From assembly GCF_006345805.1 (NCBI RefSeq), contig NC_043007.1:41602001-41666000 (forward strand): a stretch of DNA of 64,000 nucleotides, given 5' to 3'. The notes under the pieces were generated by a model, which saw only the letters and a program-made list of their open reading frames with translations, was not told the DNA's origin and made no database searches. Each line of letters begins with the position of its first letter. The stretch's first letter is position 1. Made by a program: the position numbers and the translations under genes. The DNA is from Octopus sinensis (Eukaryota). Shown one piece after another: positions 1 to 64,000 of this stretch.

Positions 1-235
1 CCATGCTGGAGCACCACCTTTAGTCGAGCACATCAACCCCAGGATTTATTCTTTGTAAGCCTAGTACTTATTCTATCGGTGTCTTTGGCCGAACCGCTAA
101 GTTACGGGGACGTAAACACACCACCATCGGTTGTCAAGCGATGTTGGGGGACAAACACGGATACACAAACATATACATGCACACACACACACAACACACA
201 CACACACACACACGCATATATATATGTATGTATGT
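1..235 (-). mobile_element. SINE family A (tRNA-like head, internal microsatellite), 3' half; first unit of a 371-bp tandem duplication
   Basis: Positions 1-~190 are identical to 372-~560; same tail sequence (ccagcatgg..cagtcaaa) as other family A copies. Confidence 0.8.
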
Positions 236-298
236 ACCACAGTATTAACCAGACTATCGGATGTTGTTATACATCGCTGGTCACAATGCGCTTCGCAT
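236..298 (-). mobile_element. SINE family C3 3' tail fragment
   Basis: Reverse complement resembles the tail of the copy at ~60480-60530 (acatccgatagtctgg..aatac.gtg). Confidence 0.45.
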
Positions 299-351
299 AA
301 GAAGAGCGACTGTTTATTGTTTGGCTGATGCGAACAGGTATAGAAATATTT

Positions 352-549
352 TTTTACTCTTTTGACTGTGGCCATGCTGGAGCACCACCTTTAGTCGAGC
401 ACATCAACCCCAGGATTTATTCTTTGTAAGCCTAGTACTTATTCTATCGGTGTCTTTGGCCGAACCGCTAAGTTACGGGGACGTAAACACACCACCATCG
501 GTTGTCAAGCGATGTTGGGGGACAAACACGGATACACAAACATATACAT

Positions 550-606
<57 letters not shown>

Positions 607-823
607 CATACATTCAAACATACATACATACATACATACATACATACATACATACATACATACATACATACATACAACGAGCTTCTTTCAGTTTCTGTCT
701 ACCAAATCCACTCACAAGGCTTTGGTCGGTCTGAGGCTAAAGTAGAAGACACTTGCCCAAGGTGCCACGCAGTGGGACTGAACCTGGTCCCATGTGGTTG
801 GTAAGCAAGCTACTTAACCACAC
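352..823 (-). mobile_element. SINE family A, near full length
   Basis: Minus strand: gtgtggttaagtagcttgc head with B-box-like ggttcagtccc, ccttgggcaagtgtcttc core, internal (TG)/(TA)/(TATG) microsatellite and conserved tail; more than 10 copies in the window. Confidence 0.85.
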
Positions 824-1039
824 ATTAACTTAACTTTTATATCTTTATTTGCATACCTAACAACCAGGCTGCCTACCGTGTAATATAAAATCACTTTCTT
901 CAGTTTATCGTACTTCTGTAAGGAAAAAATCCACAACCTCCCGCCCCGATGAACCACTATTGTTCCTGAAAGTTGTTTTTCATTTTTTCTACAGATTGCT
1001 TGAAGCTCACCTTTTTCCTACACCTCGATCTTTGGATCT

Positions 1040-1268
1040 TACATTATATATATAGTTAATCCAAACAAGAAAACACAGAAAAAAAGAGAAAAAAACAGCA
1101 ACGCGAGGACGTGGAACAATTAAAGTATTATTGACGCTCAGGAAAGAAGGGAAGGAGGGTTTAACGTTTCGAGCGGAGCTCTTCGTCGGAAACAAGGAGA
1201 AGGAAAGATCCCAAGAAGGGAAGACAGAGGAAAAAATATTTTTGCTGGTGGTGCTCAAGAGATCACAT
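1040..1268 (-). mobile_element. Penelope-like element terminal-repeat fragment carrying a minimal hammerhead
   Basis: Contains the CYGAYGA-A-stemII-GAAACGT motif characteristic of Penelope-like element terminal repeats; boundaries approximate. Confidence 0.55.
1159..1193 (-). ncRNA. Minimal type-I hammerhead ribozyme motif
   Basis: Minus strand GUUU-CCGACGA-A-GAGC(UCC)GCUC-GAAAC-GUU-AAAC: stem I GUUU/AAAC, stem II 4 bp, palindromic ACGU stem III, NUH triplet GUU. Confidence 0.7.
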
Positions 1269-1280
1269 GTTGAAAGAGAT

Positions 1281-1282
<2 letters not shown>

Positions 1283-1361
<79 letters not shown>
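1283..1361. repeat. (TA)n microsatellite
   Basis: Direct reading. Confidence 0.95.
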
Positions 1362-1709
1362 GGTTCCGGGTTCAGTCCCACTGCGTGGCACCTTGGGCAA
1401 GTGTCTTCTACTATAGCCTCGGGCCGACCAAAGCGTTGTGAGTGGATTTGGTAGACGGAAACTGAAAGAAGCCCATCGTATATATGTATATATATGTTTG
1501 TGTGTCTGTTTTTGTCCCCCACCCCACCCCCAACATCGCTTGACAACCGACGCTGGTGTGTTTACGTCCCCGTAACTTAGCGGTTTGGCAAAACGACCGA
1601 TAGAATAAGTACTAGGCTTACAAAGAATAAGTCCTGGGGTCGATTAGCTCGACTAAAGGCGCTGCTCCAGCATGGCCGCAGTCAAATGATTGAAACAAGT
1701 AAAAGAATA
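1362..1709 (+). mobile_element. SINE family A, 5'-truncated, CpG-rich copy
   Basis: ggttcagtcccactgcgtggcaccttgggcaag ... ccagcatggccgcagtcaaatgattgaaacaagtaaaaga. Confidence 0.85.
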
Positions 1710-1715
1710 TACACA

Positions 1716-1765
<50 letters not shown>

Positions 1766-2177
1766 AACACACACACACAAACACACACACACAGAAAGGA
1801 AAGGAACGATTGTTTCTCTACACCTCTCAAAGTGGGCGCTACCGCCCCGCGGTGGGTGTTGAGAAGGTCCAGGTGGGTGCTGGTGTCTAAGGAGGCGATG
1901 GTGAGGGGTAGAGAAAAAGGAAGTATAGAGAGGAAGGCAGTGAATTGGGTGACGCTATGAATTTATTTTATCATAGTATTGTATACAAATTATATATTAT
2001 ATTAAATACCTACCAAATGATTCATAGTATATATAAATTAGTAAAATATAAAATATTTATTTATACATAATAATAAGGGTGGGGGCGCTGAGGGTATAAT
2101 GTGGCTATGAGAAGGCGGTGGTCCCAAAAGTTTGAGAACCTCTGCTCCACAGATACATTAACACACCGGACAAAACG

Positions 2178-2330
2178 CTTGGCAGCATTTCGTCCGTCTT
2201 TACGTTCTGAGTTCAAATTCCGCCGTGGTCGACTTTGCTTTCATCGGCAAGACTTCCCCCCTCCCTACCAAAAGCCAATAAGTACCAGTTGAGTACTGAG
2301 GTCGATGTAATTGACTAACACTTATAACTG
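2178..2330 (+). mobile_element. SINE family B
   Basis: acgttctgagttcaaattccgccg.ggtcgactttgc.tttcatc ... aagtaccag core shared with more than 12 copies. Confidence 0.75.
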
Positions 2331-3115
2331 CTGGCCTTGTACCAAAATTTGAAACAATTACGATTACTATTATTATTGTTGTGTCTGGGGAACGAAGTAT
2401 TATTATTGTGTTTGATAAACAACCTACCTTCGACCGGTAAAAACAAACTGTGTGTGTGTGTGTGTACACGCATAAGAGGAGCGGCTGTTTATTGTTTGGT
2501 TGATGGGTGAATGGATGAACGGGTTGTTTACGGTATCCTGTTGAAATTGAGAACCTCTGATGCTACTGCATACGTAAAAGAATAACAAACAGATAAAGGG
2601 AGTTAGAGAGATGAGATGAAGTGGTAGACAGTGATAGTTCCACGAGAGAGGCAAAAAGTGGTCGAATATAACAAACAGTTGCCGTTATCATGAAATTCAT
2701 ATATCTCCACAAGTAATTGATTTTTGAAACGGCAGAGGAATATATATTTAAGAACATTTTGAAATCATAGTTCCTAAACACCTTTTTTCAGTTTCTCGAA
2801 GCTGTCGTTTAGCGACAGGTCATTCTTAAGATTAAAAGACAAAAAAAACTTACTACTCTCATGTTGAAAGCTATTGATGATGTTGATAGAGAGCACATGG
2901 AATCTTGTGATGGTAATTACTGGACAAGTAATAACTTCATATATACAGCTGTTATTACTCTAAAAAACACTGATGAAACAGGTGCTAATTAAATTGGGAA
3001 ACAAAACTTGAAGAAACATCAACAATCTTTGCCACCATACTGAATGATTAATCATGATAATAAAATGTAAATGGAATAATGAGCTTTCACTTCACCTATT
3101 ACATCTTATGCAAAT

Positions 3116-3435
3116 CTGAGACCCTCTTCGGTCATAACTGACCATGGGATTACACCTAGAAAGTTACCCTCCCAGGCACAAGTCCAGGCAAGGTTGTTTT
3201 ATGGAAGACCAGCAGTCACTCATGCATACCGGCCTCCCCTCTCCACGCCACCAGTGTTATCCAAGGGAAAGGCAAAGGCAGATACAGCTTGGCACCTGTG
3301 ACGTTGTAACTCATTTCTACGGCTGAGTGAACTAGAGCAACGTGAAATAAAGTGTCTTGCTCAAGAACACAACACTCAGCTCACAACCTCACGATCGTAA
3401 GCTCGACGCTCTAACCACTGAGCCATGCACCTTCA
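3116..3435 (-). mobile_element. SINE family C2 (tRNA-like head)
   Basis: Reverse complement aligns along its length with 60535-60880; cttgagcaagacactttatttcacg core. Confidence 0.8.
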
Positions 3436-3750
3436 CAATTATCTATTTATTATCACAATATTTATTTATTATGCAAATAAAAAACAACAAAACTCTACAG
3501 TGACACTGCACACTAAGTTCTTGAGAGAAGGCATGTTTCTTTAAAACACAAGCTCAGGATACTGAGCAAAAAATTTTGTTATCATAGAAAAATATTCAAG
3601 TGAGACAGTATAAATCACAAGTTTGCTTCCAATACACAGGCATTATAGAGAGACAAGGGAGGAAAACATTACCATTAAGAAAGCCTGCTTATTCTTAGTG
3701 CACATTTTGAAGAGTGCAGTTTGATTTTTAGTTATTTTTTCGAAGCTATA

Positions 3751-4811
3751 ATGGAAGTGAAAAGGAGCATATTTGGCATATTTTGCTTTATGAGTTCAAT
3801 AAGGGCAACAATAGAACTGAAAGTGTGAGGAATATTAATGCAGAATATGGAGATCAGACAATAAGCTTAAGCCAGTGTCAACGGTGGTTCCAGAAATTCT
3901 GAGCTGGAAACTACAGCCTAGAAGATGAGCCTTATCCTGGAAGATCTGAAAAGCTCGACAAGGACATCCTGCAAACCCTGGTGGAACAAAATCCCATTGT
4001 AACTGTTGAGGAACTAGCAAAGAAGCTTGGATTTGGTCAGTCAACCATTCATCGACACCTGCATGCCATCGGAAAAGTCAACAAATTGAGTTAATGGGTT
4101 CCTCACAAACTTTCCAAGTCTAATTGCATGCAGAGAATGAACGTAGGTTCTTTGCTGTCACGTCTCATGAATGAACCCTTTTTTTAATTAAATAGTGACT
4201 GGTGACAAAAAATGGGTTCTCTATAAAAATGTCAAGCGCTGGAGACAGTGAGTAAGGAAAAGGGAAGCACCAGTGCCCTAGACTAAAGAAAGGTTTAGTT
4301 CACTTTGAACTTTTAAACCCAAATCAAACAATAACAAAGGAGATATACTGCAAGCAGCTCAAGCGGCTAAAGCCAGCACTACAAGAAAAATGACCATCTT
4401 TGGTTTCAAGATGAAAGGTGTTCTTCCATTAGGATAATATTCGGCCACATACAGCAAGGATGACATTCCAAAAGCTGGAGCAGTTTGAATGGGAAACAAT
4501 GCCCCACATACCATATTCACTGGACATTACCTCATCCGATTACCATATATTCTGCAGTCTTCAAAATCATTTGGACAGAAAAAATATGAATTCTGTAGGT
4601 GAGATCAGAAGAGTACTGGAGGAGTATTTTTCATTACGGACAAGTGAATTTTGGAAGTGGGGCCTTGCAAGTCTACCAGATAGATGGAAGATCATTGTAG
4701 AAAATGAAGGAGAGTATATCTTGGATTAAAAAAGAACTTTGTTATCTTAATTTTGAAAAATAAAAGAAATATACCCCCCCCCCCGCATTATTTATGGGAT
4801 GACCCAATATA
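3751..4811 (+). mobile_element. Degenerate mariner transposon (transposase pseudogene plus right TIR)
   Basis: Reads MEV..HIWHILLYEFNKG, CQRWFQKF, WVPHKL, YSLDITSSDYHIF (YSPDLAPSDYHLF-like) and EGEYILD*, with stops and frameshifts. Right TIR gcattatttatgggatgacccaata+TA at ~4785-4811; left TIR not found. Confidence 0.9.
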
Positions 4812-4817
4812 TGTGTG

Positions 4818-4849
<32 letters not shown>

Positions 4850-5647
4850 GATTGAGGGAGGGAGAGAGAAACAGAAAGGAAAAGAGAGAGTGCTAGTTCA
4901 TTGAGTACATGGCACCTTATGTGTGCATGCATCTGTATGTGGGTGAGAGAGAAAGAAAGAGGGAAAATATGCTGGCATTGACAGTGTCAGCTGACAAACT
5001 TGGGCACTAGTTTAAAGACATCCCAAGCCCATCTTCACTGTTATTAGGTTTTGGTGGGTGGGGGCAGGGTTTATTATCAGGAAATGGCATTATTTGAACT
5101 CAGGACCAAAACATACTGCAAATAAGGCAAAGTACTTTATGAACTCTAAAACTCTGCCAGGTCAACACCCCTACCACTCACACATATTTTATATATATAT
5201 ATATATATACAAACACACATACAAACACAGATAAATAGATATACATACACATGCATACATGTTTGTGCACACACACACACACGCACACTCACACACACGC
5301 ACGCACACACACACACATACTGAACACATTTGTTTTGTAGGTATATAGAAAAATAAGTGAGTTTCATGTCAAGAAGCAGCTTGACAATAAATAACAATTT
5401 TTAAATGTGATATCTTACTAATGAGACATTCACCTGCACGTGTTCCCCTCATTCTGTATGTTTGTATTATTCGAGTGTTTGTTTTTCAGTTATTCTGTTA
5501 AATATACATAACCATCAAGGTTTCTCATCATCATTTTCAACACTGTAAACAACCCACTCTCCCACCCACTAACCAATCCAAATATCAACAAATAACAAAA
5601 CAGCAATAAACACACTCCCCACACCACACACACTTGAGCACAAAGAA

Positions 5648-5996
5648 CAGTGGTTTCAATCATTTTCTATTTATGGGCCCCTTTCATCATTATTTTATTC
5701 TGGTGGACCCCCATGGCCATTCAATGTTTAAAAACTAGTTTTATAGATACTTCTTTCAAAATTCCTATTGTGTTTCTCACACATTCACTTGGGTTTATGA
5801 CAATGCTCTCTGAGAGAACATTCTTCTGAGGCCAGAAACTCTGCTGTTTCTTGCATTAAATACATTTAAAACATTTTTTCATGACCCCTTAAAATACCAC
5901 TGTAGATACCCAATTTACTATTTTGTTTGTACAGCCCCACTCGCAAATCCTATACGAACTCCTAGAGGTCATACTGACCCCTGTTGAGAACCACTG
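5648..5996. mobile_element. hAT (Charlie-like) MITE
   Basis: TIRs cagtggtttcaa (5648) and ttgagaaccactg (5984-5996); TSD not recoverable. Confidence 0.6.
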
Positions 5997-6421
5997 GTTT
6001 AGAGGAAGATAAATATTCAGATACAGATAGATGAAGAGAGGGGTTGCTCAGAAACCCCTCTTACATATTTCACTTATCTGTGTGTAAATATTTATATTTT
6101 TACTCTGGGGTTCCTTGGAATTCACTTTGAAAAATTCTGACATAAAGAAGTAAAATAGGTTCTCCGGGGCATCTACTACTCTCAGGCCCAAGGATGAGGG
6201 GATCCTCTCAAAATTCAAAGGTACTGAGCTTTTTTCTAGGGAGGGGTTTAGCAAATTGTAATGGATCCTTCTTTGGTTCTTCAGACCCTAGACTGTTGTA
6301 TCACTTGAACATGACTTCTCATAGGCCCTGAGTACAGAAATATATAAAAGATATACCAAAGGTAAGTACAAAGGTGTATTTAAGGCACGTAACTAAACAT
6401 TCCGAAATAAAAATCACGTAA

Positions 6422-6591
6422 GCACAGGTGTGGCTGTGTAATAAGAAGCTTACTTTCCAACCACATGATTCCGGGTTTAATTTCATTGTGCGGCACCTTG
6501 GGCAAGAGTCTTCTGCTGTAGCCTTGTGCCAACCAGAGCCTTGTGAGTGGATATGGTAGACAGAAACAAAAAGAAGCCCACTGTGTGTGTG
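6422..6591 (+). mobile_element. SINE family A, 5' half
   Basis: Head and core match other A copies up to the internal microsatellite. Confidence 0.75.
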
Positions 6592-7128
6592 CATTCCAAC
6601 TAATCCCAGCAAGGTACATTAAAAGATGAAATGTATGTGTACATGTGTGTGTGTGTGCGTACACACATGCATGCTACTGTCACATTGCCTTGACCTCACA
6701 TGTTAGTTGTAAATGAGTACTGCCATCATGCGAATAGTGTCCGTCATTCATCTTACATCAAAACGTATCTGATTATAGGGAAATATTATACAATAAGTGA
6801 GGGTTAACAACAGGAAAGGCATCCAGCCATAGAAAATCCATCTCAACAAAATTCTCTCCAACAGATACAGGCAAGGAAAGGTGGAGATTAAAACAATGAT
6901 GATGATGATGACAACAACAATGGTGATGTACTTACGGCCCGTGTGTACCCATGACTGGTTGCAATATGTCCCCATGTAAGTAAAATTATGCATCCTGGGG
7001 AAGTAATTTGGTGTGTTACAGGTAAATAAAATTATATAACCAAGGTATGTAACAAGGAGTTTGTTAAGAATATAAAAATGAGTGTACCTTATTGGTATAA
7101 AACTGTTTAGTGTAATAGTGGGGATATA

Positions 7129-7351
7129 TACAAGGGAATGATGAAAAGTTCCTGGCTTTAAGGTTATCATGAAAAGCCTGGTTCGAAGGCCAACCATCCG
7201 AGTTCTTTTACAGGGCTTAGAAAAATCAAAGGACCGCTGTAATAAGTGTGTGAATCTGAGAAGGGAATATGTTAAATAAAATCACAATTAACCAAGCCGC
7301 CTGCATTTTCTTTCACTCTTAAAGCCAGGAACTTTTCAGCATCCTCTTGTG
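7129..7351 (+). mobile_element. Mariner-derived MITE, copy 1
   Basis: ~30-bp TIRs (tgaaaagttcctggcttt / aaagccaggaacttttca); internal QGLEKSKDRCNKCVNLRREYVK* is a mariner transposase C-terminus. Confidence 0.75.
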
Positions 7352-7386
7352 TGTGTGTGAGTGTGCGCGTATACACACATATACAC

Positions 7387-7608
7387 ACAAGGGGTTGCAG
7401 AGAAGTTCCTGGTTTTAAGGGTATCCCAAAAGGCCTGGTTAGAGGCCCAACCTTCTAATTTCTTTAACAGGGATTAGAAAAACTGAAGGACCACTGCAAT
7501 AAGTGTGTGAATCTGAAAAGGAAATATGTTGAATAAAATCACAATTAACTGATCCTCCTGTATTTTCTTTTACCCAAAGCCAGGAACTTTTCAGTATCCA
7601 CTCATGTA
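7387..7608 (+). mobile_element. Mariner-derived MITE, copy 2
   Basis: Same TIRs and internal sequence as 7129-7351, diverged. Confidence 0.75.
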
Positions 7609-7885
7609 TGTGCTTGTGTCTGCATGCACAGTGTTAAAGGGGAGTGTTGTGTAATAACAGTGATAACAATTATATTGAAATTGAGATTGATTGCATGTGG
7701 GAGCGTGAGTCTTTTATGTCAGTGTTTGTCCCACCCATTACTTGACAAACATTGTTGATTTGTTTATGTTCCCATAATTTAGCAGTTCGACAAGAGACAA
7801 ATAGTATAAGTACAGGCTTTAAAAAAAATAAAGTACAGAAGTTGATTTGTTCAACTAAAATCCTTCAAAGTGTTGGATACATTTC

Positions 7886-8206
7886 TGGCACTCCATTGGT
7901 TATGATAAGGGTACCAGTTGATCCGATCAACAGAACAGCCTGCTTATGAAATTAATGTTCATGTGGCTGAGTACTCCACAGACATGTGTACTCTTAATGT
8001 AGTTCTCAGGGATATTCAGCATGACACAGAGTGTGGCAAGGCTGGCTCTTTGAAATACAGGTACAACTCATTTTTGCCAGCTGAGTGGACTGGAGCAACA
8101 TGAAAAAAAGTGTCTTGCTCAAGGACATTTCTCATTGCCAGGAATTGAACTCACAACCTTACAATCATGAACCAAATACCCTAAACACTAAACCACACAC
8201 CTTCAC
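7886..8206 (-). mobile_element. SINE family C1
   Basis: Matches 10453-10780, 36020-36330 and 38137-38460, and the reverse complement of 63272-63568. Confidence 0.8.
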
Positions 8207-8560
8207 AAGGTGATACAACATAGTCAAAGTCCAATGGCTGAAACAAGTAAAAGATGATAGATGAAAAACAAAGATAAAAATTATAATTTTCCTTTCTATT
8301 ACAGGCACAAGGGCTGAAGTTTTGGGGAATATGGCATGTCAATTACATTGACCCCCACCCCATCCCACCCCAGTGCTCAACTGGTTCCTATTTTATTGAC
8401 CCTGAAAGGATGAAAAGCAAAGTTAACCATGGTAGAATTTGAACTCAGGACATATAACCAGAAAAAAATGTCACGAAACAATTTGACTGGCATGCAAACA
8501 ATTCTGCCAGTTCATACCAAAATGGAAGTATAACACAAAATTATACCTAAAATGGGGAGC

Positions 8561-8712
8561 CACTAGTGTAGCTTGCGGGGGGGGGGGATAGGATCGGTCT
8601 GCCCCGGGTGGCACTTTTGGGTCTGTTGTAGGCAATGTCTTTTTCGTGGGATCCGGGGGGGCAGCAAACAGAAGGGCTACCCCAGACGGCACACACTCTA
8701 GCTATGCTAGTG
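8561..8712. mobile_element. GC-rich hAT-type MITE with 8-bp TSD
   Basis: TIR cactagtgtagct / agctatgctagtg; flanks tggggagc (8553-8560) and tggagagc (8713-8720). Confidence 0.7.
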
Positions 8713-9892
8713 TGGAGAGCCAACATAATTACATCTACGTAGTCATTCAACCTGTAAGAAATAGCAGCCAAATCTCCCTCAAATTACACCCTTAAGTCTA
8801 AGAAAAGATCACACACAATAATGTAGTCCTATATACTATATACATAATGCCAAAAAAAATCATCATAGGTCAGCTTGACCAGAGCTAACCTGGGGGTTAA
8901 AGAACAACTAAAAACAAGCAAAACATTGTTTCCTTTTCCATTCTATTTATCATGTGATATATTATCTGCTCTTTTGATTTGGTGATATGAACACAGTACC
9001 TCATCTACTTGTCTGCTTGTTGTTGTGAATCTACTCAAACAGTAGCAGTATATCTCTTCTTTCTCTTACTCTCTCAGTAACAGTATAAACTCTATCTTTC
9101 TCTCTTTTTTGGTCAGTGATAATGTATGTTTTTTTTTCACTGTCCCTCTCCCTCTCAGCAGCAGCATATGTTATGTTATCTATCTATCTAATCTATCTAT
9201 CACTCTTTTCTTCTCCCCCTTTCTCTTTTTTCCAGTTCCTGAACAAACACATACTCTAACATTACTATACACAAACATACAAATACACTAACACAACATA
9301 ATAGAACTAATAAGCACCAGTGACATACTGAGAGATATAAAATGTATAAAATGTGTAATTAGTTATATAAACATTCTTGTTTAAACATAAGGCATTATTT
9401 TATGAAACTTCTAAGTTCTATACTAAATACTGTCAAGGGCAAAATTAGCACTGAATAAATTGGTCTGGCATCAGTAACAATGAAAAATGGTAAATCTAGG
9501 AGAGTTTATTGCCGATCAAGAAGTTCACTTTCCAGTAGGAATGGAAAAAGATGAAGCTTCAGGATATGGAGCCTTCAGCAGAGTGTAATCTTCAACTAAG
9601 ACCTTTACATCAACACCATACACAATCAAAAAGTTACATAATCCGAAATATTTTCCATCTCTTACAGTAACCAACTATACTGATACACAACAAATTCTCT
9701 TTGTTATAATGGCAAAAGTCACCATGGAACGATAGTCGAAGCACTGTAAAATGAAGGTAAGATCCGGGAGAGCCAAGTCTACGATACAAAATCAATTCTT
9801 TGTTGGGGAATTTCATTCCACTTGCTTGTCCTAACTCCAAGTTCCATATACATTTTGTTACATTCCAAGGAGACAAAAGGTGTTGCTGGTCA

Positions 9893-10141
9893 CCTAACTC
9901 ATTAGCATTTAAAATGGCCATATCCAGCTGAAATATTCTGCCTGCTTTATGCTAAAACTGGCCAGATCTGGACTCTCATACCTACCCTACAATGTTATTC
10001 TAAAAACAAACAACTACATCATCAAAATTTTGATACTACAACGGACGCTAAATGATGATGATGATGATGATGATGATTAATTCAAAACAATGGGAATAAA
10101 AAAGCATTACATTTGACAGAGTAATCTCTCTAAAGGATTAA
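9893..10141. mobile_element. Decayed TTAA-type (piggyBac-like) MITE interrupted by a short (ATG)n retroposon tail
   Basis: Aligns with 11390-11603; extra acggacgctaaatgatgat.. at ~10041-10076. Confidence 0.5.
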
Positions 10142-10452
10142 AGTTTATTGCTTATACTGTGATTACAAACAGTACAGAAATTGTATCACATCATCATTTT
10201 AATGTCCACTTTTCTGTGCATACATGGATCAGAAGGAGTTTATTGAGGCAGATATTCCACAGCTGGATACATTTCCTGTTGCTAACTCATCTGTTTCCAT
10301 GCAAGGTAATATTTCCCCATAGCCAGATGTGGTTTGCAGAATATTGGAAATGAATGACACCAATTGTATAACAGCAATAATCATTTTGTAACTATGATGT
10401 GAAGACCAGAAAATGAGAAACAAGCACACACACAAACACACGTGTGCGCGCA

Positions 10453-10780
10453 CACACACACACACACACACAACTGGCACTCTGTCGGCTACGACAAGTG
10501 TTTAGCCAACCTGATCAATGGAATTGCCTGCCCATGAAATTAATATGCAAGTGGCTGAGCACCCAACAGACTCATGTATATTTAATGTAGTTCTCCAGGA
10601 GAGTCAGCATGACACAGAATATGACAAGGCTGACCCTTCAAATTACAGATACAGTTCACCTTTTCCAGTTGAGTGGACTAGAATAATATGAAATAAAGTG
10701 TCTTGCTCAAGGACACAATGCACGACTAGGAACTGAACTCACAACCTTACAATCATGAACCGAAGCCAAGTGTCTTCACA
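10453..10780 (-). mobile_element. SINE family C1
   Basis: Aligns with 7886-8206. Confidence 0.8.
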
Positions 10781-11389
10781 CACACACAACAAGCTACTTT
10801 TAGTTCCTGTCTACCAAATCCACTCACAAGTCTTTGATCAGCCTGAAGCTTATAGTTTGTCATGAAGTACAATAGTTGATTTAATCCACTTTCATGCTTT
10901 GTTGGGGTTTCTTTTACCAACACCTAACTCTACTTCAACTACCACTTCTACAGTGACCTCTACTCAGAACTGATCTATCTGGTACCATTTCCACTCAAGC
11001 CTTCAACTCATCTTTCTTCTCTTCCTCTCAATCCCCAATATTGTGTCTAGACTTTTACACCTTGCATTAAACACTTCCCTCGGTGTTTTCCTATACATAA
11101 TACCATCTCAAGGACGTAAACAAAGTGACCATCAACAACTCATTATTACACTTAAGATGTGGTTGTTTATTTATCCCCATATTGGCCCCGATAGAGAGGA
11201 TCTATAATCAAAAATATCCAAGACAGAACCACGTATCATTTTTATTAGACATGGTGAACCAAGAGTTACATCATCTAATGTATCTTTATGTTTTTTAGGA
11301 TGGTAATGAAAGGTTCCTACATGGTGATTACAGCACACATGTGTGTACAAGAGATGTTTAGGTGCACTGTGGATTGCTGAAAATATAAT

Positions 11390-11603
11390 TTAGCCTTTTC
11401 ACATTTAAACCAGCCAAATCCAGCCCAAATATTTTATGTTTTACATTCAAATTGGTTGCATCTAACCTCTCACACCTAACCCACACTAAGATTCTAAAAA
11501 TAAGCAATCTCATCATTGAAACCTCAAAGCTATAAGATAATGCGTAATTAAGTCAAAACAATTTGAGTAAAAAAGCAGAGTAATCTGAACACTAAGGGGT
11601 TAA
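11390..11603. mobile_element. Decayed TTAA-type MITE
   Basis: Ends ttagccttttcacatt / actaaggggttaa; body aligns with 9893-10141. Confidence 0.5.
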
Positions 11604-11958
11604 GGTTTTAGAAAATCTGCATTAATTTAAAGGTGTCTTGAAAAACATGTTATTCATAATTCTGTCAAACACAAGAACGATTAAAAATAATGTTTTCCAG
11701 TAGACAAGATGATGTAGTGTATTGTTTGCTATCTTTCCAAATCTTACAGCATTTCACATGGCAGTTTTGGTCCTCCAAAAAGAACTTCTTAAATAATTCA
11801 ATCTACCTTTTTTTTTATTGTAAATTTTCATTTACAAAATTTTACCTGTATGCCAGAACATACAGTAAGGCTAACAATAGTTTTTTTCCCTTTTTCCTTA
11901 AATTTTTAACTTGAAAATATGCTTTTAAAATTAAGTGCACTTGTATTTTTATATTGTT

Positions 11959-12013
<55 letters not shown>

Positions 12014-13387
12014 TTCTAAAGTGGAACAAAGAAATATTAAACATTCCTGTAGTAGAGTGTTATTTAAGGGAGATTTGTGATAGGTCAGCAGTTGGTAGTG
12101 TTACAGAGATTGACTGCTTGTTGAGACCAGACACACATCCAAGCGTTTCCAGACATATGTAATGAAATGAAGGTTAAATGACTTGAAAATTATAGAAGCT
12201 AGGATTGGCGTTTGTAGATTTTTTTTTTTTTTTTGTGTGACTAAGTGCAAGTTGTTGGGTAAAAAAATGTCAATTCTAGATATTAAACTGCCACTTGGCC
12301 ATTGCTGCAAACATACAGCCTTTTTATTTATTTTTTTTTTCTTCTTTTGGCCTTGGTAGCAGCATAGCTGTTTTGTGAAGAAGAGGTAAACTTGATTATA
12401 TCAAACATAATAAAATCAATGGCAAGTTAATTACATCTTAAGAGATTAAAATGTTAGCTCAATGACCAATATTATTTCAGTATGAATTTGGCACACACGG
12501 GAGACAACCAGAGATATGTTTCAATTCTATTTGAAAAGCATATTCTTCAGACATCAATAATTAGCATAATGACTGCAAATAATTAACCCAGCAACAGTTA
12601 TATTAGAGGCATTATACTTAATGTAGGAAATTTCCTAGTGTCCAATACACCAGTAAACTAGTATTTCAAAGTAACTTTACCAGTGCTGGTGTTATGATGA
12701 AATATAAAGACTTTTGTGTCTTACCTAGAGCTTCACAACCTCTCTAGTGCTGGTATCATGTTAAATTGCATTCAATACACTCTGTAAAGTGGTTGGTGTT
12801 ACAAAGAGTATCCAGCCAAAGGAACCATGCCAGAAACTGAGATGCGTGACAAGATACAGTCATCTAACCATTTTAGGAGGAAAGAACTGCTTTGACCCAT
12901 AATGATCCATCTAACCCATGGTAGCATGTAAAACCAACATAAAAATAATAATGTTGATGATGATGATGATGATGACATATTTCATTAAAATCCCTTAGGT
13001 TATCATTTTCTCCTGTTATACTTCCATTCACATTTAGAACACATTATGAGAAGATGAATCAACTCAAATACTTGACTGGTACATTATTTTATTAACCCTG
13101 GAAGAATGAAAAGCAAAAGTTTGTTCTCACTGGGATTTGAACTCAGAAGATAAAGGTCTAACTAAATACCACTAGGTATTTTGTCTGATGTTCTATTGAT
13201 TCTGCTTACCAAGATTTCAATTCGGAAGTACAGAGAGAAACTAAATACAAAACATTAATTTGGTTCAGTGCTTTAGTGTCTTGGCAATCTTAACTGCTCT
13301 CGTTTGAAGTATAATTAACACAAACTTTATTTAATTGCAAATAATTGACAAGAAAGATTTTAAGCAACAAGGAGAAAATTACAAGAA

Positions 13388-13890
13388 TCAGAGCTTGGAG
13401 AGAAGGAGAGAAAGAGGCAGAGTGAAAGAGAGAAAGAGGCAGAGAGAAAGAGAAAAAGAGGCAGGGAGAAAGAGGGGGTAGGGAGGGGAAAGAGGAAGGG
13501 AGGGAGAAAGAGGAAGGGAGAGAGAGAAAGAGAAAGGGAGAGAGAGAAAGAGGAAGGGAGAAAGAGAAAAAGGAAGGGAGAAAGAGAAAGAGGAAAGAAG
13601 AGAGAGAAAGAGGAAGGGAGAAAGAGAAAGAGGAAGGGAGAAAGAGAAAGAGTAAAGAAGAGAGAGAAAGAGGAAGGGAGAGAGAAAGAGGAAGAGAGTG
13701 AAAGTGAAAGAGAGAGAAAGGGGAAGAGAGAAAGAGAGAAAGAAAGAGGAAGTGAAAGAGAGGAAGGGAGAGAGAGAAAGAGGAAGGGAGAGAGAGAGAG
13801 AAAAAGGGAGGGAGAGAGAGAGAGTAAGCGGAAGAGAGAGACAGAAAGAAGGCAAAGAGAGAAAGCTTAGGGAGAGAGAAAGAGAGAAAA
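13388..13890. repeat. Polypurine (GA-rich) minisatellite, ~20-bp unit with a 60-bp higher-order repeat
   Basis: Unit aggaagggagaaagagaaag; 13571-13630 repeats at 13631-13690. Confidence 0.85.
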
Positions 13891-14080
13891 ACCTAGCAAT
13901 TATTCAGTTCACTTAATGAATTGGCCAATTTCTAAGCTATCAGCCAGTTTAAATGAGTACTTTTGGTAAAGGTCATAGGGTTCAGCTTAACTCCCTCTTT
14001 CACACTCTCTCATTCTCTTTCTCTCTCTCACTAAAACCTATTATATCTTTTTTTTTCTCACTCTTACCCTAATCTATTCA

Positions 14081-14118
<38 letters not shown>

Positions 14119-14530
14119 TCCCTACCTCAGTCTATTTAATTCATTCTTTCTCTCTCATTCCTCAGATGTAATTCTTTCTCATAATCCCTTTCACTATATG
14201 TTTCTTCTCACCTCAACAATCTACAATGTTCCTCTGTGTCTTTTTCTTATATAGATTTTACAGTGTGTGGTCCCTCAGTTCAGTGGTCACTCTTCACTTG
14301 TCCAGTTCTCCATCTATCCAGCCACTTTCTTCTCCAATACAGCTTACTTTCTCTTTCCCTTCATCCAATTTTTCCCAGGACTACTTCCTGTATATCTCTC
14401 TCATCTCTCCTTTTTTTTTATTTCTACCACCTTCTCCCTAAACCTTCTTCTTATCTTTCTCCCATTCTTTAAAAAAAAAAAGCTAAGCAACTTGAAGAAA
14501 AATTAGGGGTCAGCTTGTAATGGAACTTAC

Positions 14531-14721
14531 CTGAATCAAATCTCTGAAAACGTCCTGGATGTTTTTTGGTTGGTACAATTTCCTTCTTTGGGTATGGCTC
14601 CAATCGAAGCCTTGGAGGAGTTCTATTTTGTGGGTGAAGATAGTTTTCCCCATCAATGCTCATTGTGTTGCGTATCTGTGGGTGGCTATTGATGTAGTAG
14701 TAATTTGGGTTTTTAGGGTAC
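14531..14721 (-). CDS. Internal coding exon (191 nt, phase 2 to 1) of an unidentified gene
   Basis: Acceptor tttttttatatctttgttgcag|G, donor CAG|GTAAGT; open frame YPKNPNYYYINSHPQIRNTMSIDGENYLHPQNRTPPRLRLEPYPKKEIVPTKKHPGRFQRFDS; unique, non-repetitive sequence. Confidence 0.7.
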
Positions 14722-14802
14722 CTGCAACAAAGATATAAAAAAAATAAATATGGAAATAGTTTAATATGACAACTAAATCGGTTTCAATATTTTATTCACT
14801 GT

Positions 14803-15130
14803 AAGGTGGTGAGCTGGCAGAAACGTTAGCATGCTGGGTGAAATGCTTAGCAGTATTTCATCTGCTGCTACGTTCCGAGTTCAAATTCCGCCGAGGTCGA
14901 CTTTGCCTTTCATCCTTTCGGGGTCGATTAAATAAGTACCAGTTACATACTGGGGTCGATGTAATCGACTTAATCCATTTGTCTGTCCTTGTTTGTCCCC
15001 TCTGTGTTTAGCCCCTTGTGGGTAGTAAAGAAATAGGTATTTTGTCTGCCACTACGTTCTGAGTTCAAATTCCGCCAAGGTCGACTTTGCCTTTAATCCT
15101 TTCAGGATCAATTAAATAAGTACCAGTATG
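14803..15130 (+). mobile_element. SINE family B, one full copy plus a tandem partial copy
   Basis: ggtggtgagctggcagaaacgttagc head; tail gtctgtccttgtttgtcccctctgtgtttagccccttgtgggtagtaaagaaat; core repeated at ~15038-15130. Confidence 0.85.
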
Positions 15131-15244
15131 CACTGGTCCGTTTGCCCCAGTACCCCAGCATGACTACAGTCTGATGACTGAAACAAGCAAAAGAAATAAA
15201 AAGATAAAAGAAAAGATCACAGTTAAAACAATGAATAAAATATT

Positions 15245-15472
15245 CTTTTCTTCTCTAGGTACAAGGCCCGAAATATGGGGGGAGGGGGCCAGTCGATTAG
15301 ATTGACTCCAGTACACAACTGGTACTTAATTTATCGACCCCTGGAATTTGAACTCAGAACATAAGATAGATGAAATACCGCTAAGCATTTTGCCTGGTGT
15401 GCTAACGTTTCTTATTTCTTTACTGCCCACAAGGGGCTACACAGAGGGGACAAACAAGGACAGACAAACGGA
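15245..15472 (-). mobile_element. SINE family B (composite, two tail types)
   Basis: ggccttgtacc-type tail at ~15255 and gccccttgtggg-type tail at ~15410-15472. Confidence 0.7.
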
Positions 15473-15565
15473 CATGGGACATGAAGAGCGATCATTCATA
15501 TAGCACAGCATTAGGGATTAGGGATCAAATACATTATATGGAGACATTGTTAGACATTAAGGATA

Positions 15566-16236
15566 AGGCGTGGCTGTGTGATTAAGAAGCTTGCTTCCCA
15601 ACCACATGATTTCTGAGTACAGTCCCACTACAAGGCACCTTGGGTAAGTATCTTTTACTATAACCTCAGGCAGATCAAAGCCTTGTGAGTGAATTTTGTT
15701 TGTTCCTTCTCGAGCCACGCCTAGCTCATAAGGGCCGGTTTCCCAGTTTCCTTTTTGTATAGTTTCCCCACCTGGACGGGATGCCGGTCCATTGCAGGTG
15801 AGCTGCAAGATGCAGGAGGAAAGAGTTAGAGAAAGTTGTGGCGAAAGAGTCAACAGAAGTTCGCCATTACCTTCTGCCGGAGCCGTATGGAGCTTAAGTG
15901 TTTCACTCATAAACACACACATAATCTGGTCTGAGATTTGAACCCGTGATCCCTCGACAGCAAGTCCGCTGCTCTAACCACTAGGCCATGTGCCTCCACA
16001 TGAGTGATTTTGGTAGTTGGAAACTGAAAGAAGCCCCCCGTGTGTGTGTGTGTGTGTGTGCTTGACAACTGGTGTTGGTGTGTTTATGTCCCTGTAACTT
16101 AGAGGTTTAGCAAAAGAGACTGATAGAATAAGTATCAGGCTTAAAAGGAAAATAAGTACAGGGGTTGATTAGTTCAACTAAAATTCCTCAAAGTGGTGCC
16201 CCAGTATAGCTGCAGTCTAATGATTGAAACAGAATA
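15566..16236 (+). mobile_element. SINE family A split by a nested SINE
   Basis: 5' part 15566-15698 resumes at 16001. Confidence 0.8.
15699..16000 (-). mobile_element. SINE family E (tRNA-like head) with a 12-13-bp TSD
   Basis: A box tggcctagtgg, B box ggttcaaatc, ctgcaatggaccggcatcccgtccagg central motif; TSD tgagtgaattttg / tgagtgattttg. Confidence 0.8.
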
Positions 16237-16325
16237 AGTATGCTGTATTTCCTGATATCACGAATGGTGACAAAAGTATACTATAAAGTTTTCCATCACA
16301 TGACAGATAGCTGCTTAGTATATTG

Positions 16326-16620
16326 CAACGCTTCTTAAGCTATGGGTTGTGACCTAATTTGGAGCCATGAAGTGAAATGCTGGGGTCGCAAAAATTAAAT
16401 TCAAACACTTGAATTTCTAAATCCTAAATTCTAAATCTTAAAACTACTTTTATTTTGACAAATAATAAAACTACTTTTTTTTATATGTATATGGTTAAGC
16501 AAAAAAATAAATGATTTACGTATTTATTTGTAGGTTTTATTTCATAATTAATACCTGGGGTCACAAAAATTTTCATGATGGAAAATGGGGTCATGAATGA
16601 AAAAAGTTTAAGAAGTGCTG
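16326..16620. mobile_element. hAT-type MITE
   Basis: TIR caacgcttcttaagct / agtttaagaagtgctg; decayed 8-bp TSD gtatattg / gaatatag. Confidence 0.6.
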
Positions 16621-17080
16621 GAATATAGTAATGCCCTACACAATGACATTTAATAATACAAGATCCTTAATGATTAATGGTGTACCAAGGGTACCTGATG
16701 ACAATTTCATTACTAATTTATAATTAGCCATTACATTGTGACTGAGTATTAGTTAATCCCTAATATCTAATGACACTGGATATTAATTAGGAGAACCTTT
16801 AATTCTAAATGGGTGAATCTACAGCATCAATAAAGACAAAATGATGAAGTCAAACAGAGGAACCAAAACAGAAGGTCAAAATTTGACTTCCGTACTTTGA
16901 CCACATAGGTCCTCCATTGTTTAGCCCCAGGTCAGCCTTGACCAGACAGATTTAAGTTCCAAGACATTCCAGTCTAGGATTATGTTGACTAACCAATGTA
17001 TTCTTTTTTAGACAGCAAGATTTCAGGGGGATCTAGCTGCTATTTCTAGCAAGTTCAGCATCCACATAGAGGTTCACTTC

Positions 17081-17435
17081 ATCATCATCATCATTTAACG
17101 TCCGTTTTCCATGCTAGCATGGGTTGGACGGTTCGACCGGGGTCTGATAAGCCATGAAGGCTGCACCAGGCTCCAGTCTTATCTGGCAGTGTTTCTACAG
17201 CTGGATGCCCTTCCTAACGCCAACCACTCCGAGAAGGCTGGAAAACAGCCACAATCAGTTGGTGCCTTTACATGTCACCAACACAGACGCCAGTCAGGCG
17301 GTGCTGGCATCTGCCACGTTCGGACGGTGCTTTTTACGTGTCACCGGCACAGGTGTTTTAACTACAATTTCCATTTGATTTTTATTTTGATGTTAACAAA
17401 CTTGACTCAATAGGTCTCCTCAAGAACAGCAGGTG
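17081..17435 (-). mobile_element. Family D retroposon (RTE-like 3' end with (ATG)n tail)
   Basis: catcatcatcatttaacgtccgttttccatgctagcatgggttggacgg; multiple copies; clade assignment is inferred. Confidence 0.65.
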
Positions 17436-18772
17436 CCTCTTACAGGATTAATCTGTGCCAGCTGGCTCCACTAATCACTAGACTACTCAAGCGAATATAC
17501 AATAATAAAATTTAAAAAATTGAATGGAGCAAATTGTGATACATATCAGGGCAATCTCCTTTATTTTTCTGTTCACAAAAAGAATATCATGATGTATTCA
17601 CAGGTTTCAAGTTTTATAGAGAAAGGCTAAAAAGCTGTAGTTTAACTACTTTAAATTTATTTTGGGTTTTCTAACACACATTATGTTGCACATAAATATT
17701 TCTTAGATATTGAATATATCAGTATATGTGTGTTCTTAATGGCTATTGTGACTACCCTAATGCAGTCTTTTAATGATCAGGTTTAATCTATTACCAAACA
17801 AGTGCAACTAAACCAAAATTCTGTTAAATAACATTTAAAAGCCTAGTGACATAAAGTCAGGGATGTGACCAACAGTAAGGAAGCAACGTTTGATCAGGAA
17901 ACAACAAACGGAAATTATGGCTCTTTTGCTGTTAAGTGTAGTCATATGCTCCAAATGGAAGGCCTGTTAATACAACTACTACAATAATAGCCTGAGCCAA
18001 AGAGGGAGTCTACATGTCGCTACTGCTAGAAATACTAACTAAACCTCTCTTAAATTATTCACAATATTTTTTTCTTTTTAGCAAATGGTAGAATTCACTT
18101 CATGATAATGTGATCCTACATATAATTTAACACATCTGGAGAAAAATAAATATAGTCATTATTGAAATGTCTTTAATCAGATTCAGCTCAATCAAGACTA
18201 ATCTGGAGCTAAACAAAACAACAACAACAGTATAGGTGGTGGTACTGTGAAATAGTGTTACAGTATAGGTGGTAGTGGTGGTGATTCCATGTTGGCTCAT
18301 TGTATGTTGATAGTTGAAAGCAAGATGAAATAGCATAACAACATTGAGGAAAAAAGGAATAATGTTCACTAATTTATTTGCTTACAGTGGTTAGTAAAAT
18401 GTACACAGTAGTAATTGACAATAGTGTTGATATGTCCATGGCTTACTGGTAGTTGGTAGCATGTGATCAGAGCATGCTGTTGACAGAGAGGAAAAAAGGG
18501 TAAAGTTACATTGTCCTTTTCGAATTTGGCCAATGGTTAATGGCTGACACAAATGTGTGTTCTGTGCCAGCTGGTTGGACCAAAGAGAGTGAGAGAGAGA
18601 GATGATCTCAGTTATATAAGGTATGATCAGGAAGTAGGTCAAATCTAAAAAGGACTGACCCTTTAGTGACCAACAAAGGGGCTAGGTCAGATGTTTCTCA
18701 TTAATGTCTCAGTATGGAGATAAAACACAAAGAAATCAGACTGTCCTCCAAGGAGTAACAAGTGGGTAGATT

Positions 18773-18918
18773 CAGTTTGAAATCTCAGTTTCAAATCTCG
18801 GTTTCAAATCACAGTTTGAAATCTCAGTTTCAAATCTCAGTTTCAAATCTCAGTTTCAAATCTCAGTTTCAAATCTCAGTTTCAAATCTCAGTTTTGTAT
18901 CTCAGTTTCATATCTCAC
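18773..18918. repeat. 13-bp minisatellite (CAGTTTCAAATCT) x ~11
   Basis: Direct reading; identical units with no spacers. Confidence 0.9.
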
Positions 18919-19477
18919 TTGCCGAATGTGCCACACACTGGGACTGAAACCAAAACCATGTGGGACTGAACCTGAAATTACGTGGTTAAAACCAAGCTTC
19001 TTAACCACACAGCCATACCTGTGTCTACTAGAGAAAATGGCAGAAAAATTTGTTTTGTTTTTGTGTGTGTGTGTGTGTGTGCACATGCATGTGTGTATAT
19101 ATGTGCATGCATATACGTGTGTGTGTACATATGTGTGGTATAGTACAGTGTAGTAATTTGTTGTGCAAGTGGGAAATGCTTATATGTATGTGTGTGTATG
19201 TATGCATGCATATGTACGTGTGCATGCATGCACGTGTGTGCATCCACATGTGTGGTATAGTAGAGTGCAGCATTCAGTTGTGCTAGTGAGACGTGTGTGT
19301 GTGAGTGCATGCACATGCACATGTGTGGTATCCACGTCTGTGGTATAGTACAGTAGTCAGTTGTGCAAGTGGGACGTGTGTGTGTGTGTGTCTGGGGACT
19401 AATTTTGAAACGAATTCTGGTTATTCCTTGATTCGATGTATAACCTTGACAGCAACAGCAATAACAAAAATTTTTTT

Positions 19478-19708
19478 AATTCCTTATTACCCACAAGGGG
19501 CTAAACACAGAGAGGACAAACAAGGATAGACAAACGGATTAAGTCGATTATATCGACTCCAGTGCGTAACTGGTACTTAATTTATTGACCCCGAAAGGAT
19601 GAAAGGCAAAGTCGACCTCGGCGGAATTTGAACTCAGAACGTAACGGCAGACGAAATATGGCTGCGCATTTCGCCTGGCATGCTAACGATTCTGCCAGCT
19701 CGCCAAAT
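19478..19708 (-). mobile_element. SINE family B, young copy
   Basis: Nearly identical to 36710-36922 and 30022-30252. Confidence 0.85.
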
Positions 19709-19844
19709 TAAAATGACATTACCAACGTAACTTACCAGTATAATTACCACCACCACTACCACCATTATTGTCATGGCTATCACCACCTTGCCACAGCTAA
19801 TACCATCATAATCATCGCTATCAGTCATAACTTGCACCATCAAC

Positions 19845-20260
19845 ACACTACCATCTCAGGTAGGTGTGTATGGGTGGGGTTCATCTTAGTCACCCACATC
19901 GTTATCATCACCACAACTAACATCACACCTATCATCACCACCATCAACATTACCCCACTCAAAGCTATCGGTATTACCACCACCAACACCATCACCACCT
20001 CTACCAAAATCAAAACCACCACCACTACCACCATCAACATCACCACAACCAATACAGCAAACATCACACCACCATCACCACCAATAATATCAACACACTT
20101 GTCACCACCATTTGTACCAACACCACTATTATTATTATTAATATTATTATATTATTATTATTATTATTATAATTATTATTATCTATGATCACCACCACCA
20201 TAAAGGCCATCAACAACACTAACCAAGAACACCATCCACTCCACCATCAATATCACCAAA
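19845..20260. repeat. Low-complexity (CAC/CAT)n plus (ATT)n tract
   Basis: Direct reading. Confidence 0.8.
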
Positions 20261-22014
20261 ACTTTGTTCAAAACATGTCAAGGAAAACAGGATATCATAT
20301 TTATATGTTAGACAGGTTTTGGGTCTGGGCAGGAATGGCCTCTAGTAGTTATAATAAGTGAAAGGGGGATGTGTGGGTGCCTCACTGACGTAGACAGATT
20401 AATGACTGAATGATTGGGATGGTGTAGATTCATCAATAATTTATATAGTTAATTAGGAGAGGACCCATCAATACTAGGGTTGAAGTGAGTGGGTTAAAAA
20501 TTAAAATGTACACTGTAAGAGGAATGGTAAATAAGTATAAATTACACATTTATGTAATTGGTATAGTTATGGCTTATGTTACATAGGGAGGTGGGGGAGC
20601 GATGAGTGCCCCACCCTCTCGAGTAGAGTCTGTTTAAACAGACATATGGCAGAGAGAGAGGCAGCCAATCAAACATATAGGAGACGCCCACATCTCTTGC
20701 CCAGCACTGGATACAAAACGATGAGATATCTCTAGTATAGGGCTTGACAAACTTCTTATACATCATTAATCCCTCTATGGAATATCACTAACTTATTCAA
20801 CACCCTTAATGTTCAAAATTGTTTTAGGTGTTTATTGATCCCTTCGATAGCCCCATAGTTGACCACCCCTAAGGGATTAATATTAATCGCTTTTCTAACT
20901 CCTGAACTAGAGTTATACATTGAGTTATATGTTAGTTCTAAATCAGAAATTTAGAAGTTATCACCAAGATAATTACAATAAGAGATATGCTGACCTACAT
21001 TTACCAATTACAACATATGGCCATCACACTGGTAGTCTGGGCTTCTGTTTATTTTTACTGGTAAGGTAGTTCATTTAAGGGTAGAAAAATCTGTGCATAT
21101 CCAACCTTTTATACTGATTCAGTAAGTAGTGACTGAACAATTGAAATGTTCCTTTATAGAAACTGATGTGAGATCAGTCCACTCTACCACTGTTCTAACA
21201 AGTCAATGAAGAAGGGGACACTTGACCACTAATCCCCATATGTGGCCACCTGACACCTGGCCTCCATGCATAGTTACCCAACACCTGGCCTTCATATGTG
21301 GTCACTCAGCCTTTGACCTCTGTGTGGTCACTTAACATCTGATCTCAATGTCATCTGAGAAACAAAGTTAAATTTCTTCAAATTTCCAAATTTTGATAAA
21401 AGAATAGACACACTGGAGTAATATAGTCCTAGATGGCCTTAGAATGAGGAGAAGGTCATGACTGGAATGCATTTGACCATAAGTCTACTGGATTTGTGTT
21501 GAGCTGGACTAAACAACGACAACAGTTTCAAGAGATCGTTCTTCAGAACTTCTAAGTTCTGAATCCATTCTGCTAACATCATTCAAAAATTTGCCACTAT
21601 ATTTCAAAATTTAATCAATATTTTGTTCATGAAATCTCAATAAAAAAATATTTACTTCATCAAAATGCAAACTTTTAAAACACTTGAAACCCATCCTACC
21701 CTACAGTATAATTTAAATAATGAAAAGGCAGGAAATTATATAGAATAAGCAAAAAATTTTAAAAATTAAATAAAAAACAAAATGTACTTTTTCCAAAGCA
21801 AGTCATGGGATATCAGATATGTTTGGAGTGGCTGAGAGAAATTCCTCAAACGACATTGGTGTCACATTAGTAAAAGAGAGAGTGTGTGTGTGTGTGTGTT
21901 TGCGTACGTGCGTGTGTGCATGTCTGTTGTTTTTTTTATGTTCAATTAAAATAAAAACAATTTTATATCAAACTGAAGGATGACTCAATACTTTTTGTTA
22001 ATACATATTTATTA

Positions 22015-22134
22015 TTCTTTAATAAGAATGGTGTTGACAGTGACTTCAAAGTTTCAGCCTGCTTAGCTTTCATTGATGAATGTTAACCAAGCTAAAATCT
22101 CAAAGTCACTGTCAAGAGTATTCTTGCTAAAGGA
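22015..22134. repeat. 120-bp fold-back palindrome (2-nt loop)
   Basis: Arms 22015-22073 and 22076-22134 are in exact register; ~44/59 matches by manual count. Confidence 0.75.
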
Positions 22135-22176
<42 letters not shown>

Positions 22177-22378
22177 TATATTAAATCTCTGAGCGAGCTG
22201 TAAACAGTGGCAATATGGAATCATAACATGTAATTGCCAAACAAGTGTGGTGTCCTATACAGGACAGTGCTACTGGTGTTTATAGTCCCCTAACCACCCA
22301 TCACTTTTGTAACCTCTATTAATTCGTTTAGCGTCCACTTTCCATGCTAGCATGGGTTGGACAAATTATATATATATA

Positions 22379-22805
22379 TCTCTATATAAACGGCAGTTTG
22401 TCTGTCTGTGTGTCTGTCAGGTTGTACCCTCACCCTGACCACGGCTTTCAACCGATTCTGATGAAACTTGACACACACATAGCCCAATGTCATAATTCAA
22501 AACTAACGCAGCGAAAATTTTGAAAAGTTCCTCCAGTTCTGAAAAAGATCAATAAATTCGACATGGGGTCGAGAATCTAAGCTTTTTATATGCAACACAT
22601 TTTCTGTCTCGGGGACACAACTCAACCTTTTTATCGCCCAAAGGGACAGCTAGGAACATCGTATATACAGAAGTATTCGAGTGAAGAGAAGACATTGCAA
22701 CCTACACATGTGCCTTCGTTCCCTAGAGGGAAAGGACTAGATTGGGATTAGTCGTTGCCTACTAGGGGCTCTTACATACCCGGGCAATGCCAGGCTATGC
22801 TGCTA

Positions 22806-22806
<1 letters not shown>
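22379..22806 (+). mobile_element. Non-autonomous Helitron (428 bp)
   Basis: 5' A|TCTCTATATAAAC, 3' ccgggcaatgccagg...CTAG|T; near-identical 5' part at 63825-64000. Confidence 0.85.
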
Positions 22807-22882
<76 letters not shown>

Positions 22883-22884
<2 letters not shown>

Positions 22885-23292
22885 CACAGGTGTGACTGTG
22901 TGATAAGAAGATTGCTTCCCAACCTCATAGATCTGTGTTCTGTTCCACAGAGTGGCACATTGGCCAAATGTCTTCTATTAGAGCCCCAGGTCAACCAAAG
23001 CATTGTGAGTGGATTTGGTAGACACAAACTAAAAGAACATCATGTGTGTGTGTGTATGTGTGCTTGCATATGTGTGTATGCATGAGTGTGTGTCTGTGCT
23101 TGTGTTCCACTACAGCTTGACAACAAGTGTTGGGTTTTTTACGTCCCTGTAACTTAGTGGTTCAGCAAAAAGACATTGATAGAATAAGTAACAGGCTTTA
23201 TAAAATAATAAATAATAGGGTCAATCCATTTGACTAAAGCCCTGAACTGCAGTGCCCCAGCATGATTGCAGTCTAATTTACTAAAGCAAAAG
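22883..23292 (+). mobile_element. SINE family A, old CpG-depleted copy
   Basis: Head, core, short internal TG run and tail all align. Confidence 0.8.
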
Positions 23293-24144
23293 GTGGAAAG
23301 ATCATTCATTCATTCATTCATTCATACAAAAGCTACAGATTTGGAAAGACAGACAGACAGGTCATCATTGTTTTAACATTCACTAATTCATGCTTGTATG
23401 AGTCAGGCAATATTCATTGAGGTAGATTTTCTAAGGCTGGATGCCTTCCCCTCACCTGTTTCCAAGCAAGGTAATATTTCCCTATAGCCATGGAAACAAA
23501 CATCAGTTATTCATTTTCACATCTGTTTTTCTATGCTAACATGGGTCAGATGAATACATTATTGAGGCATTGTTTTAAAGTCAGTGCTCTTCTTGTTGCT
23601 ATACCCTTACCTGTTTTCCAAATAAGAGATGTCTTATTTTATTGCCTTTGAAAGTACAGAGCCAGGAGATGATTTGTTATCATATGAAATGACAACAATG
23701 TCACTACTTATATCTCAGCAATTTTTGGATGAACGCAAGTGTTGACAGACAGATAGACACATACTCTCGCTCTCTCTCTCTCTCTCTCTCTCATGCACAC
23801 ACACACACACACATATGTGAATGCTCATATGATAGGTTCTTTCAGTTTCTGACCACTAAATCCACTAAAGTAGAAAGTACTCATCCAATGTTGTGCAGTG
23901 GAACTGAACCTGAAACTATGTGGTTGGGAAGCAAACTTCTAAACCACACCACCATATCTGCACCTAAAATATACACATATAAGTACATGATGTAGCATTT
24001 ACACAGGTACACTTGACACACATCATACCAATATTGGAAAATCTGATACTTCATTCCCATCACAAGACACCATATTTGTCAACATCCTATAGCAAGAATT
24101 AAATCACATCTTTGAACAAGACGGTTGATTCATTCTCTCATTCA

Positions 24145-24186
<42 letters not shown>

Positions 24187-24716
24187 CTTGCGTACTTATT
24201 CAAAAAGGCTTAGTTGGGGTTCTAATTTCATATTGGGAATCAAATATACAATACACAAAGAACTAAATTATATGGAAACACTTATATTGCCTTTTATAGG
24301 TATCAATCTACCAAGCACTTGTGTTTAGACATTTTGGAGTGGTATGACACCAAACAGTCTCTCATATGATTCATTTCATTGTCGATTCCATTTCACTTTT
24401 CTCCCACCATTGTTTGCTTTAAGCAGTCAAGATGTCCAATATCCTGGTATCATTCATCAACATCATTATTTAATATTCATTTTCCCCAGCTTGCATGGGT
24501 CAGATGGAACTTGTAGAGTCAAATTTTCTTCAGCTGGGTGCCCTTTCTGTCACCAGCCCTCACTAGTTTCCAAGTAATATTTCCCCATGACCAGACATGA
24601 AACTGAACATTATTATCTGTATGACTGTGATACCTCTTTACAACCATCACATGGTTCAAGATAAAAGGAACATACAAACACATTCATTATATATAAATAT
24701 ATATATATATATATAT

Positions 24717-24892
24717 TGGTGCTCTGCTAGTGCTGGTGCCACTTAAAAAGCATCCAGTCCACACTGTAAAGTGATTGGCATTTGGAAGGGCATCCAGCTG
24801 TAAAAACCTTGCCATAACAAACACAGATGTATAGTGCAGCTCCTGTCGAACCATCCAACCAATGCCAGCATTCAGGGAGGACATTAAACGAC
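24717..24892 (+). mobile_element. Family D retroposon 3' part
   Basis: ggaagggcatccagctgtaaaaacc ... ccatccaaccaatgccagc ... acattaaacg. Confidence 0.6.
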
Positions 24893-26261
24893 AAAGACAG
24901 ACAGACAATATGTGAGAACTGGGTATGCTCAATATAGAAAATATATAGTAATGCTCAAAAGGATTTAAACTTAAACTCTGAATTCTTCTTTATCTAGAGC
25001 AAGGACCACACCATCAAGAATAGCTTTAAGAAAAATCTAAATCAAGCTGATATGGAGGTAGTAAAGGGAATAAACACAGTGAGGCTTGACATAGATATAT
25101 TTATATGCAGCATAAAATATACAGAATAAAAGTACAGAATAGAATATGAAGAAAATACATAATTTCTTAACTTGACAACTGTTTCAGGAAGCGTAGAGTT
25201 GCATAATAATCTTAATAATCATAATTTGCAGATGAAACATGCAAATAATTATGGTTATGTAACTGGTAATCAGTCACATGAAGATATTGCATTATGTCTG
25301 GCTCCCTTCATCAAGAGGAGATTGGTAAATGCAATTTATACAGTAGGGTTAGCAAATATAAATGGTTAAAGAGGAGAGGAAACAGAACAAGTTCAAGGCT
25401 GAGGGAAAGAGGAGAATGGTTAACTTCTAAAACATGTGGAGAAATGAAGAAGAATAAAACTAGAAAAAGCAGAGACAAGGGGAGAAGATAAATATGAAAC
25501 CAGTGTAGTGCAAGGTAATGTCACAAGTGGTAAAGATAGTGTTAAGCAGACCATAAATCATTTAAGAATATCAACTGACCAAACAAAGAGGCAGGAAATG
25601 ATGAGCATTGAGGTGTAAGAGTAGCAGAGAAGGAAAATATGTTGAAAGAAAGAGAATATGCTACAAGGAGAGGGATAATTGATACTTGGATAAATAGAAA
25701 AGAGATTCAGCAACAAGTAGGAGAAACTATGAAAACTTTACAGAGAACAACTGTAGAATAAAATTCATGTTTACATGAGAAGATTACATCAGAAAACCTA
25801 TCGAGTAATGTGGTATTATAATGGCATAGAATAGCAAGCAATTCTCTGTAACAAATTGCAAACACAATGGTTAGCATTGTATGGGGTACTCTTACAAACT
25901 ATGGACAGGACAAGGTAAAGGGAATGTCCAGGGAGTGACTGGTTACATACCCATAACTTTCTGCACATTTCATCTGTAAATTATACTTATAACAATTATG
26001 TAGATCTGGGCGTTCTAAAACAGTTGCTGAGTTAAGAAATTACATATTTTGTTCTATTTCTTATTCTGTACAGTTAGTGCTCCATGTAAATATATTCATA
26101 TGAAGCCAGTGTTTGTATCCATTACTATATATATATATATATATATATAGATAGAGAGAGAGAGAGAGAGTAAGGGGGAGATAGAGAGTGAGAGAGAAAG
26201 GGGAGAAAGAGAGATACATCAATTGAGCTTCTTTCAGTTTCCATGAACTAAATCTGATCAG

Positions 26262-27985
26262 GCCCACACCCAGGCCAGGTTCCTTAACTACCCTGACTAT
26301 GATATAGCGCATCAGATGGAGGTTGTCATGGATGCTCCGGCCTGGCATGGTGCACGTGTGTGCCTTGTCAACCAGTTTCTTGATGACAAGCGCCAACATC
26401 TTGGCTAACACCTTGGCCAAAATTTTCAAGTTTGCGTTGAGCAGAGTGATGGGCCTAAAGTTTACTATGTTCCCTTTGTTTGGATCTTTCTTCAGCAGTG
26501 TTACAGCTCTTCTGCTTACAAAACTGAGGATGTTCCCATTTTGCTGCCAGTTGCAGTACAGTGCTGCCAAGATGTCTCCAAACAATTCTGGCATACAACT
26601 GTAAAGCTGATAGAGTAGACCATCCAAACCCGGTGATTTGTGCCTCGAGCATTCGGCCATTACGTCCTGCACTTCTGCCGTCGTGATGGCACCTTCACAC
26701 CACCCTGCCTCTCTTGTCAAGAGTCGTGGCAGGCTGTGTAGGTAGGTACTGAAGTCCACCATGTTTGCTCACCCACTACTCATCCTGAACAGTCAGGCAA
26801 AATGCTGTTAAAAGGCCTCACACATTTTACTTAGTTCGAGTAATTCGTGCCCCAGTTCATCTACCAGAGACCAAATGATGGCTTTGTTGTGCCTCTGCTA
26901 CCCAGGCCTCTCATGCAGCTCCAATATCTTCATTCCTTAGAGCACGCATCCTAGCTCTGACAACACACCCTTCGTGTTTGGCATTGAAGTGTTGGTCGAG
27001 GGCCAATCTCACCACCAAAACGTCAGATACAATGCCACTTCTAATTGCTTCTTCTAGCTTCTTAACTAGGTCACCCTCTACTCTGTTTCTACCTATGGCT
27101 AGTGTTTTGCAATACCTAATCGCTTCTGCTTTTATTGCTCTCTTGAGTGCAAACCACCATTTGTTGTTGATGATGGCTTCTGTCAAAGCCCTCTTTACTA
27201 ACATTCTAATCCAGTCTCTAAAAACCTTTCTCAATGGGAAAGATGCATTTAGTTTCCAGTACCCGGGACCCTGCCTATGTGTCTTACCTAAGTCTAGCGT
27301 ACATGTCACAAGTTTATGATCTGTGTAGCTATGTGGAATTGTGGACACCCTACGCTATCTCTATCTATTGTCCTACACAGTATCCTATCTAGATATGATC
27401 TCAATGACCTGATGCGGTTGCTCCATGTCCACATTGGCGCATTCAGGTGGTCGAGTTGGTACTTGTCAGACAGTTGAAAGCGTCTGAGCAGGTCTCTGAG
27501 GCATTTGTATCCCTGTCTATTCCTATGTCTACCCACGTAGTCTACATGTGTGTTCAAGGTAGCATTCCAATCCCTCATTAAAAGTAAGGGATGAGATGTT
27601 CCTAGGAATACTTCTTGACGTTGAAAGAAATCCAGTTGACCTGTTAAAGATGGTGCATTGACTGATACGGGTCAAAAAGCGTACTCATTGCGGTCATCAA
27701 CATTTCGGACGACCAGTCTACTCTCCAGGTCTACAAATATTGTCTTTCCTTCGAGATCCAGACTCTTGCGAATAAGTACCGTGGTGCCACTACCACTGAT
27801 TCTGGGCAGACAGGGAGAAAAATAAATGTTAAACTGTCCGCCAAACATGGACTTTAGGGCCTGCGGATTATGGAGTCTGGTCTCACTTATGGCTATGATT
27901 TCTAACTTGTGTGACTTTATGTCATTTAAGAAGTACCCTTGTTTCCCTGGTACCAGTCAATATCCATAGGATGACAGCTGTTTCA
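26262..27985 (-). mobile_element. Tx1/L1-clade LINE ORF2 fragment (AP endonuclease plus start of reverse transcriptase), degenerate
   Basis: Reads IAISETRL, DWNATL, YLDRIL, TDHKLV, GPGYWKLNAS, KSPGLDGL, NFRPITLLNANLKILAKVLA, PGRSIHDNLHLMR; stops and frameshifts; 3' part missing. Confidence 0.9.
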
Positions 27986-29337
27986 CAGCCAACATCAGGC
28001 AAAAATAAATTATAACTGCATTCATCTGTAAACTGAATAATAGTACTATGCAATTTATAGCATACAGACTAGTGCAGACATGTTAAAATTTATTATACAC
28101 TAAAATAAATGTTTGCATAATGTTGGCTGTGAAATGGCTGTCACCCTATAGATATCAACTGATGAAATAAATATATTTCATACCTCCTAACATTTTTTTA
28201 TGTTCTTTATATTATTTACACAATTTATTATTTAGTCTCATGATAGGAAATTCGTGTTAAACAGTTTTGTGTTAAAAACATTAAAAAGGTAGAAAGATAA
28301 TTTAACATTCATCAGACATGGCTGATAACAAGAGTACAGCTTAGCTTCTTTAGCAATGGAGGTCTGAAAATAGTACATCCAATTTACAGGTTTCAGAGAT
28401 GCTGGAAAAAAATTAAACCAGAATGACGGTACATGTATATAAGAAGAAAATAACATTTTATGTTGAAGATACTTAAAAAAAAAAAAGTAAGAACCAATTC
28501 TTACTGTTAGGATGGAACTGACCACTTAGCCAAAATATGTGATCATGAGTACAATAGGAGAATATCTCGCTTTTAGGGTTCAGTAGCATTTCTAGGTGGA
28601 ACAAATACTTCATGATAATCCTTTTCTCTGCCAAACAAAATAGCACCTCATCCTACTGTTGCCATTTGCTCTGCACTTTCCAGTAATCTACTTAAATTTT
28701 ATATTGTGCAGTAAAAGAGACTCCACAACTCCATGTTCCTATTCACTTGCCAGCATCTTTACAGGGTGAGTAACATAAGTGAGAGAGTAAATGATAATGA
28801 TAAGTAGAATGTGGAACAGAGGGCTGAGTATTAGGGGTGGCTGAGTATTAGGGGTACTTGCGGTGCTGCCTCAAGGCATGGTCACACTAGGCTGTTGTCA
28901 AAGGACCTCAGAGGTTGGGATGTGAAGGGGAGGGGGGCATTTCTGACTTATATATGTTGTTGCTTGCTGCCAATAAAAAAACTACTATGGGACTCAGTGC
29001 ATGTCTTATAATGCTGAGTGCCTATAATGACCCTAGGAAATCAGTATTCTGAGATAGGTTTGTGTTTTCAAGGCAACATAACTCAGAGGATAGGTTGAAG
29101 ACATAAAATAACATAACCCAGGGAATAGAGCAATGACAGAAACCCAGGATATGTAGGAGAAAAAAATAGGAAAGATTAAAATGAGAGACAAAATGAAACA
29201 GAGTTATGACAGTGAAGGGAGAGGGTGTTGGCACAGGTAGTATCCTGTGTCTTTGAGTAAGTCATTTCATTTCATGTTGCTTCAGTCTACTCAGTTGAAA
29301 TCAATACCATCTGAGTGCTGGCACTGTTTTCTCTCAC

Positions 29338-29391
29338 CTTCTGAGATGTTCTGTTGGGGCAATGGTGGGAGGACTGAGAGGGTGGATATGT
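29338..29391 (-). CDS. Candidate internal micro-exon (54 nt, phase 1 to 1)
   Basis: Acceptor tctatctatttgcaaccag|A, donor AAG|GTGAGA; reads (D)ISTLSVLPPLPQQNISE in frame with the 35228-35269 exon. Confidence 0.5.
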
Positions 29392-29676
29392 CTGGTTGCA
29401 AATAGATAGACACCAAAAACAATTAATGAAAGCAGAGTACACGCTACCATGTCAAACTTCTATACTTCATTGCGAGTATACATACACACACACACACACG
29501 TGTGTGTGTATGTGATGGAAATGGAAGTTTGTATGTACAGTGTTGCAGAGCAGATAATGACAGGCAGGTTGGCAAAATGGAATTTTCCAAAGAGAAAAGG
29601 TAATAATATATATTTCAGACCATACAGCATTTCATACCACAACAGGTCATTAACTAACAAGGTGAAAATACAGAAG

Positions 29677-29677
<1 letters not shown>

Positions 29678-29730
<53 letters not shown>

Positions 29731-29750
29731 GTGTGTGTGTGCGTGCGTGC

Positions 29751-29802
<52 letters not shown>

Positions 29803-29810
29803 GTGCGTGC
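29678..29810. repeat. (TG)n/(TGCG)n microsatellite
   Basis: Direct reading. Confidence 0.95.
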
Positions 29811-30021
29811 AAAAGTCTGCGTCCCTGTTACTTCATGTGAGATTCTTAATGGTAATGTCAGCTGATAGGCAACTGAAAGCTCATTGTAGTAGCAGTAATG
29901 GCACTTGCACTTGTGGAAATTCATCAAAGCCTTCCACAACTTCAGTAGATCTTCTCATTCACAAACATTTATAATTTATAAGTATGTATGTACACACACA
30001 TACACACTTCCTACAGTTTCT

Positions 30022-30252
30022 TATTTCTTTATTGCCCACAAGGGGCTAAACATAGAAAGGACAAACAAGGACAGTCAAAGGGATTAAGTCAATTACATCA
30101 GCCTCAGTGCACAACTGGTACTTAATTTATCGACCCCGAAAGGATGAAAGGCAAAGTCGAGCTCAGCAGAATTTGAACTCAGAATGTAACGGCAGATGAA
30201 ATACCGCTAAGTATTTCACCCGGCGTGCTAACATTTCTGCCAGCTCACCGCC
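30022..30252 (-). mobile_element. SINE family B
   Basis: Aligns with 19478-19708. Confidence 0.85.
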
Positions 30253-31585
30253 AGTTTCTGTCTACCAAATTCACTTACAAGGCATTGGTTGATTGGGAGC
30301 TTTAGTAGAGTGGGACTGAGATATTTGCCATCCATGGGTGGTTTTCCCCACTTCTCAATACATCCCCCTTAAAGCTTCTATTTGTTGAGCCCCAATTTCA
30401 CCTCTTCAGCACCCTTTCCTTAATTATTCACCCCAATCATTCATTCCTGTCACTCATCTCTATCACCCAGTCTCTCTATCACTCATATTTGTCAAACATC
30501 TCCCCTTGATTTACACTTTCCATTCATTGTTCCTCCAGTTCACTGCACCATGCAACCCATCTAGTCAGAAATAAATATGAAATCTTGTAGATCCTTTCAT
30601 CTCCCTTACACTCACCCACTGCCTATATAAAGAAGGATATTACTAAACCTCTGCATACCCTACCACTGATTTCTCTTACCACCCTGTCCATCCTAGCTGA
30701 TTCTTCCTTTCAGATGCATATGTATAAGAAATAGGATCAAATATGTTCATATCAAGTTCACCTGTCATTCTTTGTGTTACCAGCCATCACTCTCTCTTAC
30801 TATTGCCCTTCTCATTTGTCATCCATCACTCAATCTTTCTTTCACCCCAGCAAAACATACAGTTTCCATTACTGCCACTCTTCCATCACTCTATCCTCTC
30901 ACCCAAATTGCTGTTTCTACCATCACACACTTGTTCCTTTCTCTCACTTACCCTGACTCATCTGTGTGTGTGTGTTTCTCTCAATCATTTCTATTCATTT
31001 CGTGGCCAAACTGGCTTAAATGAAGTGACATCATAGGGTCAAGAAGGCTCTTTAGCTTTGTCAATGGCATAAAATCCCTTCTATGATAAGCCTCACAATG
31101 ATAAAATGCACCCAGGTATACTCAAACCTAGAAACCATGCAAATATTGGAATGTATGAGTGAGATACATACTCTGACCTGCTAAGGAGGACAGAGACCAT
31201 TAGGAGGAAGAGATCAAATGAGAATCAGTAAACAATTCACATTTGCTATGGCAATGCATGATCACATACATCTTGAACAACAAATTAGGCAATAAGCTAA
31301 TTGGGCTCATCAGTGTCCTCTCCACCCACACACACATACTATCCATAATGTAGTTTCAATGTGGTGCCCTTCAACCACCACCTATTTGGTCCAATAAAAG
31401 ATAGTTTCCAATGACAATGCTTTGAAGACAGGTGGTTGTGAAGAAGGGCACAACTGTACACATCTAAAATTTTTTTTCTAAGAAGATACAAGGTTTGGGT
31501 TCAAGGATGGCATAAATGCAATACTATGTTGAGTAGTACTATTGTATAGAGTTTCTCTACTAACATGTGCAATTTTAATCACCTA

Positions 31586-32090
31586 TGTCATCATCTTCAT
31601 TATCATTTAACCCTTTCGTTACCAACCCAGCTGAAACCAGCTCTGGCTCTGAGTACAAATGTCTTGTTTTCATAAGTTTTGAATTAAAATCTTTCACCAA
31701 ACCTTAGTCACAATTTATGCTCCTAACACTAGCTTAATGATAACTAAGTTATTTTACTAAATTCTTTGTTTATATTTAAAGTAATTGAGAGAAACACAGA
31801 GCATCTCAAAATAAATACAGTAACGTAAGGGTTAATGTCCATTTTCCATGATGGCATGGGGTTGGACGGTTTGACAGGAGCTGGCCAGCAGACCAATTAA
31901 TTGTCTGTTTTGGCATGGTTTCTACAGCTGGATGCCAACCACTTTACAGAATGTGCTTTTTACATGCTACTGGCACAGGTGCACCTATGTGTCACCAGTA
32001 CAAGTGTATTTTACATGGCACTGGCACAAGTGCACTTTTTGTGGAACAGGCATGAGTGCATTTTGCGTGGTACCACCAAAGCTGACTTTC
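31586..32090 (-). mobile_element. Family D retroposon split at its TTAA by a MITE
   Basis: atcatttaa|MITE|ttaatgtccattttccatgatggcatggg. Confidence 0.65.
31611..31831. mobile_element. piggyBac-type MITE (221 bp) with TTAA TSD
   Basis: TTAA-CCCTTTCGTTAC ... GTAACGTAAGGG-TTAA (12-bp TIR, 1 mismatch). Confidence 0.85.
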
Positions 32091-32364
32091 ACATCCCTTA
32101 TTCATGAGTATGTGTGTGTGGGGGGGGGGTGTAATGTTTTATTGAAACAAATAAAAAAAAATCTCGCAAACTGTTACTCAGTTTCACATAACTGATTATC
32201 AAACAGAAGTTAATTCATGGAACAATTCAATGGTTTATAAATGGTGCAGTGACAATTATTTGTCAATTAAATCAGCAAATAAACATTTAAATCTGATTGA
32301 ACAAGGGGTTATGACATTCAAAAATATAACAGAATCTGTTGACTATTACAATTGATTATTGTCA

Positions 32365-32690
32365 ATATCATCAACTTCATTTAACATCCATTTTACATGT
32401 TGGGATGGGTTAGATGGTTTTACTAGAGTAGGTAAGCCAGAGAACTGCACCAGACACCAATCATCTGTTATGGTTTGGTTTCTATGATTGGATGCCTTTT
32501 CTAATACCAACCATTTTACAGAGTGTACTGGGTTTCTTTTATGTGTCACAGACATTGGTGCTTTTATGAGTCACACGCATGGATGCCTTTATGTGTAACT
32601 GGCTACAACCAGGATTTCACTTAGTTTGATGAGTCTTCTCAAGCACAGCAAATTGCCAGAAGTTTCAGTCACTTGTCACCACTTCCATGC
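32365..32690 (-). mobile_element. Family D retroposon, decayed
   Basis: Aligns with 17081-17435. Confidence 0.6.
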
Positions 32691-33589
32691 GGTTAGACTC
32701 AACAACTGAACATCATATTTCACCACCTTGTCCCACATCTTCCTGGATCTACCTCTTCCTCAAGTCCCTTCCACAAGTAGAGATATAAACAATAAAAACA
32801 AGTAAACTTGAATGAAACTAAATAACATAATTTGCATATACTCTTGGTCATAAAAACAACTGTAGCAAAGAATAAAAAGTTCTAGTTAGAAATTAAGAAT
32901 TTAAAGAAAAACATGAAATATAAAAACAAGAAGAGCATCCAACCATTGAAAATCTGCTACAATAAACTTCATTTGGTTTATGCAAGCATGGAATAGTGAG
33001 CATTAAATGATGATCACACACACACACACAATTATATATATGTTACACAGTAGTCACACATCTTTTATATCTTCAGTAGAACACAAGTTTGAGGTAGAAA
33101 CGAAGAGACATAGTAGTGGATTAAATTAACCCCAATATTTTGACTGGTACTTTATATTTTCAACCCTGCCACCCACCTGCCTGAGAGAATGAAAGACAAA
33201 GTTGACATCTGGGGATTTGAACTTGGAATATAGAAGGGTGTAAATATACACCGCAAAAATTATCTGTTACTTTACCACTTCTGTCACCCAGCATCATGAC
33301 TGAGGCAGTTTGGGAGGTGATACCCCAACCACCATCACCACCACTGAAAGCAAAAGATGCTGTGCATCCATAATGTATATTATTGGAGCATTATTAGATT
33401 TACAACCACAGAGTTGGGTTGGTACCCTACCATAGAGATTAATAGTATAACAGGTGAATATAATAACTTACCGCTTTTCAGATTTGCCATGACGATCAAT
33501 ATAGTAGATTTCATTCATATTTGGTATATATGTTTGTTACTTTTGCAAAAGATATATGGTATATGTAGATATATGTCTATATATATGTA

Positions 33590-34085
33590 TTGAGGTTATA
33601 TATATATGTGAATGTTTATAGTTATGTAAACGAATGCATTGTATATATTATATATATAACTATATGATTGTACATATAAATAAATATATATGTATTTTGA
33701 ATGTCCTTATATTTATATTTATTTATATATACATATGTATGTATTTATAGTTATGTATATAGATACATTATTTATTCATTATATATATAAATCTATATGT
33801 GTGTGCCTATAAGCATTCAAGAATGTATGTGGCTTCAGTGTCTATATACCTCTTAATATATGTATGAAATGTATATATATGTATTGATGTTTATAGTTAT
33901 GTATATGAACACATTGTAGATATTGTATATAAAACTGTATAAGAGTGCCTAAAAATGTATGTATACAGTAATGTGTGCATGTGGGCGTTTGTTGAGTGTC
34001 TACGTGGAAATGGGTTTACATGTAAGTATGTATGAAAAGATGTATGATATATGTGTGTATATGTATGTACATATATATATAGTAT
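33590..34085. repeat. Degenerate (TA)/(TATG)-rich tract
   Basis: Direct reading. Confidence 0.7.
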
Positions 34086-34762
34086 TAAAGAATGGTAGAA
34101 TGACTCCTCAAGGAGAAAAAAAAAGACAGTTTTAGACAGCAAAAATTCTTTAGAATAAAGACATCTTTTACAAGTAAAGAATATATTCCATCTGTTTCAG
34201 AAATATCATTGAAATATTTGCTGTATCAATGAACTTCCAAGAATGCATCCATGGCAATCTATCCAAATATTTCATCGGAAATCTCCAAATCACACACAGG
34301 AAACTGGTAAAAGTTCGACACTAAGTGTTTGATGTCAGTGGTGGTGGTGGTAGTGGTGATGATTTGGTGTGGTGCTATTGTTATTATTATTTGTGGTGTG
34401 GTTGTAGTGATGTGGTGGGGTTAGTAGTGGTGTGGTGGTGTTGTTGTTGATGGTGGTGTGGTGCTCTTGGTGGTGGTGATGGTGGTGGTGAGTTTGTAAT
34501 CCAATAGAAAGCAGTTATTTGTTTTCTTATTCTTTCTGATAAAGAAAGGTTTGCTCAATGCTATTGTTTGCACTCAAATTACTTGACTATCCAAAGTGAG
34601 AGAGAGAGAGTAAGTTAAATTATGTGTGTGAATGTGTGTATGGGTGTAAATGTGTGTATATGGATGTGAGTGCATGTATATGAAAGTGAGTATGTGAAGG
34701 CATGTCTGAGTGTGTGAGCATGAGTGGGTATATATGGGTATGTGAATGTATGTGTCTGTGTT

Positions 34763-34803
<41 letters not shown>

Positions 34804-35227
34804 ATAAGTAAATGCCCACACTTGTGTATGTGTGTATGTGGTTTGCTGGTTTAGTGATCAACTGAAACGAAAACCACAGCAACAACAAATACTTAGATAA
34901 CAACTACAACAATTAACACCACAGTAAAAACTTCCACCACCACTACAACCGTCAAGATCCCCAACAACTACAAAAATAAAGCAAATCTATAATGACAAGA
35001 GTAACAATCACGACAACAGCAACAACGAACCAACAGCAGTACCACCACCACCACCACCACCATAACAACAATGTCCAAAAATGTTGGTGTTGCTTTAGGT
35101 TATCATTAATGGTCAGTAGCAACTTGGTGTGATGGCCATGATTAATCTTCCCCCACCCCACTATTTACCATTCATCCCCTACTGCATTACCCACCATCTG
35201 TCTCCTCTTCCTTGAGGAATTACTCAC

Positions 35228-35269
35228 CTTTCATTTGTGTGGCTGTCTGTGGAGAGTTGGCAGCATAAC
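35228..35269 (-). CDS. Candidate internal micro-exon (42 nt, phase 1 to 1)
   Basis: Donor AAG|GTGAGT, acceptor gtacagcag|G (weak pyrimidine tract); reads (G)YAANSPQTATQMK in frame with the exon at 45977-46029. Confidence 0.5.
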
Positions 35270-36019
35270 CTGCTGTACTACATAATGTAAAAGCATACCA
35301 CATTCTACCAAGTACACATACATGCATAACAAATACATACATATGTACATGCACACTCACTCACACTCACACACACATACACACATACACACAAACACAA
35401 GTAAAGTAAGTACTGACTTGAGTCCTAGGACTCATCGGTCTGGTCACCCAGTTTTCATGGCATATAAGTATAAATGACCAAGATCACAACATTCTCTTTG
35501 AATGGCATTCCAGTCTACCACAGGGTTACTCATTTGAAGCTGAGTAGAGTAGGGCAGTATGAATGAAGTGTTTTGCTCAAGAACACACATACACATACTG
35601 GGGACCAAAACCACAATCTTATGATCATGATTATAATATCCTAACCACTAGGTTTTATGTTTTCCTTCCTTCCTACATTTATACATACATGCAAACATGC
35701 TCCTAATACTGCACATATACCCCACATGCATGCAAAAATACTCAGTTAATGTTGAAATTCCAATGATGGAGCCTTGGATCTAGGTTAGAAACCAGCTCAT
35801 TCTCTGCTGGCAAGAAATCTTGAAATAAACTAAATAACACACACACACACACATATGTATGATGACTGCAACTGGATTTTAAGTAACACTGTGGTTCGAT
35901 TGTTACTCCAAACATGATCAACACAGATGTGGCTTTTCACTTCTTCTTCCTCTGTTTATTTTCCAAGACCATACAACACAACCACATGAAAACCACCGTA
36001 CATTACATTGTATATAAAT

Positions 36020-36330
36020 GGTTATGACAACAACGGTCGCAGTCGATCTGGTCAACAGAACAGCCTGCTTGTGAAAACAACATACAAGTGTCTGAGCACT
36101 CCACTGACACATATACTCTTCATGTAGTTCTCAGAGAGATGCAACATGACACAATGTGGCAAGGCTGACCCTCTGAAATTCAGATACTGCTCATTTTTGC
36201 CAGATGAGTGGACTGGAGCAATGTGAAATAAAGTGTCTTGCTCGAACACACAATACACAGCTGGGAATTGAACTCAAGACCTTACAATCATGAGCCAAAT
36301 GCCCTTAACCACTAGGCCACATGCCTTCAT
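36020..36330 (-). mobile_element. SINE family C1
   Basis: Aligns with 38137-38460. Confidence 0.8.
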
Positions 36331-36709
36331 ACTGTAATGTGTAAATAAAGAATAAAAATTTTGAAAAATGGCAATGTATTGTAGGTTTTAATGATGGTTG
36401 TTTGGCAAACAAAAATGACAAAAAACTGTCTTCATAAAGTATGCAAAGCACATCTTTTTGAAATCTATTGTTTACAGACACAGTATACTAACCTACACTA
36501 AACCACTTCACCCCATACTACACTGCAACACACTAAAATACATCACATGAGGTAATAGCATTTAAAATCTCCCTCAAATCACCCCAAATAAATGGATCTT
36601 GGCAAGAATTTCCAAACATAAATTTTTTTCTAGTTGTTCTATCAACTGCACTACCAGGCTCTTTGAATTAACATGTACATGGCTGAGTATTCCACAGACA
36701 TATGTACCT

Positions 36710-36922
36710 ATTTCTTTACTACCCACAAGGACAAACAAGGGCAGACAAACGGATTAAGTTGATTATATCGACTCCAGTGCGTAACTGGTACTTAATTTAT
36801 CGACCCCGAAAGGATGAAAGGCAAAGTCAACCTCGGCGGAATTTGAACTCAGAACATAACGGCAAACGAAATACCGCTAAGCACTTCGCCTAGTGTGCTA
36901 ACGTTTCTGCCAGCTCGCCACC
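36710..36922 (-). mobile_element. SINE family B, young copy
   Basis: CpG-rich; aligns with 19478-19708. Confidence 0.85.
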
Positions 36923-37189
36923 TTTCCATAGACATATGTACCTATAACATAATACTCAGGCAAAGATAACATGAGAAAGTTTGAAATAAGATTGAACTTT
37001 TGAACTACATGTACAATCCATCCAGCGAACTTCTCTATAGTTTCTGTTTACCAAAATTCACTGACAAGTTTGGAGTCAATTTGGAGCTACTGTAAAAGGC
37101 ACTTGACCAAGAGGCCACAGTGGGAGTGAGCCCAAGACCTTGTGATTGAATGGCTAAGAAGCTAACATGTGTCTAGATACAGCATGTTA

Positions 37190-37393
37190 TCTTCTTGACC
37201 AGTGCTGGTGCCATGAAAAAAGCACCCAATACATTCTGTGAAATGGTTGGTGCTAGAAAGAGCATCCGACTGTTGAAACCATGCCAAGGCAGACACTGGA
37301 ACTCAGCACAACCCACTGGTTCATCAGTACATGTTGAATTGCCCAACCCATACCAGCATGCAAAGGAGACATTAAGTGATGATAATGATGATG

Positions 37394-37395
<2 letters not shown>
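37190..37395 (+). mobile_element. Family D retroposon 3' part
   Basis: Ends ...cccaacccataccagcatgc...acattaagtgatgataatgatgatgat. Confidence 0.55.
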
Positions 37396-37447
<52 letters not shown>

Positions 37448-38136
37448 TACAGGTACAGCCTAACAGGAATTCACACAGTTTTTGCCTACCAAATTTCATT
37501 CACAAGTCTTGTGTTGATATGAGGGTCTGTGGTAGAAGATACTCGTCCAAGGTGTCAAGTAGTGTGATTAAACAAACCCAAGACCTTACGATTGAAAAAT
37601 GAATTTGTTAACCTTTCAGCCAAGTCTGTTTCTACATTAAACCACTACAGAATCGCCTACACACTATACCTTTTACGTCATTATTCTACACATTACATCA
37701 TGCCACAACACAGTACAGTGCTTCATATACTACACTCTATGACACCCATACTTCATCCCAGTGCCATACTGCACTATTATCCATACTATGAAAGAACCTC
37801 CAATACCAGACCTGCAAGAAATAGAAACTAAGTCACCCTCAAATTATAAATTAGGAAAGAGACAATAAATAATGTAGGCCTAATAAACTATATCTGGAAA
37901 AAATAATTGGAATTGTCATAGATGGGACTACTTTTTTATGTAGGTTTGATTAATCAAATATAATTTGGGACTAAACAAAAATAACAACACACCTTTTCTC
38001 ACATTATACAGAAACCACTCAAAGTTAATAGCCTGGAAATTAAAAAAAGCTATATAACTAGGGTGTAACTCAGTAATCTTGATGATGCCCAGAATTTGAC
38101 CTGGTTATGACAAATAAGCAATGTATATACTGAACT

Positions 38137-38460
38137 GGCACTTCGTTAGTTATAATGACAAGGGTTCCAGTTGATCCGATTAATGGAACAGCCTGCTTGT
38201 GAAATTAATGTACAAGTGGCTGAGTACTCCACAGACACATGTACCCTTAACATAGTTCTCAGGGAGGTTCAGCGTGACACAGAGTGTGACAAAGCTAGCC
38301 CTTTGAAATACAGGTACTACTCACTTTTGCCAGCTGAGTGGACTGGAGCAATGGGAAATAAAGTGTCTTGTTCAAGGATGCAATGCATTGCCAGGAATTG
38401 AACTCATGATCTTGCAATCATGAGCTGAATACCCTAACCGCTAAGCCACATACCTTCACA
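38137..38460 (-). mobile_element. SINE family C1
   Basis: Aligns with 7886-8206. Confidence 0.85.
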
Positions 38461-38469
38461 ATAAGTAAT

Positions 38470-38833
38470 ACTCTTTTACTCTTTTACTTGTTTCAGTCAT
38501 GTGACTGTGGCCATGCTGGAGCACTGCCTTTAGTCGATCAAATTGACCCCAGGACTTATTCTTTGTAAGCCTAGTACTTATTTTATCTGTCTCTTTTGCC
38601 GAACCGCTAAGTTATGGGGATGTAAACACAGACACGCACATACATATATATATACACACACAAATATACGACAGGCTTCTTACAGTTTCTGCCTACCAAA
38701 TCCACTCACAAGGGTTTGGTCGGCCCGAGGCTATAGCAGAAGACACTTACCCAAGGTGCCACGCAGTGGGACTGAACCCGGAATCATGTGGTTCGTAAGC
38801 AAGCTACTTAGCACACAGCCACTCCTACGCCTA
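38470..38833 (-). mobile_element. SINE family A, full length
   Basis: Head to tail intact; aligns with 352-823. Confidence 0.85.
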
Positions 38834-39094
38834 GATCAATATATTTTATTTTAGTCTACAAGGGAAGCAGGGAGAGTTATTGGAAGAATTATGAGAGTAT
38901 CAGACTAAAATACCTTGCAATATTTGCTGCAGCTCATTTTCTTTTCAATATACACATCCTGCTTAGGTCAAGTTTATCTTCCATTGCTCTGGGCTCAATA
39001 AAATAAAGTATAAGTCAAATACTGGAGTCAATATAATTGACTGTTGCTATCTTCCTCTTTCTTTTACCAAAATATTTTTGACTTTATGCCTACA

Positions 39095-39483
39095 CTAGCA
39101 GTATCGCCCGGTGTTGCTCAGGTTTGTTTCAACCCTTTAGAATTGGAATTTTTGAAAAGTAAAAATTTTGCATTATGTAGCTTGTTATTCTCTTTAAGTG
39201 AACATTTTTCTGGCTGAAATACACTGAAAAATGGCAACACAGCAGTCAAAATATTGTAAAAAATAGGGATTTTCATAGAAAAAAAGCACCTTTTTGATGT
39301 AAATAACTTTTGATCTTAACATGGTCCGATTTGAATTTTATTTTCTACGGAATGAAGAGCAAACCTTCTTCTATCATACTCTCAATTTTGGTCAACTTGC
39401 GCCACAGGGTCTCAGAGGAGATAGTGTTAGTTGAAGGCTACCAAACTGCCACACACAGACAACTTCAGCTTTATATATAGAGA
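39095..39483 (-). mobile_element. Non-autonomous Helitron (389 bp), second family
   Basis: Minus strand A|TCTCTATATATAAAGCTGAAGTTGTCTG ... ctgagcaacaccgggcgatactgCTAG|T. Confidence 0.85.
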
Positions 39484-40081
39484 TTTGGAACAAATATTTC
39501 AGCACAATCTGGTGTAAAAATTAATTTGATGAAATTTGGGCTACATAAAATGTTTGTGTTACTTGCAGTTTTCTTTCAGATTTTGCTGTACCATGTCATA
39601 TTTTTCTGAGAGGAGGCCTGTCTCTCCTAAGTCTTGTTGGTTTTAAATTGTCGTTGGTGATTTTCTAATGTTGTCTTTTGATCTGTTTAGCATGGGATTC
39701 TCTACCAAGAGCTTGCACCCTGTGGTACTGCCGTTAGAGTTAGTGAGGCACATAAGTAACCACATCAAAACAAGGACTGGAACATGTAGTGGGAGGGATA
39801 TCACTTAAAAGCTATTTCTTTAAAAAAAAAAAAAATATTTCTAAAATCCTTCTTCTAGAATTTTCTTTCAGAGATACAAATTGGATCTCAATCACAATAA
39901 TATTACTTCCCCTGCCAATTTCAGTAGCTAGGCCTTGCCCTTTCACCTTTTGCTTATTAATTACAAAAGATTTACCAACAAGGAATGAGATAATTATGTA
40001 ATCAGTGACAATTAAGTCAGACAAAACTAACATTAAATGTACTGTCATATGGGAAGGGCAATCATTACCCACCCACATATG

Positions 40082-40118
<37 letters not shown>

Positions 40119-40916
40119 GTTCATCCATCTAAACACACACATACAAACATATGTACGTAAAAACAAACATACATACATGCATACACAAATACACACACAC
40201 ACATGCATACACAAACACACACACACATGCATACACAAACACACAGAAATACAGACATATATACACATACACATACATTCAAACAAGTACACAAATAGAC
40301 ATACATACTTAAAAACAAACACATATACACAAGCACACACATACAGATGTAGATATACATACACATGTACAATACAAATACACATACATATTCACACACA
40401 CACATGTCATTATCCACATACAACCTGCAGCTTTGAAACAATAAGTCAAGTTCCACAGTTCAGTTCCTCTCATCACCACCACCACCACCACCACCATATC
40501 TGGATGTGTCATGTTATATACACTCCATATCATTCACCTTCACATTCATTAACCACCAAAACACCCTGAGCCAAAGAAAGAATTTCTAAGTGGTTGCACG
40601 ACCTGCTAGAAATAACAACCAAGTACTCCTCAAATCACACCCTTCAATAAGTGCAAGTCACATTACCTAATATAGTTCTACATAAACATAAAATAAACCA
40701 GTTGCAGAAATGACCGCTCCCACTTTTCTTTTTTTTACTTATTGTGTCTGGAGAGAGGGGATAGATCCCCTAACCCTTGCAATCCCTCCACAACTAGTGA
40801 GACTGACGATGTGAATGTTCTGTTTAAACTGCTGCAAGTCAGCATCCACAGGAAAGGCTTGAACTGAGAGGAGATTCCAGAAGGTCAATGTTCTGGAGAA
40901 GAAGGATTGGAAATTA

Positions 40917-40981
40917 TTTTTTTTACTTGTTTCAGTCATTAGATTGTGGCCATACTGAGGACTTTCTATTTCTTATTCTAC

Positions 40982-41013
<32 letters not shown>

Positions 41014-41337
41014 TGTATGTATGTATGTATGTATGTAGTATGTATGTATGTATGTATGTATGTGTGTATGTATGTGTGTATGTATGTGTGTATGTGTGTA
41101 TGTATGTATGTATGTATGTATGTATGTGTGTGTGTATGTGTGTATGTATGTATGTATGTATGTAACACACACATACACACATGACAGGCTTCCTTCAGTT
41201 TCTGTCTACCAAATCCACTCAAAAGGCTTTGATCAGCTGAAGGCTTATAGTAGAAGACCCTTGCCCAAGGTACCACACAGTGGGACAATTTGGAAGTTCC
41301 AGTTGTTGGAAAGCAAGTTTCTTATCACATAGCTATG
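40917..41337 (-). mobile_element. SINE family A with an expanded ~200-bp internal (TATG)n and an internal deletion
   Basis: Tail at 40917-40960, microsatellite at ~40983-41180, head at 41183-41337. Confidence 0.7.
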
Positions 41338-41679
41338 CAACACTTAGCCATACCATTTTTCTTTTAATGCTGTCAAACAAGTTGGAATTGCCTCCTTTGA
41401 GGATGCTCTTGAATTCTCTGTTTATGGAATCAATATAGGCCCCAGCGTGTTTGCGTCATGGGCTACTCAACCCAAAGAAAATTCTAAATGAGCCCCACCT
41501 GCAAGGTCATGCACTGTTTATCTTGATATAAGGTCACCAAGTTGCACACATATGGTTGTGATGCATGTACCTGGTGTACTCTTAGACATGTAGTCACGAT
41601 GAGTATATTGGGCTTCCTGTATTTGTATCTGAGTGTCACTTCAATGGCATGTATTGCTCTCTCACTGAATAATAATAAT

Positions 41680-42155
41680 TTCAAATTTTGGTACAAGGCC
41701 AGTAATTTCAGAGGAAGGAATAAGTCAATTATATCAGCTTCAGTACTCAACAGGTACTTATTTTTTTGACTCCAAAAGGTTGAAAGGCAATGTTTTTTTC
41801 AGGAAGCTATCAAGACAGTACTGCAGCCAACACACAGACATCTGAAACAGCATTTAAAGGAAAAACCATTCCACTGATTGATATGTAGACATTCACCAAT
41901 TCCATCCAATATGTAATCCATAGATATGCTGTATCCACTCTTCGTCAATTCTACTGCTACTATAATGGTCTCTGCTCTTTGTAGCAAACCAGTCTTGTAT
42001 CATTTCCATTCAGGTATTCATGACTCACACATTTGTCCACTCTCATTGCCTATGTTGTGTCCATCTATTCTCAACAAAAGCGGAATTTGAACTCGATACA
42101 TAAGGACAGATGGAATGTCGCTAAGCATTCTAACGATTTTGCCAGCTCAGTGCTT
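41680..42155 (-). mobile_element. SINE family B split by a templated insertion
   Basis: ...ggttgaaaggcaa|~290 bp|gcggaatttgaactc... Confidence 0.7.
41814..42081 (+). repeat. 268-bp direct duplication, derived copy
   Basis: Matches 44331-44598 with 3 substitutions (manual comparison). Confidence 0.95.
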
Positions 42156-42179
42156 TAATAATAACAACATCAATCCTTT

Positions 42180-42610
42180 CTTCTATAAGCACAAGGCCTG
42201 ACATTTTTAAGCAGTGGGGGCTAGTAGATTACATTATGCCAGTACTTGACTGGTACTTATTTTACTGATCCAAAAGGAAAAGAGCAAAATCAACTTTGGC
42301 AGAATTTGAACTCAGAATGTAAAAAAACCAGAAAAATTTGGCGTGATGTGCTAATGATTCTGCCAGCTCACTACCATGATAATAATAATAATGATTTCAA
42401 ATTCTTGGCACAAGGCCAGCAAGTTCAAAGGAGGGGTATAGTCGATTACGTCAACCCTAATGTTCAATTGGTTCAATTGGTACTTTGTTTATTGACCTTA
42501 AAAGGGTGAAAGGCAAAGTCGATCTTGGTGGAATTTGAACTCAGAATGTAAAGATAGAAACATTTCTAAGCTTTTTCTCCAGTGTGCTAATGCTTCAGCC
42601 AGTTTACCAC
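42180..42610 (-). mobile_element. Two tandem SINE family B copies
   Basis: gaatttgaactcagaatgtaaa core at ~42301 and ~42531; (AAT)n spacers. Confidence 0.7.
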
Positions 42611-43669
42611 CATAATAATCATAATAATAATGTTATTATCATTATCATCCTGACTGACAAAGGGAAACCCATCCTTTCAATGTGCCAAAATCCATGAACT
42701 GAATGGTTAAATTCATTCTCTGACCTTTCCAATAAAAATAGACATTACATAATCTTAAAGAATGTCACTAACATTGACACTCTTCTAATATTCATAGTAG
42801 TGTGTCATAATAGGATGAGTCGGCAATCAAAGTAATTATTTGTGTCATTTATAAAATATTTTATTTGGAGAATAAAAAACGTTCAAACATATTACAGGAG
42901 GAGAAATGGGAAATTATGAGTTCCAGGATTTCCTCCAAAGAAAATTGGTTTAACCCTTAACCTGTCCTGTTAATATATTTCCCTGAGATTTATCCATCAT
43001 ATATGATACATATTACCAATTTCTTTCCAGCCACCAGAGCAACTTGGAACTTATGAAAAGACAGCTTTATATCACTCAGAATGAATGAATCAATGGTTAA
43101 ATAAATATCTGAAAACAAGTATGGGCATTTGGAACAAACTTATGAAAATGCATTGGACAGGCAATGGGTTGAGCAAAATGCTGTGGTATTTTGTTCTGGT
43201 TGTTTACATTCCAAGTTCAGTTCTCACCAAACTTAATTTTCTTTTCCCCATCCTTCTGAAGTAGATAAAATATTGTTATGAATCAAGGTTGATTTTAGGG
43301 ACTATATCCTCCCCAATAAATTGTGACTGCATCATTGTCAGAAACACCAAATCAATTTCTCAGACTGATATTGCATTTAAAGAAGGTTATGAGGTGATGG
43401 TCACTGTTTGGTGGTTGGCAAGTGGAAGTGTCCACTACTATGTCTCAAATCTTATAGAAACCAAAACAGCAGAGAAATATTAGTTTCAAATTTTGGCACA
43501 ACACCAGCAATTTCAGGGCAGGGGATAAGTTGTTTATATTAACCCCAGTGCTGAAAGGCAAGTTGACCTTGGCAGGTGGAATTTGAACTAAGAAAGTGAA
43601 GACAGATGAAATGCTGCTAAGCATTTTGTCCAGCATACTAATGATTCAGCCAGCTCACCACCTTACACA

Positions 43670-44000
43670 GGAAATAAGCAAAATGCACCAAAATCTGCAA
43701 AATTTATGTCCAGCATTGGCCTTCAGTATGACAAAACTATGTCCTGCTAATGACAAAAGAGAAATTCAACTGGTTATGAAACCACTACAACCAGCTTACT
43801 TGACAAGACATCCCTGCACACATTTATCATTCCTCCAACCAGCTTGATAGCTTCCTGAAAAAAAGCTTTACAACAATCAAGCTACAGCTCAAAATACCAT
43901 CAAAGAATTCTTCATTTCCAAGACTCCAAAATGTTTCCAGAATAGAATTATTTCTTGTTCATAGAATATGTAGACCCTAATGAATATTTTGATTAATTCA
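43670..44000 (+). mobile_element. Highly decayed mariner transposase C-terminal fragment
   Basis: Pieces QLDSFLK, YNNQATAQNTIKEFFISKTP and VDPNEYFD* resemble the mariner C-terminus. Confidence 0.5.
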
Positions 44001-44330
44001 GGCCTTGTGCCATTATATCAGAAACAATTATTTTGATTAATAAAATTTTTTTCAGCCGAGATGTATTGCTTCAAGGTTAAATGTTTAAAACCTATAAATA
44101 TTTTTGACCCACCTGACATTAGTGCTTCACAGTAAAGAGAGGGAAGTAGGGAGATGCTAACACTCTTAATATGTTAAGTTATCGCATATTGTAACTCTCA
44201 AAGCAAATTCTGCTCTACAAAAACTGACCCTTTCTTCTCCAAACCAGAAAATATTTCAGCTCCCAACAATTGCCAACAGTCTACAAAGCTCAGAGTTGCA
44301 CCCAAAATGGAGTGCTACACCGAGATCTAT

Positions 44331-44598
44331 GACAGTACTGCAGCCAACACACAGACATCTGAAACAGCATTCAAAGGAAAAACCATTCCACTGATTGATA
44401 TGTAGACATTCACCAATTCCATCCAATATATAATCCATAGATATGCTGTATCCACTCTTCGTCAATTCTACTGCTACTATAATGGTCTCTGCTCTTTGTA
44501 GCAAACCAGTCTTGTATCATTTCCATTCAGGTATTCATGACTCACACATTTGTCCACTCTCATTGCCTATGTTGTGTCCATCTATACTCAACAAAAGC
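44331..44598 (+). repeat. 268-bp direct duplication, donor copy
   Basis: Embedded in continuous unique sequence; matches 41814-42081. Confidence 0.95.
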
Positions 44599-44841
44599 TC
44601 CTGTCCCCAGTCCTTTCACTCAGAACATAGAACCTCAGGAATTTTTACCCAAGACAAATACTTCAATGTGAATGTATTCGAGAAAGGTATTAATGTCAAC
44701 AATCTTATTAGTGTTAGTTTTTTTATGTTGCATGTGAATGCCATAAGAGCACAACACAATCCAGCTTGTTCTTTCAGACAAAGCCCAGAAACCGAAAACA
44801 CAGACACATGCAAATGCACACAACCTACCATCAGTCTAGAC

Positions 44842-45247
44842 CAGTGCCCCACAACCTTTTTCAATTTGCAATACACTTATATTCTTTTCAAAATTTGGTG
44901 GCACATCTGAACTAAAAATATAACAAAGTATTGGGAAAAGATTATATTCAGGTTACACTGTGGCACACTTAGCATTGTCTCGTGGCACAGCACACCAGTG
45001 TGCTACAGCATACCGGTTGGCCGTCCAAGAATTTGGACCTGGAGATCTCCATTTCCAGCGACTTTGAGGGCCACCTCCCAGTGGTGTCGGGCATCAACAA
45101 AGAGCCCTCGACTACAACAAGACGACCAAAGTTGTTTTTTTTCCAAGGTCTGGGGTCTCCTGTCCCTAAGCCCTAGACCATCACTTAATCACCCTTACCC
45201 ATCTTGTTACTTAACAACAACAACAGCATACCTGTTGTGGAGCAGTG
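44842..45247. mobile_element. Charlie-type hAT MITE interrupted by a LINE tail
   Basis: TIR cagtgccccacaac / gttgtggagcagtg; TSD gtctagac / atgtagac (NTCTAGAN-like). Confidence 0.7.
45020..45223 (+). mobile_element. 5'-truncated non-LTR retrotransposon 3' end with (AAC)n tail and 14-bp TSD
   Basis: TSD cagcataccggttg (45006-45019) / cagcatacctgttg (45224-45237); clade not assigned. Confidence 0.65.
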
Positions 45248-45961
45248 ATGTAGACTAGTGGCTCTCAACCAGTGTCCAAATGGCCCTTGGAGGTCCATAT
45301 AAGATTTTGTTGTTAAAATTTATCTGCAATAAATTGGTTATACTTTTACAATACACAAAATACTTTAATAATTTTTTTTCTTTTATTACAATTCCTTGTT
45401 ATGTAATTATTTTTTAAGCATCAAATGACTAGGAGAGTCCATCTGAGTAAAATAGGAATCAAAGGGGGTTCCACAGGTAAAAATGGTAAAAATGAACTCG
45501 ACAGAATGACACACACATATACATACACAGCATGTGAAACACAGAGAAACACATGCAATTGCAGAGAGATACACACAACCTACTCTCAACACATATACAC
45601 ACATACACGTACAACCATGTCAGCACGGTAAATAGATGTTAAATGGTGATAAATACACACAGCTTTCTATCATACACATATGCAAACATGCACACATGCA
45701 CAGCACACCATCATACATAAACACAGACATGTACATATACTTAATACAAAAACACTCGCACACACATAACAAGGGTCACACACACACAGCTGATACATAC
45801 ACATACATACACATGCATACACACATGTATACATACACATGCACAAATACATACATACATACTGAGAGAGAGAGAGACATGTAAACAAAGGTACAAGAAT
45901 GCAACAATCGCCCAACCCCACAACACATAAAGTATGGATGAGGACAAATAAGGTAACTTAC

Positions 45962-46029
45962 CTAAGTTGAATTTACCTGTGTTGTCAAACACTGACTTGT
46001 TGACATCAGGTGCTGAACATTGACAGTTT
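45962..46029 (-). CDS. Candidate internal exon (53 or 68 nt, phase 2 to 1) with tandem donors
   Basis: Acceptor tgtttcacatatttcag|A; donors CAG|GTAAAT (exon end 45977) and TAG|GTAAGT (45962); reads NCQCSAPDVNKSVFDNT(GKFNL). Confidence 0.55.
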
Positions 46030-46074
46030 CTGAAATATGTGAAACATACATTTGATTTAGATATGGTATATGTG

Positions 46075-46460
46075 GCAGTGTTGGTGGTTGTGATTGTGAC
46101 AATGATGATAGTTGTGGTGGTGATTGTGATGATGATGGTGATTTTTGTGGTGATGGTAGTGATTGTTGTGGTGGCGGTGGTGACTTGTGGTGGTGGCGGT
46201 GGTGACTGTTGTGGTGGTGGTGGTGACTGTTGTGATGGTGGCGGTGGTGACTTGTGGTGGTGGCGGTGGTGACTTGTGGTGGTGGCGGTGGTGACTTGTG
46301 ATGGTGGCGGTGGTGACTGTTGTGGTTGTTGTAGTGGTGATATAGTGCTGATGGTGTGATTGTGTTAGTGGCAACGACAGTGGTGATGATTGTGGCAGAA
46401 GTTGTGACAGTGGTAGTGGTGGCGCCTGTGATTACAACAGTGGTAGTGGTGGTGGTGGTG
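46075..46460. repeat. (GGT/GAT)n compound repeat with a 22-bp unit (gtggtggcggtggtgacttgtg)
   Basis: gacttgtg recurs at a 22-bp period around 46249-46293. Confidence 0.85.
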
Positions 46461-47198
46461 GATTGTAGAAATGGCTGTTTCAGTTTTGTCATTGGTAGTG
46501 AAGATGATGGTGGTTCCTGCTCAGGTCTGATTAACCAGACCTTAACCATGAACATCCTGCCATTCTCCTGAGTACTGTGTACCCAATGTGTTCTTCCTTT
46601 AGAAAGACTATAAGGTACTGCTATTATTGGGCAGCATCTGAGGCGGTGGCAATAACATACAATAAATAACTTAATTATATTTTCAAGTGCCCTTCATTTT
46701 AGCTATAAATGTATCTAAATACATACATATATACACATACATATACACAGATACACACGTACACACATTTGCACACACATACACACACACTTATATACAC
46801 ACACACATACACAAAATCATGCCAAAACAGACACAGAAGTCTGGTGCAGGTTCCTGCCTGGCCAGTTCCTATCAAACCGTCCAACCCATGCCAGTATGAA
46901 AGGCAGATGTTAAACAATGATGATGATGATGACACACACATACAGGCACACACACACACACACACACACACATGTTTTATTATAACTTTAAATGAGACTA
47001 AATTTTGCACTTTCATCAAGATTTCATATTAAATGCTTTGCAGAGAACAAATATTTTTGTCATAATTGCAATGTGTTTATTTCTATAATTACTCTCAACA
47101 TCTACTTCTTCCATGCTTGCATGGGTCAATCTTCATTGAGGCAGATTTTCTATGGTTGAAAGCTCTTCGCGTCACCAACCAAAACCACTTAACTCACA

Positions 47199-47251
<53 letters not shown>

Positions 47252-47257
47252 TGTGTG

Positions 47258-47290
<33 letters not shown>

Positions 47291-47540
47291 TGTGGTGTGT
47301 GTGTATGTGTGTGTGTAATTCATTTCATACTATCTAACATCTACAGATAATTAATACTAAATTATCCTTGTTTTAATTGTTTAGTTTATGAGCTGTAAAC
47401 TCTAAAAATATTCATGGTAAAGAGATTTCCTGCATAAGGAAATGATGAATTTTACTCTTTAGACTTCCATTATGAATAGACAAAAACAGATAAACTGCAC
47501 AAAGATAATAAGTATCTTATTCATGGAACAGACTTATCTA

Positions 47541-48833
47541 TGAGGGGTGTTCATTAAAGATTTCCCCTGACCCACTTCCCAAAGACTGGGATAAACGAAA
47601 CTGGGCATAATTATGAGTCTGAGTCCTACTCTACATAGCCACCACCAATGGTGACACACTTCTCCCATCGTTTTATGCAGCTATGAAGACCTCATCTATA
47701 GAAGTCAATAGGTTGCATCGAGAGCCAAGACCTTACCTCGGAAGTTCAGCATCTGAAATGTGTTTCCTTTTCAAAAAGGACTTCATGGCTGGAAAGAGGT
47801 GGAAGTCAGATGGTGCAAGGTCAGTAGAGTAAGGAAGATGAGGAAGGATTACATATCCACAGGAGTGTGCTTTCATCTGGGTAACACGCACATTGTGAAT
47901 TGGGGAATTGTCTTGGAGGAGGCAGACTCCTTTGGTCAGCATGACATGCCTCTCATCTTTGATGCTGTCCAGCAATTTCCACAACAGAGAAGCATAATAT
48001 GCCCCATTAATTGTGGTGCCCTTTGCTAGAAAATCCATCATCACTATTCCACATTGGTCTCAAAAGACAGTGAGTCTCACCTTGCCTGCTGAGGGTTGGA
48101 TACAAACCTTCTTTGGGGGTGGTGAGTTATCATGCTTCCATTGCTTTGATTGGACTTTAGTCTCAGGATCATAGTGATGGACCCAGGTTTCATCCAGTGT
48201 GATAAATCTGCCGAAAATGTCCTTCTCATTTTCTTGGCACATGCCAAAAGAGCTTGAGAGCAATTGACTTGATACTGCTTCTGAAAAGGTGTGAGCATCC
48301 GGGGAATCGACTGTGCAGACATCTTCTGCATGTGCAAATGGTAATGGATGATTTTTTTCCACAGACCATTGACTTATCTTCACTTCTTGGGCTAATTGCC
48401 AAATAGTTATGTGGCAATCCTCCAAAATGGCAGCTTCCACTTTATGAATGATGCCATCATCAATAGCAGAATGTGGCCATCCAGGAATATGAGTAGTTTC
48501 CACCGATGTCCAACCACATTTGAATTAGCAATGCGAGTGCTTGACTATATTGTATGATGGTGCATGGGCACCATAAACGTCTTTCGTCTCATCGAAAGCC
48601 TCTTCTGGTGTACATCCTTTCAAGTATAAGAACCTGATAACCGATCTGTATTCAACTGCTTCCATTGCTACACCATAGTCCACTTCAGCAGCCATAAAAG
48701 ACAAATGAATACTAGTGGAAAGCTGCAATTAACAATGTGACATGTAGAGACATGTATGATTATACCTGTATAAGTTCCATTTCCTCCAATAACCAGAAGT
48801 GGGCCTAAAGAAATCTTTAGTGAACACCCCTCG
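47541..48833 (-). mobile_element. Full-length (~1.29 kb) mariner transposon with degenerate D,D34D transposase
   Basis: ~24-bp TIRs (t/c)gaggggtgttca(t/c)taaagatttc at both ends; left TA flank; ORF pieces EYRSVIRFLYLKG, ITLDETWVHHYDPETK, LLQDNSPIH, YSTDLAPSDFHLF in different frames. Confidence 0.93.
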
Positions 48834-49171
48834 TCATTATAAATGGAGAAGTTTGTCTGGCTTGAAATAACACCGTTTCCCAATAAATCTTTTCCAAATT
48901 TCACATGAACATCAAGATGCAACCAAAAATTTATTTGCAAAACAAAAAACAATTCTATGGGTTCCTGGAATAAAACACAGAGAGGAATTAAAGGAGATGA
49001 AGAAAGACAGTTGTATGGTAGCTGAGTAGATGTGAAGTACAGTAATGTCAGTTTAGTATGTTAAATACAGCGTTTTTCTTTCTTTTGTTTCTCTTTAATC
49101 TTTTTTCTCTCCCTCTCATACTCTTATCTCTCTCAGATACAATGTGCACACACACACACACACACACACGA

Positions 49172-49387
49172 GATATGTAAGGTGATCTGGCAGAATCATT
49201 AGCACACCAGGCAAAATGCTCAGAGGCATTTCGGCCATCTTTACATTCTGAGTTCAAATTCCACCTAGATCAACTTTGCCTTTCATCCTTTCAGGGCTGA
49301 TGAAATAAGTACCAGTTACATACTGAGATCGATATAATTGACAAGCCCCCAAAATTTCAGGCCTTGTGCCTTTAGTAGAAAGGAATA
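49172..49387 (+). mobile_element. SINE family B with the alternative (ggccttgtgcc) tail
   Basis: Same head and core; tail ccccaaaatttcaggccttgtgcctttagtagaaagg. Confidence 0.8.
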
Positions 49388-49446
49388 TATGTGTGTGTGT
49401 ATACATACATGCACATATATACACTACACACACATAGAGTGAAGGG

Positions 49447-49487
<41 letters not shown>

Positions 49488-51925
49488 CGGCGAAAAGAGA
49501 CAAACAGAAGAAGAGAGGGAAAGAAGGAGAAAGCATATATTTAAATGCTGTCTTATTTCAAAATTATATTTTGAAAAATTAATATGCAGTTTCAAATAAC
49601 ACAGAGGGTAAAAAATAATTTTGTCATAGTTTAGTTCGTAAATTTGTTTCCCTTTCTAAAAAAATTAGGTATTATGCTCAATGATACATGTGTATGAGTG
49701 TATTCATTAACAGAGAAATAAAATAATACAAGAAAAGCAATCCATTGGCTTACAGCTGTTTCTGCTGTAGGTAAGTGTACGTCCAGAGCTGACTGCTCAT
49801 GCAACATCTTATAGCTTTGTTGGAGCCATTAAAATAAAGTTTATCTTTATTTCATGAAAATAAACCAAATTCATAAAGTATAATACCGGCATATTTCTAA
49901 ATTTATAAATTTTGATGCAAAATAATTATTATTTTCTATTTTCTGTATTTGAAACTCTGTACAAACTTCTCAGAGACATGATTTTTGAATGAGATTTTTA
50001 ATAGCAACAGCATTCATACATCAGATGAACTTATTGAATCAGTGGCAAATATCACTAGATGCTGAGTAGATGAACTTTCAACAAACTGTCAATGACCAAG
50101 ATCAACAAATTCAGTTAGCAAACAACTGCTATCATCTGTAGTCATGGCTTACACAGACATGTCATTTAGCTGTGAAAAGACCAATATGACTTGCTGTCCA
50201 AGCAAGCTGCCCTATCAGATAAAGAGGATATATTCTATGTGAAATATAGAATATTTTTAATATATAGATAAAAGGATATATTCTATGTGAAAGTCTCCCA
50301 ACACTTATTACAGATACTGGTAACATCATTTTAAGTATACACTGATATTAATATATCAATAAATTTAGACACCAAACAATAAAAGGATAAATTATTTTCT
50401 ATCTTCCATGGTAACTGAAACCACTAACTTTTCAAAAATATAACCATCTTCACAACTGTGAATACTGTTACCCTTTCAACCTGTAACACTTACATGTTTC
50501 TGATGATTTAACATGAAATATTATTTGCATATTACAAGCAATAATCACTATGTTAATAAAGCATACAAAATATATAATATAGTTCAACTAAATATCTTAT
50601 AAACAATCTTACATAATTTTTAAATGAAGAATTTAATAACATATTTAGATATTAAACTTGTCAGGCTGTTCCTGGCATACCAGAAATTTCAGACTTGACA
50701 CTCTGTTGAAAAGCAATATAGTAAGAATAGGGAAACCCCATGTTAAAACCAGGTAAATCAATCTAGTTAGTATAAAGATTTGTCATCATTGCAGTATTCG
50801 TTTATGAATGTCTTCTCGGTGTTAAGGTGTTCTTTAGAATAATATTTCTGATTTATTTTGACCATACAAGCAGTCATGTCTAGAAAGAAACGGCATAAGC
50901 ATAGCATGTTTACAACAGGAGAAATATTACAGGAAATAGAATGTTCCGATGAGGATGAACAGAAATGCAATCAAATGTATCCCAAAGATGATTTTGAATC
51001 AATTGTTTAGTAAAGAAGTTTTGAGGTTGAAGATGAAACAGAAGGTAGTGTTCATATTTCACAAATAGAAAAATGAAATGATGTACCACAAAAATAATAA
51101 GAAAGACTGGTGCACCAGTGTGCAATACTGGAATTAGACTGAAGACTTGTTAATTCTAACCCTTTTGATACTAACCTTCCTGAAACTGCCCCTTGTTCGA
51201 TGGTATAAACTTCCTGTTTTAAAGTGATCTAAATTAAAACCTGTCATCAAAATTTCATGTTAATTTGTTTCAAACACCATAGAGCTGATCTGTCAGCCCA
51301 CACACATGTGCACAAACAAACAAAAAGGAACGCAGTGTAAATAACGGACAGAGTCAAGACTATTGAAAAAGTTGCAAGACACAACGAAAATTTTAGGAAA
51401 ATGAAAATAAAAAATAAGTGGAAATTTTACTGGTGAGTGTGTTACATTATAAGGCACAAAAAGAAAATGACTCTCCCCAGACACAACAGAATATGCTTCA
51501 ACACATGAACTCATATAAAGAATATTGCAAACCAAATCCAAAAACGAAATATATATATAGTTTTATATATGTAAAGTAATTAGTTTACAAAAAAATTATA
51601 GAAATTAAAGTAAGGGCATGCCCTCTGTAGGGCTTGTAGAAAGGGCTCTGTCTTCTTGGTATTGAAACTCCAAATGAGGCTCTGTCTACAAAAGGTTAAT
51701 AATGGTAAAGCTATTTTACTAACTTCTCCATTATTTTCAAAACTATCTGAAAGAAAGGCAGTGTATTTCAACAGAAATATACTAACAAAATGGTTAACTC
51801 TTTGTCTCTCCTGTGAATCACTTGTGAAAGACAGGATATATTTCCCTGGAGCCCATCTGTTATATGTGATGCACATTCCCGATTTCCTTCAACTACCAGA
51901 GTAACTTCAATGAAGGGAAAGCTTA

Positions 51926-52088
51926 GGTGCAAGTGTGGCTATGTGGTAAGAAGCTTGCTTCCCAACCACATGGTTCCAGGTTCAGTCCCACTGTGTGACA
52001 CCTTAAGTAAGTGTGTTCTGCTATAGCCTTGGGCTGACCAAAAGTCTTGTGAATGGATTTGGCTGACAGAAACCAAAAAAAGCCCATC

Positions 52089-52136
<48 letters not shown>

Positions 52137-52175
52137 GTGTTTATGCTTGTCTCCCATTACCGCTTAACAACTGGA
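51926..52175 (+). mobile_element. SINE family A, 3'-truncated
   Basis: Head, core and internal (TG)n. Confidence 0.8.
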
Positions 52176-52269
52176 ACTAAGTCTGAAGATACGTGCAGAC
52201 TGTGTTCATATTTGTATTATATATGTCAGAGAGGATTTCACTAAGGTATGCTACAGACCACTCACACAT

Positions 52270-52483
52270 CCTTTACCAGACTGTCAATTTGCTACGGACA
52301 ATGAAGCACAAGAAGCAGTGCATCAATGGCTGCATGGCCAGCCAAAACCCTTCTCTAATGAAATAAGCAAGCTTCTAAAGCAAGGAAACATTGTTGGAAA
52401 ATGATGTAATTTTTCAACACCTGCTTTTTGTTTTCATAAGTTACAGAAACAAGAGCGTGTACAATTTTTGACTTACCCTAGTA
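52270..52483 (+). mobile_element. Mariner 3' end fragment with TIR
   Basis: TDNEAQEAVHQWLHGQPKPF resembles the mariner C-terminus; ends gtacaatttttgacttaccctagta. Confidence 0.55.
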
Positions 52484-52503
52484 CATATACATACAAACAC
52501 ACA

Positions 52504-52546
<43 letters not shown>

Positions 52547-53379
52547 TACACACATATATATATGCATGTATGTGGGGTGTATTTGTGTGTATACATACAT
52601 AAGAATAAATTTTGTATGAGGAAGTGGGGATAGACAGAAGCAGGAGCAGGGATTTTTATTCTGGAAATGCAACATTTAGAATGAATTTTGTAAGTAATAT
52701 TTTCATCTGGAATTTTCTATTGTTTTATATAAAAATTCTATATTAAAATACCATCAAGAATATTTCTGGAGAAAGGAAATTCTAAATAAATATTTCAGTG
52801 TCTAATTAAATGAGGGGTCATCTAATTTAACACTCTGTTGAGCAGTTTGTTTCCAGTTTGGTGCCTTCAGGAATTTTAATGTGCTTCAAAATAAACATGA
52901 AGCTATACCGGGTGTTGTTAAGTGGCTGAAACGTCTGACGGAAGAAGCCAGGAATGTTACAATTAAACAAAGGAGTTTCTTGCCAGTCACTTGACCTACT
53001 AGAAAATAGGAGAAACATTTTGGTTAATATAGTCCCAGATACACAATGCCTGAGAAAATCATATGTCCGTTCCCTCAGAGCAAACATGGTGATAAACAAT
53101 AATAACAACATGGAATACTGCTAAGTTAACCATATCGTGTTTATTGATAGTAATTCATCCCTCATTTTATGTTGCCTGCTGCCTACAGCTGTTTCATTTA
53201 AAGGATTATACTCAGTCATATAATTTTTGTTTTAAGAGCTGATGTTGACACTTGGTGCTTGTTGTTCATATGATGTTTGTAAATAATCTGGTTCAATCCC
53301 AGTGTACTCCAAACATAAAGTTGATTATATCACACAGGCTCAATCCACCAGCTGAGGCTGGTTACTAATGCAGAGACAT

Positions 53380-54010
53380 TACCACATGTCAACTGTGTTG
53401 GCTTCTGTAATATTGAGACTATCACATATGAGGCACAGAGATCAAATCTACAAACACAAGCTGCAATGCCAACCTGAAGTGTCACATCAATATGTTGGAG
53501 GAGAAGCTCACGAAATATTGAAAGGCAAAACATTACAAATGGCTGTAAGCTATGCCAGGCTGTTGTAAGGAAAAAAGCACAGCATATGATATCAGTTGGA
53601 AAACTGCAGTAAAATGTAAGCCCCACATGAATGCTAGCAGAAAATGTAGGCTTTGCACTGCCAAAAAGAGATTAATCAACAAGAACTCTAACTCAGATGA
53701 TTATACCAAACATCAAATCAGAGAATTTCAGTCTTTGCAAAGTACAGAAAGAAATTTATCTTCCCCAACTGGGCACACCCACCGTAAAACCCAAGAGTGA
53801 GTCAATCATAGATTGCCTTTTATCAAATGTTTAACTGTGTCCCTCCTCCCCTCTTTCTCTCTCCTTCATTTGTCTTTCTTTTGTGTATACATACATATGT
53901 TTACAGTTATGCTTAAGTGTGTGAGTACAAGCGGGTATATGGGAAGAGAATACACTATTTTTGCAGGACCAGCAGAGATTGCTTAGCTTGTGAACTCAGA
54001 GTAGTATTTC
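53380..54010 (+). mobile_element. Decayed Penelope-like element 3' part (GIY-YIG endonuclease)
   Basis: QIYKHK...HQYVG followed by YDISWKTAVKCKPHMNASRKCRLCTAKKRLI, the W..C.LC..EK motif of Penelope GIY-YIG; frameshifted. Confidence 0.7.
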
Positions 54011-54283
54011 TTCTGTCATATGTATTATAACTAATTTTATAAGACGTTTTTTAATTCCTTGCATATATTCTCTTTAATAGAAGTACGTAGACCTTCCTAG
54101 TCCCAAATGTTTATAATTGCTTAAAGTCAAAGATTGTAATGAGCTACTGCAATGGAAGCTACATAAATGGTCCAAAATTGACAGTAGAATGACACTTATG
54201 TAGTCAATATATTATTTTAAATAATATTTGTATGAGTGTGTATATTGTCATTTTAACACTTGTCATGTTCACATAGGCTAGAC

Positions 54284-55954
54284 GAGGGGTCACTAAACTT
54301 TTTTCACAGTGGGTCAGATAACGGAGAATGATGAACGCAGGCTGCATAACCATTTTGTTCAATACAATACAGTGAATACACAAAAAAATAAAGACAACCA
54401 ACATATTTCTCCGTCTTTTACTTGTTTCAGTCATTTGACTGCGGCCATGCTGGAGCAACGCCTTTAGTCGAGTGAATCGACCCCAGGATTTATTCTTTGT
54501 AAGCCTAGTACTTATTCTATCGGTCTTTTTTGCTGAACCACTAAGTTACAAGAGCATAAACACACCAGCATTGGTTGTCAAGCGATGTTAGGGGGACAAA
54601 CACAGACACACAAACTCTCACACTATACATATATACGATGGGCTTCTTTCAGTTTCCGTCTACCAAATCCACTCACAAGGTTTTGGTCGGCCCAAGGCTA
54701 TAGTAGAAGACAAAGTGCCATGCAATGGAACTGAACCTGGAACTATGTGGTTGGTAAGCAAACTACTTACCACACAGCAAAATTTATCAAAGAAGGCAAC
54801 GTTAGCATTAAGATAGTTATATCACACACAATGCACACATATCCAAATCTCACAAACTAAATAGCAAAAAAGGTTAGTGAGATTTGTGAAACTGGTGTTT
54901 AGCTTTTGAGATATCATCAATACTTGCTTTGGAATTGCTGCATTCAACCAAGAGAATTGCTTTTAAATGTTCATCAGTCAACCTCGTTTGATGTGCTAAC
55001 TTTGCATACTTCATTTTTGAAAATGCTTGCTCACAAACATTAGTTGTTCCTAACACTCATGCCATACTAGAGGCGAATTTCTTCAACTTTGAAAACTCAT
55101 CATCAGGTAAGCAGCGACAAAGTTCAACAAGTTTTCCTTCTCTGTGTTTCTCTTTCAACAAGTCACTTGCTTGCAAATCAATGAGCTCCAACTATAGTTC
55201 AAATGGCACATCATCAAGGTTACAAACAAATGGATTCTGGAACAGAAGAATTTCACTCAATTCTGTCAAGATCTGAAAATCTTTCAAAAAATTACTTATT
55301 TAAGTCACAAATAATCTTCTTCAGAAACTGGAGGTTGATACCTTCTGTGATTCCAGCATGAAACTTTGAAACACTGAAAATGAGAGAAGTTTCCTCTTTC
55401 CACTTGTGTTTCAAACAATGATAGCTTTCCCCAAAATACTTTGATGATTCTGTAGAGATCACAGATACGGTTATCCTTTCCCTGAAGTTTCAATTTCAAT
55501 TCATTCATGTGGAATGTGATATCAACCAAAAATGACAACTTTAACAGCCCGATAGGATCTGACAGAAGTGGATCAGCTCTATCCTTTTTGATGAGAAAAA
55601 CATCTATTTCTCTTCAGAGCTTATAAAAATGACACAGGACTTTACCACAGCTGAACCACCTCAATGCTGTGTAATAAGGCAAGTCACAGAATTCAGAATC
55701 AATTTCTTCAAGAAAAACCTGGAACCGGTGTTGATTAAGTGCTTGAACTTGAATGCAGTTCACCACAGAAACGACTGGTTTCAGTATGCAAGAAATATTT
55801 AAGTCTTTCCTACAGAGTGCTTGCTGATGTACAATACAGTGTATAAACAGAACACCTGGGAGTTGAAGATCTTCCTATTTAGTCCTGATCTGTCCCACCA
55901 GACCCTTCTTCACTCTGGATCCACCTCGCCTGTTCAATGAAAGCAATACAATCC
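54284..55954 (-). mobile_element. hAT transposon (SPIN/GTF2IRD2-like), 3' two-thirds, degenerate
   Basis: Reads CIVHQQALC, YTALRWFSCGKVL, FLVDITFHMNELKLKLQGK, GTTNVCEQAFSKMK..RLTDEHL; terminal gaggggtcactaaact at ~54284; SINE A inserted at 54410-54778. Confidence 0.85.
54410..54778 (-). mobile_element. SINE family A nested in the hAT 3' region
   Basis: Aligns with 38470-38833. Confidence 0.85.
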
Positions 55955-56420
55955 CATGTTCTAGAGGCAGCGATTATCACTTGGAAATATAAGGGTGAGG
56001 ATGTCTTCATTCCACGTATCCCGTTAATGCAATCTGACCTCCCTTTGAATTTAAACGGCTCCAGTTCCCAGTGAGACTAACTTTTGCTATGTCAATAAAC
56101 AAATCTCATGGACAATCTATCAAGGTTGTTGAACTTAACCTTGCTTCTCTCATGGGTAGTTATATGTAGGATGTTCGCGAGTTGGAAAGCCCAAAACTCT
56201 TTATTTGTACACCAGTTAAAGGACACCCTGAAAACATTGCATATTTAGAAGTTCTACAAAATTGAACCGCGATTGATTTCAGGATTTCTTTTAATAACTT
56301 TGTTTATATTTATGTCATCTCATAGAATTTTTCAGAAAATATATTTTTTTATCAGAATGAATATATTTATTTCCTTTAACATTCCTTAAACTTCCGAGCA
56401 ACGCAGGATACTTAGACTAG
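55955..56420 (+). mobile_element. Helitron 3' end (PIF1-like helicase C-terminus plus CTAG terminus)
   Basis: HVLEAAIITWKYKGEDVFIPRIPLM, FKRLQFPVRLTFAMSINKSHGQS, SHG.LYVGCSRV; 3' ccgagcaacgcagg...CTAG|T at 56417-56421. Confidence 0.88.
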
Positions 56421-56679
56421 TGTGTGTGTGTGTGTGTGTGTGTGGTGTGTATACACACACACACGTACGTATATATACACACACATACACGTGTTCTACT
56501 ATGTTTGTGTAAACGTGTATGTATTTTATATACACATATCTATATCCATATATCTCTTTCTCTTTCTTTCTCTCCTTCTCAGACAGGCAGATAGACAGAC
56601 AGACACACAAACATACATATACTCATCTACTAATTTCCTTCCTTCCCACTATATTTCACACCTTTTATCTATGTTAGAG

Positions 56680-56895
56680 GAAGATGGGTTGGCAAAACCG
56701 TAAAAGTGCCGGAAAAAAATATTTTACGGTAATTATTCCGTCCCTCTACGTTCCGAGTTCGATTCCCACCGGAGTCAACTTTGCCCTTCGTTATTCTGAG
56801 ATAAAATAAAGAACCACTCAAATACTGGGGCTGATTTAATCACCGTACATTTCCAACCCACAAATTTGTGACACATTATTATTATTATTACTATT
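56680..56895 (+). mobile_element. SINE family B, diverged
   Basis: acgttccgagttcgattcccaccggagtcaactttgccc core; (ATT)n tail. Confidence 0.6.
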
Positions 56896-56959
56896 AGCAG
56901 CAGCAGTAGTAGTGGTGGTAGTGGTAGTAGTAGTATGATGAACAGTTTTCATGTACGTA

Positions 56960-57135
56960 TTAGTTTGGCAATTGCGCGTCACGTGAAATTCTCTTGACAA
57001 ACTCAGTGCTGAAGTTTGCAGGAATTTGGTTAACAGCAATAATGTCAAGGTCCTTGATATTATATAAGCGGCCCACATTAAGAAATGGGGGTAAAACAGC
57101 AAATAAGACACGCAGCACACACATAATATAAGCGT
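56960..57135 (-). CDS. Candidate 5' exon encoding a signal-peptide-like N-terminus
   Basis: Acceptor tatatttcatcacag|A at 57135. Two frames are open: (M)NAYIMCVLRVLFAVLPPFLNVG..LPN* if spliced from ATG-A|GTAAGT at 57370-57367, or MWAAYIISRTLTLLLLTKFLQTSA.. from ATG 57078 with a weak donor at 56957. Confidence 0.33.
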
Positions 57136-57380
57136 CTGTGATGAAATATAATATACACAAGAGTTTTTGTGCGTGCTCAAACACGCACGCATACATCTGT
57201 GTTTAGAAACGTGTGCGAATGTACAAGCAAATATAATGTTATATTTGTGTGTGTATGTATAAAGCACACACACACACAAACACACACATACACAAATGTA
57301 TATAAAATGCAAAGGGATTCCCGTCGATTTCTATGATGAGTAAGTTCGATCAACGAAACAACTTACTCATTGTATGAGCG

Positions 57381-58063
57381 TGTAGTGATGCTACAGGGGG
57401 TCACCAATTGTAACGTGAAAGGATCTATCATCGAAGCACTGGCAGGGTGTCGAGATCCTTTCTAGTCACATACAAAAATTCTTGTAGAAAACAAACAAAC
57501 GAAACTCAGGTTAAAGGTGAACAGACAACTTGGTTTATTGATTCATAGTATGTACCAAGTCTTCTGGGGGATCGGCAAGCCTTCTATTTTCTGCAGCACC
57601 ACCACAATATTCTGGTTGCCGTACTTCGCACTCGGAGGGGAGCCCTGTAGTGATGCTACAGTGTAGGGTTCGGCGCGCATGCGCAGAATGGGACTACTTC
57701 CGGGTGGCCACCGGAAGTCTTCCCCATGCGCATGTGCGGGAAAACATCTCTCGAGCCCGCGAACCTCAAATCGCTCTCTTCGGCTCAAGACAGCACTGCG
57801 ATCGGTCACGGTTTTCCTGGCTCTGACAGCCACACACCAACTTCAACCAACTTCAACCAACCTCAACGACCAACACCAGCAGTATATCAGAGGCTGTCTA
57901 TTCCCCCATCAGACAACGTACAACCATGAATCAATAAACCAAGTTGTCTGTTCACCTTTAACCTGAGTTTCGTCTGTTTGTTTTCTACAAGAATTTTTGT
58001 ATGTGACTAGAAAGGATCTCGACACCCTGCCAGTGCTTCGATGATAGATCCTTTCACGTTACA
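57381..58063 (+). mobile_element. Rearranged Gypsy-type LTR retrotransposon derivative (683 bp)
   Basis: TG...CA ends; TSD AGCG (57377-57380 / 58064-58067); PPT GGAGGGGAG 57634-57642 before a 418-bp LTR 57646-58063 with AATAAA; inverted LTR 3' end 57409-57546 followed (minus strand) by PBS TGGTGACCCC 57406-57397. Confidence 0.88.
57675..57735. promoter_or_regulatory. Palindromic NRF1-like/ETS-like motif cluster in the LTR U3
   Basis: GCGCATGCGC 57675-57684, ACTTCCGG 57696-57703, CCGGAAGT 57711-57718, ATGCGCAT 57726-57733. Confidence 0.5.
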
Positions 58064-58424
58064 AGCGTGTATGTGTCCGAATATTCTACAGTGACGAACC
58101 ATTGACTTAATTTCCAGGGAGAATCAGCCCGACAGTGTGTGATAAGACTAGAACTTTGAATTTACCAGTACAATCCAACCGACAAGCTTACAAACCCCGT
58201 TTTCGTTTGCCGTATTTTCAGTTATAAGAACACTGGCGGCAATCTTTCGGAATTAGTCGACGACGTCTTTCACCCATATCTATATCACGAGGGAATGTTG
58301 TGTGGATGAATGACGTCTACTAATACCGAAAGATTGTCACACTAGCACCACATTCTTCGCAGCGAGACCAATACCTGGGTCCACATTATTGCGAAAACTT
58401 CTTAATCACTTGGTGTTACCTGCA

Positions 58425-58463
<39 letters not shown>

Positions 58464-58546
58464 GTTTTAAAATACCTTGTGGTTTTGGAGTGTACGTATT
58501 TAGCAAACTAACTACTAAAACATTTACTTTTACATTCTAGGTAACT

Positions 58547-58975
58547 ATGGCACCCAGTGGTAAAACAAAAATTATAAAGAAGCATACATCAAATTTAATA
58601 TCAGTGGAGGGTAAAATGAAAAAAGTTCTCCCTACAATGTATTGTTTGCCAAAGTTTCATTTAAGTTCAGAGATTGAAGCCAAGCTTTCTGAAACGACAT
58701 TTCTGTAACTAGATGATCCTCATCAAATTGACAAACATCAATTGCATTCCAAACAGAAAATAAATGAAACATATTCGACTTAATCAGAGTGGGTAGTTAT
58801 AAAGACAAAATGAAACTAATTTACTTTACTACCCACAAGATAGCTCCTAAAAACTGCAAAAACTAATATACCCACATATGGTTGCTGAAATATTCATAAT
58901 TTATGACAAGCAAAGGAACTGCTTAATCAGCCAATGTGAAATGATAACGTTTGTTGAAAGATACCTTATAATTAT
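58547..58975 (+). mobile_element. Decayed Buster-type hAT transposase N-terminal fragment
   Basis: MAPSGKTK..AYIKF, PTMYCL, RLKPSFLKRHF (cf. MKPSKLKRHL), HMVAE; heavily frameshifted. Confidence 0.45.
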
Positions 58976-60280
58976 AAACGATATACACGGTAGTTCAAAA
59001 ATATTAGAGGCTACGCTAGAAATTTTTACTTGAGTTTATACACATGTAAGAAGTATATAACTGAATAACTGATGGGTGTACGAAATGAAGCAAGAAAATG
59101 AAGTTGTTGCGGAATTTATACAACTGTTTACATATCTATATCCTTAAAGTTGACTACCAATAAGCAAGTGAAAGGCGGAAAGCAAAGACTCATGCGGATG
59201 AAACTTGTTAATGTATAACTGAAATGATGAAGAGCTCCCTGGAACTGACAAAGAAACCACCTATTTATTTTTTCTTGGGGTTGCCAATATATATATACCT
59301 ATCTCAAAGCTTAACTGTGTCACCGCGATTGAAAATTAAGTCAAGTTTATCTAAGTTAACCTTTGCTTCGTGTAAGATAATGGCGAATTTCGAGCAGGTT
59401 AAACGAAAGGATTTTACGTGTACATTTAGAGAACAAAGGAGACACACGTAAAGATTCAAGTTTCGATCACTTCATATCTATCAACTGGTACATACAAGAT
59501 ATAAATGAAGGATTCGAATTTTTAAAACAATTTGTTTTGTCAAGCCTTGGTGAGCACAACAAAAGAAGACATATATGAAGTTGTACATAGTTTCTGTGTG
59601 AAAAAAGGTCTTTCTTGGTAAATGATAGTCGGTTGCTGCATAACCGATGCAGTTCCCACAATACTGGGTTTTCTTAACAGTGTCTAATGTAAAGCGTGAT
59701 GTAAAAAACATGAACTGTATGGTTAATAGGTATGCATTGTCTTTGAAGACACTGCCTCCATTTCTCAGATCTGTTTTCTATAACGTACGAACGATGAACT
59801 TCGTCAAATCTAGTCTTCTGAACACAAGTATACTGCTTCTGTTGTGTAAAGAATAAAATGCTGAGGAAGATGTGCTTTTGTTTCACGCAAAACCGAGATG
59901 GTTTTCAATAGTCGTAGTCGTTGCAATGATGAAAGATTAATCTAAAGAATTCTTTTCGTTCGAGAAAACAGAATAAAGTGATCAAGTTCACTTCTCATAA
60001 ACGGATTGCAAAGCTAACCTTCCTAAACGATTTTTTTCTTATTACTCAATGCAGTTAACAAGATACTTTAAGGCATCTAGTTACCGTTATACAGACTTCT
60101 TAGTCAACAAATTAAGAGCATTTTGGATGAAACTTGAGCTGTAGAACGATAAGCTGGAAATGGGTCATGACAATGTTTTAGAGAATATGAGTCAAATTTC
60201 TACACTACTACAAGTGGAGGACAAAAAATAACGTCAGTATGTTGGACCAGGCCTACTTCGTTTTGATATGTAAAAGCACG

Positions 60281-60530
60281 TGGCTAAGTGGTTAGGGCGT
60301 TGCACTCAAGATCGTGGTTTCGATTCTCAGACCAGTTGTGTTCTTGAGTAAAACCCCTCACTTCACGTTACTCTAATCCACTCAAGTGTAAATGGGTAAA
60401 CCTGCGACGAGCATTACCCCCTTTGAAGAGGAATGTTGGCCTGTTCGCCTAACCAACGGGATGGCATCATTCAAAAGCAACAGCAATGCGAGGAAGCAAC
60501 GACATCCGATAATCTGGTCGATACAGTGAT
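60281..60530 (+). mobile_element. SINE family C3
   Basis: tggctaagtggtt A box, ggtttcgattc B box, ccactcaagtgtaaatgggtaaacctgcgacg core. Confidence 0.7.
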
Positions 60531-60534
60531 ATAG

Positions 60535-60880
60535 TGAAGGCGCATGGCTGAGTGGTTATAGTGTCGGGTTCACAATCATGAGGTAGTGAGTCCGATTCCC
60601 AGACCGGACTGTGTGTTGTGTTCTTGAGCAAGACACTTTATTTTACGTTGCACCAGTTCATTCAACTGTAGAAATTAGTTGCGACGTCACTGATGCCAAG
60701 CTGCATCAGACTTTGCCTTTCTTTTGGAACACTGGTGGCGTGGAGAGGGGAGGCCGGTATGCAAGGGCGACTGCTGGTCTTCCATAAAAACAACCTTACT
60801 CGGACTTGTGTGCCTTAGAGAGGAACTTTCTAGGTGCAATCCCATTAACATTCATGACCAATGGGGTTTTTTACCCCTTT
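60535..60880 (+). mobile_element. SINE family C2
   Basis: Aligns with the reverse complement of 3116-3435. Confidence 0.8.
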
Positions 60881-60929
60881 ATAGTGACATAATGAAATAG
60901 TGTACTATTTTCCTATTATTAATGGATTG

Positions 60930-61340
60930 AATCATCAATTCATTTCATACCTCTTTAAAATTAATTTCAGATCAGTTTCCAAACAATTCCCAAGATAGAT
61001 TTGTATTAATGATACCACAATGAAAGCACTTTCTGTAACCCCTTCCCAAACATCATTCTGGTGTCCCACGGTGAACTCTTTTACATCTGTAAAAAAGAAA
61101 TGTGTGAAGCACCGGTAACTGTTCCCGCTGTGAATAAAAGGTTTCAACCACTAAAAACAAACTTCGTTGCCAGATTGTCAACTGAGAATGATATGTGGTT
61201 ATGTCCCTGAAATTATGCCTAGAATTGAGCTGGTGCGCAGAAAGAGCCATGCTAATCATTCTTATTGGAAATTTAACATTGAATGTAATGAAATAACTGA
61301 TAAATGAGACGTGTATTGCTTGTTCCATAGTATCCATTCA
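60930..61340 (-). mobile_element. Possible decayed Tc1/mariner-superfamily transposase fragment
   Basis: FFTDVKEFTVGHQNDVW resembles the F(S/T)DEK.FTV...QND.W first catalytic motif; only one motif seen. Confidence 0.3.
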
Positions 61341-61473
61341 TTTTACACTATACTTTTCACAAGGGATACGTCAACATTACTAGACAGAACGAACTAGTGT
61401 GTTAATAATACATAGCTATAAGCTGAATCAATTCTCTAAGGCAGCCTTGATTCCAACAGTGACCATCCATGCG

Positions 61474-63206
61474 ACCATTTTCATTTTTAAATAATTTTTC
61501 ATCTCATTTACATTCGTTTTATTCTTTTTGTCCCCACTGTGTTCTTGTCTGTCCTTGTGGTGTCCCTTTCTGTGTTTGGAGCTTTATGCCTAATAAAGAT
61601 ATTGAATTTGCATCACGCAACCCAGTTCTGAAGTTTGCTTTTTGTTTGTTTTTGTGCTGGTGGTTTTCTGTGGTATTTGAGTGTTCTGTGCTGCATTGCA
61701 ACGTTGTGTATGCTTGTGCTGTCCTTCAGCGTTTTGAGGGAAGCATGACGAGTAAAAAAAAATGTTCTACTCAACCTTAGCGGATCGGAACTGTCAACAT
61801 CTGAAGATGAACTGTTAAGGACTATTGGAGTTATGGATAGGGAATTGGAAGGAAGAAAGAGGAAGTTCGCAGGCGTCGCCCGAGAATCGGATGACAATGT
61901 GGAGATTGAAGTGGAAAAATTCAAGAAGTTATTAAGGCGGGACGGTTACAACGTGCAAGTAATCCCCCGCATGATACGACAAAAATAATGAAAGGAAGAA
62001 CAGTGACGTACAAAACCTACTCGATTTAGAAGGAAAATAATTGAGCACGTGACAATTGAGCAAGTAGAGAAGGCGCTGCGGCCAATCTGGCAAGAAATAA
62101 TATATCATACCAGAGGATTGATATTCGGAGAAGTTGAAGTCAGGTTCAAAAATGAAAACACTCAGCAACACCACTAGTACTTCTACCCATGTACCCGGGA
62201 CAGAGAGCGTCACGGGTAAGGGTAGAAGGAATTCCACCAGAGACAGATGTGGCCTAGATAGCAGCTCCCGTCTTGGTTGATACTGAGGACAAAATAGCGG
62301 TGATCCAGGCCACAGAAACGAAAAGCGTGAATTGGAAAGGCCAAGGTTCGAACATGATAATTCAAGGTTCAAAAGAAACAATAGAAGAAATGGTGGAAAC
62401 GGTGACTGTGAGCGGAACCATAATAAATGTTAGGGTAGAGGGCAGAATCCCTCGGCATTTTAAATGTGGCCAGAAGGGCCACATAAGAGCAAAATGCCCT
62501 CCACCGGATAAAAAAGTGGAGAAGCCACAAGAGAAGCCCCAGAAAGGACAAGAGGAGGAAGAAATGGTTTCAGAAAAAGTAAAAGAGGAAGAATGGAAAA
62601 ATACCTGAAAGAAAAGGGGGAAAAAGACAAGTCCGACACACACACAGAACTTCACCCATCAACTACACAAGGCCCTCCCATACCCTCTTTGTCCCACCTT
62701 CGCCCTGCATCACAAAAACAAAAGAAAAGATCACATTTACACAATGACCCACAAACTTACCCTCCCATTGGCTGTTTTGAGTGTGTAATTAATTTATGAT
62801 GATGAACTGTTTGAAAAGACAATTGAATGGGAAAATACAGTCCATGTTGATGTAGAGGCTGAGGACGGAGTGGAAGGTATAGTGCTATTAATAACGGAAC
62901 AGCAAAGGATGGAAATAGAGAGATGCAAAGGGGAATATTGACTGTGGAAAGTTGACTTTAACAAAGAAAAACTTCCACAGGATATAGAATTTAAAGAACT
63001 TCAAAAAAAGGTATGGGATAAACATAATGGAGAACAGAGGAAAGGAAGCAAGTGATGTTACTTGAAGGGGCAAGTAACACCATTTTCATTTTACATGTTT
63101 CCATCTTTCATTATATCATACATTTTTTTTTTTTATTGCAATTTTTGTATGTCCCCAATGTGATGTATGTCCCTCTTTGTTGGCCCTGCATGGGTAATAA
63201 TAAAAT
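61474..63206 (+). mobile_element. ORF1-only (half-L1-like) non-LTR element flanked by ~125-bp diverged direct repeats
   Basis: Gag-like ORF1 with zinc knuckle, no endonuclease/RT after it; repeats 61474-61603 and 63079-63206 both start accattttcatttt and end taataaa. Confidence 0.6.
61745..63055 (+). pseudogene. Degenerate gag-like ORF1 with a CCHC-type zinc knuckle (H-x2-C-x4-H-x4-C)
   Basis: ATG 61745; acidic/basic N-terminus; HFKCGQKGHIRAKC at 62456-62497; Lys/Glu-rich linker; ~90-aa C-terminal block ending TGA 63053-63055; several frameshifts and stops. Confidence 0.65.
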
Positions 63207-63271
63207 TAATCACATTTGAATTTGTCTGAACGTTTTAAGAATGAATAGATATGGTATATCGTATGGATTAT

Positions 63272-63568
63272 GAAGGCGTGTGTCTCAGTGGTTAGGGTTT
63301 TGGCTCACGATGACGAGGTCGTGAGTTCAATTCACGGCGATGCGTTGTGTCCTTGAGCAAGACACTTTATTACACGTTGCTTTTGTCCACTCGGTTAGCA
63401 AAAATGAATAGTACCTGCATTTCAAAGGGCTAGACTTGTCACACTCTACGTTAAGGGGTTCACGTGTTTGTGGAGTGCTCAGCCACATGCACGTTAATGC
63501 CACGAGCAAGCAGTTCCGTTGATAGGAACAACTGGATCCCCGCTTCGTCGTAACCGATGGAGTGCCAC
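63272..63568 (+). mobile_element. SINE family C1
   Basis: Reverse complement aligns with 38137-38460. Confidence 0.8.
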
Positions 63569-63824
63569 ATTGTATGGATTGTTACATGAACTGCGTTTGG
63601 CAAACATCTGCAGAACGATAGATAAAAATGTTACGTTGTGCTTTTTAATATTCTGAGTTCAATTCCTGTCGATCTCAGTTTATCATTCTCTCTTTCTGAA
63701 GTCGTAAAAACAAGTGTCAGTCAAGTACTGGTATCTATATAATTTTCTCTTTGGAAATTTGTGGCTTTGTATTTTTATTTGATAACAATATTCTATATTT
63801 CTCCGAGCAGAACGTTTGCTATCA

Positions 63825-64000
63825 TCTCTCTCTATATAAACGGCAGTTTGTCTGTCTGCGTGTCTGTGTGTCTGTTAGGTTGTACCCTCACCCTGACCAC
63901 GGCTTTCAACCGATTCTGATGAAACTTGACACACACGTAGCCCAATGTCATAATTCAAAACTAACGCAGCGAAAATTTTGAAAAGTTCCCCCAGTTCTGG
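63825..64000 (+). mobile_element. Non-autonomous Helitron, 5' part (runs off the window)
   Basis: Near-identical to 22379-22550; starts A|TCTCTCTCTATATAAAC. Confidence 0.85.

What the first reader, a model, noticed from the sequence alone, without database searches (positions are those of the whole stretch)
57381..58063. Miniature LTR retrotransposon with an inverted U5-PBS cassette, forming a 138-bp hairpin at a candidate 5' UTR
Seen: AGCG TSD | first 16 bp of LTR | inverted PBS (TGGTGACCCC) and inverted last 138 bp of LTR (57409-57546) | 99 bp of internal end with PPT | complete 418-bp LTR | AGCG. The arms 57409-57546 and 57926-58063 differ at one base, so the event is young. Established: TG..CA ends, a 4-bp TSD and a PPT are Gypsy-like, and TGGTGACCCC is the start of a tRNA-Trp primer site. 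Inference: a double deletion plus inversion (template switching or autointegration) produced a TRIM-sized element with inverted instead of direct repeats. It lies 10 nt upstream of the candidate ATG, so read-through RNA would carry a long duplex (ADAR, siRNA or piRNA substrate; translation block). If multicopy, it would be an unusual non-autonomous element type.
Basis: partly seen in the sequence, partly recalled or inferred. Interest (0 to 1): 0.8.

Follow-up and report, generated by a model that had tools for sequence, protein, structure and literature searches.

The report
Rearranged dead LTR retrotransposon insertion
This is a real but broken 683-bp copy of an LTR retrotransposon in what is probably a cephalopod genome, in which the piece next to the primer site was copied backwards; it is a one-off replication accident as far as can be seen, not a new kind of mobile element or a demonstrated gene-regulatory hairpin.

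Summary
From left to right it reads: AGCG, a 16-bp LTR tip, the reverse-complemented primer-binding site, an inverted 138-bp LTR end, 99 bp with a polypurine tract, a complete 418-bp LTR, and AGCG again. The two arms differ at one base.

One feature is new. The inverted similarity continues about 48 nt past the perfect arm at about 70% identity (1 of 20,000 random controls reaches it). This fits a homeology-guided template switch of the nascent minus strand.

Neither junction involves an LTR end, so autointegration is rejected.

The unit has no sense-oriented PBS and no 5' promoter LTR, so it cannot replicate as a TRIM-like element.

I found no second copy in the window or in any searchable collection. 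The host genome itself could not be searched.

The "candidate ATG" at 58071 opens only seven codons, and no exon was found nearby. The 5'-UTR claim is therefore unsupported.

The RNA hairpin is thermodynamically real, but nothing shows that it is transcribed.

Verdict: a defective, rearranged LTR-element insertion of a known kind with an uncommon layout. Interest is low to moderate.

The parts
57377..57380 (.). Left copy of the 4-bp target-site duplication, AGCG
   Evidence: The same 4 bp occur at 58064-58067. The identity in fact runs 8 bp (AGCGTGTA).
57381..57396 (+). U3 tip: the first 16 bp of the LTR (TGTAGTGATGCTACAG), in direct orientation. It contains a 5-bp stem (TGTAG/CTACA).
   Evidence: (family D5, 100% identical to 57646-57661).
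57397..57406 (-). First 10 nt of the primer-binding site, reverse-complemented. On the minus strand it reads TGGTGACCCC.
   Evidence: It matches the complement of the tRNA-Trp 3' end printed in bioRxiv 10.1101/400127. It occurs only once in the window.
57407..57408 (-). AT spacer that separates the LTR end from the PBS in the parent element
   Evidence: Inferred from its position between the inverted LTR end and the inverted PBS.
57409..57546 (-). Left arm: the inverted copy of LTR positions 281-418, which is most of R plus U5
   Evidence: (I1). There is one mismatch, at 57498.
57547..57594 (-). Homeologous tract: about 70% identical to the reverse complement of LTR 234-280 (the TATA/Inr stretch). 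I propose it as the landing site of the template switch.
   Evidence: (anchored extension score 12, reached by 1 of 20,000 random 40-mers and 0 of 20,000 shuffles).
57547..57645 (+). Presumed 3' end of the parent's internal region (99 bp). All three forward frames are open, and it carries no recognisable coding signal.
57634..57642 (+). Polypurine tract GGAGGGGAG, 3 nt upstream of the LTR
   Evidence: read directly from the sequence. Its function is inferred.
57646..58063 (+). Complete 418-bp LTR. U3 carries GCGCATGCGC (57675) and the paired motifs ACTTCCGG/CCGGAAGT (57696, 57711). It also has a 10-bp tandem repeat (57836-57867), a TATA-like box (57883), an Inr-like TCAGA (57909) and AATAAA (57933) followed by a GT-rich stretch.
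   Evidence: The division into U3, R and U5 is inferred from these motifs.
57926..58063 (+). Right arm of the inverted repeat (LTR 281-418)
58064..58067 (.). Right copy of the target-site duplication, AGCG

Best explanation
This is a single defective insertion of an LTR retrotransposon. It keeps the complete 3' LTR, the last 99 bp of the internal region with the polypurine tract, and the extreme 16 bp of the U3 end. Between these lies a backwards copy of the parent's R/U5-AT-PBS(1-10) segment.

Proposed origin, by two template switches while the bottom (minus-sense) strand was being made:
1. The nascent strand copied the LTR and 99 nt of the internal region.
2. Its 3' end, which is homeologous to LTR 234-280, annealed to minus-sense LTR DNA next to the PBS. 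The most likely partner is its own 5' end with the tRNA primer still attached, that is, a snap-back.
3. It then copied LTR 281-418, the AT spacer and 10 nt of the primer.
4. It jumped, without homology, to the last 16 nt of the U3 end and ran off.

The product had both integrase-recognised ends, and it was inserted with a 4-bp duplication.

In its present state it cannot replicate. At most it acts as a solo-LTR-like promoter/poly(A) unit pointing rightwards. It would form a 138-bp RNA hairpin only if some outside promoter reads across both arms.

Shown: the anatomy, the homeology and the absence of LTR ends at the junctions. Inferred: the order of the switches, the timing before integration, and any activity.
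For: - Anatomy and arm identity.
- The inverted cassette includes AT and the PBS. The template was therefore the 5'-LTR/PBS context (or minus-strand DNA with its tRNA), not the 3' LTR.
- The homeology lies exactly at junction 2, on the side expected if the nascent minus strand was the invading end. It is reached by 1 of 20,000 random controls.
- Both exact LTR termini and the 4-bp duplication are kept, and only 16 bp of the U3 end survive. That is expected if integrase had to recognise the aberrant cDNA.
- The tRNA-Trp match of the PBS start.
- Deleted and inverted proviruses, attributed to reverse-transcriptase misalignment and template switching, are documented for HIV-1: PMC9278108 and PMC12657518.
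- Template switching that creates complex LTR-retrotransposon insertions is cited in PMC6894440 (Sabot and Schulman 2007).
- No second copy in the window.
Against: - Junction 1 (LTR 16 | PBS 10) shows no microhomology.
- Copying of the tRNA would normally run 18 nt, not 10.
- The invading 3' end would carry a terminal mismatch and a 1-nt bulge.
- The parent element was not found. "Internal end" is therefore an assignment, and what preceded 57547 in the parent is unknown.
- Nothing here separates a reverse-transcription accident from a later replication-based rearrangement at the locus.
- 57594-57609 resembles the reverse complement of the LTR tip (13/16). This hints that the left part could instead be a variant short LTR.
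Confidence: 0.55

Rival explanations
1. The rearrangement happened after integration. A normal full-length element inserted here. Later, replication-fork template switching or break-induced repair (FoSTeS/MMBIR type) deleted LTR 17-280 and most of the interior, and inverted the segment from LTR 281 to PBS 10.
For: - It yields the same end product with the same two switches.
- The homeology at junction 2 would serve just as well.
- The target-site duplication would simply be inherited from the original insertion.
Against: - All four breakpoints would have to fall inside the element and leave both termini exact.
- The left breakpoint lies only 16 bp from the end. That is about a 6% chance if it were uniform over LTR 1-280.
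- From general knowledge, complex rearrangements per locus are far rarer than errors per reverse-transcription cycle.
- A simple fold-back on the adjacent 3' LTR is excluded, because the arm is followed by AT-PBS and not by flank sequence.
Confidence: 0.2
2. It belongs to a multicopy non-autonomous family whose normal architecture is this one (U3 tip, inverted U5-PBS, short interior, one LTR). A related version is that two LTR variants, one short and one long, sit head to head.
For: - Intact ends and a target-site duplication.
- Read on the minus strand, 57609-57397 looks like a roughly 200-nt "short LTR" (16-mer at 13/16, a 47-nt homeolog, then the perfect 281-418) followed by AT-PBS.
- The host genome could not be searched, so copy number is unknown.
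Against: - There is no sense PBS, no upstream promoter LTR, and no R at both ends of any transcript. The standard tRNA-primed cycle therefore cannot copy it (inference from the established mechanism).
- No other copy in 64 kb.
- No match in the viral or metagenome collections, or among predicted proteins.
- The 16-mer resemblance is not significant on its own.
Confidence: 0.1
3. It is an assembly artefact: a chimeric read or a mis-join created the inverted segment.
For: Inverted repeats are a known failure mode of some library and assembly methods. Nothing here can check read support.
Against: - The arms are not identical: one mismatch, followed by a diverged 48-nt extension.
- The arms are separated by 379 bp of sensible sequence.
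- The left arm carries AT-PBS, which exists nowhere else in the window.
- The whole unit is framed by a clean 4-bp duplication.
Confidence: 0.05
4. It was made by autointegration of a linear cDNA into itself.
For: Autointegration is known to give inverted and deleted retroviral DNA forms (general knowledge).
Against: - Autointegration joins an LTR terminus (TG... or ...CA) to an internal target. Here junction 1 is LTR position 16 joined to PBS position 10, and junction 2 is LTR position 281 joined to internal position -99. Neither involves a terminus.
- The products are circles, which integrase cannot then insert with a duplication.
Confidence: 0.02

Closest known systems
Defective retroviral proviruses with internal deletions and inversions (for example the HIV-1 reservoir: PMC9278108, PMC12657518)
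   Same: These are integrated copies with correct outer ends and a target duplication. Their interiors are deleted or inverted, and the defects are attributed to misalignment or aberrant strand transfer by reverse transcriptase.
   Different: This element is a germline retrotransposon relic in an invertebrate. It is extremely reduced (683 bp). The 5' LTR is cut down to 16 bp, and the inverted piece is specifically R/U5-PBS.
Complex LTR-retrotransposon insertions made by template switching (Sabot and Schulman 2007, BMC Genomics 8:247, cited in PMC6894440)
   Same: A non-canonical arrangement of LTR, PBS and PPT modules inside one target-site duplication, explained by switches during cDNA synthesis.
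   Different: From memory, those cases are tandem multi-LTR structures in direct orientation. Here the extra module is inverted.
Solo LTR
   Same: Functionally, what survives is one complete LTR with promoter-like and poly(A) motifs, flanked by a 4-bp duplication.
   Different: A solo LTR arises by LTR-LTR recombination and contains nothing else. This unit carries 265 extra bp: the U3 tip, the inverted PBS-U5-R and the internal end with the PPT.
TRIM (terminal-repeat retrotransposon in miniature)
   Same: Similar size, no coding capacity, and the presence of PBS and PPT sequences.
   Different: TRIMs have two direct terminal repeats, a sense PBS, and many copies. None of these holds or could be shown here.
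Inverted-duplication hairpin loci that silence transposons or feed small-RNA pathways (maize Mu killer; Drosophila hairpin esiRNA loci, for example PMC5392987)
   Same: A transposon-derived long inverted repeat that would give a perfect duplex if transcribed through. The arms cover R/U5, which every transcript of the parent family carries.
   Different: No promoter reading across both arms is evident. Expression and small RNAs could not be tested.

Membership tests
LTR retrotransposon (intact element) | LTR bounded by TG...CA | tested here: met
   57646-58063 begins TGTAG and ends GTTACA.
LTR retrotransposon (intact element) | Two LTRs in direct orientation | tested here: not met
   Only 16 bp of a second LTR stand in direct orientation (57381-57396). 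The other 138 bp are inverted.
LTR retrotransposon (intact element) | Sense-oriented tRNA primer-binding site just downstream of the 5' LTR | tested here: not met
   Only 10 nt of the PBS remain, reverse-complemented, at 57397-57406. Their sequence matches the tRNA-Trp 3' end.
LTR retrotransposon (intact element) | Polypurine tract just upstream of the 3' LTR | tested here: met
   GGAGGGGAG at 57634-57642, 3 nt from the LTR. No function was tested.
LTR retrotransposon (intact element) | Short target-site duplication (4-6 bp) | tested here: met
   AGCG on both sides. The empty site could not be examined.
Gypsy/Ty3 superfamily | Pol domain order protease-RT-RNase H-integrase, and RT phylogeny | not testable with these tools
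   No coding sequence is left. Pfam finds nothing in the ORFs of the unit, and a six-frame protein search found nothing.
TRIM | Two direct terminal repeats flanking a PBS and a PPT | tested here: not met
   as above.
TRIM | Multicopy family in the host genome | not testable with these tools
   One copy in the window. The host genome is in no searchable collection. Pattern scans gave zero hits.
DIRS-like element | Inverted terminal repeats at the very ends, an internal complementary region, and no target-site duplication | tested here: not met
   The left arm starts 28 bp inside the unit, the extreme left 16 bp are a direct copy of the LTR start, and a 4-bp duplication is present.
Autointegration product | An LTR terminus joined to an internal target | tested here: not met
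   Neither junction involves an LTR end.
Hairpin RNA / endo-siRNA or ADAR-substrate locus | A long inverted repeat able to form a stable duplex | tested here: met
   Minimum free energy -397.6 kcal/mol, z = -31. The stem covers both arms and extends imperfectly inward.
Hairpin RNA / endo-siRNA or ADAR-substrate locus | Transcription across both arms, with small RNAs or A-to-I editing | not testable with these tools
   No expression data are available. The LTR's own predicted start (about 57911) lies between the arms, so LTR-driven RNA would carry only the right arm.

The most novel reading that the evidence does not exclude
The unit is an integrated "snap-back" cDNA that now acts as a heritable hairpin locus. 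Read-through transcription would give a 138-bp perfect duplex of the family's R/U5 leader. That duplex would feed small-RNA silencing (in the manner of Mu killer) or ADAR editing in a cephalopod. Alternatively, the architecture is shared by a multicopy family that spreads by a non-standard priming route.
Probability: 0.07. Interest if true: 0.65.

Novelty: new member of a known kind. Interest (0 to 1): 0.25.

Why it matters
If the reverse-transcription reading is right, this is a clean genomic fossil of a fold-back error by a retrotransposon's reverse transcriptase. Both junctions are preserved, along with the homeology that guided one of them, which makes it a useful illustrative case and little more.

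It would matter more if the locus turned out to be transcribed across both arms. It would then be a ready-made double-stranded RNA against the leader of its own family, in an animal group known for heavy RNA editing.

As it stands there is no evidence of expression, of a neighbouring gene, or of further copies.

Tried and rejected
- **Other copies in the window.** BLASTN of the unit against the window (word size 9, E up to 10) found none.
- **Paralogous empty site.** The flanks have no paralogue in the window that could serve as one.
- **Exact look-up of LTR ORFs.** The two longest ORFs of the LTR were looked up in the assembly collection, with no result. The LINE ORF also gave nothing.
- **Six-frame protein search.** All stop-free six-frame segments of the unit were joined into one protein query to catch spurious ORF calls on other copies. 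Nothing scored at E <= 0.001.
- **DNA pattern scans.** I scanned for LTR end + PBS, the LTR end, the LTR start and the U3 palindrome in viral contigs and metagenome contigs. All gave zero hits.
- **RNA genes.** tRNA and Rfam scans of the window found nothing.
- **Autointegration.** Rejected on the junction sequences.
- **Two independent opposite insertions.** Rejected, because LTR position 16 is followed by the PBS and not by an LTR end.
- **In-place fold-back on the 3' LTR.** Rejected, because the arm continues into AT-PBS and not into flank.
[quoted passage not shown] The TATA-like box (57883) and the Inr-like TCAGA (57909) predict a start near 57911, 15 nt outside the perfect arm.
- **ADAR hyperediting or RNA-structure conservation as the cause of the 70% tract.** Rejected. 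The mismatches are mostly transversions and give no G-U compensation.
- **High CpG of the LTR as proof of youth.** Weakened. The whole 56-64 kb neighbourhood is equally CpG-rich.

Full report
**Observation**

- The LTR runs from 57646 to 58063 (418 bp, TGTAG...GTTACA).
- Its first 16 bp recur exactly at 57381-57396, and the next base differs.
- GGGGTCACCA (57397-57406) followed by AT is the reverse complement of AT-TGGTGACCCC.
- 57409-57546 is the reverse complement of 57926-58063, with one mismatch (57498 A against 57974 C).
- 99 bp (57547-57645), with the purine run GGAGGGGAG at 57634-57642, precede the LTR.
- AGCG flanks the whole 683-bp unit. The flanking identity is in fact 8 bp (AGCGTGTA). 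The extra TGTA sits in a local TGTATG-rich context, so I read it as chance.
- TGGTGACCCC is identical to the complement of the last ten bases, CCA included, of human tRNA-Trp as printed in bioRxiv 10.1101/400127. It also begins the PBS primer used for chicken endogenous proviruses in PMC5029493. Ten bases cannot exclude another tRNA.

**What the LTR looks like**

The positions below are read from the sequence. Their functional meaning is inference from general knowledge.
- U3 carries GCGCATGCGC (57675) and the palindromic pair ACTTCCGG / CCGGAAGT (57696, 57711).
- Next come a 10-bp tandem repeat (57836-57867), a TATA-like TATATC (57883) and an Inr-like TCAGA (57909).
- AATAAA at 57933 is followed by a CA and a GT-rich stretch.
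- This predicts R at about 57911-57954 and U5 at about 57955-58063.
- The LTR is therefore a complete promoter/poly(A) unit pointing rightwards. An RNA that starts in it would carry only the right arm of the inverted repeat.

**New finding: homeology at junction 2**

Gapped alignment shows that the inverted similarity does not end with the perfect arm. 57547-57571 matches the reverse complement of 57902-57925 at 17 of 24 positions. A local alignment carries this on to 57594, opposite LTR 234-280.

The extension, anchored at the end of the arm, scores 12. One of 20,000 random 40-mers from the window reaches that score, and none of 20,000 shuffles does.

The mismatches are mostly transversions. 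They give C-A or A-A oppositions rather than G-U, so neither ADAR editing nor RNA-structure conservation explains the tract.

Directly after it, 57594-57609 resembles the reverse complement of the LTR's first 16 bp (13/16; all three differences are A-to-G in LTR sense). On its own this falls within the range of shuffles, and I record it as unexplained.

**How it most likely arose**

In parent coordinates the two novel junctions are:
- junction 1: LTR position 16 joined to PBS position 10;
- junction 2: LTR position 281 joined to internal position -99.

Neither is an LTR terminus, which rules out autointegration.

The arm is followed by AT-PBS, not by flank. It was therefore copied from the 5'-LTR/PBS context, or from minus-strand cDNA that still carried its tRNA. 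This also rules out a simple fold-back onto the neighbouring 3' LTR.

The homeology lies where it would help only if the bottom strand was the growing one. In that reading:
1. The strand copied the LTR and 99 nt of the interior.
2. Its 3' end (...TCCCCCAGAAGACTTGGTACATACT) paired imperfectly with the minus-sense copy of LTR 257-280.
3. It was then extended through LTR 281-418, the AT spacer and ten bases of the primer.
4. A second switch, without homology, took it to the last 16 nt of the U3 end.

I favour reverse transcription before integration, as a snap-back of the minus strand onto its own 5' end. There are three reasons:
- Reverse transcriptase switches templates constantly. Deleted and inverted proviruses are documented products: 1.3% with inversions and a further 1.3% with inversions plus deletions among 88 HIV-1 proviruses in PMC9278108, and aberrant strand-transfer models in PMC12657518.
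- Both exact termini are kept.
- Only a minimal 16-bp end survives, which is what selection for integrase recognition would leave.

A replication-based rearrangement of a full-length insertion in place would give the same product and cannot be excluded.

**What it is not**

- It is not a working miniature element. It has no sense PBS and no upstream LTR promoter, and no transcript would carry R at both ends. The tRNA-primed cycle therefore cannot copy it.
- It is not DIRS-like. The left arm starts 28 bp inside the unit, the outermost 16 bp are direct, and a duplication is present.
- Assignment to Gypsy cannot be tested, because no coding sequence remains.

**Copy number**

The window holds no other copy of the LTR, even with a 9-base word and E up to 10, and no other GGGGTCACCA. 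The following searches also found nothing:
- exact ORF look-ups;
- a six-frame concatenated protein search meant to catch spurious ORF calls on other copies;
- five DNA pattern scans of the viral and metagenome collections.

None of the collections holds the host genome, so copy number remains open.

**Gene context**

- No ATG-initiated ORF of 25 aa or more starts in the next 300 nt.
- The neighbourhood consists of microsatellites and transposon remnants.
- The "candidate 5' UTR" is therefore unsupported.
- One contextual clue does exist. CpG observed/expected is 0.0-0.59 from 3 to 56 kb, and mostly 0.7-0.94 (0.5 in one bin) both before 3 kb and from 56 kb to the end. The element thus sits about 1.4 kb outside what looks like a long methylated domain, possibly a gene body. 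I could not identify its exons or its orientation.

**Host**

The LINE reverse-transcriptase ORFs at 26-27 kb have their best named relatives in the cephalopod Argonauta hians (48-54% identity). The best overall hits are an unnamed NCBI assembly and a JGI metagenome contig (52-62%). The window is thus probably cephalopod, from a species not represented in the protein collection.

**Hairpin**

As RNA the 683-nt unit folds at -397.6 kcal/mol (shuffles -185 +/- 7). The two arms form one long stem that continues imperfectly into the homeologous tract. The duplex is real in principle. Whether any RNA spans both arms is unknown.

**Age**

One mismatch in 138 gives a 95% interval of 0.02-4% divergence, and that mismatch could date from the reverse-transcription event itself. 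The LTR's CpG observed/expected of 0.88 matches its surroundings, so it is not independent evidence of youth.

**Verdict**

This is a real and correctly described structure. It is best explained as a one-off defective LTR-retrotransposon insertion made by template switching, with new evidence for a homeology-guided switch. It is a new member of a known kind, and the claims of a new element type and of a 5'-UTR hairpin are not supported. Interest is 0.25.

Noticed in passing
window 1-64000 (boundaries near 3000 and 56000): CpG observed/expected in 1-kb bins falls into two clear classes. It is 0.76-0.85 for 1-3000, 0.0-0.59 (mostly 0.1-0.3) for 3001-56000, and 0.5-0.94 for 56001-64000. This looks like a roughly 53-kb historically methylated domain, perhaps a gene body in a mosaic-methylated invertebrate genome. 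No exons were identified.
   Followed up: partly
window 26061-27348 (-): A LINE-type reverse-transcriptase remnant (Pfam RVT_1, weak). Its best named relatives are Argonauta hians proteins at 48-54% identity. The best hits overall (52-62%) are in NCBI assembly GCA_024449705.1 and JGI metagenome 3300037538. This suggests the host is a cephalopod.
   Followed up: partly
window 57594-57609: CTGCAGCACCACCACA is the reverse complement of the LTR's first 16 bp at 13 of 16 positions. All three differences are A-to-G in LTR sense. It lies directly after the homeologous tract. It is not significant on its own, but it makes the minus strand 57609-57397 look like a short LTR followed by a PBS.
   Followed up: partly
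window 57672-57740: The U3 region holds a palindromic GCGCATGCGC and an inverted pair ACTTCCGG-GTGGCCAC-CCGGAAGT, followed by a second ATGCGCATGTGCG. From memory these resemble NRF1- and ETS/GABP-type sites of housekeeping or germline promoters. This was not tested.
   Followed up: no
window 58002-58063 (and mirrored at 57409-57470): U5 contains its own 18-bp imperfect inverted repeat with a 26-nt loop, ending exactly at the LTR terminus (pairs I20 and I21). It may be a U5 stem next to the primer site.
   Followed up: no
window 57336-57370: A perfect 11-bp inverted repeat (ATGAGTAAGTT ... AACTTACTCAT, with a 13-nt loop) ends about 10 nt to the left of the insertion point.
   Followed up: no
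window 3732-4726 (+) and 48060-48503 (-): Mariner-like transposase remnants, judged by eye from the translations. Pfam gave no hit for the second one.
   Followed up: no
window 54874-55874 (-): Several ORF fragments that look by eye like a hAT-family transposase C-terminal region. Pfam gave no hit.
   Followed up: no
window 61749-62608 (+): A Gag- or ORF1-like reading frame with a CCHC zinc knuckle (Pfam zf-CCHC, E = 0.002, below the curated cut-off). It is unrelated to the LTR studied here, because no LTR copy lies near it.
   Followed up: partly
window 24-742, 1266-1643 (-), 54439-54731: The same short sequence recurs several times in the window (translations such as SSTSTPGFILCKPSTYSIG...AKLRGRKHTT). 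It is probably a SINE-like repeat.
   Followed up: no
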